Source of the DNA: Candidatus Bathyarchaeota archaeon
Lineage (GTDB): Archaea; Thermoproteota; Bathyarchaeia; Bathyarchaeales; DTEX01
NCBI GenBank assembly: GCA_963714275.1
Contig: CAVQNT010000002.1
Span: 448,001 to 512,000, forward strand
Length of the DNA stretch: 64,000 bases
Direction: 5' to 3'
The position numbers and the translations under genes were made by a program. Below are positions 1-64,000 of the stretch, in pieces. Positions within the stretch are counted from its first letter, which is position 1, and each line of letters begins with the position of its first letter. The notes under the pieces were generated by a model, which saw only the letters and a program-made list of their open reading frames with translations, searched no databases and was not told where the DNA came from.

Positions 1-647
1 CTCAGAAGTCACGCCAGAACTAAACAGACCAGTGGTCGTTGGCTGCGCCATGGCAGTAGCTGAACCAGGAAAATACGTAACTTCAGGCGGTTCAAAATCT
101 GGAGACAAACTGATCCTTACAAAAGGAACGGGCATAGAAGGAACAGTCTGTCCTCGCCACAGAAAAATACAGGACGCTCAAAAAACAAATGGACGTCTCT
201 CTCCTAAACTCAGCTAAGGACTTCTACGACCAAATCAGCGTAGTCAAAGAGGCAGTTTTAGCCTACAATTTCGGCGGAGTCACAGCCATGCACGACCCAA
301 CCGAAGGCGGAGTAGCTGGCGGAATCCACGAGATGGCTGACGCAGCTAGTCTAGGTGTAAAAATATTCAAAAACCAAATCTATGTTTCTCCTGAGACCAA
401 AGAGATATGCAGCTTCTTCAAAATTGATCCTCTGCAGCTCATCAGTTCAGGAGCCCTCCTCATCTCAGCAGACCCGAAATCCGCGGAAGGAATAATCCGA
501 AAGCTAGCAAACAACGGCATCAAAGCCGCAGTAATCGGCGAGTTCACAAAAGACCCGTCGAACCGCGTTCTCGTCCACGACGACGGAAACACAGAAAACC
601 TCGTGAGACCAATAAGCGACCACCTCTGGTCAGCCCTGGAAAACTAA
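1..647 (+). CDS. AIR synthase-related (HypE/ThiL-like) protein, 5'-partial, frameshifted near 150-190
   Basis: GDKLILTKGTGIEGT and AMHDPTEGGVAGG...DPLQLISSGALL are AIRS C-terminal motifs, split over ORFs 32..217 and 189..647. Confidence 0.8.
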
Positions 648-714
648 GTTTTTTCGGTTCAAAACGTTACGATAGGTTTCTCAGCAAGCCCAACACTCGT
701 TCATTGAAGGCTGT

Positions 715-1425
715 ATGCGATACTGCATAAAATGTGGAATGCGGCTGCCTGAGGATGCGATAGCCCAATTCTGCCCAAACTGCGGGGCTACTTTAGCTGT
801 GCAGCTGCCATACGAGAGACCCCGCGGACCAGTCATGGAACTCCGCAGAGGGTCGAAGATTGCCACATTTAAGACCCGCATCCTAGTGTTGCTGATGGCA
901 TTTGTTCTCTGTTTAGCCATAACCGCGTCGGGAGCCATGTCCAACATTGGGGCTTCGGAGGCTCAAGACATAGTGGGACAGTTCGACAAGATAGACGAAC
1001 TGCTGAGCGCCGTCGGACTCCAGTTCATCTACGGAAACAACCTAATGTACTGCGTAATGATGTTCGCGCCAGTCCTGGGACCGTATTACGGCTCCATCGT
1101 TCTTTACTCAACAGGAAGGGTCCTTGCCGCTTTAGGCGTTACTACTGGGGTTGATCCTTTAGGACTGTTCATAACATTGTTCATTTACCCGCACGCTTGG
1201 CTGGAGTACCTGTCGTACAGCTTAGCCATTTCCGAAAGCTTCTGGCTCATCTACGCCACCGCCAAATTCAGAGGCAGGGGACTTCGGAACGAGCTGTCTA
1301 CGGCAGCCAAAATCATGGCAATCTGTACCGTGCTGCTGCTGTTAGCGGCGTTCGCTGAAATGTACGTAATAACCCTTGTGTCCACGCGAGTTGGTTACTT
1401 CATTTCTTCCCTGAAGATTTCGTGA
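715..1425 (+). CDS. Zinc-ribbon + SpoIIM-family membrane protein
   Basis: N-terminal CxxC...CPNC ribbon; IYGNN, PHAWLEY and LAAFAE motifs of stage II sporulation protein M; multiple TM helices. Confidence 0.75.
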   Translation: MRYCIKCGMRLPEDAIAQFCPNCGATLAVQLPYERPRGPVMELRRGSKIATFKTRILVLLMAFVLCLAITASGAMSNIGASEAQDIVGQFDKIDELLSAVGLQFIYGNNLMYCVMMFAPVLGPYYGSIVLYSTGRVLAALGVTTGVDPLGLFITLFIYPHAWLEYLSYSLAISESFWLIYATAKFRGRGLRNELSTAAKIMAICTVLLLLAAFAEMYVITLVSTRVGYFISSLKIS

Positions 1426-1866
1426 AGCTCCCTCTTTTCGCATTCCAAGTTTCTCTGAAAGTTCTCTCACCCACCTCGTGTAGAACCGAAAAGCGGTGCA
1501 TAATATGTTAATCTTTTCTTGATCAGACAATTTTTCTTCTTCGACTAATAATAGCGCAAACCATCTTCCGAGGTCAGTTAAGGTGTAGTATTTTACCCAA
1601 ACCGTCCTTCCCGATGCCTCGTTTTTCTCCATGTGGTCATCCAGTATTCTAAGGTCCGTCAACGATTTCAGATGCTCTATGACGGTTTTGTTGGAGTAAC
1701 CAAGCGTCGCAATCAACTCTTTCTGAAATATTTTTTCAGAAACGCCCTGCCTCAACGCAAACTTCAGAACGTCAACAGGAACATCGGACTCGAAAATTGC
1801 CCCAAAAACCTTCTCCTTCTTTCCTTTTGGAAGAAAAATCACGTAAGGATAAAGCCGTTCACCCAT
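1395..1866 (-). CDS. Winged-helix DNA-binding protein (3' end probably frameshifted)
   Basis: QKELIATLGYSNKTVIEHLKSL HTH and YYTLTDLG wing; an alternative frame ends ...EIFREEMK* at 1395. Confidence 0.7.
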
Positions 1867-1978
1867 GATGTTCTGCCACCTTAGCTAAGTTAATTGTGGT
1901 GACGGAATTATCGTTTATGGTCGGCGAGAACAGTTCTGTAACAGTAAAGACTTTTTTAACGTTGTGTAATAGATTACA

Positions 1979-3166
1979 TTGGATTTCAAAGTGCTACACT
2001 CGGTTCATCTAACAACCAGAAAAATAGCGTTGATCGCCATTTTCTCCGCTCTTTACTACGTCATGTCCTTCATGCCAGGAATCAAAATTGCCACAGGAGC
2101 AGTGAACACCTCCATCCAAATAGAAGCCTTCATGGCATCCGTCTTCGGACTGATCTTGGGACCATACATAGGCGCAATAACAGCCTTCATGGGAGCACTA
2201 TTAGCTTGGCTGCTGCCCCCAGGAATCCCAAGCCTGACAAGCGCAATTTTCCTGCCATCTCCCATAATAAACGCCTTCACGGTTGGCTTAATCTACAGAG
2301 GAAAATGGAAACCAGCATTTGTGACGCTTGCTGCCGTAATCTTGGCTTTTTGGATTCTTCCAGCAACTCAGCCGTGGACCGAATATTCTTATGTCGGATT
2401 TTTCGTCATGTGGGACAAAATCGGCGCATTGCTCCTAATTCCTCCCTCAGCCATACTTCTAAAAAAGGCAACAAAAAATAAAACAAATATTGAACCAATC
2501 TCCAATTTGCAAGCAAAGAAACAAACAATTAACGTTTCTTTCGTCCTCATTGTTGCTTCAGCAGTCTCTATTCTGGTCAACGCTTGGACAGTTGCGACAA
2601 GCGGAAATCCGAAGTACCAGTTCGACATTCTGGGGATGACGTTTAAAATGAGTTTGGTTTCTAAGGAAATGCTGCCCATAGTTTCATCCATCGGCTACGG
2701 ATGGCTTTCGTTAGGCATCGGCATACTAGTCTGCAGCATCCTTCTCCGGGTGAGACCGAAAGAACGGAAAGTTTGGAGTACCATAATATTCTTGTTGTCG
2801 TGCATAAGCACAGTCATCGGCGGAGGCTACGTTGTCGGGCTGTTTCTCGGTATCTTAGGCAGCATGTTTGAAAACTTAACAAAAAAGCTGTCCCTTTCTA
2901 AGCGAGCCTTCTTCGGAGACATGATGTTATTTTTCATATTGGCGTATGTCGGCAACGAGGCTGATGGCGCCTTAGGCAGCTTAATATTTGGGCTTCCGCC
3001 AGTTTACGAAGGACTTTTCCTAATGAACATAGATGCTCTCCGCCTATCCTTCATCGTTGCGCCTTTGTTCTATTTTGCGGTAAGATTACTCCAAGCAGTG
3101 ATCACGGCTCTAATAGCAACACCGTTACTTAGGAACCTCAAATCATCAGGATTCAACATAAGATGA
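1979..3166 (+). CDS. ECF transporter S component with an internal extra membrane domain
   Basis: TRKIALIAIFSALY and FGLILGPYIGA S-component motifs; C-terminal RLLQAVITALIATPLL. Confidence 0.7.
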   Translation: MDFKVLHSVHLTTRKIALIAIFSALYYVMSFMPGIKIATGAVNTSIQIEAFMASVFGLILGPYIGAITAFMGALLAWLLPPGIPSLTSAIFLPSPIINAFTVGLIYRGKWKPAFVTLAAVILAFWILPATQPWTEYSYVGFFVMWDKIGALLLIPPSAILLKKATKNKTNIEPISNLQAKKQTINVSFVLIVASAVSILVNAWTVATSGNPKYQFDILGMTFKMSLVSKEMLPIVSSIGYGWLSLGIGILVCSILLRVRPKERKVWSTIIFLLSCISTVIGGGYVVGLFLGILGSMFENLTKKLSLSKRAFFGDMMLFFILAYVGNEADGALGSLIFGLPPVYEGLFLMNIDALRLSFIVAPLFYFAVRLLQAVITALIATPLLRNLKSSGFNIR

Positions 3167-4056
3167 CAGTAAAATCTTATATAAAAAAAACCGTTTTATG
3201 CAAAACATGGACATTTCAAACATTGCGAAAAGATTGTTCATCGTTTCTTTGGGATAAATTTTTTTGACTGATTATCTTGTTGTTTTTTTGCGAATTCCTC
3301 GACTCCAGTTTCACTATATCAAGCGAGGTCTCTTTGTTGCTGAAGGTTATGACCAGCAGTTTTCCCTCGTTTCGCGCAACCACCCATCCCCTTCGCCTTC
3401 GATAACTAACGTTTTTACAGGTTGATTTTGCCATGCTTGCTTGCTTAGCTAGCTGAGCTAACTGAATAGAAGTTTACATTTTCACTTTCAACCTGTTTTT
3501 TTGAACACTTTGTATAATCGCAGTGTCATATTCATAGCAAGTGAGCTTCATTCTCTATTCGAGTTGAAATTGAAAATTAGCTTGACCCAACCAAAAGTCA
3601 TGTGCCTAATAGTCATATGCAGTGCAGGAATCTCCGACGAAGGCAAAAAGGAACTGGAACAAACCATTGTGTCACTAAAAAATGGAAAACGGGGAAATCA
3701 GCCGTGTGACGTTGATGGAAGACCAGAGAGACAAGCACTGAAACAAGCCTATGACTTTGTGAAGTCACCGTAATAGTCTGTTCTTTCGGGTAGTGAAAAA
3801 ATGGACAACATTGGCATCGTTAACCTAAACGAACTTGAGTGGGCGAAGCCATGGGACTGCTGGAGATACTGCTCAGCGACGGATGGGAAATAATAGTCAT
3901 CAAAGCCTTGCCAGACGGAGTTTGGGCTCTCGTCCAAGAACGCATACTCGAATTGATAGATGAGAAAATTAACTAGAAAAATTCTTTTTGACCCCCATTA
4001 TCTCAGAGTTCGGGAAATTGGGAAAGGTTAAAATGCTCTACATTATCATTTAAAAC

Positions 4057-4440
4057 TTGAGCGTTATGGAAAACAAGAAATACCGCAAGTTTCTGGAAAA
4101 GCAGGCTGAAAAGAATCCAGTGAACATAGAAGATTCAACAGGCGGTAGAGGTTTTAAAATTACTTGGGACAACATTCACGAGGAACCTGTTCGGAGCGGT
4201 TCATCCGACATTCTTGATTCTCTTTACCTTGGAAAAAACATGGAAGAAAACGTGACCGTGGAACGCAAGGTCGCTGGATTGATCAGAGACCGTCTTAAAG
4301 GGCTTGAGGAAGAAAACCTTCGACTACGCAAACACATAACTTCATTTAAGATATTGATGTTCGCTCTTGGAATAAGTTTTCTATTCGTTTTAGCCATCCT
4401 CATCAGCCTTCTCTTCCCCCAGTTCAGAATAATGTTGTAG
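4057..4440 (+). CDS. Hypothetical protein with coiled coil and C-terminal TM anchor
   Basis: LKGLEEENLRL coil, hydrophobic C-terminus; 10 bp upstream of the MoxR gene. Confidence 0.6.
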   Translation: MSVMENKKYRKFLEKQAEKNPVNIEDSTGGRGFKITWDNIHEEPVRSGSSDILDSLYLGKNMEENVTVERKVAGLIRDRLKGLEEENLRLRKHITSFKILMFALGISFLFVLAILISLLFPQFRIML

Positions 4441-4450
4441 GTGACAAAAT

Positions 4451-5680
4451 TTGAGCCTCCAAAACACGATTAAACAGCTCGAAAAAGAGATTAATTTAAG
4501 GTTCGTAGGCAATGAAGAAGCAATCCGAATGATGATTCTGAACCAGATTCATCCCCGTTCAACAACCCTCATCCGCGCAGGCAGAGGAGTCGGAAAATCC
4601 ACCCTAATGCTTCTATTGCTTAAAGGCATGTGCGGAGATGACCTAGTCGTTGTCTCGGGAGCTTCAGAAGTTAAAAGAGGCGAAGTTGTGGGACGGCTGC
4701 ACATCCCTTCACTTGAAAAAGAAGGGGTCGAAAAGGTCCTCTGGGCAGCCTTCACACAAAGTAGGGGAAAAGCCTTAGACGAGGTTAACAGACTTAATCC
4801 TTACACAACAGCCAACATCCATCACCTGATGCAGTTCGGCGAGGTCTGGGCTTACGGAAAAAGGGCAAAGGTTGCGGACTACGCCTTAGTGGCAAACGAG
4901 AATCCCATGGATGCCACTTCGTTTATTCATCCGCCGCCTTTTTACGATCGGTTCGACATATGCCTTTTCCTCCGGTCATTAACCCTGAGCGAAAAATTTC
5001 AGCTTCAGGAGCTTCTGGAAAAATATGATTGGGACCTCATCAATTCGATGCCTCAAGTTTTTTCATTCAACGAACTCGAGGCGGTCAGAAAAGAAGTCAC
5101 CGCCGTGGAGCTCGACCCAAGTCTGATTGGCTACATCAACCTTCTGGTCAGAGATTTTCAAGCGTGCGTTCGCGACAAGGAGGAGTCTGAAATTAAGCCG
5201 CCCGCTCTTTGCGAAGGCTGTCACTTCATCCGCGACATATGCGGCACGATTAAGGAGCCACTTAGCGAACGGGCTACGGTAGCTTTAACCCACCTCATCA
5301 AGGCTACCCAATGGCTGAACGGAAAATGTGAGCTTGAGGACGTACTTCGCATGGCTTTGCTGGTGTTTCCTCACAGGTTGACCCTTGTACGAACTAGAAA
5401 CATCCTCAACGACATGGTTGAGATTCTTGAAAGGGAAAGAATCAAGATGGCTGACAGGAACGCGAGGAAACAGTGGCCACTTTTAAACGAATTGTTGAAG
5501 GACTTTAACCGTTCGGTCTATGGGCTGGCAAGAGAAGCCGCCATAGAGGATGTTGCGTTTTCTGAGGAGCTGATTCGCCTTGAAGACCAGTGGGTCAACG
5601 AGGGGCGATTGAAACGGGATGATACACTTTCTACGCAGATGGGTTGGAGACGTCCATCTTACCAAGGTGTCCCGTTCTAA
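4451..5680 (+). CDS. MoxR-family AAA+ ATPase
   Basis: Walker A GRGVGKST, Walker B LDEVNR, ANENP sensor, FYDRF Arg finger. Confidence 0.85.
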   Translation: MSLQNTIKQLEKEINLRFVGNEEAIRMMILNQIHPRSTTLIRAGRGVGKSTLMLLLLKGMCGDDLVVVSGASEVKRGEVVGRLHIPSLEKEGVEKVLWAAFTQSRGKALDEVNRLNPYTTANIHHLMQFGEVWAYGKRAKVADYALVANENPMDATSFIHPPPFYDRFDICLFLRSLTLSEKFQLQELLEKYDWDLINSMPQVFSFNELEAVRKEVTAVELDPSLIGYINLLVRDFQACVRDKEESEIKPPALCEGCHFIRDICGTIKEPLSERATVALTHLIKATQWLNGKCELEDVLRMALLVFPHRLTLVRTRNILNDMVEILERERIKMADRNARKQWPLLNELLKDFNRSVYGLAREAAIEDVAFSEELIRLEDQWVNEGRLKRDDTLSTQMGWRRPSYQGVPF

Positions 5681-7460
5681 ATGAAGGAAAAAGAAATCGA
5701 CATAATGAGCCTGTTCAACCAGGCGTGGATCGAGATGTATTGCCCACCTGTGAGGCTCACGCTTAAAGAAAAGAACGAAAAAGAAACGAAGTTCTCTGCG
5801 GTGAACGGAGCGGTTTACCTTAAACCCGACATTGTTCCGCAAGGAGCTGATCCCAACGAGTATTTGCTTTGGTTTTTCCGCCATGAGCTGTCACACGTTC
5901 ATCATTGCCCGTACGACATTAAGACGGCTTACAGTCTAGAACAAGCAGCCTACGAGATTATTCAGGATTGGGACCTTTCCTATTTAGCCACTCACATTTT
6001 CTCGAATGTGCAAGTCGACATCAACTATTTGCCCAGAAGATTCGGAGAACTTCCCTATTTCGCTCGTGTAATCGGCAAAAGACAACAATCCCTCGTTGAA
6101 CTGATCATGGATGAAATTTACATTTGGGTAAACCCCACAGTTAAATCAGAAAACAGGGAAATCGCAGAAGTCGCAAAGGAAATCTTAATCATCAGACTCG
6201 CTTGAAAGAACATGGCATGCTAAGGTTCAGATGATTGCCCACATTCTTGGTAGGTTAATGGCGAGAAACTCGAAACTTTTCTCCGGAAAAAACGTAAAGA
6301 AGTTTGTTGAGGGAAACCCGCTTCTTGTGCGTGAAGACTTTCTTCACTCCTCGATAGACAGGTTCACGGAAACTTACGGGTCAATTTCAGACGAGGCAGC
6401 AGCAAAATCGTTCTATAAACAATGGATGAAGCCGCGTCTTTCAGATGAAGAAATAAATAAAGTCAAGGAGTTAATCGAGGAGAAACTGAAAACACATGTC
6501 AGTAAAGAAGGAAAGGAAGACAAGAAAAAGGAAGAAGCCTTTGTAGACAAACATCATTATGGAGAGACCATTCAACGCGAAGTTCCGATCTCCGACAAGA
6601 ATCCCTCAATCGACACGTTCGGAAGCGAACCCCGCCTGTCAACTTCAATTTCAAGACCCTATACGAAAATAAAATCCGAAATCCTAGACCAAATGCTGTG
6701 GAAAAGATTCTGGTACAAGTCAAGAGCCCAACAAACATTAATCCAGTACCTGTCAGCAAGCCGAAGCCGCCGTCCCGTGTGGGCGGTTATGAGATACCCT
6801 GACGAATGGTACATCGAAGACGAAATCGAGGACCTAGACATCGAAACCAGCATGGACGAAGGACCCCTCATACCGGAAGTTACAACCCTTAAATGGGTCG
6901 AAGAACCAACCCCCCACGGCCAGTCTCTAGCTAGCGGATATGTCCCATCAGCAGTCGTGGTTCTCGACGTTAGTCTCAGCATGACCAACGTTCGAAACGA
7001 GGCAGCGGTTTCCGCTTTCATTGCCTATTTAAGTGCCCGCAAGGCTGGGGGCCAAACAGCCACCGTCGCCTTTTCAACAGGATACGTGTCTGCAGACTGG
7101 GATACGTCTGAAGAAATGAAGGAACTTTCGCTTGCGATGGAGTTCGGCGAGTTCACCGTTTTTCCGACTCCTGAAGTTTCAAAGATTGTCTCAGCCAATA
7201 TGGGACCATGCTTTATTGTCATCATCACCGACGGCGGGTGGCAGAACGTTGAGGAAGCGGTCCCTGCGCTTGAACGAATAGCTGACTCAGGCCACAAAAT
7301 AGTTATTTTCCTCCTTAAAGGCAGAGAATACCCTGACAGGATCGAACTCATTAAACACACTCCAGACTTGAGACTTTTCACTCTTAAGGACCCGGAAGTC
7401 GACTTGCAGGGGTTGATCCTTTCCGAAAGCATGAAGACTTACAAATCTTTTCTGACGTAA
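5681..7460 (+). CDS. HEXXH metallopeptidase-like + vWA domain protein (one gene, frameshift near 6195)
   Basis: HELSH in ORF 5681..6205; MIDAS DVSLS...ITDG in ORF 6231..7460; abuts the MoxR stop. Confidence 0.7.
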
Positions 7461-7540
7461 ATGCTTGTTTTCTCTTTCTGTCCAGATAACTTGCTAATTC
7501 TTTCTTTATTCGGTGTCAGCATGAATCGCTTCTTTATTTC

Positions 7541-9757
7541 CTAATCTTGTTCCAAGAACTCAATTGGTCTCGGCGGTGTTGGGCTTAATCCTCTTCGAGT
7601 TCGGATTTGACTTATTATTTCCATCTGCATGGAGTCTGGAACAGGCGCCCATCGGCTGAACTGTGTTGCCCAGAAAGCTCTGCCTTGGGTTGAGGATCGT
7701 AGTTCATCCGATATTCCGAAGGATTCGGCTACTGGAATTTCGGCTTTGATGATCATCATGTCTTCTTCGTGAATCATGTCTAGGAGCTTGCCACGCCGTT
7801 TCTGAACTATTGTTATGACTGGACTTACGAAATCATTCGGAACCTTGCATTCAAAGCTCAAAATTGGTTCCAGAAGCCGCGGATTGCACATAAGGAAACA
7901 TCCCCATATTGGACGCCAAGTCATGGGCAATATCTGTGCAGGACCTCTATGAACTGGGTCTTCGTGAACAGAAATATCCTCCAAGTTCACTTTTAAACCG
8001 AAAGCTGGCTCCTTTGCTAAGACCGATTCATGAACAGCTTCTCGGAAGCCCGACTTTACGTGGTCAAGGACTTCCTCGACGTACTGTTTTCCCTTTATCC
8101 TGTTAACAAGGACATTTATGCCCTCTATTGAGATGACGTTGCGAGCGTCGTCTGTTACCCAGCCAAAGGCTCGAAGCATTGTCTGTCTTTCGTCACGTTT
8201 TTGCATCTCTGAAATTTTGCCTTCTCTTAACGCTTCGGTGACCTTGTCTGAAAGCTTCTCAACAGTTATCCACAGCTTGTTATGTTTGTTTGGGCTTTTG
8301 CCCATCACTGAGGAACCATTGTAATTTTGGCTGATTGTTTCACGGTAAATGACAATGGGCTTACTTAGTCGAGCCTTCAATCCCGCTTCCTGCATACGGT
8401 AAGCCGTAATCTCAAGATGCAGCTCACCCATGCCACTTAGCAGGTATTCTCCGCTTTCCTTGTTTATCACGAAGTGCAGGTTTGGGTCTTCAAGCGTTAG
8501 CTTATGCATAACCTTGTCGAAAAGCGGCAGGTCCGTAACGTCCTCAGGTTCCACAGCGACAGTGACAACTGGGTCAGAAACATACTTTAACGCCTCAAAA
8601 GGTTGCGTTTCAAAGCCTTCTTCTGCGACTGTTTCTCCAACATGGATTGACGGTAATCCAGAAATAGCTGCAATGTTCCCAGCTGGAATCTTGTCCACGA
8701 TGACTCGGTCAGTAGCCATGGTCATGTAGACCTGCTGAATTGTGCCTGACTGTCGACTTGAAATTAGTCGAACAGTCTTCCCTTTTTCGACTGAACCGCT
8801 GAAAATTCGCCCGATGGCAACTACTCCGCTGTGGGGATCAACCTCAATCGTGGTTATGCACATAAGAAGCGGACCATTAGGGTCAACCTTTGCCATAGCT
8901 GCAGCTACTGGACTTTTCAAATCACCCGGCCAAATCTGGCTCTGCCTGAATGGCTGCGCCTCCAGCGGATTGGGCAGGTGCTCGCAGAACATGTCCAATA
9001 CTGGTTCCCACAATGGCACTTTCTTGCTTAAGGCGTCAACCTTCTTTCCTACGTCCTCGGGTTCTCCGGAGTATGCGTCTATGACTTCCTTGAAGGTCAG
9101 ACCCTTCGCCTTCATGTAGGGTAAATTGAACCCCCATTTGTGAAGGGCTGATCCGAAAGCGACCCGTCCGTCTTCAATCTTGACCTGCCAGTCTTTCTTG
9201 TGTTCTGGCGGTGCATACCTTTCGATCAGGGTGTTTACTCTGACAATGATTTTTGCGAACCTGTTCTGCATGTCTTCGGGTGTTAGCTTGATTTCTTTTA
9301 TGAGCCTGTCAACCTTGTTTACGAACAGTAGCGGCTTAACCCTTTCTCGTAACGCCTGCATCAAAACAGTTTCAGTCTGAGTCATGGGACCCTCAACGGC
9401 GTCGACAACAACAAGCGCACCGTCCGCAGCTCGAAGGCTTCTCGTGACTGCCCCGCTGAAGTCTATGTGTCCGGGGGTGTCGATCAAGTTAATGAGGTAA
9501 TCCTCGTTCTTGAAGTTGTGGGTTAAGCTGATGTTCGAAGCGAAAACCGTCATCTGTCTTTTTTGTTCAAGCTCCCAAGAGTCGAGGAACAGCTTTTGCC
9601 CAGCACTCTGTTCGCTTATTATGCCCGCTGCTGCCAGGAGGCTGTCTGAAAGCGTGGTTTTACCATGGTCCACGTGAGCGATAATGCTGGTGTTCCTTAT
9701 CCTGAGTGGCTTGCTCATCAGTTTAACGATGTCTTCGATCTGCTTGTAACGTCCCAT
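7541..9757 (-). CDS. Elongation factor 2 family GTPase (probable aEF-2 paralogue)
   Basis: AHVDHGKT, DTPGH, NKVD, domain IV HEDPVHRGPAQ; G2 reads RQMT; not beside rps7/rps12. Confidence 0.9.
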   Translation of the reverse strand: MGRYKQIEDIVKLMSKPLRIRNTSIIAHVDHGKTTLSDSLLAAAGIISEQSAGQKLFLDSWELEQKRQMTVFASNISLTHNFKNEDYLINLIDTPGHIDFSGAVTRSLRAADGALVVVDAVEGPMTQTETVLMQALRERVKPLLFVNKVDRLIKEIKLTPEDMQNRFAKIIVRVNTLIERYAPPEHKKDWQVKIEDGRVAFGSALHKWGFNLPYMKAKGLTFKEVIDAYSGEPEDVGKKVDALSKKVPLWEPVLDMFCEHLPNPLEAQPFRQSQIWPGDLKSPVAAAMAKVDPNGPLLMCITTIEVDPHSGVVAIGRIFSGSVEKGKTVRLISSRQSGTIQQVYMTMATDRVIVDKIPAGNIAAISGLPSIHVGETVAEEGFETQPFEALKYVSDPVVTVAVEPEDVTDLPLFDKVMHKLTLEDPNLHFVINKESGEYLLSGMGELHLEITAYRMQEAGLKARLSKPIVIYRETISQNYNGSSVMGKSPNKHNKLWITVEKLSDKVTEALREGKISEMQKRDERQTMLRAFGWVTDDARNVISIEGINVLVNRIKGKQYVEEVLDHVKSGFREAVHESVLAKEPAFGLKVNLEDISVHEDPVHRGPAQILPMTWRPIWGCFLMCNPRLLEPILSFECKVPNDFVSPVITIVQKRRGKLLDMIHEEDMMIIKAEIPVAESFGISDELRSSTQGRAFWATQFSRWAPVPDSMQMEIISQIRTRRGLSPTPPRPIEFLEQD

Positions 9758-9870
9758 AACTTATTTCACCATTATGATCGAGTAAATTGTTTGTTTTTAA
9801 GTTCCATTTTTTGGTATTATTTAATACTTCTACGCCAAGGTAGTAAGTTAACGAACGTGAGAAACCGATC

Positions 9871-10687
9871 CTATTTAACTTTTCGTTCCCGACCGTCAAG
9901 TAAAGGTCTGTAAAGGTCCACCCTTCGGTCAGCCCAAAGGTCGTTTCGCTCTGAGATTTTTTTAGAGTCTGCCTCCTTCGGGTCAACCTCGACAATCCGC
10001 ACCTCTTCACGGTTCTTTGAGTCTTACTGCAAGAGTTTTCATGTCTGGGCTTACTATCTGACTCATTCCCGTAAACCTTACACCATGTTCAGTTCCAACT
10101 CTATTCGCGGTTATGACGAAAACCCTGTTCTGAACAGCAACCCCCAAAAGAGTTCGTTGACAGAAAGGCAAAACAAGGTTTGATGGGTGACAAACAATCT
10201 GGGCGCCTTTCAAAGCTAATATACGTAAAACCTCGGGAAAGAACCAGTCAAAGCAAATCATGACTCCGATCCTCGCTTTAGGCGTGTCATAAACGGAAAT
10301 TGGTCCGTCTCCGCTTGTAAACCAAAGCTTTTCCTTGTCGAAAAGGTGTGGCTTCCTATAGACGGAGATGAACCCATCTGGTCCAGCAAGTATAGATGAA
10401 TTAAAGTATTTGTTTTCCTTTTTTTCGCATAATCCAACAACAACACAAAGGTTGCGTTCCCCAGCAAATGAAACAAGGGCTTGCGTAGTTTCCCCCTCAG
10501 GAACCTCCTCAGACAAAGCCCGCACTTCCGCTTGGGACGTAAACACGTAACCAGTGTTACACAGTTCAGGGAGGACAAGTAAGTCTGCATTTTTGTCTGC
10601 TCCTTCGTTCAAAAATCCAAGAATTCTCTTAAGGTTCTTTTGTTTCTTGCCAAATAATGGTCTGAATTGAACGTATCCTATTTTCAT
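9871..10687 (-). CDS. Carbon-nitrogen hydrolase (nitrilase family), frameshift near 10020
   Basis: VLPEL, YRKPHL, MICFDW catalytic triad; C-terminus continues ...DRRVDLY in another frame. Confidence 0.85.
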
Positions 10688-10791
10688 GTGCGGTCATCCT
10701 GCATGAATTATTTTCCCGAAATTTGCATTTTTCGGTCACGGACTTTCACAATCTCCAGAAAGGTTGAAATAACTCGGTCATCTGTATTCAC

Positions 10792-11292
10792 ATGAGTATA
10801 ATGAGCCGAGAAGATTTTCGAGCCAGCCTTGAAAAAAGTAAAAGCTACAGCGACCTTTTCGTTATTGTAAAGAGAGCTGTGAAGAAGGTTCTAGGTCGAA
10901 ACAGGTCTGGTCTACTGCTTTATCTAAGCGACTTGCCTCTCGGCATAGGCGCATTTCATTCAGTCGGCACAAATGGCATAGTCCTGAACAGAAAGATTCT
11001 GGAGGTAGCTTCAAGGTCTGCGAAGACAGATGCTGAGATGAACTCCTTCATTTTCTCGCTTTTGTTGCATGAGTACCTTCATTCTTTAGGCTACTTGGAC
11101 GAGGGCGAAGTCAGAAGACTGGTCTACAACATCAGCTTGGAAGTTTTCGGCAAAGATCATCCAACTGTCACGATGTCTTTAGAGTCGCCTTTAACGAAGG
11201 TTCTGCCACAAGACATGCATGAGAAAGGCGAAAGCCCAATCTTGGAATTGGTCAGAGACTTCGAAAAGCCCGATCAACCATACATTGCCTAA
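10792..11292 (+). CDS. Conserved archaeal protein with HEXXH (zincin-like) motif
   Basis: LLHEYLHSLG motif. Confidence 0.65.
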   Translation: MSIMSREDFRASLEKSKSYSDLFVIVKRAVKKVLGRNRSGLLLYLSDLPLGIGAFHSVGTNGIVLNRKILEVASRSAKTDAEMNSFIFSLLLHEYLHSLGYLDEGEVRRLVYNISLEVFGKDHPTVTMSLESPLTKVLPQDMHEKGESPILELVRDFEKPDQPYIA

Positions 11293-11389
11293 TATTCTTT
11301 TATATTCAAAAAATATTATTGTGTCTTGAACGGGAACTCCGATAAACTTAAGTTCATGTGCCCTATTTTCGTCTTCTAAGTGATTCAAA

Positions 11390-11674
11390 ATGCCATTGTT
11401 CGGAAAAAAGAAAGAATCCGACGTTGAACAGACCTCTTACGAAGTTTTCGGGGGATTCACGATCACAAAGAACCAGTCAGGCTACGAGATCAGGTGGAAA
11501 AACCCCAACCCGACATCGATAACTGTTTTGCCTGAACCCGTAATCGACGCGAACGTTAAAACCAGCAAGGACGGCGATTTGCTTCAAATCCTTACAACTG
11601 AATGCAAGTTGATTATAACGAAAAAGGGAGGAAGCACAGAAGCCCGCGTCTCTCACCTTTGGGGTTCTGTTTAA
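11390..11674 (+). CDS. Hypothetical protein
   Basis: 94-aa ORF with GTGA-type SD, fills an intergenic gap. Confidence 0.55.
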   Translation: MPLFGKKKESDVEQTSYEVFGGFTITKNQSGYEIRWKNPNPTSITVLPEPVIDANVKTSKDGDLLQILTTECKLIITKKGGSTEARVSHLWGSV

Positions 11675-11745
11675 TTATTATCAACAATTTCAATAATTGT
11701 GACTGTTTTACCTGTTTTTATAATTAGATTAAAAAAATTTTAGGA

Positions 11746-13035
11746 TTACAGATTATATAGTTCGATTGAATTTTGCCCCATGATTTTCTCTGCAACCGAA
11801 AAAGCCATTTTTTTACCGAAGTACCCAGATGCAACTTTTATTGCCAAAACATACGAAACAAGACCTTTAGCGAGAATTAAGGAAGCGTAGCTGTGTTCTA
11901 TTAACTGATGGTCGCCGCCCCATGCGAATATTTTATTGTATGGAACAATCTCAAGCCATTCATTTAATCCTCTTTTGTAGGCTGTGGGAGATATGTGCGC
12001 TAGCCAGCATGCATCAATGTAAACGTTAGGAAAATACTTGGACATTATTCCTGCTTCCTGCATATACGGGTAACCGCCATGGAAAATGTCAAATCGTACA
12101 TCGGGAAACTTTCGGAAAAGGTTGGTCAGAAGGGTTGGCTGGGCGTTGGTTAGTGTGTTGAGGTTTCCAGCCTGGATTCCCGTATGAATTTGAAACGGAA
12201 GATTATGCTTAGAGCATTTCTCGCAGACAGCATGCATCATGAAATCTTGAAAAACCTTTCTTTCTTGCGGACCAACCTCATTCAGACCTTTTGAGAAGAT
12301 TCTTTCAGCATCAGCCTTAGCAACATTATCATAGAAGAGGCTTCGTTCATAAGCTAGTCCAGACTTAACGCCTACTACACCAGCTTTGGTTGCTGCTTCG
12401 AAAGAATGATCAAGTTCATTTAGGTAATCGTCCAGAGAGTGAATATTCTGCGATGCACAGTCCTTGACTACGTTAAGGTTGCCTTGAATAATATCGTCCA
12501 TCCTAACGACTTGAACGAGTCTTTCATCTTTAATTATTTTATCGTTTGGTAACGGTCCGCTTATGTCCAAAATGACTTTATGAACCTTCATTTTTTCAAG
12601 AATTTCTAACGACCATTTGAGGTTATTTTGGCTCTTTTCTCGGATATGCTGCGATAGTTCCCTCCAATTGGATTCGTCTACTTCTTCATCCTGAAGCCCG
12701 TAAAGGTCTCGGAGAGCGATTAGAAGATACCTGTAATAAATGGTGTTACGCACCCTTTCCAGATATGGCTTCAACTCCTTCCATCGTTCTTCAGATTGGT
12801 CTTCCCCGCACGGTTTCTCTAAATACTTGTACTTGTCTGGTTCGATGCATTTTCCTGGCAATCCAGCGGACAGCAAGTCTCCCTGCAAGTATGTGTGAGT
12901 CAGAAAATACGGGAGGTCCATCTCAAAATTTGGTTCTTTCATGAACGGAGAACTTAGATGTTCGTGCTGGTCAACAATTTTTATGCCTTCAAGAAATTCG
13001 GATATTTCCTTTTTTACTTCTTTTATCTTGTTCAA
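11746..13035 (-). CDS. Amidohydrolase family (UxaC-like) protein
   Basis: VDQHEH, FQIHTG, IFHGGYP, AWGGD metal ligands. Confidence 0.8.
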   Translation of the reverse strand: MNKIKEVKKEISEFLEGIKIVDQHEHLSSPFMKEPNFEMDLPYFLTHTYLQGDLLSAGLPGKCIEPDKYKYLEKPCGEDQSEERWKELKPYLERVRNTIYYRYLLIALRDLYGLQDEEVDESNWRELSQHIREKSQNNLKWSLEILEKMKVHKVILDISGPLPNDKIIKDERLVQVVRMDDIIQGNLNVVKDCASQNIHSLDDYLNELDHSFEAATKAGVVGVKSGLAYERSLFYDNVAKADAERIFSKGLNEVGPQERKVFQDFMMHAVCEKCSKHNLPFQIHTGIQAGNLNTLTNAQPTLLTNLFRKFPDVRFDIFHGGYPYMQEAGIMSKYFPNVYIDACWLAHISPTAYKRGLNEWLEIVPYNKIFAWGGDHQLIEHSYASLILAKGLVSYVLAIKVASGYFGKKMAFSVAEKIMGQNSIELYNL

Positions 13036-13195
13036 CCCGAATCACCAAATAAAAATTCCATTGTAATAAGGCGGATATCTTTACAAAGGTATTTAACATT
13101 TTTTTAATATTTTTCCAACTCATAAAAGAAATCTGGACCAAAACTGTTTATGGATTCAGAAACCATAGGATTTAAAAATAACCTTTCCCATTTAA

Positions 13196-14420
13196 TTGAG
13201 GGTCGTGACGAAAATGCCGAGTCTCCTTACTGGACGACAATTAAAAGCTTGTTTTAGAACCTTCTGCCCGTTCGAGAAAGATGGAACCCTTAAACCAGAA
13301 ACAGAAAGGATAACATTTCTAGCTTCAAACATCAATCCGCCTGTTGACCTTGAAGGAAGAGCCTTCGTAATGGCTGCAGCGCAAGGCAAACAATCGCCGA
13401 TGATTATCCAGATAAGCTACAATTCCATGAACCTTTCAGGCGGCAAAGAAACACATTTCAAACTGCCCGAAGGCATCTCTAGGCAACCGAAACCTTACCC
13501 CGCGTCAGACGGTGCGGAAACGCAGGTCGAAGTCTTAGAACACATCGTGAACCAGTATGGCGCCAAGTATGTAGCCGTGTCGCTGGACCATTTCAATGTG
13601 CCAAAATTTGACGAAACCTCGTTCTCGAGCCAGCCCACCAAGAAGTGTGTGCGAACCGAGCTCGCTGAAGCCCGAATAAGGGATGCTGTTAACTTCATGG
13701 AGCCCGTCTTTGGGAAGGTGAAACTTGACGAAAAAACCGTCAGAGCCTACGTAAATTACCTTTCCAGCTCAGAGTACTCAGGATTCAAAAGGGACTTTAT
13801 TAACGTGGTCGCGGCGGTCAGCCCAGCGTGGGGCATGATCGACACGGAAAAGCTTCCGCCCGTCCTAGACTTTGTGGTGACCCGAGAAATAAGCGACGCC
13901 ATAAAGAGGGAGCTCGGAAACGAAGACATCGTCATTGAGGCAGAGTTCGGAGCAACCGCGTCAAGTGGCAAAGAACTCGAATACGTGGAGTTAAGAGGAA
14001 AGGCTTTAGAGTCGTTCGCTGACCAAGTCGTTTCTTTCGTGAAGTACACGGGAGCCGAAGGAATCGCGTATCCAATAGGTATGGCTCATTCTGCAAAAAT
14101 TGGCGAGACGCATGAACCTGACATGGTTAGGCTTGAGGAAGTTCAAAGAAGAGCTGTACCTTGAGACAGGTGATTACGTGCCTTTTGCCCAGCATGGTGG
14201 AACTGGAGTTGCACGGGTCGCGCGTGGATTGGTGGGCAAAGACAACATTAACACGAAGTACCTCGTGGTGGGAGCGAACGCTGTCGCAGACCACGTTGAA
14301 GCAAACCTGAAGGCAATAAGAGCCGGAGACAAGAAAGCCTGCGGAACCGTAATCTACGATTTGATGGTGATGGCTGTCTACAAAGCTACGATAGAGAAAC
14401 TGGAAGAAACAGGAAGCTGA
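13196..14420 (+). CDS. Class II fructose-bisphosphate aldolase-like protein (frameshift near 14145)
   Basis: SPMIIQIS, VSLDH, IEAEFG, IGMAH and (other frame) AQHGGTG...NINT. Confidence 0.75.
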
Positions 14421-14622
14421 CCAGAAAGGACCCATGTTAAGCTCCGTAATTTAGAAAAGGCACCGCATTTTTTCTTGTTAGGCTGAGCTTATGCACTTAA
14501 CTTCTCAGAGTCCTAAAACTTTATTGTGACATCCATTTTGTTACGGAAAATTTTTTGAGGGAAAAGATTTTTACAGCATCATGCAATGATATTTGTCTAT
14601 TCTGCTCGTAACGGTTTGTGGC

Positions 14623-16086
14623 ATGACAAAGACAGAAGGCGCGGTTAGAATCGGGCTTGAGGTTCACACCCAGTTAACCAGCCTAAAGTCTAAACTTTTC
14701 TGCAGCTGCTCATCCGACTACAGGGGCAAAGAACCAAACTCGATGGTCTGCCCCGTCTGTTTAGGGCTTCCCGGCTCGCTTCCCGTCCTCAACGCGAAAG
14801 CAGTCGAGTACGCGGTTATGGCTGCCTTGGCGCTTGACTGCAAGGTTTCTAAACGGATGTTCTTTTTCCGAAAAAATTATTACTATCCAGACTTGCCCAA
14901 GAACTTCCAGATTACGCAGTATGACCGGGCAGGCGGAGTTCCCCTTGCTGTCGGAGGGCACCTGTACATTGAAGACCAGAAAAAACGGAAGAAAATCAAT
15001 ATCAGCCGCGTTCATCTGGAAGAGGACCCAGGAAGGCTGGTACACAGCGGTCCTATTGACCAGTCGCTGTACACGTTGGTTGATTATAACCGTTCTGGGA
15101 TAACGCTTTTGGAGACGGTTACTGACCCTGACATGGATTCGCCGAGAGAAGCCCGAATTTTTCTTCAGAAGCTCAGGTCCGTTCTCGAACACTTGGGCAT
15201 CTTCGATGGCAGCTTGGAGGGCGCAATGCGGTGCGACGCAAACATTTCTTTTGCTGGAGGCACAAGGGTCGAGGTTAAAAACATATCGTCGTTTAAGGAG
15301 GTTGAACGTGCCCTCGGCTTCGAGATTACGAGGCAAAAAGGCTTGGTGGAAAGGGGAGGAGTCGTGAAAAGGGAAACTCGGCACTGGGACGAAACCAGAC
15401 GGATTACGGTTTCGCTTCGCTCTAAAGAGGAGGAACAGGAGTATCGGTACTTCCCTGAACCCGACCTTACGCCGATCGAATTAACTACGGATTACATCGA
15501 AAAAATCAAGGCGGGAATGCCTGAACTGCCAGACGACAGGATGAAACGGTTCGTCGCTGCTTACGGTTTGCCGAGGTATGACGCGGAAGTTTTAGTTGGC
15601 TCCAAGGCTTTCACTGACTTTTTTGAGGAAAGCGTGCGACTATACAACAAGCCCAAGGAAGTCAGCAACTGGATGATGAGCGACCTTCTCAGGTACCTTT
15701 ACGAGAACGACCTTGAACTGCAGGAGTCGAAGGTTACGCCTGCTAAGCTCGTCGAAATGATAGAACTGATAGATAAAGGCGTAATAAGTGGAAAATTCGC
15801 TAAAACGCTTCTTCCAAAGGTCATCGTGACAGGCAAGGCTCCCAACGAGATCGTTGAAGAAGAAAGGATGTTCAAAATTTCAGACCTCGACTACCTAAAA
15901 AAATTAGTTAACAAAATCTTTGACGAGAACCCGAAAGCCATTCAAGACGCACTTGTGGACGAGAAGGCGGTGCATTTCCTAATCGGGCAATTGATGAAGG
16001 CAACACATGGAAAGGCAGATCCGTCTCTAGCAAGTCGCATCGTCAACGAGAAGCTTAACTCAATAAGAAAAAGTAAGACAAAATAA
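14623..16086 (+). CDS. gatB: Asp-tRNA(Asn)/Glu-tRNA(Gln) amidotransferase subunit B
   Basis: IGLEVH, RKNYYYPDLPKNFQITQ, HLEED, YRYFPEPDL. Confidence 0.95.
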   Translation: MTKTEGAVRIGLEVHTQLTSLKSKLFCSCSSDYRGKEPNSMVCPVCLGLPGSLPVLNAKAVEYAVMAALALDCKVSKRMFFFRKNYYYPDLPKNFQITQYDRAGGVPLAVGGHLYIEDQKKRKKINISRVHLEEDPGRLVHSGPIDQSLYTLVDYNRSGITLLETVTDPDMDSPREARIFLQKLRSVLEHLGIFDGSLEGAMRCDANISFAGGTRVEVKNISSFKEVERALGFEITRQKGLVERGGVVKRETRHWDETRRITVSLRSKEEEQEYRYFPEPDLTPIELTTDYIEKIKAGMPELPDDRMKRFVAAYGLPRYDAEVLVGSKAFTDFFEESVRLYNKPKEVSNWMMSDLLRYLYENDLELQESKVTPAKLVEMIELIDKGVISGKFAKTLLPKVIVTGKAPNEIVEEERMFKISDLDYLKKLVNKIFDENPKAIQDALVDEKAVHFLIGQLMKATHGKADPSLASRIVNEKLNSIRKSKTK

Positions 16087-16097
16087 TGTTTCCGGTT

Positions 16098-17154
16098 TCA
16101 CTGCAGGATTATTTCTTTGCCTTTTTTGGCTGAAAGATAAATCGCGTCGAGAATTCGCATGCATTCCAAGCCCTGTTCTCCTGTGGCAATGGGCTCTTTG
16201 TCGTCGAGGATGCAGTCGATAAAGTTTTCCATAGCGTTCTTCGTCTTTTCTTTTCGTCCAAGTATTAAGCTCGTCTCTGAGGATGCCATCTTCTTCGGTG
16301 AAAACCTTCGCCTCGAAATTGTAACTTTCGCCAATGTTTCTTTGGACGACGCCGCCTTTTGTGCCCAGAATCTGGGTAACCATGTCTTCCCGTTTCTCTG
16401 AGTATCCGTCCCAGCTCGTCTCCAGAATCAGCGTCGCGCCATTCTGCAACCTAATGAACGCAGCTGCCAAATCCTCAACGTCGAATTTCGCCTTGCTTTC
16501 AGACGCAAGTCTCTCGCCGATAAGACCGTAGGTGCTTGCTGACACAGAAACAGCGTGCGGGTAATTCATAAGCCACAAAGCCAAGTCGAGACGGTGAACG
16601 CCAAGGTCGATAAGTGGACCTCCACCAGAAAGGTTTTTTATACCAAACCAGCCTCCGAACTTCGGGATTCCTCCCCTTCGCCTATGCCAGATGGACCTAC
16701 AATAGTAGACGTCTCCGATGATTCCTTTACCAATCAGTTCCTTCAATGCCATGCAGTGGTCGATGAAACGGTAGCTGAAGTTAATCATCAGCTTCTTCTT
16801 GTCCTTTCTCGCTTCCACAAGCATTGATTCAGCTTCCTGAGCGTTCATCGCCATCGGTTTCTCGCAGAGAACGTGAAGCCCCTTTTTCAAAGCTTTCATG
16901 GTGACTGAGGCATGCAGGTAGTTCGGCAGGGCTACGCTTAGCCCGTCGAGGTTCAACGGAGCATCTAACATCTCATCTATGGAAGAATAAACATGAGGCA
17001 CGTTGAATTCCTTAGATATGCTCCTAAGAAGGGTTTCATTGTTGTCGCAGATCGCAACAACCTCGCAGCGTTCATAAGCTTGGTAATTCCTTAAATGGTA
17101 CTTTCCCATCCCAAGTCCGATGATACCTATTCTCGCCTTTTTTGTTTTTTCCAT
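16098..17154 (-). CDS. Gfo/Idh/MocA oxidoreductase (frameshift near 16270)
   Basis: GIIGLG, HVLCEKP, GGGPLIDLGVH; C-terminus ...RILDAIYLSA in ORF 16098..16334. Confidence 0.85.
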
Positions 17155-17219
17155 TACTCATCGCCACCTATAACTTCTCAACATGTTGAAATTAGAAACG
17201 GATTGGACGCTTAAAAAAT

Positions 17220-17888
17220 TTAAGTACTTTCTTTGGAATCAGGCGCCACGGCCTTTCGTAGAAACCTGTAAACCCTGAAAGCAGCCTCACGGTCCGCTGT
17301 GAACCCGGAAGTTGAACCCAAAAGGCAGACGCCCTCCAGCCCTCGTTTCTTTGCGAGACCAAGAAGAAGCCCCGAGATGCCGATGATTCTTCGTCTCTTG
17401 TATGCAACGGCGCCTTTTGTGACATATTCTTTGGTAAAGTCCTTGTTTGTCGCAGCCACGTAGATTTCTTTCGTGGGTTGTGTAGTTGGAGCTCCATCCA
17501 TAGTGATGATGGACTTGCATCCAAGGTCTAAGACAAAGTCCAGTATGTCGTTGCAAAGTTCGTAGTGGGCTGGAATGTCCTCCAAAGCAGGCGGGCTGTC
17601 TCCTATTAGGATTACGAGATTAGGGCTTTTGGTGGAAACGTAGAATTCATATTTTGGAGGATGGCAAACTCCCTTTTTGTCGATGAACACATAGTCGGGC
17701 AAAATTGGAGAGTACAACTCCGCGAAGGGTTCCGCTTTCAGAAACTCGTGGAAAAGCTTAGCGGCCATTCGACCTATGTCGCCGATGCTTGAAAGCCCAA
17801 CAATCAGAGTTGGGTCAACGAGTTTTGGTTGCGAAAGCATCCGAATGTACGTTTTTTTCATTGAAGGCACACTTACCGTAAGCTTCAC
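17220..17888 (-). CDS. PAC2 family (proteasome assembly chaperone-like) protein
   Basis: LIVGLSSIGDIG, IIGISGLLLGLAKKRGLEGVCLLG. Confidence 0.8.
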   Translation of the reverse strand: MKLTVSVPSMKKTYIRMLSQPKLVDPTLIVGLSSIGDIGRMAAKLFHEFLKAEPFAELYSPILPDYVFIDKKGVCHPPKYEFYVSTKSPNLVILIGDSPPALEDIPAHYELCNDILDFVLDLGCKSIITMDGAPTTQPTKEIYVAATNKDFTKEYVTKGAVAYKRRRIIGISGLLLGLAKKRGLEGVCLLGSTSGFTADREAAFRVYRFLRKAVAPDSKEST

Positions 17889-17983
17889 TCTTTCACGTAT
17901 AGACTTTTCGTTTTCCCGTCATAAGTAAACACTTAATAGACACTGTCTTTCCACGTGAAAGAAGTTGAGACGGCGGAGTCGAC

Positions 17984-18452
17984 ATGAGCACCAAAAAGAC
18001 AAGCAAATCCGAACTCTACGAACAATGCCAAAAAGAAATTACTAAAAAAATCGGGAACAAGACATTGATTGAAAGAATGGACTTTTTATGTCAACTCTTT
18101 AAGGCAAAGATTCCATACTATTTTTGGGTCGGCTTCTACTTTCCCAAAGACGAACACTTAGAGACTTGGTCCCTCAAAAGGTCCATCAGCCTGTTCCCAG
18201 ATATCCTGCACAGGAGTGTGCGGAAAAGTAGCTGAAACCGGAAAGCCGGTTATTGTTCCAGACGTCAACAGATTTCCGGGACATGTTGCCTGCGACCCAA
18301 GGTCCAAATCAGAAATTGCCCTACCTGTCTTTGGCGTCAATGAGAAGGTGGTCGCAGTTTTCGATGTGGACAGTGATGAACGGGAAAGATTCGACAAGAC
18401 TGACCAGAAATGGCTACAAAAAATATTAAAAACAAGCCTTTACAGAAATTAA
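17984..18452 (+). CDS. GAF-domain protein (fRMsr/YebR-like), frameshifted
   Basis: WVGFY, GVCG, HVACD, SEIALP, DVDS motifs split over two frames. Confidence 0.8.
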
Positions 18453-18465
18453 GCCTTAAACTTAG

Positions 18466-19801
18466 CTAGATAAAATCGGCAAGTCTTTTCTGTCCGGTTT
18501 GCTTCCGTGCTTCTCGTCGTGTAACCGGTTGTGTTGATTGTTGTTCTACTAGGCTTTCAGCACTCTTTTTCTCGGATTCATCGACAATTTTAATTTGACC
18601 GTAGACTCCATCGTATCCCGGAACCACGTTTAGTCTTTCTTCTCTGACTCTGATTATTGCGTCCGCAATCGTCGGGTCAACTGTCTCAGCCAATACATTG
18701 AAAGGCGCATCAATAAGAACCGTGTACTCGTCGCCAAACTTTGATATGAGCAGATTGTAAACGTTCCAAACTTTCTGTATTCCAGGATATGCTGCACCTA
18801 GAACTGCTTGGATGACCTCGCTTAGGGGAAGAAGCCGCCTGAAGCCTGGAACACTGTCAGGTTTGAATCCATCTGGTCTGTCCGCCAGCTCGTTTACACG
18901 TTGCTCAACGCCTTTCGTGAGTTTCCTGTGGCAAACTGGGCATATTCCGCCATACTTCTTCACTTCTTCCGGCGAAAGGGATACCTTGCAGTTTCTGTGC
19001 CCCGTCCAGTGGTATTTACCATATTCGGGATAAGTTTCAATTGTGAAAAGGAAACGTTTCGGGTCCTTACTTCGGATGGCATCGATCACATTATTGAAAG
19101 TTAATCTTTCAATGTCGAAGACGTTGGCTTCACGTCCGATTCGCCAAGGCCAACTTGAATGAGAGTCGCTGTTCGAAACGAGGGTAAACCTGTCCAACGC
19201 GCTTAGTCGCCAGTTCATGGGCGGGTCAGACGAAAGACCGGTTTCCACAGCAAAAATGTGTTTTATGGTTTCTTGGTAGCAATCTTCTATCCTGTCGAAA
19301 CCGCTAAGGTCTCCGAAAAGACTGAACCACGGGGTCCAGATGTGCGCTGGGATTAAGACGTTTTCCCGTGATGCTTCCATTACTTCCTCAACAAGTGCAG
19401 CTGCTGTCATATTTAAAACGGGTCTGCCGTCAACAATCAGACTGCCGTAACGGGAAAGCCGATCGTTGATTTGTGCTGCGGTTTCGAGGTTAGGCGTCAA
19501 GATTAGGTGATGAATCTTTTTTGTCTCTTCTTTGAAGGGGAATATTGTGGCAGCTTCGCCAGTGACCATAAACCTAAGGGAAGAATTGGGTGCCTTTGTT
19601 GGCTTGTAAAGGTCTGATTCTTCGTCTCTTACGAGGTTCTCCTTCAGTTCTTTGAGCCACTGCGCATGCGTGAAGTCTCCAGTCCCAACTAGGTTCAAGC
19701 CCTTAACAGGCGCATAGCGGACGATTTCATCTACGTCCATCTGTTCGCTTGTCGCCCTGCTGTATTTGCTGTGAATATGGAAGTCAGCTGATTACCTTCA
19801 T
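18466..19801 (-). CDS. Endonuclease Q family PHP/Zn-finger protein (frameshift at 5' end)
   Basis: DFHIHSKYSRAT upstream of the called ORF, GTGDFTH, HIWTPW, NSDSHS, GKYH, CPVC, PGYDGVYG. Confidence 0.85.
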
Positions 19802-19924
19802 CGTGAAGCAACCGCAATGCAGTGTAAAGTTACATTTCCTATTGAAGCCAACGAGTCTATATGACTTCTTTTCTAACACTCAAAAAAATTTTGATAACAT
19901 TTAAGACGACAATTAAGTTTTTTG

Positions 19925-20605
19925 TTAATGGAAATAGTAAAGTTTGATTAGATAGAGCAAAGCCAGATGAAGCGGGTAATAGGCATAAAAGAAATATTTC
20001 CTCCACACTGGATATGCGGTTTCGCCCTTAGATTCATTAGTTTTCTTTATGAATCCAGAATGATGAAGAAGGATGATTGGAAGAGCCAAAAGCGAGAATA
20101 TCTGGAGCGACCATTGAAACAAGAATAAAAGGTTGAGCAGCACAATTGAGGCGATTCCTGTTTCTTTGTCTTTTCTGAGTATATGCATTGAACCTATCAA
20201 CAGAATGCCGTAGACACCGTAATCGAAGTTCAGGAAAGAAACCAGAATAGGAAGCACGAACCACAAGGATTTCTTTTCAAGAAATAATATGAACAAGACG
20301 CCGAAGGACAAGGTAAAGAAAATGTTAAGGTGCTCAAAAATCCCGGAACCTATTGCCAGAATAAACGGAACTTGGGACACGAACCCAAAAAGTAAGAGTC
20401 TGATGAAGTATTTTTTTACGTTTCGGGTGGTATCAATCCCTAACGCTGTGAGGTAACTGAACAGAGGAAATGATATTCGCCCGATTATTCGGAGAACTAC
20501 ATAGTTCGGGTAAAAGATGGCTCCAACATGGTCCACCGTCATCGTCGCTATAGCAATCCACTTCAGTGCTTCCCTGCCGACATCGAACTTTACTTGCATA
20601 ACCAA
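19925..20605 (-). CDS. TraX-family membrane protein
   Basis: LKWIAIATMTVDH, IGRISFP, NIFFTL, DYG, FYAYYPLHL. Confidence 0.85.
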   Translation of the reverse strand: MVMQVKFDVGREALKWIAIATMTVDHVGAIFYPNYVVLRIIGRISFPLFSYLTALGIDTTRNVKKYFIRLLLFGFVSQVPFILAIGSGIFEHLNIFFTLSFGVLFILFLEKKSLWFVLPILVSFLNFDYGVYGILLIGSMHILRKDKETGIASIVLLNLLFLFQWSLQIFSLLALPIILLHHSGFIKKTNESKGETAYPVWRKYFFYAYYPLHLALLYLIKLYYFH

Positions 20606-20644
20606 GCCAATTTACGGTTTGTTTTTTTATTATTCTATAGGTCT

Positions 20645-21361
20645 TTACGTGGTCTTTGATTGTTGTTCCTTTTTCGGTTCATTCTTGTCTTTTTCATCAA
20701 GCGGGAAAAACTTTTCCCAGTCGATCTTGAACATGGCTATTATGACAATTGCCATGAGGACAGCTGATGCAACGATTGTCAGTGGTCCTCCTTCTCCGCC
20801 AAACAAGGCTTCTATGGCGTCAATAGACAGGTAGCCACCGTATGCGATGATGAAACACATGAGCAGTTTTCCGAGGATACACGGAATGAAAGCTTTAACG
20901 AAGTTGTATCTCATTATTCCGAGCGGAATGAAGAGGAGGTCGTCGGGAAGCGGGGTCAAGGCGAAAACAAAAATTGAGACTGCTCCGTATTTATTGAATA
21001 ATTTTAGAATGTAATTCATTTTTTTCTTTTGTTTTTCGCTGATGACGGTTCTGCCGAAATATCCCAAGAAATAGCCAACGAACTCGCCTATGGCTGAACC
21101 TATTCCTCCTGAGACGGCTAAGAAAAAGGGGTTGAACAAGTCCTTCTGCATTCCTAACGAGAAGATGATCACGGTGTAAGGTATCGGAATGATGACTGAC
21201 GAGGAGCCAAGGAGGCTCACCAAAAAAACACCGAGGTATCCGTATGTCTGGGCAATGTCTTTAAGCCATTGGTCGAACTGTTGAAGCCATTCCATGCCCT
21301 GTTGAACGTCGAAGTTAAAAAGCACAGTCAAACCTTCCGTGTTCAGGCGGTTAATGAGCAT
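20645..21361 (-). CDS. DedA/VTT-domain membrane protein
   Basis: GYLGVFLVS, GEFVGYFLG, ALTPLPDD; true start probably at MEWLQ. Confidence 0.8.
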   Translation of the reverse strand: MLINRLNTEGLTVLFNFDVQQGMEWLQQFDQWLKDIAQTYGYLGVFLVSLLGSSSVIIPIPYTVIIFSLGMQKDLFNPFFLAVSGGIGSAIGEFVGYFLGYFGRTVISEKQKKKMNYILKLFNKYGAVSIFVFALTPLPDDLLFIPLGIMRYNFVKAFIPCILGKLLMCFIIAYGGYLSIDAIEALFGGEGGPLTIVASAVLMAIVIIAMFKIDWEKFFPLDEKDKNEPKKEQQSKTT

Positions 21362-21477
21362 GTCTTTCGTTCTTGATTCTTAAAAACCTAACCCAACAGA
21401 CTCCTGTCAACGTAACGAAGTCTTAAATCCGTAGGCGCATATTATCTGTCAAATTTATCGAGTTGGACTTGGATCGA

Positions 21478-24199
21478 ATGGCGTTAAACCTGCTAGACAC
21501 TTACATGGAGAAACCGAAAAAAGAAAAAAAGACCAGCGAACCTCAGAAAACCCCATCGGAGACTCCGGTTAATGATTCTCAAATCTCGCAGAAGTCAGAA
21601 GAAATGGAAAGCTTATGAGGAACCAATCTTTATTGATGAACTTGTTCCGCACAACCTTCCACCGTCCTATTTGGTTTCTGCAACGTACGATGGCGAGACA
21701 AGGAAAGTCTGCCTGAAGCTTTACGAACCCCGTTCTCAGCGCATTTACCTTTGGTATGACACGCGGGGACACAAGCCGTACTGCTTCTCGAACATTCCGC
21801 CTGAGGAACTGAAGAAAATCAACCGTCTAGTAAACCAGCCTGGGTTCGACCATTTCGAGACCGAGACCAAGTATGATGCGCTGACCGACGAAAAAGTGGT
21901 CGTCACAAAAATCGTCGCGAAAGACCCACTGGCAATCGGCGGACGACCATCTGGGTGCATCAGAGACATAATCCCGGAGGATTACCCCAGAATTTTTGGT
22001 TCAGAAAAGCAACCCAAGGTTTGGGAAGCCGCGATAAAGTATTACCAGTGCTACATTAACGACGAAAAGATTTCTCCGGGCATGGTGTACAAAATCGAAA
22101 ACGGAGAACTCGTACCCGTCGTGAACAAGCAAGCTGAAGACACGGTTAACAAGATTTTGGAAACGCACTTTAAAGAAGAAACGGAGGACCTCATGCCCTA
22201 TCTGGAAACCTGGACTAGGCTCCTCGAGTATCCTGCGCCAGCGATGAGAAGGGTCGCTCTTGACATTGAGGTGTTTTCGCCGATTGCAACTAGAGTTCCA
22301 GACTCTGAGGAGACACCTTACCCCATAATCTGTGTTTCCTTGGCGGATTCAGACGGTAAGAAAAGGGTCCTGATTCTGAGGCGGGACGAGAAAAGAGGCT
22401 GAAGAGCACGATGTGAGGCTTCCGCCCGATGTTAGTGTTGAATTTTATAATTCGGAACGGGACCTTTATTCCGCCGTGTTTAGGGCTCTGGACGAGTATC
22501 CGTTTGTTTTAACCTTTAATGGAGATGACTTTGACCTTCAATACCTGTATCACAGGGCAGAAATAACTGGAATAAGAAAAGACGAGGTTCCCATAGAAGC
22601 TGGGCGAAAAGTGTTCCTTCTTAAACGGGGCGTTCACATAGACCTTTACAAGTTCTTCTTTAACCGTTCAATCCAGATTTACGCTTTCAGCCAAAAGTAC
22701 CGCAACATAACATTAGACGAGGTTTCCCAAGCCATTCTTGGAAAGTCTAAACTTCATTTTACGAAGCTCATTGGAGACCTTTCTTACGATGAGCTGGCAA
22801 AATACTGCCTCAACGACGCTGAACTGACTTTGGGTCTTACCGCGTATGAAGACGACTTGGTTATGAAGTCTCATTCTTGTCCTAGCAAGGATAAGCCGTA
22901 TGCCGATGGAAGATGTTAGCCGCCAAGGAGTTTCGCGGTGGATCAGGAGTTTCATGCAGTATGAGCACCGCAAAAACGGCATGTTGATTCCTAATCCAGA
23001 GGACATCTTAACCGTGAAGGGTACAACCGCCACAAAAGCCATAATTAAGGGAAAGAAGTACATGGGCGCCATCGTCGTTCAACCCATTCCCGGAGTACAC
23101 TTTAACGTTGCAGTTATGGACTTCCAAAGCCTGTACCCCTCAATCATAAAGGTTCACAACCTAGGTTATCAAACAGTCCGATGCCCCCACGAGGAGTGTA
23201 AGGAAAACAAGGTTCCAGGAACGCCTCACTGGGTCTGCAAGAAACACAGAGCCTTAGAAAGCGCATTGATAGGTTCTCTAAGAGACCTAAGGGTCGACTG
23301 GTATAAGCCTAAGGCAAAAGACAAATCACTCACAAGAGCCCAAAGAAACTGGTACAACGTCACCCAGAGCGCGTTGAAAGTTATTCTTAACGCTTCATAC
23401 GGGGTTTTTGGGGCGGACAGACTTTGACCTTTACTGTCCACCAGTGGCTGAAGCGACCGCGGCGATTGGGAGAAACATTATCACGCAGACCATTGATAAA
23501 GCCCGTGAACTCGGAATCCAAGTGCTTTACGGAGACACAGACAGCATTTTTCTGAAGAATCCTTCACCTGAACAGGTAAAAACCTTAACGAGCTGGTCGG
23601 AGAAGACTTTGGGCATGGAGATGGAGGTTGACAAGTTTTACCGCTACGCTGTTTTGAGTTCTCGGAAGAAGAACTACCTCGGCGTCTTCGAGGACGGAAG
23701 CGTGGACGTTAAGGGATTAACGGGCAAGAAACGGCACATTCCGCACTTAATAAAAAGATATTTTGACAAGATGGAAATCCTTTTGAGCCAAGTTAAGACG
23801 CCAGATGATTTCGAAGTCACGAAGAAGGATGTTGAAAAAATAATCCGGGAATGCTATAATATTATTAAACGGCGGGAATGGGGCAACCTGAACGATTTAG
23901 CCTTCGAAATTGTTCTCGGCAAAGTCCCTAAAGCCTACACGAAAACGACGCCTCAACACGTTAAAGCCGCGGTGCAGCTCAAAGACAAAGGCATCGAAAT
24001 CAACGCGGGCGACCTCATAAGGTTCGTTAAGGTCGCAAGGGCCCCACATGTTAAACCCATTGAACTAGCACTTGACCGAGAAATAGACACCGACAAATAC
24101 GTTGCTTACCTGCAGTCAACATTTGACCAAATTTTGGATGCTTTAGGCTTAGAGTTCGACAAAATAATCGGGCTAACCAAGCTTGAACAGTTCATGTAA
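21478..24199 (+). CDS. polB: Family B DNA polymerase (crenarchaeal PolB1-like), broken by about four indels
   Basis: ExoI DIE, ExoII FNGDDFD, ExoIII YCLND; DFQSLYPSII, KVILNASYG and YGDTDS across consecutive ORFs. Confidence 0.9.
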
Positions 24200-24264
24200 C
24201 CCTCGTTCGTTTTATATAGCAGTAGCAGCCTAGTGATTTGCGTTTGGGTTCTGGAGGAGGAATT

Positions 24265-25093
24265 GTGCGGATTTTGAACTCACGTGAATCAATAATTGAG
24301 CTGACCCGTCTGAACCCTTTCGACAGATTTCCAGACGGAAGACCACACGTGCCAGACGACCTTGTTGAACGCATGAAAAATGTCACCACCGAGCAGGCTT
24401 GGGGCGTGATGCGGGGAAACGAGCTACAACAACCAATTTGAAGGAAACTGGTTCCGCTCGCATCCTGAACGTACCCTTGTTGGCAGAGCAGTCACGGCGA
24501 TGATGGTCCCCAAGAGACCTGACTTGAACGATCTTGTTGAGGAAACGGGGAAAGCTGAGGGACGAAAGGGAGGGCAAAACTCGTGGGTCATCGACACGCT
24601 TAAGCCCGGAGACGTTATGGTCGTCGACATGTTTGGCAAGGTCAAAAACGGAACTTTCGTGGGAGACAATTTGTCCACTTCGCTGCGTGCGCACACAAAA
24701 GCTGGAGCGGTCATCGACGGTGGTGTCCGAGATTTCCAGGGCATACTTGAGCTGCCTGACATTGTGATTTTTTGTCGTGGAATAGACCCGACGGCGATTG
24801 AAGACTCAACCTTAGTCGGCATCAATATACCAATTCGGATCGGTCAAGCAACCGTGTTGCCTGGAGACATTGTTTTGGGAACCGTTACAGGCGTCGTTTT
24901 CGTTCCGCCAAACTTGGTGCAGAAAGTAGTTGAAATCTCCGAGGACATCGGAATGAGGGACACTTTTGGTAAACAGCGGCTGATGGAAGGTCGTTACACG
25001 CCGGGCGAGATCGATACGAAATGGATCGAACCGATTGAGCAGGACTACCAGAACTGGTTGAAGGAGAAGAAGGCTCAAAGGGGTACAGGTTGA
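24265..25093 (+). CDS. RraA / HMG-aldolase family protein (frameshift near 24420)
   Basis: GDVMVVD, VIDGGVRD, VLPGDIVLG; GGAGG SD before GTG. Confidence 0.8.
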
Positions 25094-26007
25094 ATAGAAA
25101 TTCCGTAAACCCAAATTCTGCGAAACCCATCGTAGCCTTGACTGAATCAAAAAGCCATTTTAACGGCGTATTTGAAGCCCTGAAACTTGTCGAAAACCAG
25201 ATCGAAGAAGGTTTGAAAGGAAAAAAGAAGATCCTAATTAAACCAAACTTTGTTTCAGTCAGCAATCAGTTGGCTGCCACCCACGTTGACGCTGTTCAGG
25301 CAGTTCTGGACATGGTCAGTAAATACTATTCTGGAAAAATAGTGGTCGGAGAGGGACCTGCCTTTTCGAGCCTGAAAAATGCTTTGGTCAACTTTGATTT
25401 CCTCAAACTCCAAAAACAATACAATGTGGATTTTGTGGACTTAAACGAAGATGACAGCGTCGAAATTGAGGTAACTGGGTCACAACAACGACCATCAAGG
25501 TTCAACGTTTCGAAAACGGTTGTTGAAAGCGACTACCGAATATCGGTTGCCCTGCCCAAAACGCACGACTTCGTCATCGCAACTTTCACAATAAAAAACA
25601 TTGTCGTAGGCAGCTTAATCGGACACGCATACACGCACGAAAAATGGAAGATCCATCAGGGATACAAAGCCATGAACCTTTACTTGGCAGCGTTAGCGAA
25701 GAAGGTGATGCCTAACTTGGGCGTGATAGACGGTTTTCAAGGCATGGAAGGAAGAGGTCCCGTTGGAGGTGATCCAGTTGACTTGAGGGTTGCAGCTGCC
25801 AGTATTTTTCCAGTTTCCCTTGATGCTGTGATGAGCGTTGTTATTGGGTTCGATCCGCTGGACATCGGCTATCTTTACCATTTGAATGATTGGGGAGTGG
25901 GCGTTGCAGACTTAAGTGGGATTGAGATTGCTGGATTGCCCATTGAGATGGTTAAAAGAAAGTTTAAGCCACATCCCGATTTTTACGAAATGCTAAAATG
26001 GAAATAG
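25090..26007 (+). CDS. DUF362 domain protein
   Basis: ILIKPN, PKTH, KNIVVG, IDGFQGMEGRGP, SLDAV. Confidence 0.85.
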   Translation: MNRNSVNPNSAKPIVALTESKSHFNGVFEALKLVENQIEEGLKGKKKILIKPNFVSVSNQLAATHVDAVQAVLDMVSKYYSGKIVVGEGPAFSSLKNALVNFDFLKLQKQYNVDFVDLNEDDSVEIEVTGSQQRPSRFNVSKTVVESDYRISVALPKTHDFVIATFTIKNIVVGSLIGHAYTHEKWKIHQGYKAMNLYLAALAKKVMPNLGVIDGFQGMEGRGPVGGDPVDLRVAAASIFPVSLDAVMSVVIGFDPLDIGYLYHLNDWGVGVADLSGIEIAGLPIEMVKRKFKPHPDFYEMLKWK

Positions 26008-26047
26008 GAGTCTATAGTATTGTTGGTATTGAATGGAGGAATGATGT

Positions 26048-26359
26048 TTGAAGGTTTTCTCGATCTACGATAATGAGCATCCGTTTGAACAGGTCATAAA
26101 AGACGAAGATTACTTAGGCATATTATACGCCAATGTCAAGTATCTGAAGCCCAAAGAAGACGAAGGAGTCCACAGCCACGACGACCACATAGAATTATAT
26201 GTTTGCTTTCAGGGAAAAGGAACGGTTCTGACAGACAAAGGCGACATCAGAGTTTCTAGAGGCGACGTAATAGTCTTTGAATCAGGCGAAGGGCACGGCT
26301 TCGAATCCGACGAGGTTGACCCACTGGCCTACTTATGCGTAGGAATTAGAATCCCATAA
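26048..26359 (+). CDS. Cupin-domain protein
   Basis: HSHDDHIELY...GEGHG cupin motifs. Confidence 0.8.
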   Translation: MKVFSIYDNEHPFEQVIKDEDYLGILYANVKYLKPKEDEGVHSHDDHIELYVCFQGKGTVLTDKGDIRVSRGDVIVFESGEGHGFESDEVDPLAYLCVGIRIP

Positions 26360-26401
26360 AAATAATAAAAAAATTAAGAATTTCGTATTTTCGACGATTG
26401 C

Positions 26402-26770
26402 TTAGGTTTGAGCTTCATAGGATTTACCGAGTGATTCTTTGGCTTTTTCCTTTAGTTCCTTTATTTGGTTAACGGTTTTCATGACTTTTTCGAAGAGGTC
26501 TTTGCGTGCGTTTATGCCCTCTTTTATGAAGAACGCTGTGGCTTCGGACCTGCTTTTGAAGACTTCTACCTCGACCAGTGCGTCTATTTTGGCTAGGTCG
26601 TCGTCGTTCAACCGTGTCATTACGACATTTTCTCTGCCTTCAAGCCCGTGTCCAAGTTCCATTATGATTTTCTTGCCCATTTTGTGGGTCAAGCCGTGAT
26701 GGTCTCCATCGTGACAGCACATTACGATGCATTCCTCGTCTTCTTCTTTCTCTGTCTCTTTTTCGCCCAT
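26402..26770 (-). CDS. Ribbon-helix-helix (CopG-like) regulator with Cys/His-rich N-terminus
   Basis: VVMTRLNDDDLAKIDALVEVEVFKSRSEATAFFIKEG. Confidence 0.75.
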   Translation of the reverse strand: MGEKETEKEEDEECIVMCCHDGDHHGLTHKMGKKIIMELGHGLEGRENVVMTRLNDDDLAKIDALVEVEVFKSRSEATAFFIKEGINARKDLFEKVMKTVNQIKELKEKAKESLGKSYEAQT

Positions 26771-26789
26771 TTTTCCATCCTCTCCTACC

Positions 26790-26824
26790 TGTATTGTGTA
26801 ATTTGTATTTTGTAAAATGTAATT
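26790..26824. promoter_or_regulatory. Five tandem 7-bp repeats (TGTAWWN), putative RHH operator
   Basis: tgtattg tgtaatt tgtattt tgtaaaa tgtaatt between a TATA-like CTTAAGTA and the RHH start. Confidence 0.6.
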
Positions 26825-26903
26825 GTGATACTTAAGTCTTGTGGTAGAACCTGTCTCGTAAAAACGGGCAGATTTTTTTTCTTAACATTAACACAATGAA
26901 GCT

Positions 26904-27443
26904 TTACGCATAGACCTTTAGTCCTCTGGATTTTATGGGCTCAATGACATTCGGTTGGCTTATGGCTACGAGTAGAACGTAGCCGATCACAGCGATTGCG
27001 ACTAAGCTACTGAGGGTGATGCTGACAACCATTGCCGTCCAAGGCTGAAGCGGCACTCCAAAAATGTCAGGCGGAGGAACAAAGATCCACAGGTATCCGC
27101 CAACGATTGCTCCTACGATTAAGGATGCGAGTATGCAGCCTAGAAGCTTCCTTTTCCTGAACGCGAAAATCATTAGGGTGGCTATGAAGTTGGCGACTGA
27201 ACCGAAGACAACATCGAACAGATTCAACGATCCGAAGGCTATCATGCCTCCAACAGCATTACCGACCAGGCATCCTAATGTGGCTCCCCAGACAATAGGC
27301 CAGCCGAATAACGCTGCAAGGGGTAGCAGGCAGTCTGCTACTCTGAGTTGGATGGGTCCTGAGGATATGGGTGCCAGAAAAATGACGAGAACAGCATATA
27401 AGCTTGCGAAGACAGCAGATAAGCTAACGGTTTTGACGTCCAC
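26904..27443 (-). CDS. queT: QueT-family transporter (7-deazaguanine precursor S component)
   Basis: ASLYAVL, PISSGPIQLRVAD, GCLVGN, DVVFGS. Confidence 0.8.
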   Translation of the reverse strand: MDVKTVSLSAVFASLYAVLVIFLAPISSGPIQLRVADCLLPLAALFGWPIVWGATLGCLVGNAVGGMIAFGSLNLFDVVFGSVANFIATLMIFAFRKRKLLGCILASLIVGAIVGGYLWIFVPPPDIFGVPLQPWTAMVVSITLSSLVAIAVIGYVLLVAISQPNVIEPIKSRGLKVYA

Positions 27444-27516
27444 TCTTTTACACCTCCAACTCCGGGATTTGTTAGGCGGAACGGGTGGAGGTGACTTCCA
27501 CTCACCCGCCGTTGAC
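27444..27516 (-). promoter_or_regulatory. Structured GC-rich 5' leader with SD/anti-SD switch (riboswitch candidate)
   Basis: CACCUCCA (27486-27493) is perfectly complementary to SD UGGAGGUG (27451-27458) and also lies in an alternative hairpin. Confidence 0.5.
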
Positions 27517-27624
27517 TACAACAATGGTTGACGATTAATAAAATTTTCGTAAATGATGTTTTATCATAAAAACAGTCTAAATGGAGAGTTGGAAAATAAG
27601 AGAAAAAATTGTAAAAAAGGGTGG

Positions 27625-28014
27625 TTATGTGATTTTGAGTTCTGTGCTTTTTTGGGCGCACTCTTTGTAGTTCTTTAGAGTGATTTCGATAAGTTGTTTT
27701 ATGTGGTCTTTAGTTTGGATTCCAACAGCAGTAGCAAGAGGTTTACCTGAGCAGAAGAAAATGACTGTCGGGGTGCTCATGACTCCGAGGTGGAGGGCGA
27801 TATGCTGGTTTTCGTGGCTTTTAAAAACGTTCAGGGTCGCGAATTTGGCTTTGTCTTTGTATTCTTCAGCGACCTCGTTAAAAATTGGGGCAAGCCTTAT
27901 GCACCATGGGCATTGTTCGTGCCAGAAATCGACGACAACCAAGCCTTCAAATTTTAGGACTTCCCCTTCCCAATTGTCTGAGCCAACTTCTAAAACACTG
28001 CTCACGTAGTTCAC
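27625..28014 (-). CDS. Thioredoxin-family protein
   Basis: VVDFWHEQCPWC, GVMSTPT cis-Pro loop. Confidence 0.85.
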   Translation of the reverse strand: MNYVSSVLEVGSDNWEGEVLKFEGLVVVDFWHEQCPWCIRLAPIFNEVAEEYKDKAKFATLNVFKSHENQHIALHLGVMSTPTVIFFCSGKPLATAVGIQTKDHIKQLIEITLKNYKECAQKSTELKIT

Positions 28015-28133
28015 ACCTCACGTACATTATTAAAAACATAGGTTTTCTGAATTATATAGACAATCATGGCACAGAACAATCCATAAACCCTTTAATAAAC
28101 CTGAAAAATTTGTTATTGAACAAGGAATCCTTG

Positions 28134-28985
28134 ATGACAGACCCCGAAGAATCTGAACAGCTGAAACAAAGACTTACTCAAGCCATCGGAGAGTTGAGAC
28201 CGAAAGATGTTGGGGTAGCCTTTTCGGGGGGAGTTGACAGTTCGGTTCTTGCCAAGCTCTGCAAGGGTGCTGGTAAAAACGCCACGTTGTTTACAGTTGG
28301 TTTCAACGATGAGATAGACATCAAGGTGGCATCCGAGGTTGCAGGATTGCTTGGGCTCAACCTTCATTGCGACCTAGTGTCTCTGGAAGAGCTAGAGAAC
28401 GGTCTAAAAATCGTGCTGGAAAGGATAGAGTTTGAAAGAATCGTCCGTTTCGAAAACTGTGCGTGCTTCTACTACGTGTTCAGGTTGGCTTCCAAGCATG
28501 GATTAAAGACAGTGGTTTCCGCGAATGGGATGGACGAGCTTTTTTGTGGGTACTCAATCTATAAAACCCATTTTGGCGAAGAAGACGAAACGAAGATTCT
28601 GATGAAAAACCTTGTCGATGCGGCATACAAAGACAAAATCGAAATGAACAAGCTTGCGTCGCTGTTCGGAATAGATTACGTGTGCCCCTTCATGTCTGAG
28701 GAATTTGTGGACTTCGCCATGAGTATTCCGTTGGACTGCAAAATAAAAGGCGTTGATGATGACGTGAGAAAGCATATTCTAAGAGAAGTTGCGTTAAGCA
28801 TCGGCGTCCCCTTGCAAGCAGCCCTCAAACCGAAGAAGGCTTTCCAGTATAGCTCAGGTATACACAAAGCCATCACAGAATTAGCTAAAAATAAAGGCTT
28901 CACAAAAACCAAAGCGAAGACTGCTGGATTCATAAGTAAAATGGATGCCTATATAAGCAGTTTAAAATATGTTCCTCAATCCTAA
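28134..28985 (+). CDS. Asparagine synthase C-terminal (PP-loop) domain protein
   Basis: AFSGGVDSS, NGMDELFCGY, KHILR, KKAFQYSSG; no glutaminase domain. Confidence 0.8.
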   Translation: MTDPEESEQLKQRLTQAIGELRPKDVGVAFSGGVDSSVLAKLCKGAGKNATLFTVGFNDEIDIKVASEVAGLLGLNLHCDLVSLEELENGLKIVLERIEFERIVRFENCACFYYVFRLASKHGLKTVVSANGMDELFCGYSIYKTHFGEEDETKILMKNLVDAAYKDKIEMNKLASLFGIDYVCPFMSEEFVDFAMSIPLDCKIKGVDDDVRKHILREVALSIGVPLQAALKPKKAFQYSSGIHKAITELAKNKGFTKTKAKTAGFISKMDAYISSLKYVPQS

Positions 28986-28986
28986 A

Positions 28987-29991
28987 TTACAATCTGTTTT
29001 TTTTGAATACTTTCCCTTTTTGTTCTGGGACGACGTTTGTCGGAGCCTTTCCCGTTAAGACTTCTCGGATGCTTTCTGCGACTGATAAAGCCATTTGGTG
29101 CCTAGTTTCGGTTGTAGCGGTCGCCACGTGAGGCGTCATGATTGCTTTTTCGTTCTTTGTCAGTGGATTTTCCAGTGGTAAGGGTTCTTTCTCGAACACG
29201 TCTAAGCCTGCGCCTGCAATCCAAGATTCATCCAAGGCTTTGCAAAGCGCATTTTCGTCAACCACCGAACCACGAGAAGTGTTTATGAGGTATGCGGTTT
29301 TTTTCATGAGTTTTAGTTCTTTTTCGCTAATCAAATGCTTGGTCTCGGATGATAGTGGAACGTGGATTGTGACGAAATCCGAGGTTTTCAGGAGACTTTC
29401 GAATTCTGCGTATTTGATGCTGAGCTCTTCTTCTATTTTTTTGTTCCTGACTTTATCGTAGTAGACCAGATTCATCTTGAAAGCTTTCGCCCTCGCTGCA
29501 ACCTCGTATCCGATGCGGCCTAAACCAATTATGCCCAGCGTTTTGCTGACAAGGTCTGTTCCTGTTGTTTGCGTAGAAAAGCCTGATTTTGCCCATTCCG
29601 TTCTGACAAATCGGTCGCAGAAAGGAATCTTTCTTGATAGGTTAAGCATTAATCCTATTGTGAGCTCCGCGACAGCGTTTGAGACTACTCTCGGCGTGAT
29701 GGTGGCGTAGACTCCGTGTCTCGTGCACGCTTCAACGTCGATTGAGTCGTATCCGACGCCTGTTCGGGAAACAACCCTCAGTTTCGGCGCTTTGCTGAGT
29801 AGTTCTTCGCCTGTGGTTCCCCAGACGACCATGGCTTCGGCTTGTTTCAGTATTTTTTCGAATTCTTCCTTGTCAGTTGGGGAAACGTAGCGGACTTCAG
29901 CTATGTCGCTTAGGCTTGTTTCGAAGATTGTTGGTCGTTCGTTTGGCGGAGGAGACGGAATCAATACTTTAGGCTTGTGTTGGGCTTTCAT
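28987..29991 (-). CDS. D-2-hydroxyacid dehydrogenase / glyoxylate reductase
   Basis: GVGYD, GLGRIG, INTSRG, LDVFEKEP, TPHVA. Confidence 0.9.
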   Translation of the reverse strand: MKAQHKPKVLIPSPPPNERPTIFETSLSDIAEVRYVSPTDKEEFEKILKQAEAMVVWGTTGEELLSKAPKLRVVSRTGVGYDSIDVEACTRHGVYATITPRVVSNAVAELTIGLMLNLSRKIPFCDRFVRTEWAKSGFSTQTTGTDLVSKTLGIIGLGRIGYEVAARAKAFKMNLVYYDKVRNKKIEEELSIKYAEFESLLKTSDFVTIHVPLSSETKHLISEKELKLMKKTAYLINTSRGSVVDENALCKALDESWIAGAGLDVFEKEPLPLENPLTKNEKAIMTPHVATATTETRHQMALSVAESIREVLTGKAPTNVVPEQKGKVFKKNRL

Positions 29992-30079
29992 TGTCTTTCA
30001 TGGGCTCCAATACTTTGTTGTTTGGGCTATTCATTTCACTTAATGAGCCTTAAACTTTTTTCTTCAATCCATTTGACCG

Positions 30080-30664
30080 TTGACTAAAAATATGTCTCCT
30101 TTTCCATATTATTGTAATCGAATGTTTGGAGAGAATGTTGGCTTGGAGTTTTTTGAGGTCCTAAAGCTTAGGAGAAGCACACGGGCGTTTATGGATGAAA
30201 GAGTCTCTGAGGAAGACATAGTGAAATTGCTTGAAGCAGCCCGATTGGCTCCCTCGGCGGGAAATATTCAGCCATGGAGTTTCGTCGTCGTTCGAGACAC
30301 CGATATTAAAAGAAGGCTGGCTGAGGCTGCTTTGAACCAGTCTTTCATAAATGAGGCCCCCGTCGTCATCGTGGTCTGCGCTGACCCAGACAGGTCGAAG
30401 CAGCGTTACGGAAACAGAGGGGTAAACCTTTTCTGCATTCAGGACACGGCTGCAGCAATCCAGAACATGTTGTTGGCTGTGGTTGATTTGGGTTTAGGCG
30501 CTTGTTGGGTCGGAGCGTTTCAGGAAGACATGGTAAAAATAGCCTTAAGAATTCCTGAGAATTTGAGACCTGTCGCCATAATTCCTGTTGGGAGACCAAC
30601 GGAGAAGCCAAATCTTCCGTATAGGCGACCTTTAGAGGAAATTGTCCGTCATGAAACATTCTAG
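30080..30664 (+). CDS. Nitroreductase family protein
   Basis: RRSTRAF, APSAGNIQPW, QNMLL, GLGACW; start likely downstream of the ORF start. Confidence 0.9.
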   Translation: MTKNMSPFPYYCNRMFGENVGLEFFEVLKLRRSTRAFMDERVSEEDIVKLLEAARLAPSAGNIQPWSFVVVRDTDIKRRLAEAALNQSFINEAPVVIVVCADPDRSKQRYGNRGVNLFCIQDTAAAIQNMLLAVVDLGLGACWVGAFQEDMVKIALRIPENLRPVAIIPVGRPTEKPNLPYRRPLEEIVRHETF

Positions 30665-30726
30665 GTTATCGTCAATTTTTCGTCATGTCTTCACAAAGAA
30701 TATAAAGCATTATACGATATTCATGG

Positions 30727-31572
30727 TTGGTGAGATTTTTGATATCATGTACATATTGCGGAGCAGAATTGGACGCAAACGCGAAGTTTTGTCCTAAATG
30801 TGGCGCAAGTGTAGCTGCCGTTCAGGCGCAGAGCATGTCCATAAAATATGAAATTAAGTATCGACCGTCGTATTCTCTGCTTGAGGTTCAACTGCCGAAT
30901 AATGGCTTCATCACAGCTGAAGCTGGTGCCATGACTTACATGAGTAGTAATGTTGAGGTAAAGACTCACACGAGGGTTGAGCAGTCAGGTCTTTTGGGCA
31001 CACTCAAGGTTTCAGTGCTTGGTGGAGAAACGCTATTTATCAATGACTTCTTTGCTCGAGGTGGAGATGCCAAAGTCGGGTTCGTTTCAGCTCCGCTTGG
31101 CGACATTACACGTTTGGAGGTTAACCAAAACAAGGGATACATCATTCAGAGCTCCGCTTACATTGCTTCTACGCCGAACGTTAAACTGGACACTCAGTGG
31201 CAGGGTTTCACGAAGGGGTTGTTTGGGCAGAACCTGTTCATGATTAAGACTTTGGGCGAGGGAGACGTTTTCGTGAATACTTTCGGAGCTATAGACAAGC
31301 ATGATTTGGGACCTGGCGAAAAATTGATTGTTGATAACTTTCATTTGGCTGCCCTAAGCACGACTTGCCAGTATCAAGTTAGAATGTTCGGAGGACTCAA
31401 GTCCACATTGCTGGGCGGAGAAGGGCTCATAACGGAAGTGACTGGACCCGGAGAAATCTACGTTCAAACCAAGAACCCTCGTGAATTTGCAGACTGGCTT
31501 TGGAGATACATAGGTCCAAAGGTTCACGGTGCTGCTCAAAGGACAAAAGGAATACACTTCGGAATGGGATAA
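30727..31572 (+). CDS. Zinc-ribbon + AIM24/TIGR00266 family protein
   Basis: CTYC...CPKC; AEAGAM, GGETLF, VDNFH, GGEGL, GPGEIYVQT. Confidence 0.85.
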   Translation: MVRFLISCTYCGAELDANAKFCPKCGASVAAVQAQSMSIKYEIKYRPSYSLLEVQLPNNGFITAEAGAMTYMSSNVEVKTHTRVEQSGLLGTLKVSVLGGETLFINDFFARGGDAKVGFVSAPLGDITRLEVNQNKGYIIQSSAYIASTPNVKLDTQWQGFTKGLFGQNLFMIKTLGEGDVFVNTFGAIDKHDLGPGEKLIVDNFHLAALSTTCQYQVRMFGGLKSTLLGGEGLITEVTGPGEIYVQTKNPREFADWLWRYIGPKVHGAAQRTKGIHFGMG

Positions 31573-31680
31573 CCAAAGATTCTTATTTTTTTCTCCGAAT
31601 TAGTTTTTTCTTTTTGTTTCTGAATTAAATGTTTTATGTCTAACTGCTGAAATGATAATTTGAATTAGAGGTGGTGCTGT

Positions 31681-32497
31681 TTGTCGGTTAATGTTCCATT
31701 CTTGGCGGTGATTGGTCGCAAGCATTCTGGGAAAACAACCGTGGTCGAAGGGTTAGTGGCTAATTTTGTGAAGAAAGGATTACGGGTTGCCACGGTTAAA
31801 CATGTCAGCCAAAGCGGCTTCTCGATGGACTCTGAAGGAAAGGACACGTGGAGGCACTCGGTTGCAGGAGCCAATCCGGTGATACTAGTTTCGGACAAGG
31901 AGATGACCATAAAAATTAGGGACGGAGCATCGGTGTCGCTGGGCACCTTGTCAAAAATAGCGGAGGAAAACAAGGCTAACGTCATCATAATTGAGGGTCA
32001 TTCATTTATTGTCCTCAAAGACAAAAGGGTGGGCAAAATAGTGTGCGTAAGAAGCAAAGAAGAATACAACGAGTTCAAAGAAAACGCTATCGGCGAAGTT
32101 CTAGCATACTGCTCAATTCAGCCTATTGAGGAGCAAGTCTTAAACACAAAAACTGGTCTGTCCGTCATGACGGAAAAGGCAACAATTTTCATCGAAAAAA
32201 GCCAGAAAATCATTGAGATACAAAAGCAGCTGTTCGGTTTGGATTGTCAAAAATGCGGCAAAGCGACGTGCTGGGAGCTGGCTGATGCCATTTATAGAGG
32301 CGAAGCTGAAGCTCGAAGAGTGCTTCCCGTTAAAAACCAAACATGAACTCAAAGCTACAATCATAGTTAAAAACGCCGAGGTTCCGGTTCAACCCTTCAT
32401 CGCTGAAATTGTGCGAAAAACGGTTCTCGGCATGATTTCAACCCTAAAAGGAGTCGACATCAAAGGCGAAGAACAAATCTACATAAAAATATCGTAA
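31681..32497 (+). CDS. mobB: MobB with C-terminal Fe-S domain (frameshift near 32310)
   Basis: GRKHSGKTT, TVKH, GKDTWRH; DCQKCGKATC...C; ...PFIAEIVRKTVLGMISTLKG. Confidence 0.85.
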
Positions 32498-32600
32498 AGT
32501 ATCCCGTATTTACTGCATCTACTTGAAAATACAAAAAATCCCTTGGTACCGAACCAAAATTTAGTTTGGTTTACTACATAGTTACATTAAAATAAGATGT

Positions 32601-32712
32601 TTAAGAATGGGTGGAAGTTAGACCATCAAGACCTTGATTAACGAAGCCTTACTATTCGCCAAATTTCTAAGGCATGAACGAGAAACATGGAAACCAAGAA
32701 TAACTATTCTTA
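32601..32712 (+). pseudogene. Gene-tail remnant 1, probable solo-cas1 C-terminus
   Basis: Translates LRMGGS*TIKTLINE-ALLFAKFLRHERETWKPRITIL; about 75% nt identity (77/102, hand count) to remnant 2. Confidence 0.7.
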
Positions 32713-32788
32713 AGCTAATGCTTTTATTATATTTAATAATAAGAAAATCGTAAGCAGGCAACTGCCATATATTTAGGAGAAGGCAGAT

Positions 32789-33538
32789 TTGTCTCGAAAG
32801 AAAGAGAAAAAGCGAACAAAAACAGATTTGTTTCAAGAAAAAGGAAAAAAGCAGACTAACGTCTTGATTTTTTCCATATTGCTTTTAGTAGTTGGTTTAG
32901 TAGCATTTGGAAGTGGCTTATTTCAGATATACCAATCAAGAGCAACTGAACTAGTAGTTTATTCAGTGACTAAACCTTGCAAAGCATATGACCAAAATGG
33001 CGAATTGGCAGCGTGGGTAAATGTAACAATGACGACCAATGTATCCGTTCCCCAACCAAGTATTCCAGTAAACATAACATTGCAAGTGAGAGGGATTTAT
33101 GTCCCTTCTGGCAATTGGACATATGCTTATTTGGAGGGAGCTACAGCTGCATTTCCAAATAAAGAACCTCATGACTGGAATCATGAAGTCAAGAGCGTCA
33201 TTGTTCTTAAACAGTTGAATGAATACTCTTTTGACTACATTGGTAGTAGAATCATGAATTATACATATGGAGGAACTTGGAACATCTATATACAAGTGGT
33301 CAGTGATACAATCTTTATTGTTAATAATATTCCTCCAAACCCAACGAATCTCCCTATGGCAATATATACTGTACCAAATGCTGTTGATATTGCCTCAGCG
33401 GAATATATTGCGCAGATGAAAGCTTCGGAGGAATCCACAAAAACTACTGCCTTTTGGTCAGGCATTGCATTAGTGGTTGCTGGTTTAAGTTCAATTATCA
33501 CAACAATTATCACCTATTATCAATACAAGTATAGGTGA
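32789..33538 (+). CDS. Hypothetical 2-TM membrane protein with extracellular beta-rich domain
   Basis: N- and C-terminal TM helices; sequons NVT, NVS, NIT, NWT, NYT; AT-rich. Confidence 0.7.
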   Translation: MSRKKEKKRTKTDLFQEKGKKQTNVLIFSILLLVVGLVAFGSGLFQIYQSRATELVVYSVTKPCKAYDQNGELAAWVNVTMTTNVSVPQPSIPVNITLQVRGIYVPSGNWTYAYLEGATAAFPNKEPHDWNHEVKSVIVLKQLNEYSFDYIGSRIMNYTYGGTWNIYIQVVSDTIFIVNNIPPNPTNLPMAIYTVPNAVDIASAEYIAQMKASEESTKTTAFWSGIALVVAGLSSIITTIITYYQYKYR

Positions 33539-33560
33539 TATATTGAGTTTTAGCATATAA

Positions 33561-33804
33561 TTTGTGCGTGTTTTGTGTCTCTGTCTGTGGGGCATGGATG
33601 GGTGAGAGAGTGAGAGCGTCCGAGGGTGGCAGAGAAAGATTAAAATTTAATCCCCAAACCCAAACCCAAACCCAAACACACACAGACATTAATTAACTAT
33701 CATTAACTCTTACTCTCTCTCTTTCTTTCCCCCTGTGTGTGTCGGTCAGTCAGAGTCAGTCAGTCAGAGAGTCAGTCACACACGCACAAACAAACACACA
33801 CACA
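33561..33804. repeat. Low-complexity, quasi-symmetric spacer: inverted end motifs, palindrome, (CCCAAA)4, GTCA/CA/CT runs
   Basis: TTTGTGCGTGT 33561-33571 inverted at 33780-33790; GATTAAA-A-TTTAATC 33638-33652; (CCCAAA)4 33653-33676. Confidence 0.85.
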
Positions 33805-33912
33805 TTAGCATTTCAACAAGTTAATCTCACTTTCCAAAAGAAAATCATGCAACTCAGAAAAAGGCACAGTTTCAATAAGCGCGTCACCAAAATCTAATTT
33901 TCTGTCTTCAAG

Positions 33913-35450
33913 TTAACTCTTTTTTAAAAGTATTATTCTTCCCTTCAACCCTTCTAATGTTGTCATGAAAAGCAAAACAATATCATCCACCTGTCTTAAT
34001 GTAAGAGCATTCATAATAGCATCTTTTAGTTTTTCCTCGTTTAACCATGTAGCTTCATGGTGAGGGATTGGTCGTTGTTTTAGAGAATCAACTTTGATTG
34101 CTATTATATCATGAATTTGATCCTGTGCACTTTCAATTGAACTTAGGAGGTTGTATGAACTAGCTCTTTTCACTTCTACCTTTTTATCGTTTATTGTCAA
34201 ATCGGGATGTTTGCCAAGTCTTACCTCAAGTCCATAGGATTTCGATATTCTCGCAAGGTAGCATTCTGAGGAAACATTGTATAGGTATTTTCTAAGTTCT
34301 TGGGTTGTCAAAATACCGTTCCAAATCCTTTTCTTCTCCCACTTCTGAAAGCTTTTAATATGTCCTCTAATTTCTTCTCCAAACTCTTCTATCTTGGGAG
34401 TTACGTTGATACCTAAAGATTCAAGTCTTCGAAGATTAATTGCAAGATTAAAGATGTAAACGTCTATTCCTTCTTCGATTCCAGTTTTAAGTATTATAAT
34501 AAGCGAACTTGTTTCAAGAGCCATCTGTAAAATCTCTGAATCTACATGAGTTTTTTCTAACAACCAATTCCATGACTCCACTACCTCTTGAATGCTCTGA
34601 GCCCCCAAGTATTCAGGGTTATACAAGATATGACCCAGACCGACGAAGTTCCCCTCGACCTTGAGACCAAATGAATCAAAATTTACTTCAATTTTTCCTT
34701 CTGTTTCTCTAAAGAGTTTCCCTATATCAAACTTCGCAATTTCTTTACCTTCATTATCTCTCAAGATTGATGGCTTTTTTTGGTTTAAAGCATTCCACAT
34801 ATTTTTGAAAAACCTTTCCTCGTTCCGTTCTCTTTCCTTTGATGTTGCCCTGATTTCTAGCTCAAAATTCTGAGATTCTACTGAATGTGCTTCCAAGTAA
34901 GAAAGAAGTATTCGATTCTCAAGGATACCGTCATCAAGCATCTTTCCAATGAAATCTTTACCAACCCTAAATTGGTAAATGTGTATTAGTTCAAGAATAA
35001 AAATCGCTAATCGTTCGGCATCTAATGAAAATATAAGTGGTCGGCTTAAGAGACTAATGGACTTCTGATTAACCTCTCTGAAAAGGTCTTCGGTTCTACT
35101 TTCACTCATTAAAACAACATTGTCAAAATTTATGAAACCCTTTTCTACAACCAACCTCTTTGTTTCGGGGTATTTTTTTAACCGCCTCTTTCTTTTAAGT
35201 GTCTCAGCAACGTACAAATTGAGATAGTCAGCTCTTCCCAAGCTTTGACTTCTTTAGACTTGAAGTCTTTAAGATTTAGCATGTCCAAATGAGAGTAGGC
35301 TTGCCATTCTTCTTTTCCCAGAAGTTCCCATCGTATTTTAGGTGTTTCTTTAGTGCGCAATAAGGCATTATGATTTATGTATCCTCTCTCAAACAGTTCA
35401 CATCCGACAAAGTACCATAGATCATTAGAGATAACAATTCTTTTTGCCAT
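33913..35450 (-). CDS. ~510-aa protein with C-terminal PD-(D/E)XK nuclease-like domain (frameshift near 35240)
   Basis: ORFs 35178..35450 and 33913..35241 join; SECYLA...HPDLTINDKKVEVKR motif. Confidence 0.65.
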
Positions 35451-35583
35451 ATGTCTATAAGTATAGGTTCAGTTTATCTAAAACTTTTTCTTATCACCAT
35501 ATGACTGTGCCGCGATAAGCCTTACTAAGAAACAATTCCATTCAAAACATAAACCTATTATTCTTGTGTCGACAAAAGATTTT

Positions 35584-35703
35584 CTATAGAGATGCAATTC
35601 TTGGAATCCATATTTCTCGTTCACGTCTTAGAAACTTGGCAAATAGGAGAGCCTCTTCATTGATCAAGGTTTCAATAGTCTGCCTTTTACTTACTCTTAT
35701 CCT
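35584..35703 (-). pseudogene. Gene-tail remnant 2, probable solo-cas1 C-terminus
   Basis: Translates RIRVSKRQTIETLINEEALLFAKFLRREREIWIPRIASL*; no upstream gene body. Confidence 0.75.
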
Positions 35704-36363
35704 TATTTTATATTTGTCTATGTCCTTTCATTTAACCTGACAATGCCTGCCTTTTTCTATCGTCTCATAATTTTATCGCTGTCTCCATTGCATGTTGTAG
35801 ATCTTTTGCCAACTCTGAAAGTCTGTCCTCAACCCTTCAATAACTCTCTTTTGTTCCATCACTTCTCTCTGGAGTTCTTGAACCTATTTGTATTATATAT
35901 CTTCCATTCTCCACTAAAAAAAATTTAATTTCTAGAGTAAAATAAACCGATAAATGATGTGAATAAGATATTCTATCTCATTAACGTTTTAAGAAAATTA
36001 TATAGATTTTTTCTAATAAAATATTTCTTTATAAAGAAAAAAATTGCATAACTTTTTTATTCAAACAGTGTTTGTGCCCCAAAATAACAGAACGAATGCG
36101 CCGTAAAACAGAACAGGTCTTCTCGGATTATCGAGTGTTACACAAAATTGAAAACCAGTTGTTACACAAATCAAATTAGCCTATATAATAGGCTTGAACC
36201 TAAATTAGCAAAATTTCCGAAAACAGACACATTAGGACATGATCAATAACTAAAAAAACAGGCATCATGGTTTAGTTCATGAAAAAGTTAATATCCCTCT
36301 TGTATGAATGAATGAGGTCAAAACAATGAAGGGTTCGTTCACAGAACCCGAATGGTGTAACGG

Positions 36364-38190
36364 ATGAGTGTAGCTAAGCCTGTTCTTTCGTATGCAAAAT
36401 CAATTAAAACGCAGGCTGAGCTTTCACGTTCAGTCGAAGCCTTCAAACGACTGCTAAAGTATCAAAAATCATATGTTCACTTCATAATTTCTATTGTAAT
36501 ATTATCCATTTTCAGGTCATATTTGTTCACGCTTGAACCCCTCTACACTTCGGACATAATAGACCAAGTCATCATCGCGGGACACGAAGAACTGCTGTTT
36601 GACTTGGTAATGAAAATTATGGTCACCATGATAATTTTCGGAATACTAAACCTCATCATAGGCTACATCCACGGCTACTTCGCCCAGATGGTAACCCGAG
36701 ATGTCAGGTCCGACTATTACTCCTCGCTTCAAAGCAAATCCTTCAACTTCTACGATTCAACAGCGGTCGGCGACCTAGTCTCACGAGCAACAATGGACCT
36801 GCAAGTAGTCGGAGACTTCCTCAGAACATGGGTCAGTGTCATATCCAACGCGGTCTTCACCATCCTAATCGTCTTCACAATCATGTACTCAATAAGCCCA
36901 ACCATGAGCCTAATTTCCATGGTACCTATGATCCCAATTTTCTACCTCACGACTCAGCTCTGGATAAAAACCATGCCGATGTTCAGAAAAATGATGCTCA
37001 TACTCGGAAGACTCGGCGCATACGTCCAACAGAACATCATAGGCATGAAAGTAGTAAGAATCTTCCAAAGAGAACACGAAATGGAAGACGGCTTCAAACA
37101 GGTCGAACAAATATTCGTCGACACAGCAATAGGCGCAGGCAAAATCCAGTCAAAATACATGCCTTCTGGACAAGCCATCCTGACCCTCGGCATCACAATG
37201 GTTTACGTTTACGCTGGGTCACTGATAGCTTCGCCCTCAACAATGTTCACGATAGGCCAGCTCACACTCTTCGTAAGATACATGATGAGACTCAGTTTTC
37301 CCCTACGAGACCTAAGCATGCTCTCAGGAACATGGATAAACGCCTCAGCAGGGCTCGAAAGAGTCTACGAAATGATGGACACACCCGTCGACGTTGAAGA
37401 CAAACCTGACGCACAAGACATCACAATAGAAAAAGGCGAAGTCGAATTCAGAAACGTAACCTTCGGATACGACAAAGAAAAACCCGTACTCAAGAACCTA
37501 AACTTTACAGTCAAACCCGGAGAAAAAATCGCAATCCTAGGAGCCACAGGCTCAGGAAAAACATCGCTCATATTCGACATCCCAAGATTCTACGACGTCA
37601 ATTCAGGAAGCATCCTCATCGACGGTGTAGATATTAGACGGTTCAAACTCACATCGCTAAGGAGGCAAATGGGAATCGTTCTACAGGACGTGTTCATGTT
37701 CACAGGAACAATCAAAGACAACATTGCATTCGGCAAACCAGACGCGTCAATGGACGAAATCATACGCGCAGCGGAACACGCGAAAATACACGACTTCATA
37801 CAATCACTGCCCGAAGGATACGAAACCGCCGTCGGAGAACGGGGCATAACCCTGTCAGGCGGACAAAGACAAAGACTGACCATTGCGAGGGCACTCTTAA
37901 CAAATCCAAAGATACTGATACTCGACGATTCCCTATCGTTTGTTGACGCAAAAACAGAACAGCAAATCCAGGACGCCATCGAAGAAGCCATGAAGGGCAG
38001 AACCTGCTTCATAATAGCACAACGGCTTTCGACAATAAAAGACGCCGACAAAATCATGGTCCTAGACAACGGCGAAATAGCCGAGTTCGGAACACACGAC
38101 GAACTCATAACCAAAGGAAAAATCTACCACAGAATCTACCAAACGCAGTTCCTAGAGAAAGCCCCAGAAGAAATCTTGGAGGTCGGGTGA
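36364..38190 (+). CDS. Type IV ABC exporter half (TMD-NBD), subunit 1
   Basis: GATGSGKT, LSGGQRQR, degenerate Walker B ILDD. Confidence 0.9.
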   Translation: MSVAKPVLSYAKSIKTQAELSRSVEAFKRLLKYQKSYVHFIISIVILSIFRSYLFTLEPLYTSDIIDQVIIAGHEELLFDLVMKIMVTMIIFGILNLIIGYIHGYFAQMVTRDVRSDYYSSLQSKSFNFYDSTAVGDLVSRATMDLQVVGDFLRTWVSVISNAVFTILIVFTIMYSISPTMSLISMVPMIPIFYLTTQLWIKTMPMFRKMMLILGRLGAYVQQNIIGMKVVRIFQREHEMEDGFKQVEQIFVDTAIGAGKIQSKYMPSGQAILTLGITMVYVYAGSLIASPSTMFTIGQLTLFVRYMMRLSFPLRDLSMLSGTWINASAGLERVYEMMDTPVDVEDKPDAQDITIEKGEVEFRNVTFGYDKEKPVLKNLNFTVKPGEKIAILGATGSGKTSLIFDIPRFYDVNSGSILIDGVDIRRFKLTSLRRQMGIVLQDVFMFTGTIKDNIAFGKPDASMDEIIRAAEHAKIHDFIQSLPEGYETAVGERGITLSGGQRQRLTIARALLTNPKILILDDSLSFVDAKTEQQIQDAIEEAMKGRTCFIIAQRLSTIKDADKIMVLDNGEIAEFGTHDELITKGKIYHRIYQTQFLEKAPEEILEVG

Positions 38191-40025
38191 AGCAGATGGG
38201 CAGCCCCTTCGGAGTCTTCTCAAAATACGAGGAGTCGAGAAAAAGAACCATCCCAGACCGAGTCCTAATCAAAAGACTCTACAGATTCATAAAACCCTAT
38301 AAAAGAAACCTCACAAAAGGCGTCGTCGCCATCATCCTAAGTTCAGTAACAGGACTACTTTCGCCTTACCTCCACAAGGTGGCAATCGACCAAATAATAC
38401 AGCCCCTAAACCTTTCAGGCTTCATATGGTGGATACCAATTTTCGTAATCGTAACTCTCAGCAACTACCTGCTTCAATACATCCAAGTTTTCCAGATGAG
38501 AATCGTCGGCGAAAACGTCGTCGCGGGAATAAGAGACGAAATGATGTCCAAGCTGCAGGCAATTTCGTTACGGTACTTCTCCGAAGGCGAAATCGGAAGA
38601 ATCATGTCAAGACCCATAAACGACTCAAATACAGTCAGAATCTTCCTAAGAATGGGACTAACAGAAATCATCACGGACGTGGCGTCAATACTCGGCTCCC
38701 TCATCGTAATCTTCGCCCTCAATGTCGAGCTCGCCTCGCTAGCAGTCGCCATCGTCCCCGTAGCGATCGCAGTATCGTGGCTTCTCGGAAAACTGTCAAG
38801 AGAAATCTACCGGAAAGTCCTCTCAACCCTTGGAGGACTAACGTCAAAAATAAACGAAAACCTTTCTGGCATAAAGGTAATAAAATCCTTTGTTCAGGAA
38901 GAAAAAGCAGCTGAAGAGTTTAAGGCAGCCCAGAAAAAAAATATTGACGCAAACCTCAGGGCTTTACTCGTTTCTTCAGCTTATCAACCCGTAGTCATGA
39001 CGATGAGGGTAATCGGAACCTCCCTGATTCTCTGGTTCGGCGCATTAATGGTCATCAACGGAGAAATCACATTAGGAACCCTCGTAGCCTTCATAGAATA
39101 CCAGTTCAGTTACTTCATGCCACTCATGACACTAGTCGCCGTATACGACCAGTACCAGTCAGCCATGGCAGCAATCGAAAGAATGTTCGACCTAATAGAC
39201 ACAGACGTCGAAGTGGAAGACCCAGCCACAGAAAAAGCAGTCGAATTAGGAACAATAGAAAACGTAAGGTTTGAAAACGTCACGTTTGGCTACGACCCAA
39301 AGGTTCCAGTAATAAAAAACATCAGTTTCACGCTTGACGAATCCAAAAAACTCGCGATAGTTGGACCGACAGGCGCAGGCAAAAGCACAATAATAAATCT
39401 TTTGGCAAGGTTCTACGACCCGTTAGATGGAAAAGTATTCATCAATGGACATAACTTAAAGGACATTAAGTTGTTGTCTCTCCGTCGACACATGAACATC
39501 GTTCTTCAAGACTCTTTCCTTTTCCCGATGAGCATCATGGACAATATCAGGTTCGGAAAACCAGAAGCATCCGACGAGGAAGTCATCGAAGCTGCAAAAA
39601 CCGTGGGCGCGCATGACTTCATAATGAAGCTTCCAGGAGGATACAACTACGTTCTGCACGAAAGCTCATCAAACATCTCCATAGGACAACGGCAACTCAT
39701 CAGCTTCGCAAGAACCCTTCTGATGAATCCTAGGCTCCTAATTTTGGACGAGGCAACCTCAAGCATCGACCCATACACCGAGCTCGTAATCCAGAACGCT
39801 CTGAAGAAGCTGCTTGAGAACAGGTTAGCAATCATCATAGCTCATAGGCTTTCAACCATAAGGCTTTGCGACGAGATTATAGTCATAGACCAAGGGAACA
39901 TAGTGGAAAAAGGAACACATTCTGAGCTCATGAAAAAAGGCGGAATCTACAGCTCATTCTACAAAATGCAGTTCAGAGAAGAAGAAGGCATAGAAGAAAC
40001 ATCAAAAGCTGCACTGAAAGCATAA
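38187..40025 (+). CDS. Type IV ABC exporter half (TMD-NBD), subunit 2 of a heterodimer
   Basis: GPTGAGKS, ISIGQRQL, ILDEATS, IAHRLST; overlaps partner by 4 nt. Confidence 0.9.
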   Translation: MKQMGSPFGVFSKYEESRKRTIPDRVLIKRLYRFIKPYKRNLTKGVVAIILSSVTGLLSPYLHKVAIDQIIQPLNLSGFIWWIPIFVIVTLSNYLLQYIQVFQMRIVGENVVAGIRDEMMSKLQAISLRYFSEGEIGRIMSRPINDSNTVRIFLRMGLTEIITDVASILGSLIVIFALNVELASLAVAIVPVAIAVSWLLGKLSREIYRKVLSTLGGLTSKINENLSGIKVIKSFVQEEKAAEEFKAAQKKNIDANLRALLVSSAYQPVVMTMRVIGTSLILWFGALMVINGEITLGTLVAFIEYQFSYFMPLMTLVAVYDQYQSAMAAIERMFDLIDTDVEVEDPATEKAVELGTIENVRFENVTFGYDPKVPVIKNISFTLDESKKLAIVGPTGAGKSTIINLLARFYDPLDGKVFINGHNLKDIKLLSLRRHMNIVLQDSFLFPMSIMDNIRFGKPEASDEEVIEAAKTVGAHDFIMKLPGGYNYVLHESSSNISIGQRQLISFARTLLMNPRLLILDEATSSIDPYTELVIQNALKKLLENRLAIIIAHRLSTIRLCDEIIVIDQGNIVEKGTHSELMKKGGIYSSFYKMQFREEEGIEETSKAALKA

Positions 40026-40173
40026 AGCATACAAGACTTTGATGAACCTAAGAAGAAGACTCTACTAAGACTGAAGAGGCATTGACCATTAAATGTCTCA
40101 TTGATTATTAATAAAGAGCGTAAGAGTTATCCCGTTAACAGTTTCGTTTGACTCTTCTGGGAACGATTGGTAG

Positions 40174-41349
40174 TTACTTCCTAACTGCCCTGTCAAACAG
40201 TGGCACACCTAAAGCAATTGTTACAACGCTAATGATGACTAGGATGAACAGTTCGAATATTACTCCATCTAGACCAACCCCTAAAACCATCACCTTTCTT
40301 AACGCGTCCACAGCGTATGTCAGTGGCAAAACCTTGGAAACGTATTGAAGAGGAAGAGGCATCTGCTCTACTGGAAATAATACACCTGAAAGGAACATCA
40401 TGGGGAACTGAAGGAACCCTAAGATGAACTGGGCTGACTCCTGTTCCTTTGCTATGGCGGTGGCTACTATTCCTATGCCCAAGAAGCTGAGGGTTCCCAA
40501 GACTAAGATTACGGCTATGAGGAATGGGTCCCCGCGCACATGAACACCGAACACGAAGATGGCTAAGACGATGATGAGGGTTCCCTGTAACAAGTTCCGG
40601 ATCGTTTGAGCCAAAGTTTTACCCAGTATAATGGAGACCCTTGATATCGGAGCCATCAACAGACCATCCAAGGTTCCGATCTCCCTCTCTCGGGCGAGGG
40701 CAACTCCGACACCTGTCAGTCCTGACATCATCACTCCTAAACCTATGAATCCAGGAGCAACGAAGTCGAAGTAGCTGCCTCCACCAGTAACTATGCTTTG
40801 GACATCAGTCTGGATGGGTTGAAGAATGAATTGCGGATTAGCTCCTGGAATGCTTCTGACTATCAATGAGAAGGCAAACTGGTGGGATACTGCGTTGATG
40901 AGAGCGCTGAAACCTTGGATTATAGCAGAGGACAAGGCGATATTTGTGGGGTCGTTCAGAATCGTTATTTTTGCCTGATTATTTGAAAGCAGAGATTGGG
41001 TCAGGTTCTCAGGTATCACCACCGCGCCTTTAATCGTCCCCGCGAATATCATGTTCTTAGCATCGTCCACTGTATCGACATCAACTAGCTTGAATGCGGT
41101 CGAATTGAAGAGTGCTTGATGAATCATGTCGGAAACTTGCTTCCCCAAAGTGCTATTGTCTAGATTAATGATTCCGACAGAAACATCGTGTACAGCGTTT
41201 GTGGAACTGGGGAACATGTAGCCAAACATGGCAATAAGGAAAACAGGCATCACAATGCTGAAGAATAGCCCAATTCTATTCCTCTGAAACTCTTTTAAAT
41301 CTTTGTAGGCTATGGTTAGGATCTCTTCAACCGTTTTCAGTGGCTTCAT
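40174..41349 (-). CDS. ABC-2 type permease
   Basis: EREIGTL, FLSGVLFP, PLTYAVDALR; start at MKPLKT. Confidence 0.85.
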   Translation of the reverse strand: MKPLKTVEEILTIAYKDLKEFQRNRIGLFFSIVMPVFLIAMFGYMFPSSTNAVHDVSVGIINLDNSTLGKQVSDMIHQALFNSTAFKLVDVDTVDDAKNMIFAGTIKGAVVIPENLTQSLLSNNQAKITILNDPTNIALSSAIIQGFSALINAVSHQFAFSLIVRSIPGANPQFILQPIQTDVQSIVTGGGSYFDFVAPGFIGLGVMMSGLTGVGVALAREREIGTLDGLLMAPISRVSIILGKTLAQTIRNLLQGTLIIVLAIFVFGVHVRGDPFLIAVILVLGTLSFLGIGIVATAIAKEQESAQFILGFLQFPMMFLSGVLFPVEQMPLPLQYVSKVLPLTYAVDALRKVMVLGVGLDGVIFELFILVIISVVTIALGVPLFDRAVRK

Positions 41350-41350
41350 C

Positions 41351-42151
41351 TTAAAATCTCCTTCCAAAATGGAATCTTGGTCTGTGAATCTGATTGTTTT
41401 TAACGGGTTCATCGCGGATTTTGGTTCCGGTGAGTTTTATGAAAGCATCTTCCAATGTCGCATCTTGGCCGACTGAAGCCTTAAGGTTACTAGGCGTGTC
41501 TAGAGCAATGATCTTCCCGTAGTCGATGATCCCTATTCTGTCTGAAAGGCGGTCTGCCTCATCCATATAATGTGTCGTTAGGAGAATCGTCCTTTTGTCT
41601 TCGTGGTTCAGTCGTTTTACGAGTTCTCGGATGTTGTGGGCGGTTGTCGGGTCAAGACCAATTGTAGGTTCATCTAGGAAGATGATTTCTGGATCATGGA
41701 TAAGTGCTCTGACAATGTTGAGGCGTTGCCTCATGCCTGAGGAGAAGCTGCCAACGCGGGTTTTCCTAAAATCCCACAGATCAACTAACTTCAGGAGTTC
41801 TTCACTTCTCTGCTTGAGAGATTGAGAATCCATGCCGTATAATCGACCGAAGATACCGAGGTTCTCCAACGGTGTCAAACGATCATAGGCTACAAGCTTC
41901 TCGGTGACAACGCCGATCTTCTTTCTTACCTTATCCGCTTCTTTCACAACGTCGAAACTATCAACTTCAGCCTTACCCTTAGTTGGTATGAGAAGAGTGC
42001 AAAGCATTTTTATCGTAGTAGTTTTACCAGCACCGTTTGGACCAAGAAGCCCGAAAATTTCGCCTTGGTTAACATCGAAGCTGATCCCGTTAACCGCGAC
42101 GAAGTTGCCAAAAGATTTGGTTAAATCTTCAGTGTGAATCGCAAAAGACAT
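41351..42151 (-). CDS. ABC transporter ATP-binding protein (DrrA-like)
   Basis: GPNGAGKT, FSSGMRQR, LDEPT, TTHY. Confidence 0.9.
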   Translation of the reverse strand: MSFAIHTEDLTKSFGNFVAVNGISFDVNQGEIFGLLGPNGAGKTTTIKMLCTLLIPTKGKAEVDSFDVVKEADKVRKKIGVVTEKLVAYDRLTPLENLGIFGRLYGMDSQSLKQRSEELLKLVDLWDFRKTRVGSFSSGMRQRLNIVRALIHDPEIIFLDEPTIGLDPTTAHNIRELVKRLNHEDKRTILLTTHYMDEADRLSDRIGIIDYGKIIALDTPSNLKASVGQDATLEDAFIKLTGTKIRDEPVKNNQIHRPRFHFGRRF

Positions 42152-42186
42152 GCATTAACCTCCAAAAGTATGCCCTAATATTTTTT

Positions 42187-43483
42187 TTATTCGTACCTCA
42201 ATGCTTCGACGGGTTTGAGTTTTGATGCTCGCCAAGCAGGATACAAGCCGAAAAGAACGCTCGTAGCAACCCCGAAAACTAACGCGCCTACGAGAACTGT
42301 AGGAGTTAAAACCGGGGTTATGCTGAAAATTGCTCCAGTTCCTTGACCGTTCAATTGACTGTTTCCCCCTCCACCCAGTAGGGCTAGACCGAATCTTGAA
42401 ACGAAGTTTGATAACCCAAATCCAAAGCCTATGCCAATCACTGCGCCTAATATACCAACCAAAGCAGCTTCGCAGAGAAATATCACCAGAACTGTCCGGT
42501 TCTTCATACCTAATGACTTTAGGATCCCAATTTCTCTGGTACGCTCCATTACTGAAACGATCATGATGTTCATTATGCCTATTCCTGCAACCAGTAACGA
42601 AATCCCAGCTAATCCAGTGAGTAAAAGTTGAACCGTTGAGAGTATACTGGAGAAGGTATTCAACAATGCTGCAGGGGACATAACTGTTACCTTATTGTCA
42701 AATAAAGTTTCTGTATCTGCAGTCACTGAGTCTATAGTTGTCTGCTCGCTGTTAACAAGTTGAATCATAATTTGGTTAACTTGGTCAGTTTCGAAAATTG
42801 TCTGGGCTGTTGATATCGGGATGTAAACTTGAGTGTCCGAGGGTCCGCTTATACTAAACCCCCCGATTTCTTTAAGAACACTCACAACATGAAACACGTA
42901 ACTCTTTGTTACTGGTTTAGTAATAGATCCAGTGGTCCAAGTCACATTAATGTAGTCGCCTACTTCAGCGAAAATGGTTCCATTCTTCCAAGGATCAGCT
43001 ATCCTAGCACCTAAAATTATGGTGTCGTTTGCCAGGTTAAGTGGTATTGACCCGCTTTCCGCGAGAAACGATGTGCTGTAGAGCTCTGAATATTCAGTGA
43101 AATTGATGCCTACAGCGGAAACTGTTAATGTTTTTCCACCTGAAGAAAGGCCTATGGCTTTTGATGTTATGGCTGTGGACAGTTTGACACCTGTTATCCC
43201 GTTGATCGCATACGAGTCATTCAAGGTTAAGTATTCATCTGAAGATCCTCCGCCACCACCTAGTCCAAACCCGATTCCTCGACCTGCTGTCACTGTTAAG
43301 ACATCCAAAGCGAAACCGCGTTCAAACTGGCTAGTTATCACGACCCTGAAGCCTTCGCCGAGTGAGAGGAGAGCAACAATAGATGCGATGCCGATAACTA
43401 TCCCTAATGTAGTAAGGGCAGCTCTTCAGCTTCCGCAGTCTAATGCCGCCCCAAGCATAAGAGAAAATATCCAGAATGTTCAT
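42187..43483 (-). CDS. MacB/FtsX-family ABC permease (frameshifted at 5' end)
   Basis: GIGIMNIMIVSVMERTREIGILK, YPAWRASKLKPVEALRYE. Confidence 0.85.
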
Positions 43484-43515
43484 TTCAGTCACTTTCTCCT
43501 TTGTTGCTTGTTTCT

Positions 43516-44181
43516 TCAATTCTGCCGTCTAGAAGACGAATAATATGTTTGGCATGTTTCAGCTATGTTTTGGTCGTGTGTGATCATGATGATTGTGACT
43601 CCTCTTTCCTCGTTCAGACTTTTGAGTAAAACAATCAACATGTCTGCTGTTTTTGAGTCGATGTTTCCAGTCGGTTCATCTAACAAGAGAAACCGAGGAC
43701 TATTCGCGAGAGCTCTTGCAATGGCTACCCTTTGCTGTTCTCCCCCGCTTAGCTCAGTCGGGTTATGTTCAGCACGTTCACCTAGGCCAACAGATTTTAA
43801 AAGCTCCTTGGTCTTTTCTTTTCTTTCTCGCCTGTCAACTCCTGCTATGGCTAAAGGAAGCTCCACGTTCTCGCTAGAGGTGAGCCTCGGAATCAAGTTG
43901 AAGAATTGAAACACAAAGCCTATATGCCGTCTTAACTCCGCAATTTGATCGTCATTTAAAGCTGAAACGTCCACTCCGTCAATCAGCACTTTTCCCTCCG
44001 TCGGCTTGTCGAGGGCACCGATCATGTTCAGAAGGGTTGACTTACCAGATCCTGAAGGACCGACAATTGCGAGGAAATCGCCACTGTCAATATTCAAGTT
44101 CACACTGCGCAGGGCGTTGACCGGAACCTTACCAAGCATGTAAGTTTTCTTCAGGTTAATTGTCTGAACAATCGTTGCCAT
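43516..44181 (-). CDS. ABC ATP-binding protein (LolD/MacB type)
   Basis: GPSGSGKST, GFVFQFFNL, LSGGEQQR, DEPTGN. Confidence 0.9.
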   Translation of the reverse strand: MATIVQTINLKKTYMLGKVPVNALRSVNLNIDSGDFLAIVGPSGSGKSTLLNMIGALDKPTEGKVLIDGVDVSALNDDQIAELRRHIGFVFQFFNLIPRLTSSENVELPLAIAGVDRRERKEKTKELLKSVGLGERAEHNPTELSGGEQQRVAIARALANSPRFLLLDEPTGNIDSKTADMLIVLLKSLNEERGVTIIMITHDQNIAETCQTYYSSSRRQN

Positions 44182-44212
44182 GTCAGGTCACACATTTTCT
44201 TGTCTAAAGCTA

Positions 44213-45169
44213 TCACTTGGTCAGGTATCTCCATGAGAGTGCTATCCCAATGAATGAGACCACAACTGCGAAGATGCTCAGAAAGGTTAAGTCAAACATC
44301 AATAATGAAACATCCAATGGAAGAATTATGAGTTGCCTAAGGGCATCTGTCAAGTAGCTTATTGGGTTTGCATGTGCTATTACCTGAATCCAATCCGGCA
44401 TCATGGATATTGGGAAGAAGGTGTTGCTTGCAAACATCAGTGGCAGGTTAATTAGGTTCACGATTGCCATTTGTGTTTCCTGTCTGGTTGACCTCAAAGC
44501 AAGCGCTAAGAACACTGAAGATAGTCCAACGCAAAGTAGGAATATTGCAGCATATACGCCTAGTATGTTAAGCGGATTGAAGGTTGAGCTGACTTGCAAA
44601 CCGAATATTACTGCGAGTATGAGGATTATTGTAGCTTGGAACATTGCCCTTAAAGCTGCGTTGAGAACCTTTGAGAATATTATTGCTCCTCTAGATACGG
44701 GGGTGCTAAGAACCTTATTCAGAAATCCTAAACGTCTATCCCAGACAATAGACATACCACTGAACATCGTTGTAAACATCACAATAAAAGATATCATGCC
44801 GACGGACATGTAGCTGAAGTAATCCTTGACGCCGAAGATGTTTTGCATCGCATTTGGGCCAATGTTAGCGAGTATCCCTTGGAACATTGCTGAAAGCTGA
44901 CTGCCAGGAATAGTTATGTACCCAACTACTGCAGGTGTGGCATAACTACCGGGTAAAGTAAGGTTGGGTATGTTTATGTTGCCAAAGTTGCCACTTGAGA
45001 ACATATTACCTATGTTCATCGCTTTTCCGAATAGTCCCATCCATAGTACTGGCTGAAGTATTGCCATTAAAAGAATTATGGGTTCTTTTAACCATTTTTT
45101 TAGCTCTCGTTTAGTTAAAGCCCAGATGCCATGAAATTTGCTTGGATGATACTCATTTATCTTGCTCAT
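44213..45169 (-). CDS. ABC-2 type permease
   Basis: QPVLW, WDRRLGFL, FASNTFFP, NPISY. Confidence 0.85.
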   Translation of the reverse strand: MSKINEYHPSKFHGIWALTKRELKKWLKEPIILLMAILQPVLWMGLFGKAMNIGNMFSSGNFGNINIPNLTLPGSYATPAVVGYITIPGSQLSAMFQGILANIGPNAMQNIFGVKDYFSYMSVGMISFIVMFTTMFSGMSIVWDRRLGFLNKVLSTPVSRGAIIFSKVLNAALRAMFQATIILILAVIFGLQVSSTFNPLNILGVYAAIFLLCVGLSSVFLALALRSTRQETQMAIVNLINLPLMFASNTFFPISMMPDWIQVIAHANPISYLTDALRQLIILPLDVSLLMFDLTFLSIFAVVVSFIGIALSWRYLTK

Positions 45170-46170
45170 CTTGCCCTTGCCCTCCCCATGGTTATCCTTT
45201 GTGCTCTAAAAGCCTCCTTAGACTCTTCTGTGTCACGTATGGATTTGCCTGTGAATTCTAGGTAGACCTCGTTCAGAGTAGGTTCTGTAAGCATAAGTTT
45301 CGTCACAGTGTAACCTTTTCTCCTTAAAGTTTCAATTACTAAGGGCGCTGTTACTTCTCCATTCTCTACCTTGATTCGATACGAGCCATCTTCCTTCTTG
45401 ACCTCCTTTACATTCTTTACAGAGCGAATAAGTTCAGTCACATTAGAATCATCCTTAATGTTTAAGGTAATAATGTCGCCACCTAAGCTATGCTTCAGAT
45501 CTTCAGGTGTGCCAACCACAACTATTTTTCCATGATCAATTATTGCAATACGGTCACAAAGTGAATCCGCTTCTTCAAGATAGTGCGTAGTCATGAAAAG
45601 TGTCATACCGTATTCCTTCTTCAATTTCCTGATATAGTCCCAAGTTGCAGTTCTAGTTTGAACATCTAAGCCCAACGTGGGCTCATCAAGAAAAAGAACT
45701 TTAGGCCTGTTTATCAGTCCGCATGCTAGCTCAAGCCTACGACGCATTCCACCAGAGTAGGTTTCAACATTCTTGTCCTTAAAATCGGTTAGCTCAACAA
45801 GTTTTAGCAAATCCTCAGAACGCTCTTTTGCAACATCATGTGGAATTCCGTATAAATCAGCACATAAAATGATGTTTTCCAAACCAGTCAAATCTTCATC
45901 AGCAGTGTACTCCTGTGGAACAACACCAATCACCTTCCTAACATCATCGTGTTGCTTGGAAATGTCGAAGCCTAAGACAGAAGCCGTGCCTTCAGTAGGC
46001 TTCAATAATGTAATTAACATATTTATCGTTGTAGTTTTCCCAGCACCATTTGGACCAAGAAAGCCAAAAATTTCACCATTTTTCAAGCTAAAGTCTATAT
46101 GATCTACTGCAATCAAATGCTTGTTAAAGACTTTCGTCAGTCCCTTGGCTGTAATTATATCATCACTCAT
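45166..46170 (-). CDS. DrrA-family ABC ATP-binding protein
   Basis: GPNGAGKT, YSGGMRRR, LDEPT, C-terminal PTLNEVY. Confidence 0.9.
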   Translation of the reverse strand: MSDDIITAKGLTKVFNKHLIAVDHIDFSLKNGEIFGFLGPNGAGKTTTINMLITLLKPTEGTASVLGFDISKQHDDVRKVIGVVPQEYTADEDLTGLENIILCADLYGIPHDVAKERSEDLLKLVELTDFKDKNVETYSGGMRRRLELACGLINRPKVLFLDEPTLGLDVQTRTATWDYIRKLKKEYGMTLFMTTHYLEEADSLCDRIAIIDHGKIVVVGTPEDLKHSLGGDIITLNIKDDSNVTELIRSVKNVKEVKKEDGSYRIKVENGEVTAPLVIETLRRKGYTVTKLMLTEPTLNEVYLEFTGKSIRDTEESKEAFRAQRITMGRARAR

Positions 46171-46717
46171 CTTTTGACTCCCCTAATTTCCGGTTTATGT
46201 CCTCAAGTTTTTCTGCTGTCTCATCTAGAACCTTGCAAGCTTGATTCAGGGCTTCCTCAGAGAATTTTTCTTCCAAACTGCCTCCAATCTCGAAAAATGC
46301 TGACATCAACCTGCGCATCGTTTCTCTGATCTCAACCGTTTTTTCTGGAGGTATTTTGAACCATAATGCTCCTAGAAAAGGAGGAGTGAAAAGTTTTGCT
46401 TCTTTCCTGAATCTTGTCCTAATTTTTTTCTGCTCCTCAAGAAGATTCTTACCATTTTGTGTGAGCTGATAACGTTTGAGTCCATTCAGATCAGTTGGCA
46501 ACTCCTCCACATAATTGTTATCCTGCAACCAAGCTAAGAGCGGATAAACTGAACCTGGACTCGGTTTCCAATGTCCATTTGTCCTCTTCTCTATTTCATC
46601 CATTATCTCTGACCCAGACATCGGCTTCTCGCCTAAGGACTCAAGAACATGATAACGTATGAAACCTTTAGGTACCATTGCTGTATGTCTCATCCAGTGT
46701 CTTCCATGCTCAGCCAT
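46163..46717 (-). CDS. PadR-family transcriptional regulator
   Basis: PMSGSEI, WKPSPGSVYPLL, RYQLTQNG. Confidence 0.9.
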   Translation of the reverse strand: MAEHGRHWMRHTAMVPKGFIRYHVLESLGEKPMSGSEIMDEIEKRTNGHWKPSPGSVYPLLAWLQDNNYVEELPTDLNGLKRYQLTQNGKNLLEEQKKIRTRFRKEAKLFTPPFLGALWFKIPPEKTVEIRETMRRLMSAFFEIGGSLEEKFSEEALNQACKVLDETAEKLEDINRKLGESKDE

Positions 46718-46721
46718 TTTT

Positions 46722-46761
46722 ATATCACCATTGATATCGCCATTGATTTCAATAGTGATAT
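46722..46761. promoter_or_regulatory. Triple 13-bp box (two direct, one inverted), putative PadR operator
   Basis: ATATCACCATTGA / ATATCGCCATTGA / inverted TCAATAGTGATAT, adjoining TATA TTTAAATA. Confidence 0.65.
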
Positions 46762-46944
46762 TTAAACATAATGGAATCATCCCCTAAATCATACATTATT
46801 AGTCGAGTTAAAAAAAAACAATTTCTCATCATAAACGCATAAGTAATGCCACTTTTTATCATGATGTAGGATGAGATTCGTGCAAATCTACGTTTAATTC
46901 CACGCATTCATGAATCTTGAAGATCTTACGTAAATTATGTCTTT

Positions 46945-47322
46945 TTACTCGTTATGTCGGGGCTTACCATTGAATTTTGTTAAGTCAATTATCGGTAGTT
47001 CATTTCCGTCAGGATTTGCCAAAATCGCGAATTTTCCACATCTTACTTTAAAAGGCTCTAAGACCACCCAATACCCTTTCTTTTTATATTCATCACAAAA
47101 TATTTGAACATTTTTACTAGAAAACTGAATGAAGGATTTGGTAAACTTGAATCATCGTGGACTACTATCTCAGAATCTCCTTCTGGAAAAACGAAACCTA
47201 TCATCCCCAATTTTTTCAGTCCAAACACGCTTTAAACCCAGAACATTCTCATAAAACTCAGCTGCCTTTTCAAGGTCCACAAAAAAACATAATATTGTCA
47301 ATCTAAAGCAATGCATCCACAT
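46945..47322 (-). pseudogene. VOC/glyoxalase-family pseudogene
   Basis: Across frames: DLEKAAEFYENVLGLKRVW...NPSFSFLV...EPFKVRCGKFAILANPDGNELPIID; several shifts and an in-frame stop. Confidence 0.7.
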
Positions 47323-47372
47323 GTTTCACCTTTTTTTGTCATATAATATCCAAAAACATTAATTTAAAAAAG

Positions 47373-47457
47373 TGCGGGAGGTGGGATTTGAACCCACGAA
47401 CCCCTTCGGGACAGGCGCCTCAGGCCTGCGCCTTTGACCTGGCTTGGCAACCCCCGC
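47373..47457 (-). tRNA. tRNA-Leu (GAG)
   Basis: GCGGGGG acceptor stem, anticodon stem CAGGC/GCCTG with loop CTGAGGC, long variable arm, GTTCAAATCC T-loop. Confidence 0.95.
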
Positions 47458-47597
47458 ATGAGTTGAGCATATTTAACGGTGTATCCTTAATTAAGTTTTT
47501 TTGGAATCAAGTCCAAGGTTTTTCTCAACCAATAAATACTTGTAGGCTACCAATCATAAACGAAACCTGTCGCCAGAAACAGAGAGGCAACAAACGA

Positions 47598-48584
47598 ATG
47601 TTCAATGAACTGGTAATCTTTGCCCTCGGATTAGCCTCTTCCTTCGCAACGATGCCGTTGGTCATAAAAAAGATGAAGGAGAAACAGATTGGCGGACCCG
47701 ACATACACAAGAAGGATCGTCCATTCGTTCCAGAAATGGGCGGCTTAGCAGTCTTAGCAGGCACAACCGTAAGCGTTGTAGCGGTAGTAATGCTTTTACC
47801 AGAAATGTTTGGTGTCGCAGCGAGTTTTCTCGGTTCCACCCTTATTGCGGGTCTTATTGGGGCGATTGATGATTTTAAATCTTTGAATGCGAAGGTTAAG
47901 CCCCTCCTTACATTGTTCGCTGGCTTGCCCATACTTGTTTTGCACACTTACAATCCCATGGGCTTAGTTTTCCCCATAATTGGACAAACGCGGATGACGA
48001 TGGTTTACCCGTTTCTCATTCCCATCGCTATCGCTGTAACCTCGAACGCCGTAAACATGATGGACCCATTCAACGGAACAATGTCTGGACCATGCGCCTT
48101 GATAACCGTCTTTATGTTGCTGTCGGCGCTTCTTCTCGGACGAAGCGAAGCCTTGATCCTGTGCCTTTGCCTGCTTGGACCGTTGCTGGTGCTTTTCTAC
48201 TTTAACAAATTCCCCTCAAGAGTCTTTTCTGGCGACGTTGGCAGCCTCAGCATCGGCGCAGCGTTAGGAGCCATCGCCGTGATTGGTAGACTCGAAGTAG
48301 TAGCCGTGGTTGCCTTCGCTCCCCAAATAATGAACGCCTTCTACGGGCTTTCCTCCATGGGCAGACTTTACGAAAGACGAGAGGTTTCACGCCCCGTCGC
48401 CATTCTCGAAGATGGAAGACTGATGGCGACCAAAGACCTAAAAGCACCGATAACTCTTGCTCGAGTAATCCTTGCCAGAGGTCCTCTATTCGAAAATGAG
48501 GCTGCGAAGATATTCTTTGTTTTAGCTGCAATATCAGGAATCTTAGCTTTGGCAACTGCATATTTGATTATGGTGACACCATGA
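47598..48584 (+). CDS. UDP-GlcNAc:dolichyl-phosphate GlcNAc-1-P transferase (AglH/MraY family)
   Basis: DIHK, PEMGG, IDD, NAVNMMD, FSGDVG. Confidence 0.85.
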   Translation: MFNELVIFALGLASSFATMPLVIKKMKEKQIGGPDIHKKDRPFVPEMGGLAVLAGTTVSVVAVVMLLPEMFGVAASFLGSTLIAGLIGAIDDFKSLNAKVKPLLTLFAGLPILVLHTYNPMGLVFPIIGQTRMTMVYPFLIPIAIAVTSNAVNMMDPFNGTMSGPCALITVFMLLSALLLGRSEALILCLCLLGPLLVLFYFNKFPSRVFSGDVGSLSIGAALGAIAVIGRLEVVAVVAFAPQIMNAFYGLSSMGRLYERREVSRPVAILEDGRLMATKDLKAPITLARVILARGPLFENEAAKIFFVLAAISGILALATAYLIMVTP

Positions 48585-48817
48585 TTCGCAGGATCCTCGA
48601 TTTTGTCTTCATCCTTCTCTTTGTTTGGGCATGCATGATACTAGGATTGGTGGTGATCGACCGGGTGATCGTGCCCATGCAGCTTCCCGGAATCACGGAC
48701 ATTTTCTTAACAGGCATACTAAAAGTCGGCGTCAGCGCGAGTTTGGTTCTGTTTTGGCTGTGGCTTTGGAGAGAAATCGTGAAAAAAATGTTCTGGCACG
48801 CAATGAAGGAACAATAA
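48581..48817 (+). CDS. Small 2-TM membrane protein
   Basis: ATGA overlap with the previous gene, GGTGA SD, two hydrophobic helices. Confidence 0.65.
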   Translation: MIRRILDFVFILLFVWACMILGLVVIDRVIVPMQLPGITDIFLTGILKVGVSASLVLFWLWLWREIVKKMFWHAMKEQ

Positions 48818-48862
48818 AGCTATATGAACAACTTGCTTGCTAGCTGACTAAAGTGGTAGACA

Positions 48863-49930
48863 ATGAAAATCGCCATTGACATTCTAACCCCGAAACAGTG
48901 CATGTTCTTTTCAAAGCTCTCTGAAAAACTTGAAAGCAGAGGTCACAAAGTTTTAAGGACAACCCGAAAATACCGCGAAGTAAACCAACTGCTGACATTA
49001 AAAGGAATGGATGCCAAGGTCGTCGGAGAACACGGCGGAGGAAATCTAGCTGACAAGCTAAAAGCTAGCGCACAAAGAATTTTCGAATTAACCACCATAA
49101 TGAACGAGTTCAAGCCTGACGTGGCTATCTCGTTTTCGTCTCCAGAAATGGCTCGAACCGCATATGGACTAGGAATCCCTCATGCCTGTATCAACGATTC
49201 TCCCCATGCGGAGGCAGTTGCTAGACTAACAGTTCCGCTTTCCACGAAGCTCCTAACACCGAAAATAATCCCCAAAAAGGCTTGGACAAAATACGGAATA
49301 TCCCCAGATAAAATCGTTCAGTACAACGCCTTGGACCCTTGGGTATGGCTTAAGGACTTTAAGCCTGACCATCGAATCATTGGTCAACTCAGGCTGGATC
49401 AGTCAAAACCGATAGTAACTTTTAGAACCGAGGAGACTTTCGCCTCATACCTTTTAGGCAGAAGTCCAGCTGGGTCAACAATCATACCGCTAATAAAACA
49501 GATCCTGAAAAAAAGGAGCGACATTCAGGTTGTTGCTGTTCCAAGATACGAAGAACAGAAGAAAACCTTTCTGGAAGTCTTTGGAGATACGATAACTATT
49601 TGTGAATCTGTTGTTGATGGTTCAAGTCTTCTATCTTATTCCTCATTATTTGTTGGCGGAGGAGGAACCATGACCACAGAGTCCACACTGTTAGGTGTCC
49701 CAACTTTCTCCTGCTATCCGGGTGAACCCTTCGTGATGTTGAAATATCTCGTTAAAAACAAATTAGTTTCACTTGAAAGAAACCCCGTTAAACTATTAAA
49801 AAAAATTCTATTAACATTAAACAATCTGGAGACCGTTAGAAAAACGCAATCTGAAAGAATTCAAAGGCTGGTTAAGGATTTCGAGGATCCAATAGAGGTA
49901 ATCGTAAAAGAAGTTGAAAAGTTGGATTAA
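48863..49930 (+). CDS. DUF354 family (GT-B-like) protein
   Basis: IDILTPKQ, VGEHGG, NDSPH, GGGGTMTTE. Confidence 0.85.
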   Translation: MKIAIDILTPKQCMFFSKLSEKLESRGHKVLRTTRKYREVNQLLTLKGMDAKVVGEHGGGNLADKLKASAQRIFELTTIMNEFKPDVAISFSSPEMARTAYGLGIPHACINDSPHAEAVARLTVPLSTKLLTPKIIPKKAWTKYGISPDKIVQYNALDPWVWLKDFKPDHRIIGQLRLDQSKPIVTFRTEETFASYLLGRSPAGSTIIPLIKQILKKRSDIQVVAVPRYEEQKKTFLEVFGDTITICESVVDGSSLLSYSSLFVGGGGTMTTESTLLGVPTFSCYPGEPFVMLKYLVKNKLVSLERNPVKLLKKILLTLNNLETVRKTQSERIQRLVKDFEDPIEVIVKEVEKLD

Positions 49931-50031
49931 CGCCTCCAATTAGGCTTCGTTAACCTTAAAATACCCAGACAAATAGAATATTGTTTTACCCTTCAAGCAA
50001 CCTGAATAACCAACCTATTTGGTGGAATTAA

Positions 50032-51402
50032 ATGACGGATGCAATGATGCTCAAGGAAAAAGGCTTAGCGGATCCCAATGAACGCGGAAACTACGTTGTA
50101 ACAGTGGTCGGATGCGGAAGGATGGGATTACCCACAACATGTTTGTTTTCTGACGCAGGATTCAAGGTCACATGCCTGGACACTGATCCATATGTCGTAA
50201 GTCAGATTAACAAAGGAATCAGCCCTTTTGTTGAGCAGGGACTAAGCCAGCTGCTAAAAAAGAACTTAAAAGAAGGACGCATCTCAGCAACGACGGACCC
50301 GAAAGACGCGGTTGCGAAAAGCAGCATCATAATCTTGACTGTTGATACGCCTCTTGACGAAAAAAAACAGCCTGACTATTCAAGCTTGGAAGGTTCATGC
50401 AGAAATGTCGGGTTGAACATGAAACGTGGAACGTTGTTAATAGTTGGGTGCACAGTCGGTCCTTCTGTGACTGAAACTTTGGTTAAAGAAACCTTGGAAG
50501 CGTCTTCTGGACTAAAAGCAGGCGTAGATTTCGACTTAGCCTACAGTCCAATTCGGGCAACCGTTGGCAAGACAATTGAAGACATGATCAAATATCCCAG
50601 AATCTTGGCGGGTATTGACAAGCAAAGCCTGACAGCAGCAAAAGCGGTGCTTAAAACAATCACAAAGGGCGAAATAATTGAAATTTCCAATTTTAGAACA
50701 GCTGAAGCTATCAAGCTTTTTGAGAACATTTACCGTTATGTCAACATCTCCTTAGCCAATGAGTTTGCACAGTTTTGCGAATCAGCGGGAATAAACTATT
50801 TCCAATCTATGAAGGCAGCCAACACGCAACCATTCTGCCATTTGCTCAAACCAGGAATCGTTGGCGGAAACATCCCTAAAGATCCGTTTCTGCTGCTTAG
50901 TGAGGCTGAAGATTTGGGCTTAAAATTAAAGATGACCACATTGGCTAGAAAAATAAATGACGATATGTTGAAACATGCTTACATATTGGTTAAAGATACC
51001 CTTCGCCACTGCGATAAGCCTGTAAGAAGGTCACGCGTCGTAGTGTTAGGAGCGTCATATCGTCCCAATGTGAAAGAAACCAGAGGGTCACTTGTACCGG
51101 AGCTAGTTAAACTCCTGAAAAGGATGGGCGCTCGGGTCAGCGTCTTCGATCCCTATTTCACATATAAGGAACTACGAGATTTAGGATATACGACTGAACC
51201 AACTTTAGAAAAATTGGTTGAAGGTGCAGATTGTTTGCTCATCGCCATAGGACATAACAAATTCAAACGTTTAACATTAGGAAAAATCGGCGTGCTCATG
51301 AAGAAACCTTCTGCCCTTGTGGACTTGGCTCACGTAATCAGCCCTTCAAAAGCAATGAGTGAAGGCTTTGTTTACCGCAGTCTAGGAATAGGAGCGTCTT
51401 AA
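50032..51402 (+). CDS. Nucleotide-sugar dehydrogenase (WecC/Ugd family), catalytic Cys absent
   Basis: GCGRMGLP, AEAIKLFEN, GASYRPNV; GGNIPKD instead of GGHCxPKD. Confidence 0.85.
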   Translation: MTDAMMLKEKGLADPNERGNYVVTVVGCGRMGLPTTCLFSDAGFKVTCLDTDPYVVSQINKGISPFVEQGLSQLLKKNLKEGRISATTDPKDAVAKSSIIILTVDTPLDEKKQPDYSSLEGSCRNVGLNMKRGTLLIVGCTVGPSVTETLVKETLEASSGLKAGVDFDLAYSPIRATVGKTIEDMIKYPRILAGIDKQSLTAAKAVLKTITKGEIIEISNFRTAEAIKLFENIYRYVNISLANEFAQFCESAGINYFQSMKAANTQPFCHLLKPGIVGGNIPKDPFLLLSEAEDLGLKLKMTTLARKINDDMLKHAYILVKDTLRHCDKPVRRSRVVVLGASYRPNVKETRGSLVPELVKLLKRMGARVSVFDPYFTYKELRDLGYTTEPTLEKLVEGADCLLIAIGHNKFKRLTLGKIGVLMKKPSALVDLAHVISPSKAMSEGFVYRSLGIGAS

Positions 51403-51403
51403 A

Positions 51404-52354
51404 ATGAAAAAACTGAAAATTGCAGTTGTTGGAGTAGGGTTCTGGGGAAGAAACCACGTAAGGGTTCTCAGCGAGTTGCCTGATGTCGAATTGGTGGCAG
51501 TTTGCGACGTAGACCAGCAGAGAACAGCAACGGTCGCTGAGAAGTATGGGCTAAAAGCATACAATGACAGCGCCAAAATGTATGGGAAAGAGGAATTTGA
51601 CGCTGTAACCCTTTGCGTTTGGTCAACTCGGCTCTCTGAAGAAGCGTTGAAGGCTTTGAAGGCTCAAAAACATGTGTTTGTGGAAAAGCCTATGGCAAGA
51701 TCTTCAGTGGAGGCTCAGAGAATAATCAATATGGCTAAGGAAAAGAAGCTTCACTTGACAGTTGGATTCATCGAAAGGTTTAATCCTGCAGTGAGAAGGC
51801 TGAAGGAAGCGTTGGCAGAAGGGAAAATAGGGTCTCCTGTTTCAGTGACAGTAAGGCGAGTCACGAAGTGGCCTGAAAGAATAGGAGACGTTGGCGTTGT
51901 TAAGGACACAGCCATCCACGACATTGACATGGTGCGTTTCATCTTCGATGAGGATCCAATATCGGTTTACGCGAGGGCAGGTCACCTTAGGCACTCAAAA
52001 TTCGAGGACTACGCACAAATTATGCTGTCCTTCTCAAACGGGAAGTCAGCGTTCCTGGAAGCGAATTGGCTTACTCCATACAAAATCAGGAAACTCACGA
52101 TTACCGGAAGCGATGCCATAATCTCTTTGGACTACATCACGCAGGAGATGACTATTGAAACTCTCGGTCAAACCTTGACTCCACGATACGAGTTTGAGGA
52201 ACCACTGAAACTGGAGCTACAACACTTCGTTCAATGCGTTAAAAACAACAAAACGCCTTTAGTCTCAGGTCTGGACGGATTGAAAGCGCTAAAGATTGCC
52301 GAAGCAGCCCTAAAGTCCGCTAAAAATGGACACTTAATAAAGCTCAGATATTAA
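51404..52354 (+). CDS. Gfo/Idh/MocA oxidoreductase (UDP-GlcNAc(A) 3-dehydrogenase-like)
   Basis: GVGFWG, VEKP, VGFIERFNP, DTAIHDID. Confidence 0.85.
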   Translation: MKKLKIAVVGVGFWGRNHVRVLSELPDVELVAVCDVDQQRTATVAEKYGLKAYNDSAKMYGKEEFDAVTLCVWSTRLSEEALKALKAQKHVFVEKPMARSSVEAQRIINMAKEKKLHLTVGFIERFNPAVRRLKEALAEGKIGSPVSVTVRRVTKWPERIGDVGVVKDTAIHDIDMVRFIFDEDPISVYARAGHLRHSKFEDYAQIMLSFSNGKSAFLEANWLTPYKIRKLTITGSDAIISLDYITQEMTIETLGQTLTPRYEFEEPLKLELQHFVQCVKNNKTPLVSGLDGLKALKIAEAALKSAKNGHLIKLRY

Positions 52355-52405
52355 ATAAAACATCCAAAAACCCAATGGTTTATTTAGATTTTTTTGGTCG
52401 AAAAA

Positions 52406-52678
52406 TTAGTTTTTCAGGTTGCAAGGTTTTCCTTCAGTTAATATTTTTTGTGGGATTTTTTCTTTCCATTTTTGGAGGAAAGCCAGCTCGTCCTTTTCTT
52501 CCCGTAGCTCGTCAGGCAGCATTTCAGGTATCTCGTCCCGTATCGGGTACCAGCGGCTGCATTTGGGGCAGATGATCATGCCGTCAATTATTTCTTCCTT
52601 TTCTTCGAACACATGAAGCTCCAACGGATAATACTTGTCGATCGGGCAAGCCAGAATGTCCATCAACCTTCTTTTCAT
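52406..52678 (-). CDS. trm112: Trm112 methyltransferase activator
   Basis: MDILACP...CPKC RWYPIRDEIPEML. Confidence 0.9.
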   Translation of the reverse strand: MKRRLMDILACPIDKYYPLELHVFEEKEEIIDGMIICPKCSRWYPIRDEIPEMLPDELREEKDELAFLQKWKEKIPQKILTEGKPCNLKN

Positions 52679-52679
52679 T

Positions 52680-53579
52680 TTACGATACTCCTTCAGTCAT
52701 TCCTATTTTTATGAAAGGCGGGCTGGTCCTATTAATCTTTTCATGAACGTTTATGTCGAGGACGACTTGGAACCATCTTGGACCAACGGGTCGAACAATC
52801 CTTCCGAACGTGTACTCGAAGTTAACGTTCGCGTCTCTTAGTTTTTCTGAGACTTTCTTCTCAACTTCCTTGACAGGATCTACGCCTTTTTCAGCATGGA
52901 CAAAATCGTAGTAGTGAATTTTTCCTCCAGTTGGTTTTAAAGCTGTTAATGCATAATCGAGGTATTCGAAGGCTTTTTCGGGTAATGGCATAAGTACTCT
53001 GTCAGCAATATTCAGTAATCTTTTTATGACGATTTCTTTTGCGTCTCCCTCAACCGCCTCAATGATGTACCTTGCTTTGTTCAGCCTAATGTTTTCCTCC
53101 ATGAATCTGATTGCGTCTGGATTCATATCAACTGAATACACTTTCAGAGGATTCGCAAGTTTAGCGATGAGAATGGAGAAGCAGCCCACGCCTGCGAACA
53201 TGTTAACAACCACTTCGCCAGTCATGACCTGTTTGGCTACTCTCATTCTCTCGAAAGAAAGCCTTGGTGAAAAGTAACACTTTTCCAGATCAACCTTGAA
53301 AAGGCAACCAAACTCTCTGTGAACGGTTTCAGTTTTCTTTTCGCCCGCAAGCCACTCAAGCCTTCTTAGACGAAGCTCACCCGCAACTGGACCTGTTTGA
53401 CGCACGATGGTTTTAACATGTGGATTACTTTGCAGTACTACAGCGATTTCTTTGGCTTTATGTTCCATTGTTTCTGAGATTCTGACGACTGCAATGTCTC
53501 CAATGATGTCGTACGATTTACTGATGTTCTTTAGTTCCCAAGGTTCAAAAATTTCGCCAAGTCTCTTCTTTAGGCTCAT
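52680..53579 (-). CDS. Trm5/Tyw2-family SAM-dependent tRNA modification enzyme
   Basis: YDIIGDIA, YFSPRLSFER, MFAGVG, DRVLMPLP. Confidence 0.85.
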   Translation of the reverse strand: MSLKKRLGEIFEPWELKNISKSYDIIGDIAVVRISETMEHKAKEIAVVLQSNPHVKTIVRQTGPVAGELRLRRLEWLAGEKKTETVHREFGCLFKVDLEKCYFSPRLSFERMRVAKQVMTGEVVVNMFAGVGCFSILIAKLANPLKVYSVDMNPDAIRFMEENIRLNKARYIIEAVEGDAKEIVIKRLLNIADRVLMPLPEKAFEYLDYALTALKPTGGKIHYYDFVHAEKGVDPVKEVEKKVSEKLRDANVNFEYTFGRIVRPVGPRWFQVVLDINVHEKINRTSPPFIKIGMTEGVS

Positions 53580-53585
53580 GCGGAC

Positions 53586-55080
53586 TTAGGCACTCTCGTG
53601 AGGTTTAATTATTTTCGGAAGTTCCTTGATTGCGTCTTTAATGACAGACTCTGCTTTCCGAATCGATGATTGCGAGTATAATGAAATATACGCATCCTCC
53701 AATCAAGGTTAAAGCCACAGTAACAGTTAACCTTGTTGGATGTGGAAGAACGTACAACAACAAAGCCATCACAGCTGCTGCCCCAATGAACTTTATTATG
53801 TGGTTCAGAGGCATCTGGAAGTGAAGGCTCTTCTTAGCAATTATGTAACGAACTACGACTAGCCCTAAGTCTATTGTAAGGACAATTGAGGCAATAAAAA
53901 GGGCAGAGTCAACAGCTGTTATCGCCACATAACTTAAAACATAATACGCAAGAGGCAAAGCGATTGCAGCTTGAAAATATGGCAAGGTCAAAAAAAGGAA
54001 CAGTTTACTCCTAATCATCTTTTTCCATGGAATTTTAGCCTCAGCGTCCAGTTTCTCTACGCCAGACACAACAGCACCAAAAATTGATGAAAAACATAAG
54101 GCTAACATGTCGATTGAAAGCAAAGTAAGAATCGGTCTTGCAACACTGTATTCAAGGTTAAGAATTGTCAAATATGAGTCAGCCATAACCACAGCGCCAA
54201 ACGCCATCGGTATTGCGAACATCAAAACCAACTTCAAAGATGATGTTATGTCTTCAGGCTGGTTTTTGGACAAAAGACTCGGGTAAAGCGCATACCCAAT
54301 TAATGCAGAATAACCCACTATTCCAGCAATAGTTAAGGCTGCCCCATAATAACCTCTAGCCAACTTTCCCCCATAAATAAAAAGAAGAAGAAGAATTGAA
54401 TCAGCCAAACGTTGACCGACTAAGCCATACAGTGTGAACGGAGAAGCCTTAACCCATTCCTTGACATAATTCCATTTAACGTTCTCACGAAGCTTAGGCA
54501 ACATTGTTTTGAAATAAAAGATAAGCTGAATGATAGTTGCCAATATAACAGCAATGACCGCTCCAATTAGTCCCAACCCAAACCATATTATCGAAGCGTA
54601 ACCTATGCACACTTTGGATATTTCAAAAATCATGAAACCGAACCCGAGAGCCTGAGGCTTTTTTGCCTGCAATGAAGCTTCTAAAGCAGACAGAAGGTAA
54701 ATTTCAATTATTTGAACACTGATTAGCAAGTAAACGATTATGAACTCCGCACTTACCTGAAATAATGGTAATGCCATAGGCAAAATCAGCAAATAAAGCA
54801 AAGCAAATGGAACAGAAATTATAATATTAGAAAATAATACAGTCACTGAAGAGCCAGCATGATTTCTTGCCACAAATCTTGTTGCCCAAAAAGGGAAAAT
54901 GCTTGATGCCAGAGTGAAATATGTAAGGACATCGGAAATGTTGCCATAAACACCGAATGTTTCAGCTGTGATGCTGCGTGCAACCATCAACGTGAAGATG
55001 AGACCGGTCCCTATACTGAGCATCCGTGCAAGAAAAATTATTAATCCCGAGTATCTAAGTCGGACTTCACCGTTAACCAT
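53586..55080 (-). CDS. Oligosaccharide flippase (Wzx/MOP family)
   Basis: Many predicted TM helices, in glycosylation locus; 3' end frameshifted. Confidence 0.7.
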
Positions 55081-55144
55081 ATAATTCACAAATATGATTT
55101 ATTCGTTAATTTAAAAAGGTAACAACAGACTGACTGGTTACTAT

Positions 55145-56020
55145 TTGTCGCATAGAGGTTGGAAGCTTTTGGCGAAAGAAAACGTGCTTGTCATTGGCTT
55201 AGGTGAAGTAGGACGCCCATTATATGAGCTGCTAAAAGAAAACCCAAGCTTCAATGTTTTTGGCTTGGACCTAAACAAAGAGAAGATGCACGACATCGGG
55301 CATCATAAATCAGACCTCCCCTCCGAAATTGAGGTTATGCATGTTTGCATTCCATGTTCTGATAAAACAAAATTCGTGAACACCGTTGTTGATTATGTAT
55401 ATCGTTTCAACCCAAAGCTTGTGATTATCAACAGTACAGTCGAACTTGGAGTCACATTAGATGTTTACAAGCGTTGCGGAAATTACCTTGTCGCGCATTC
55501 GCCTGTTCGCGGAGTGCACAAAAGCACTGATTACATGAAAAAGGAGCTTAAACGATGGACAAAATACATTGGCGGAGCCACTCCCGAAGCTGCTGAGCAC
55601 GCTAAGAAGCATTTTGAAAAATTATGTTTCAAGACCAAAGTCTTGAAGAGCTGTGTCGAAACTGAGATAGCGAAACTTTTTGAAACCACATACCGTGCTT
55701 GGATGATTGCCTGTTTTCAAGAAATGCACCGGATCAGTAGGCACATTGGTGCAAGCTTCGACGATGTGGTTGATTTTATTGAGGACACGCACCGTGTAAG
55801 GCTTGATAGACCAGTGATGTTTCCTGGAGTCATAGGCGGACATTGCCAAATCCCAAACACTGAGCTCCTCATGAAAACCTATGATTCAAAATTTCTGGAA
55901 ATGATTCTAGAGTCCAACGAAAAACGTAAAGAAGAGGTAAAGGATCCAAAAATCGTTGAAGAGGTCGAAAAAATCAAAAAAAGAGTTAAGGCTCACGAAA
56001 ATCAAACACTCGCTCCATAA
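55145..56020 (+). CDS. Short UDP-glucose/GDP-mannose dehydrogenase-like protein
   Basis: GLGEVG, INST, HSPVRG, EIAKLFET, IGGHC; lacks the C-terminal nucleotide-sugar-binding domain. Confidence 0.8.
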   Translation: MSHRGWKLLAKENVLVIGLGEVGRPLYELLKENPSFNVFGLDLNKEKMHDIGHHKSDLPSEIEVMHVCIPCSDKTKFVNTVVDYVYRFNPKLVIINSTVELGVTLDVYKRCGNYLVAHSPVRGVHKSTDYMKKELKRWTKYIGGATPEAAEHAKKHFEKLCFKTKVLKSCVETEIAKLFETTYRAWMIACFQEMHRISRHIGASFDDVVDFIEDTHRVRLDRPVMFPGVIGGHCQIPNTELLMKTYDSKFLEMILESNEKRKEEVKDPKIVEEVEKIKKRVKAHENQTLAP

Positions 56021-56107
56021 ACCAGTAAAATTTTATTAGGGAAACCATAAGCTGAAATATAAACGGTATCGGTATGTATCACAGAAAAATCAGCACGAGA
56101 GTATAGA

Positions 56108-58368
56108 ATGTGTCGAAGGCACTCGAAAGCTATTTCGAAATTGAAAAAAATTCCGTCTTTACGACCAAAATTTACGCATTCTAAGTTACTAAAAAGTACG
56201 TTGATGGTTCTTATTCTCGCAATAGCGTTCTTGGTTAGACTATTGCCTGTTAGGTGGGGATACTACCTAAACGAGTTCGACCCATATTACCAGTTCAGGC
56301 AGACAGAATATATCGTCAAAAACGGTTTACTTGGGGCGAATGGTTGGATTTCGTGGCACGACTATCTAAGCTGGTACCCGTGGGGGAACGTAATACGCTA
56401 CGCCTCGTACCCGGGTCTGGCGATATTAGCAGCAACGTCGTTCATGGCACTAAACACGTTGGGATTTCCGTTCACTTCCTTTCCTACGCTTGATCCTTTG
56501 CTTTCGGATCCCATTTACGTTTTCTGCGTCATCTTCCCAGTTTTAATGGCAACATTGGCATCTCTGGCAATATACTTTCTCGGAAAAGACCTTGGAGGCG
56601 AACCAGTTGGGATGTTTGCTGCCTTATTTCTAGCGTTGGATTCGTCGTACATTAGCCGAACGGCACTTGGGTTCTTTGATGATGAAAGTGTCGGAATTTT
56701 AAGTCTTGATTCTTTTCTGTCTCTTTTTCTTAAGGTCTATAGAAAAAGAAAAACCATCGAAAATAAGACTATTATATGCAATTGCTGCTGGTTTCACATT
56801 AGCCTACCTCAGCGGTTCGTGGGGTGCAGCTCGGTATCCAATTGTAATGACTGCCCTGTTCGCCTTATGTCTGTTAATGATTGGAAGATACTCAACACGC
56901 CTGTTTATGTCGTATTTAACCGTCTTCGCCATAGCTCTCCCAATTGCCGCTTACGTTCCCCGCCTTGGCACCTCGTTCATAATGGGAACAGAAGTTTTAC
57001 CCGTTTATGGAGTCCTCTTCCTCCTTTGTATTGCCGAAATTAAACAGCGATTAAAGACAAGAAAAATATTTTATTATTTGAGTTTAACCTGCCTTTTTGT
57101 TATTTTATTTGCCTTCCTTTGGGAAAAAGGATTTATTAGTTCAATTGGAACAAAGTTTTTGGCGGTTCTCAATCCATTCTCTCGGTTTCGAGAGCACTAT
57201 CTTTGAGTCCGTCGCTGAGCATAGACCTTCAGCTTGGGGAACCTTCTATTATAACTGGGGAGTAGGCACATTCTTTTTGCCAGTTGGCCTTTTCTTTGCC
57301 ATAATATCCGCGACTGACGTATGTATTTTCATGGTGATCTTTGGGTTAACATCAATGTATTTTGCAAGTTCACTTATCCGAATAACTGTCATGGTATCAC
57401 CAATTATTAGTCTGCTTTGGGCTTTAGCCTTAGTGCGCTTAATGAAGCCTTTCATCTTGTTTTTTAAGGAGCCTTCAGACGCAAGTAAGCGGAAGACGCG
57501 GTTCAGGGGCGTCATCGGGAAAGAGACAGCTGCTGGAATCATTATACTAATGTTTGTCCTACTCAATTTGACATATGTTATTGGCACTGATTTTATGGTT
57601 TCTCCAACATCCAGAGTAGGACCGAGGGTTTTTAGTCAGGCTTATACGCCTACGACAATTGCTGCTGCTGGTATGTCAGTAGGGCAAGTATCAGCCACAG
57701 TCAGAGATTGGCTTAACGCGTTATCGTGGATGCGTGAGAATCTACCTCCTTCGCCAGAAAGTCCAGGAATGAATGGTACAGTAATTGCTAGCTGGTGGGA
57801 TTACGGATACTGGATAACGACGATCGCAAACAGGACATCTTTAGCGGACAACGGTTCATGGAACTTGACGCAGATCCAGCAGATTGGGCTTATGTTCATG
57901 TCAAACGAAACTGAGGCGATTAACATACTTAGGAAATACAATGCTACCCACGTCGTGGTTTTCGTAACTTTTGCAGTTCAAACCGATTCGAGTACCGGAT
58001 ATCAATATCCAGTATTTGCTCAATTAGGAGGCGACAACGCGAAGTGGCAGTGGATGGCCAGAATCCCGGGGCTTGATGACACGTCCTTTGGTAACTACAC
58101 GCTTGGAGCAGATTACCTGGATCTTAATAATGATGGATATTATGATTCGGGTGATTCTTACATCGCCAATGCAAAAGGTCAAAATTCGACACTTTTCAAA
58201 CTTATGCAATACGGAATGCAGATGACTTATTATTCAGATTCAAATGTTAATTTACAATATTTTCAAGAAGCCTACTTTTCTCAGAAACAGGGTTCTCCGA
58301 GTCCAGCTTCAGGAACTCACTATTATCCTCTGGTGTGCGTTTATAAGGTCAAATATCCAACAGATTAG
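56108..58368 (+). CDS. aglB: Oligosaccharyltransferase AglB/STT3 (split by two indels)
   Basis: EFDPYY, GFFDDE, SVAEH, WWDYG, DNGSWN. Confidence 0.9.
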
Positions 58369-58423
58369 TAATAACCATAAAACCAAAAGTTTAACATGAA
58401 ACATAAAAAGAGGGTTTAAGTGT

Positions 58424-59573
58424 TTGATTGATAATGAAGCCATTAGGAATATTTTGACATTACGCTATGATCCGCATGGTCCCACTTCCCTTCCAAAACT
58501 GAGTTGGGAAGACTTTATTGAATATAACGGAATAGACTCAACTTATACCAAGCCTCTTAGAAGGAGCCATAAGAAAAACAGTTCAAACTTATGCTCCACG
58601 CAGGATTGGTGTAGGTATAAGCGGAGGAGTGGACAGCACAACTGTTCTTTCACTTCTAAGAAAATGTTTCCCAAATCAAGAGATCAATACATACTGCATT
58701 ACTTTTGGTAACGACGATCAAGAAGCGAAGGACGCAGAATATGTTGCTGAGATTTACTCAACTAACCACAAGCATATTAAAATAGAAAACCCTTTCGCGG
58801 ACTTAGGTAAACAGATCGGCATTACAAACGAACCACGTTGGAACCTTTACCCCTACTACCTATTTGCGGAGGCGTCTAAAAGTTGCGATATTCTTCTCAC
58901 AGGAGATGGCGGAGATGAGCTGTTTGGAGGATACGTCTTCAGATATGGGTATGTTTTACGAAACAAGACTGAGCCTCTTGTACAAAGATACCTTGAAGCC
59001 CATAATCGAGATTGGGTTGAGGACCAGACTGAACTTTTCGCTTTTTCATTCAGTTGGAACGATGTCCATAATCTTCTAAAATCATATTTCGATAATCCCC
59101 TTCCCCTTTTAGGAAAAATTTTCCTTGCGGATTATAATGGGAAGCTTCTTTATGATTTTGCCAAAACAAACATCGCGTTCTCAGAGTTCTTTGGTCTAAA
59201 AGTAGTGGCTCCCATGCTTGAACCTGAGGTGCTTCATGTAGCAACACATATACCATACAATTTAAAGTATGATGAAAAAAACAACATTGGGAAAGTAATT
59301 CTCAGACAAATTTTGCTTGAAAACACTGGCTACAGACCTGCTACAAAAGCTAAAATTGGGTGGGGGATGGACATATCTTGGATGTGGGACAAATACGTCA
59401 AGGATATGTGCATGGAACTGTTTGATTCTGCACGGTTCATCAAACTTGGGATTGTCAACAAAAATTGGGTTCCCAAGGGTCTCAGAAAAGCAGATGAGCA
59501 TGACCCACGCTATATCAACAAGATGTTGGGTCTACTAGCACTTGAGCTGTGGCTCAAAGTGAAGGGTTTATGA
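58424..59573 (+). CDS. Asparagine synthase C-terminal domain protein (glycan amidation candidate), frameshifted
   Basis: GISGGVDS, TGDGGDELFGGY, GKVILR. Confidence 0.75.
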
Positions 59574-60392
59574 AGAGGGAGCTTAAAGTTGCTGTTCTAA
59601 TCCCTTGCAGAGACGGAGAATTAACCCTTCGAGTCACAATTGAAAGCCTTCTGAACCAAACAGTGAAAACTTTCATCGCAGTGGCTGACGACGCAAGCGT
59701 AGATGATACGCCCAAAATACTAAAAGAACAATGTGAAACTGGTAGAGTTCATTCAGTAAGGTACCCTAGACGTGAACTCAGAAACTATGCCAAGGTTCCT
59801 GTTCTGCTTAATATGTTACTGGGTGTGCTTTCCCCAGCGGATTTCTATATGATAAGTGGCGACGACTGCATTTACCCGCCTGAATACCTTAGTAAACTAA
59901 TATCATTCATGCGTAATGATAATGTTGACCTCAGCTTCTGGCTGTCACGATGTCAAGAATTATAGGCATTTAACCTTACCTAGTGGAAGTGGCCGTCTTG
60001 TTACTGCAACGTTATTTAGAAGAATAACGCCGTTGCCTATCAGCATAGGGTGGGAAAGCTGGATGATCTATAAGGCTCAGTCTCTAGGAAGGAAGGTTGC
60101 GGTGTATCCTGTCGAATTCGAACACAGACGAGAATATTCTTTTGGAAGCACGTGGACTTTCGGTTATAGCGCATACGTAAATGGTGTTCCATTCATTTTC
60201 ACTGTATTTCGGGCTATGAAATCCCTATTTACAGGTCTCCATACGCCAGTTAACGCCGTTTCTATCCCTCTTGGCCAATTAGAATACATGGTGAAAGGAG
60301 CTGAGAAGCTTGACTGCGCACCTTTCGTTAACAGCATGTATAAGTGGAGAATAAAGCAATCCATTACAGGAGTCTTACATGGTCGACATTAA
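59570..60392 (+). CDS. Glycosyltransferase family 2 (frameshift near 59930)
   Basis: VLIPCRD, DDASVD, GDD, GSGRL, GWES. Confidence 0.8.
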
Positions 60393-61565
60393 GGACTTGA
60401 AGATACACTCACTTTGGCAATCTAGACTAACGACGCCTTCCCAATTGTTCAGGCTCTCAGAGATCGTCAAATCGATGCTGATTTATACGTATACCGTCCA
60501 GCACATGTTTGCAGTTTACCCCAGTGGGAAATGTGCGATTTAGACATCAACGACATAGGAGACCCGTACAACCCAAATTGGGAAGCCCTAAACAAATTTT
60601 TTGTTCAACCTTCATGGATGCACGTTCTCAATTTCCGTCAAGGCATTATCTCGAAGCCTCTAAGGCTGTGGCAAATCATCCGTGCATTTAGGAAGTATGA
60701 CCTTATAATTGCGCATGTTCCCTTCTCCATATACGCGCAGTTTTCGTTTAAACCATACATTTCTTTCGATGCTGGGGCGATACGTTATTTTGAGGCAAAT
60801 GATTTTCGTACGAAGCTTTTCAAACGGGGGTATTCGAAGGCAAACGCAATTATTTTAACAAATCCTGACACTATGGACTTGTTCGATAAGTACGGTTTTA
60901 AATATCATTTCGTTCCTTTCTTAATAGACACTTCAAGATATAAATATCAAAAACCCAACGAAAGTTTACCATATGAGTACATCTTCTTTATGCCTTCAAG
61001 ACAACAATGGAAAGAGAAGGGAAACAACCTATTCGTAGAGGCCTTTGCACAATTTCACAAAGAACATAGAGATTCTGTTCTGGCAATGGCTGATTGGGGT
61101 ACGAATCTTAATGAAACTAAAGCCCTTGTTGAAAAACTAAACATTGGTAAGTCGGTCATGTGGTTACCGTTAATGTCGAAACCGAGACTTATTAAATGGT
61201 ACAATCTCTCCACAGCTATAGCAGACCAGTTTATATTAGGTTCATATGGTACAACAGCTCCTGAGGCAATGGCGTGTGAGAAACCAGTTATGATTTACCT
61301 CTCTGAAAAACATAATCTGAAGGCGTTCGGCGAATTCCCACCTGTGCTAAATATTATAGAAAAAGATGATATTTTAAAATACCTGTTCATGTGTACAGAT
61401 TCTACGTTTAGAAGTCGCATGGGTCAACTTTCAAGAGAATGGGTTGAAAAGCACCATAGCCCCGAGATTGTAATAAATTCCCATATCTCGATTGCGTTGA
61501 AAGTCATTGAGGATCTGAAAAGAACTAAGCAGCGACAAAAAGGATTAGTTATTGAAAAAGGCTGA
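60379..61565 (+). CDS. Glycosyltransferase family 4 (frameshifted 5' part)
   Basis: EKG, DQFILGSYGTTAPEAMACEKPV. Confidence 0.8.
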
Positions 61566-62370
61566 TGTATTCATGAGTCGAAGCAATATTAAAGCAGCGG
61601 AATCGAAAGTTTTGGATACAAGAGGAAGTTTTGATTACCAATGGAAAAACATTCCAGAAGGAGCATATCTTCTGTCCGATGCTGTATTCAGGGAAAATGT
61701 TGATAAAATCCTTTTAGATGAGTTGGATGTGTCTCAAGAATTTCTGAAAGATTTGTTAGTCGTAGACGCGGGATGTGGAAATGGCCGATGGACGTATGGT
61801 TTATTGAAGCTTGGTTGCAAAGTAGTCGCTTTCGATTTTACAATATCTGGCTGTAAGGAAACAAAAAATAATACAAAGCAGTTTGATACTGTTGACGTTA
61901 TTCTTGCTGACATCCTTCATACGCCATTAAAAGAAAACCTATTTGATATCGTTTTTTGTTGGGGAGTCTTGCACCATACGGGGAACATAAAATTGGCTTT
62001 CCAAAATGTGGCTGGTATTGTAAGACACGATGGTCTTTTACATATTTACGTTTATGGACCTAAGGGCGTGAGAATCAGGATATGGCGGAAAATTCTTTCT
62101 CAGTTTTCGTACAGCAATAGGCTTGCATTGATAAAAGCTTTAACACCAATAACTAACAGGTTTTCGAAATTAAGGGTAATAATTCCTTTCTCATCTTCGA
62201 TTCATGGGTCATTTGATGCTTATTCTCCTAGTATAAACGTCGAAAGCTCAAAAGAATATATTATCTCATTATTCGAAGAGAACGGTTTCAAATCTATCAG
62301 AAAGCTTAATCCAAGATGGTGCAACGCTGCATTATCTTCTGATATTCATATGCAAGGTGAGAAAAAATGA
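61552..62370 (+). CDS. Class I SAM-dependent methyltransferase
   Basis: VDAGCGNGR, FDIVFCWGVLHH. Confidence 0.85.
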   Translation: MKKADVFMSRSNIKAAESKVLDTRGSFDYQWKNIPEGAYLLSDAVFRENVDKILLDELDVSQEFLKDLLVVDAGCGNGRWTYGLLKLGCKVVAFDFTISGCKETKNNTKQFDTVDVILADILHTPLKENLFDIVFCWGVLHHTGNIKLAFQNVAGIVRHDGLLHIYVYGPKGVRIRIWRKILSQFSYSNRLALIKALTPITNRFSKLRVIIPFSSSIHGSFDAYSPSINVESSKEYIISLFEENGFKSIRKLNPRWCNAALSSDIHMQGEKK

Positions 62371-63272
62371 AGAGAATCTTCGTAACAGGTGGAGCTGGTT
62401 TCATAGGCAGTCATCTAGTCGAAGAACTTGTGAAACTCGGTCATGATGTCACAGTGGTTGATAGCCTAAGCAACGGAAAATTGCAAAACCTTGACGCTGT
62501 GAAGGATAAATTGAACTTTCAGAAAAATGATGTGTCCAAACTTCCATCATTTCAAGATGACTTTGATGTAATCTATCATCTTGCATGTTTTCCAAGAAGT
62601 CAGAGTTTCGCAAATCCGAAAAGAGATGTTGAGGTAAACGTCATCGGCATGGTAAATATTCTTGAATTGGCAAAGAAAAATAAGGCTAAGGTCATATTTA
62701 GTCCAACTCCGGCATATATGACACCTCAAAAATTCCAATAGATGAAAACACTCCTGACAACCCGAAGACACCTTACGATTTGGATAAGCTTCAGGCTGAA
62801 AACTATTTGAAACTCTATAACAAAACATACGGGATTAAATATGTCGTTTTCCGTTTTGCTACAGTCTATGGAACAAGACAAAAGGTTTCACCAGAATGGA
62901 AGCCTATTGTCATGGAGTTCGTTACAAAGTTAAAGAATAAAGAGACACCAACAATATATTGGGATGGCGAGCAAACAAGAGACTTCATCAACGTAAAAGA
63001 CATAGTAAAAGCCCTAATTCTGGCAATAAAAAACAAGAAAGCTGTGAACGAAACCATGATTCTCGGTTCAGGGAAGGAAACGAGTATAAACGAGCCTATA
63101 CGGTATCGTATCAAGATTAATGGATGTTACAATTACACCCATTCGTAAACCAATGCAACTTGGAGATATTAAACGAATGCTGTACGACTGCAAAAAGGCT
63201 CAGAAAATTTTAGGATGGAAACCTGAAATCGCACTTGAAGAAGGCATAACTGAAATTATAAATCAGATTTGA
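62367..63272 (+). CDS. NAD-dependent epimerase/dehydratase (frameshifted twice)
   Basis: TGGAGFIG, YxxxK (PYDLDK), DGEQTRDF, LGWKP. Confidence 0.85.
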
Positions 63273-63367
63273 AAACTAATTCTAAGCAATTATGCCACCT
63301 AGTTTAAATACTCCTTCATTCTTCCTTAGGAAAAATATAGGTTAAGTCTGTGAATGGTGTTTTGGTC

Positions 63368-63547
63368 ATGGAAGTGAAAAAGGTGACTGAGCCTGAACAG
63401 AAGTCTGGGATTCTTTACCAGTGCATGAAGTGTGGCGCCATGGTCAGGTCTACTGATCTTGAGCTCGGTATAAGGTGCCCCTTCTGCCGCTACCGTGTGC
63501 TCATGAAGGTTAGACCACCTATTGTAAAGCGGATTAAGGCTCGTTAA
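63368..63547 (+). CDS. rpoP: RNA polymerase subunit P (Rpo12)
   Basis: YQCMKCG...IRCPFCRYRVLMKVR...IKAR. Confidence 0.9.
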   Translation: MEVKKVTEPEQKSGILYQCMKCGAMVRSTDLELGIRCPFCRYRVLMKVRPPIVKRIKAR

Positions 63548-63698
63548 CTGATAATTCGTTGGACTTCTATTATATTAGGACTGAACCCTTGAATGTTGAT
63601 TGTGACAGTTTTGGGTCTAGGCTATTTCAAGCCTTGTTTGGATTTATAGCTTTAAATGAAAGAACTGTTTCAGTGAGCAATGATGGAACGGAATTGAA

Positions 63699-64000
63699 AT
63701 GGCAGATTACAAAATCAAGAACATAGATTTGGCAAAAGACGGCGTCCTTCTCATCGAGTGGGCTTCAAAACACATGCCTGCGTTGAGCCAGATAAGGCAA
63801 AGGTTCGAGAAGGAAAAACCACTCAAAGGCTTAATGATCGGCGCATGCCTTCACGTAACCAAGGAGACGGCAGTCTTAGTTGAGGCTTTGAAGGCAGGCG
63901 GAGCCAAAGTTGCGCTCTGTGGGTCTAATCCACTTTCAACCCAAGACGAGGTTGCAGCTGCCCAGGCAAAAAGCGGAATAAGCGTTTACGCTTGGCGGGG
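63699..64000 (+). CDS. ahcY: S-adenosylhomocysteinase, 3'-partial
   Basis: [28 protein letters not shown]. Confidence 0.92.

Follow-up and report, generated by a model that had tools for sequence, protein, structure and literature searches.

Inverted cas1 remnants on a shared palindrome in a Bathyarchaeota genome: probable decayed halves of Cas1-encoding, casposon-like transposons

The 64,000-nucleotide stretch of Bathyarchaeota DNA analysed here (the window) contains two inverted cas1 remnants, each followed by an unrelated gene and then by a GT-rich, C-poor arm, and a single palindrome, GATTAAAATTTAATC, is the end point of both arms. What are these two modules, and why does each begin with the end of a cas1 gene? 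An earlier note, drawn from the letters of the window, had read them as units of cas1 tail, cargo gene and end motif, and all of its features were found where it had placed them:

~32565-32712, plus strand: cas1 remnant A, pseudogenic, roughly the last 45-60 codons (translation, tblastn, open frame)
32713-32788, plus strand: AT-rich spacer from tail A to cargo A (sequence)
32789-33538, plus strand: cargo gene A, 249 aa, hydrophobic close to its two ends (ORF list)
33561-33637, plus strand: right arm of element A, the GT motif (TTTGTGCGTGT) and then a C-poor, GA-rich, low-complexity stretch into the 15-mer
33638-33652, no strand: 15-nt quasi-palindrome GATTAAAATTTAATC, one target-site copy common to both elements
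33653-33800, minus strand: right arm of element B, the GT motif near 33790-33800, then GTCA/GA repeats and (GGGTTT)n into the 15-mer
33913-35450, minus strand: cargo gene B, ORFs 35450-35178 (90 aa) and 35241-33913 (442 aa), with a frameshift near 35231
35451-35583, minus strand: spacer from tail B to cargo B (sequence)
35584-35712, minus strand: cas1 remnant B, the last ~42 codons, frame open to the stop codon (translation, tblastn)

Remnant A reads ...GGS*TIKTLINE-ALLFAKFLRHERETWKPRITIL, with an in-frame TAG at a Gln codon and a one-codon deletion, and remnant B reads ...KRQTIETLINEEALLFAKFLRREREIWIPRIASL*. Against a profile of the cas1 3' end (nhmmer), they cover profile positions 225-342 and 217-342, respectively. 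The two can be aligned as DNA, a genome search with B retrieving A at E = 4e-9, and ~46 nt further 5' of remnant A match the tail at C1:90017 at 91%. Judged by its sequence, the spacer behind tail A might be an archaeal promoter, and that behind tail B might likewise be a promoter. In arm A, 77 nt separate the motif from the palindrome, the C fraction of the last 80 nt is 0.11, and related arms occur at C7:213010 and C9:4479; the corresponding values for arm B are 150-154 nt and 0.01, and over its first 31-40 nt it matches the C7:143224 arm. Each module has a single arm, the arms facing each other over one 15-mer, and no arm or 15-mer was recognisable outside the tails, i.e. at the left junctions. 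Searches of the window found no intact cas1, tyrosine recombinase, or CRISPR array, in agreement with the absence of a full cas1, an array, and an integrase reported from the sequence at the outset.

The suggestion that the cargo includes defence genes gained no ground. Neither cargo protein matches PADLOC, Pfam, or PHROGs above cut-offs; cargo A has sub-threshold Pfam matches only, and cargo B is also without a match in the Atlas. The nuclease-like gene proposed for 35450-33913 is present, but it is split into two ORFs instead of forming one continuous gene. A metagenome contig that is ~91% identical carries one extra C after 35231, indicating that the window copy of cargo B is frameshifted or misassembled.

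The earlier note had likened the tail peptide to the extreme C terminus of solo Cas1 proteins, and the full-length genes confirm that it is the C terminus of Cas1. Two full-length proteins of 344 aa match PF01867 at E = 3e-41 and 8e-46 (141.8 and 156.9 bits; cut-off 22.3) and TIGR00287 at 139.2 and 160.7 bits (cut-off 71.7) over residues 10-335. In one alignment, inspected by eye, the segments ...EGK..., ...GFLH..., and ...CDFQELYR... align to equivalent motifs of the solved Cas1 4n06; we take these motifs to be the carriers of the Cas1 catalytic Glu, His, and Asp/Glu. The sequence match to 4n06, a CRISPR Cas1 (E = 2e-20), is better than that to 6opm, a 431-aa Cas1 that is presumably a casposase (E = 4e-13). 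No CRISPR array was found in the genome (exact 20-mers, at least three units) or at 57 related cas1 loci (14-mers), whereas the same script detected arrays beside a relative's canonical cas1 genes. The best match to Cas2 (PF09827) in this genome, which is 91% complete, had an E-value of 0.21, under the cut-off. This CRISPR-less Cas1 belongs to a very large clade, with 2,238 members at E ≤ 1e-20. Only a few of the 120 best listed of these carry a source name, which is Bathyarchaeia or Bathyarchaeota except for one Hodarchaeales.

A tblastn count of the tails in the genome, which the earlier note had advised, gave 33 tail sites, not two, and two intact cas1 genes only (three full-length copies, counting frameshifted). 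The 15-mer palindrome lies within 3.5 kb downstream of 21/33 tails, 15 of which have the motif too (≤2 mismatches), and upstream of 12/33, so that cas1 tail, cargo, and end motif form a recurring layout, as had been supposed from two examples. The tails are scattered over both strands, mostly distant from any full cas1, and their decay is pseudogene-like, with stops, frameshifts, and codon deletions; several are frameshifted, and at least five have a stop at one and the same Gln codon. Their 3' homology border is sharp, just before the cas1 stop, and the residues C-terminal of the ...PR(I) motif differ among copies. The 5' borders are staggered like a ladder across ~90 nt (nhmmer, cas1 3' profile). 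As many as 25 of the 30 truncated copies retain ≤140 nt of the 1,035-nt gene, compared with ~4 expected under uniform breakpoints. In other genomes, the start of truncated copies ranges over residues 28-305, and 5'-truncated copies outnumber the reverse type by 32 to 3, those 3 being without the last 17-39 residues only; one genome (G010) holds 21 fragments and zero full-length copies found with the query used. Simple decay does not explain the length bias to short 3' tails together with the bias in direction.

Intact or frameshifted full-length cas1 genes lie in elements bounded by terminal inverted repeats (TIRs), 3 in this genome and 11 from other Bathyarchaeia genomes. The three are as follows:

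C4:99114-105173: element with a 133-nt near-perfect TIR
C2:931101-937520: element with a ~125-nt TIR
C7:143209-147639: element with a ~65-nt TIR

The gene lies within all 14 TIR-bounded elements, frameshifted in several of them, and the elements are 3.6-12.6 kb in size with TIRs of ~65-190 nt overall. Inverted pairs of 32-188 nt surround cas1 in 11 of the 27 full-length loci from other Bathyarchaeia genomes; the remaining 16 are without a flanking inverted repeat at the thresholds used, many of them being short contigs, and at least five being long, 14-21 kb (L036, L040, L046, L048, L059). The order of parts is cas1, cargo, GT motif, arm, and 15-mer in all elements, and both window modules are alike in this respect. 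Where elements are intact, cas1 is close to their right end and is read outward, with 1.0-2.3 kb, including the cargo, between it and the right 15-mer. No gene of the size of a family B polymerase (PolB) occurs in the 14 elements (largest ORF, 531 aa), as judged from ORF size only in the 11 from other genomes. PF03175 had no match across the genome, and the PF00136 matches, at C7:153900, C2:470903, and C3:240001, are every one outside the elements. Of the 20 matches to PF00589 (tyrosine recombinase) in the genome, none lies inside the elements or the window. A decayed tyrosine-recombinase fragment adjoins the C7 element.

The palindrome at 33638-33652 is far above chance genome-wide, with 18 exact copies, 54 with ≤1 mismatch, and 91 with ≤2; three shuffles gave 0, 0-1, and 11-13, respectively. 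The end motif of the earlier note, TTTGTGYGTGT (≤1 mismatch), is present in 31/182 palindrome arms, oriented to the palindrome, where ~1.4 are expected; the opposite strand has 2, and most copies lie 70-130 nt from the palindrome. The consensus target is ~GAYWAAA-N-TTTAATC, 15 bp and quasi-palindromic. Outside the TIRs, the flanking 15-mers fit a direct repeat better than an inverted one in 13/14 elements (summed mismatches, 10 versus 41), which indicates that the 15-mer is a target-site duplication. Eight of the 14 have 0 direct-repeat mismatches, and two (L049, L056) have clearly non-palindromic 15-mers that are identical on both flanks; the exception, L038, has 15-mers closer to an inverted than to a direct repeat. 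The 15-mers are also clustered, 52/82 consecutive intervals being <10 kb, with chains of up to 7.

Based on these results, which by the TIRs and the 15-bp target duplication uphold the casposon-like parentage assumed in the earlier note, we propose that the window contains two decayed right halves of Cas1-encoding, casposon-like transposons without a family B polymerase, with a probability of roughly 0.6. The casposon-like, Cas1-linked, cargo-carrying character of the modules is supported. Cas1 would be the integrase by which the elements presumably move, joining element ends to the 15-bp quasi-palindromic target with a 15-bp stagger, and this stagger would leave a 15-mer copy on each flank after every insertion. 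Both copies could be targeted again, which would produce islands of units parted by single 15-mers. In the window, two elements inserted in opposite orientation at one site would account for the right arms sharing one common 15-mer. The modules would then have arisen by truncation, through later loss of the left parts (left arm, small conserved genes, and ~900 nt of cas1), leaving in each case the cargo gene and right arm, preceded by the final 100-150 nt of cas1; the tails would probably have no function of their own. The comparison with relatives for an empty site, another of the checks suggested beforehand, was run and gave none for the window or the C7 array, as the two flanks are not syntenic there, being placed on separate contigs in every same-genus relative. 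No joints turned up in the contigs of four metagenome runs, at low depth, and excision was not seen at the read level either.

Cargo varies between copies. Tail-plus-cargo modules can be combined with different arms, and one type of arm with different interiors, so recombination has shuffled the modules, in line with the exchange envisaged in the earlier note. One tail-plus-cargo module lies beside three unrelated outer arms (15-34% identity), the trio having its cargo in common and being 70-96% alike in tail, spacer, and inner arm. The spacer is its best conserved part, one pair being 96% identical there versus 57-77% in the coding part. Conversely, arms of identical type, 100-175 nt long, are found at several loci with unrelated interiors.

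This mosaic trio is among the evidence for a working cassette system, in which the cas1 tail, and perhaps the GT motif, would be cis signals for exchange or movement of modules by Cas1 or homologous recombination. In integrons, attC and attI play a comparable role. The same explanation would accommodate the non-random keeping of short tails and the GATTAA half-site of the target that the tail contains, the full 15-mer standing in place of exactly that 15-nt tail stretch at two independent loci (C7:143209; C2:85231, with a duplicate at C2:966781). Two-sided tail units with 15-mers and arms on both sides also exist, e.g. the 887-nt unit C2:390545-391431. However, the ~90-nt ladder of 5' borders marks no fixed site, many tails carry stops or frameshifts, some have no half-site, and the truncation points elsewhere, spread over residues 28-305, fit poorly with the tail being a cassette signal as first proposed. 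Mobilisation of units consisting of a tail and one end fares no better, since the window modules are one-armed with nothing recognisable beyond their tails, and the analysis found no two nearly identical tail units in separate sites with target duplications of their own. We therefore consider such a system unlikely.

The 32 versus 3 bias toward 5' truncation would be expected from one-ended or abortive replicative transposition, in which copying starts at the right end and stops early, so that insertions are born 5'-truncated with an arbitrary left junction, as in 5'-truncated LINEs and one-ended Tn3-family events. The greater frequency of the right arm and 15-mer than of the left (21 versus 12 of 33) and the bare left junctions in the window agree with this. 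A conserved element protein of ~170 aa (protein X; predicted model, pLDDT 87) is weakly similar to primase-polymerase chains (Z 5.1-5.9 over ~107-114 residues), but these scores are within the tool's stated noise, and the best structural match is an uncharacterised protein, 2atz (Z 8.0). Protein X had no Foldseek match at E 0.001 and no profile match in PDB, Pfam, or PHROGs. Early termination alone does not predict the pile-up of breakpoints in the last 140 nt; we regard this explanation as distinctly improbable.

A more far-reaching proposal, which we offer as speculation with the odds well against it, is that the Cas1 clade is a gene-scale analogue of the CRISPR array. Every integration would duplicate the 15-bp repeat and build repeat-unit-repeat islands of cargo genes, and the tail modules would be functional non-autonomous cassettes, generated by right-end-primed copying, possibly with protein X as a small primase-polymerase, and exchanged at the tail and GT motif.

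Many archaeal integrative elements target tRNA genes, and the tails could by analogy be attachment-site duplications left by integrase-type elements aimed at the cas1 3' end. The sharp 3' border, the variable residues after ...PR(I), and the recombinase fragment beside the C7 element would suit this, but the window and units contain no integrase, the tails are scattered over the two strands, most of them a long way from a full cas1, their 5' border is variable, and the units end in arms and a 15-mer acting as the cas1 elements' own target duplication, making it extremely improbable.

How do the proposed transposons compare with known systems? In CRISPR adaptation, Cas1-Cas2 inserts at a short, partly palindromic repeat, and each event duplicates this repeat to yield repeat-insert-repeat arrays. 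The elements described here likewise have a Cas1-family integrase candidate and an insertion that duplicates a short, partly palindromic repeat, but they are without Cas2 and without a leader, and the inserts are gene-bearing, 0.2-8.7 kb long, and have inverted-repeat ends, in contrast to 30-40-nt spacers. Integrons form arrays of mostly single-gene cassettes with a short, imperfectly palindromic site and diverse cargo of unknown function. The units here are similar in being mostly single-gene, in the short imperfect palindrome between them, and in their very diverse cargo. Unlike integrons, they have no IntI-type tyrosine recombinase in or beside them, their 15-nt site behaves as a target duplication and is too short for attC, and they possess inverted-repeat arms and mixed orientation.

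Casposons of families 1-4 have TIRs of 25-602 nt and a median target-site duplication of 15 nt, and PolB is described as their defining trait as self-synthesising elements (PMC4046053, Krupovic et al. 2014). By that account, the likeness extends to a Cas1-family protein as the sole candidate integrase, long TIRs (65-190 nt here), a ~15-nt target duplication, variable cargo, and site preference (PMC4046053). The differences are that a family B polymerase is found in 0/14 elements, that the elements are smaller (3.6-12.6 kb), that their arms are low-complexity, C-poor, and divergent among close relatives, that the target is a short quasi-palindrome and not a tRNA or gene end, and that Cas1 has no extra C-terminal domain, TIGR00287 covering residues 10-335 of 344. 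In Methanosarcina, tandem casposons are parted by one shared target-site duplication, and solo-TIR remnants occur (PMC4779613). Reuse of the target and remnants more numerous than complete elements are common to both cases; the remnants there are solo TIRs (PMC4779613), whereas here they are right halves with cargo and a cas1 tail, and the arrays here reach 7 repeats.

Nearest to these elements among published cases are the proposed PolB-less "family 5" casposases of hot springs, described as CRISPR-less Cas1 proteins with the catalytic residues kept and placed beside subtype I-A Cas1 (PMC9755687). PolB is absent from most of their contigs, TIRs occur on 5 contigs, the neighbours are hypothetical proteins, and the authors suggested non-self-replicative transposons (PMC9755687). 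A CRISPR-less Cas1 with its catalytic residues conserved, the lack of PolB, TIRs, and neighbouring hypothetical proteins are shared, as compared by published description; the passages describing the family make no mention of truncated tails or arrays, nor of conserved accessory genes, a target duplication, or a conserved target (PMC9755687). Those samples came from hot springs (PMC9755687), whereas the runs here are listed as sediment, wetland, and peat, although the word shares are too small for a habitat to be established.

Our results indicate that this Cas1 clade appears to drive small polymerase-less transposons with a precise, reused, and duplicated 15-bp target. To our knowledge, few casposon families have been described, all classical ones with a polymerase. 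Casposons are favoured as ancestors of the machinery for CRISPR adaptation, and repeat-separated arrays from a reused 15-bp target are the step that the casposon-to-CRISPR scenario requires; if the gene-scale array proposal were true, the clade would be a Cas1-based counterpart of the integron and a living casposon-CRISPR intermediate. Public records label the clade plainly as "CRISPR-associated endonuclease Cas1," and its cas1 genes and many fragments should not be taken as signs of CRISPR immunity when Bathyarchaeia genomes are surveyed. The islands hold a large reservoir of unannotated accessory genes. They also coincide with synteny breaks among close relatives.

The arrangement described for this region in the earlier note was borne out by the sequence and the ORF list, with tails, unrelated genes, GT motif and palindrome all present. 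Each module consists of a remnant of the cas1 3' end (the tail), a cargo gene and a low-complexity arm, and the two converge with their arms on a 15-nt quasi-palindrome, here called the 15-mer.

Features of the two modules in the window
32565-32712, +, cas1 tail A; translated peptide ends ...TIKTLINE-ALLFAKFLRHERETWKPRITIL, with an in-frame TAG and one codon missing
32789-33538, +, cargo gene A; 249 aa, hydrophobic at both ends
33638-33652, palindrome GATTAAAATTTAATC, in which both C-poor low-complexity stretches end
35450-33913, -, cargo gene B; present as two ORFs in the window
35712-35584, -, cas1 tail B; translation ...KRQTIETLINEEALLFAKFLRREREIWIPRIASL, then stop

The tails can be aligned with each other as DNA; the cargo genes are unrelated, and an AT-rich spacer separates each from its tail. 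On the 3' side of each cargo gene, a GT-rich motif is followed by a C-poor low-complexity stretch, and the two arms are opposed across one single 15-mer. No arm or 15-mer was detected outside the window tails, and homology to relatives ends at 32497-32504 and restarts at 36271-36277. Between 31500 and 36800, we found neither a tRNA nor an Rfam family. For cargo gene B, a ~91% identical metagenome contig carries one additional C after 35231. Because Pfam, PADLOC, PHROGs, and ESM Atlas returned nothing usable on the function of either cargo protein, the labels "nuclease-like" and "defence" previously given to the cargo are unsupported.

The genome from which the window comes totals 2.64 Mb in 10 contigs, designated C1-C10, with the window on C2. 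Searched by tblastn with the tail peptide (E <= 0.05), it returned 33 sites, two of which are the ends of intact cas1 genes. Three full-length copies are present, each bracketed by 15-mers with inverted repeats directly inside.

Full-length cas1 copies and the elements that carry them
C4:100201-101235, intact cas1, 344 aa; element of 6.06 kb, inverted repeats of 133 nt, near-perfect
C7:144190-145224, intact cas1, 344 aa; element of 4.43 kb, inverted repeats of ~65 nt, imperfect
C2:934184-935189, frameshifted full-length cas1; element of 6.42 kb, inverted repeats of ~125 nt

Both 344-aa genes match Pfam Cas_Cas1 (E 3e-41 and 8e-46) and NCBIfam TIGR00287 (residues 10-335), confirming the proposal that the tail peptide is the Cas1 C terminus; both score far below every cut-off of the CRISPR-subtype models. 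Their EGK, GFLH, and CDFQELYR motifs, which we take to carry the Cas1 catalytic residues, align with the counterpart motifs in a solved Cas1. The genome yielded no CRISPR array, no Cas2 above cut-off, and no protein-primed PolB. Five further cas1 copies retain 214-530 nt, and the remaining 25 just the final ~50-140 nt. A cas1 3' profile matched 32 of the 33 sequences (the sole unmatched one being a 42-nt hit), and 24 copies begin at profile positions 196-283, corresponding to cas1 nt ~895-982. Stops interrupt the tails, in at least five cases at a shared Gln codon, and frameshifts and codon losses occur as well; the tails are not maintained as coding sequence.

Two related observations were made on cas1 fragments. 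A genome of the same family (G010, 99% complete) holds 21 fragments of the same clade; neither a full-length cas1, with the query used, nor an exact 15-mer was found there, and it appears to be a genome with fossils only. Within the window's genome, a large inverted duplication (C2:~80-87 kb and C2:~965-971 kb, sharing 2.3-6.9-kb stretches that are 95-99% identical) includes one cas1 tail and two 15-mers and is either recent or an assembly duplicate.

Scanning one genome per species gave 57 cas1 loci, nearly all from Bathyarchaeia. The layout of the three full-length copies recurs in 11 of the 27 loci with (near) full-length cas1, spanning 3.6-12.6 kb; at the thresholds used, no inverted pair was found in the other 16, which are mostly short contigs and include at least five long loci of 14-21 kb. 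Outside the inverted repeats, the 15-mers fit a direct repeat better than an inverted one in 13 of the resulting 14 elements (L038 is the exception), with 10 summed mismatches as direct versus 41 as inverted repeats, and in two elements the same clearly non-palindromic 15-mer stands on either flank. Judged from these alignments, the flanking 15-mers are the signature of a target-site duplication of ~15 bp at a preferred target approximating GAYWAAA-N-TTTAATC. Recent activity of the C4 element is suggested by its 133-nt repeats, which are near-perfect, and by its identical duplications.

In intact elements, cas1 lies near one end and reads outward; between it and the 15-mer at that end come 0-4 cargo genes, then the GT motif and the arm. 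In one relative (G001), the arm lies within ~110 nt of cas1 without cargo. Both window modules start within the last ~150 nt of cas1, and the order of their parts is identical to that of the intact elements. On the simplest reading of the window locus, two elements would first have inserted back to back, with their arms facing over one 15-mer, and the left parts of both would have been lost afterwards. Tails are not in general left-end deletion junctions, since only 5 of 33 have a 15-mer within 250 nt upstream. Tail, cargo, and end motif recur together in the genome: a 15-mer lies <=3.5 kb downstream of 21 of the 33 tails, and 15 of these 21 have the GT motif too.

This genome has 18 exact copies of the 15-mer, 54 at <=1 mismatch, and 91 at <=2, compared with 0, 0-1, and 11-13 in shuffled sequence. 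Among 30 relatives, exact copies were present in two same-genus genomes only (3 and 1). The sites are clustered, with 52 of 82 consecutive intervals below 10 kb and chains of up to 7 sites. Nearly every 15-mer is flanked by low-complexity sequence in which C makes up 14%, reading towards the 15-mer, versus 21.7% genome-wide; one arm is typically (GA)n or (GAA)n and the opposite one (GGGTTT)n or (GT)n. The end motif TTTGTGYGTGT is indeed tied to the arms, being present in 31 of 182 (~1.4 expected), mostly 70-130 nt from the 15-mer, against 2 occurrences on the wrong strand. Three other candidates were rejected: units with 15-mers at both sides have two arms of different types, which are not true TIRs; a 1,040-nt repeat containing the 15-mer (C2:300573 and C6:364727) has no target duplication; and the CRISPR arrays beside the canonical cas1 of a relative (G018) have repeats unrelated to the 15-mer.

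How the truncated copies arose can be read in several ways. In the window's genome, 25 of 30 retain <=140 of 1,035 nt, where uniform breakpoints predict ~4. In other genomes, 32 truncated copies retain the 3' end, just 3 are missing the final 17-39 residues, and another 7 are truncated on both sides; N-terminal remnants were detectable because the scan seeds were spread along the protein. Among three copies of one tail-and-cargo module, the tails are 79-81% alike, the spacers 72-96%, the genes 56-86%, and the inner arms 70-84%, and the outer ~90 nt beside the 15-mer are unrelated. Arms of identical type (100-175 nt) occur at several loci with unrelated interiors. The tail includes a GATTAA half-site, and at two independent loci a full 15-mer stands in exactly the place of that stretch.

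Back-to-back insertion with later loss of the left parts does not account for the remnant skew, the mosaic modules, or the tail half-site. These features leave room for two bolder proposals: tail and motif may serve as recombination signals in a working cassette system, against which the stops and frameshifts in the tails count, or new copies may already be truncated when they form, through one-ended or abortive copying that starts at the right end. It is also possible, and more ordinary, that cargo and promoter are kept by selection while the selfish left part is purged and the remnant erodes. Of the Cas1-linked cassette reading in the earlier note, one part stands, as the window modules are derived from Cas1 transposons and carry cargo; they are, however, most likely fossils and not a working shuttle of cassettes.

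The comparison of the mobB-ABC locus in relatives, suggested earlier, gave no clean empty site, because in 30 relatives the sequences bordering the window insert on its mobB side and on its ABC side are found on separate contigs. The ABC-gene neighbor in G001 and G003 matches C2:320-325 kb of the window's genome, and the mobB neighbor in G001 matches contig C10; no 15-mer or tail is present at these places. The flanks of the C7 array, a 28.6-kb island, are on different contigs in six of six same-genus genomes, and no 15-mer or tail adjoins them. Metagenome contigs of the stretch (four of 22 public runs) were short, sparse, and low-depth, with no joints and nothing over the arms, and are uninformative either way. 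Both islands (window 32505-36270 and C7:120788-149429) lie at synteny breaks relative to same-genus genomes, and the ancestral ABC-transporter neighbor at C2:320-325 kb adjoins another cas1 tail (C2:327955); the elements may thus mediate rearrangements. Separately, the start of contig C5 (C5:10-368) is a 96% identical repeat of C7:120420-120778, the final conserved gene ahead of the C7 island; next to that gene, G002 and G004 have sequence matching C5:17-20 kb, possibly reflecting an assembly alternative or a duplication at the island border.

The largest ORF over all elements encodes 531 aa. The family B polymerase hits of the genome are located outside the elements, and no tyrosine recombinase was found inside them. 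Common to the elements is an AbrB/MazE-like protein of 52-57 aa (PF04014, 31.9 bits). Ten of 14 elements encode a ~170-aa protein and 3 others a second type of it; a ~110-150-aa protein is encoded in 8 of 14, adjoining the ~170-aa gene (L001:10617-11147 in the C4 element). The ~170-aa family is marked by invariant His, Asp, and Arg positions, and none of its 378 relatives carries an annotation. Sequence profiles gave no match, and the structural model, though confident (pLDDT 87), gave weak fold matches, the best to an uncharacterised protein (Z 8.0) and several to primase-polymerases (Z 5.1-5.9).

Casposons, as characterized in part of the text of PMC4046053, have a Cas1 integrase, TIRs, a TSD of ~15 nt, and PolB. 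The elements here share the first three, with Cas1 as the candidate integrase, and are without PolB, so we keep them apart from casposons proper. Sections of PMC4779613 describe tandem casposons separated by a shared duplication, the same arrangement as the window arms across their single 15-mer. According to portions of PMC9755687, "family 5" casposases, proposed in 2022 from hot springs, lie next to I-A Cas1, mostly have no PolB, have TIRs on five contigs, and were suggested to be non-self-replicative transposons; the Cas1 clade here may be this family or a sister clade. The clade comprises 2,238 proteins at E <= 1e-20 (identity to the query is 65-82% for the best 120 of 2,238); most are on short contigs, and their label is just CRISPR-associated Cas1. 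Literature searches that paired casposons or solo Cas1 with Bathyarchaeia or Bathyarchaeota turned up no relevant paper, and a cassette-oriented search returned irrelevant papers only. The words "non-autonomous," "truncated," and "lacking" are absent from the text of a 2023 casposon review, and the portions of the cited casposon literature used here describe neither a conserved palindromic target nor arrays separated by repeats, and neither conserved accessory genes nor cas1 tails. Taken as a whole, the system is a variant within the casposon kind and merits experimental attention.

Finally, we noted three further features in the window. About 9 kb upstream of the modules, a family B DNA polymerase gene, which may be decayed or naturally split, is divided between two neighboring ORFs (22903-24097, C2:470903-472097); they encode 186 and 273 aa and cover PF00136 positions 2-171 and 166-429. 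At 36057-36176 lies a dispersed intergenic repeat of ~110 nt with ~45 partial or full copies in the genome and many in the same-genus G002 and G004; it has no Rfam or tRNA match and is unrelated to the cas1 elements. An AT-rich repeat of ~45 nt (35993-36040) has copies 88-98% identical at C2:980874, C6:489977, C6:454198, and C3:268668; the tail at C6:490093 is preceded, at a distance of 67 nt, by one of the copies, a further copy adjoins a 15-mer, and the repeat may be a further part of the element interior or a promoter.
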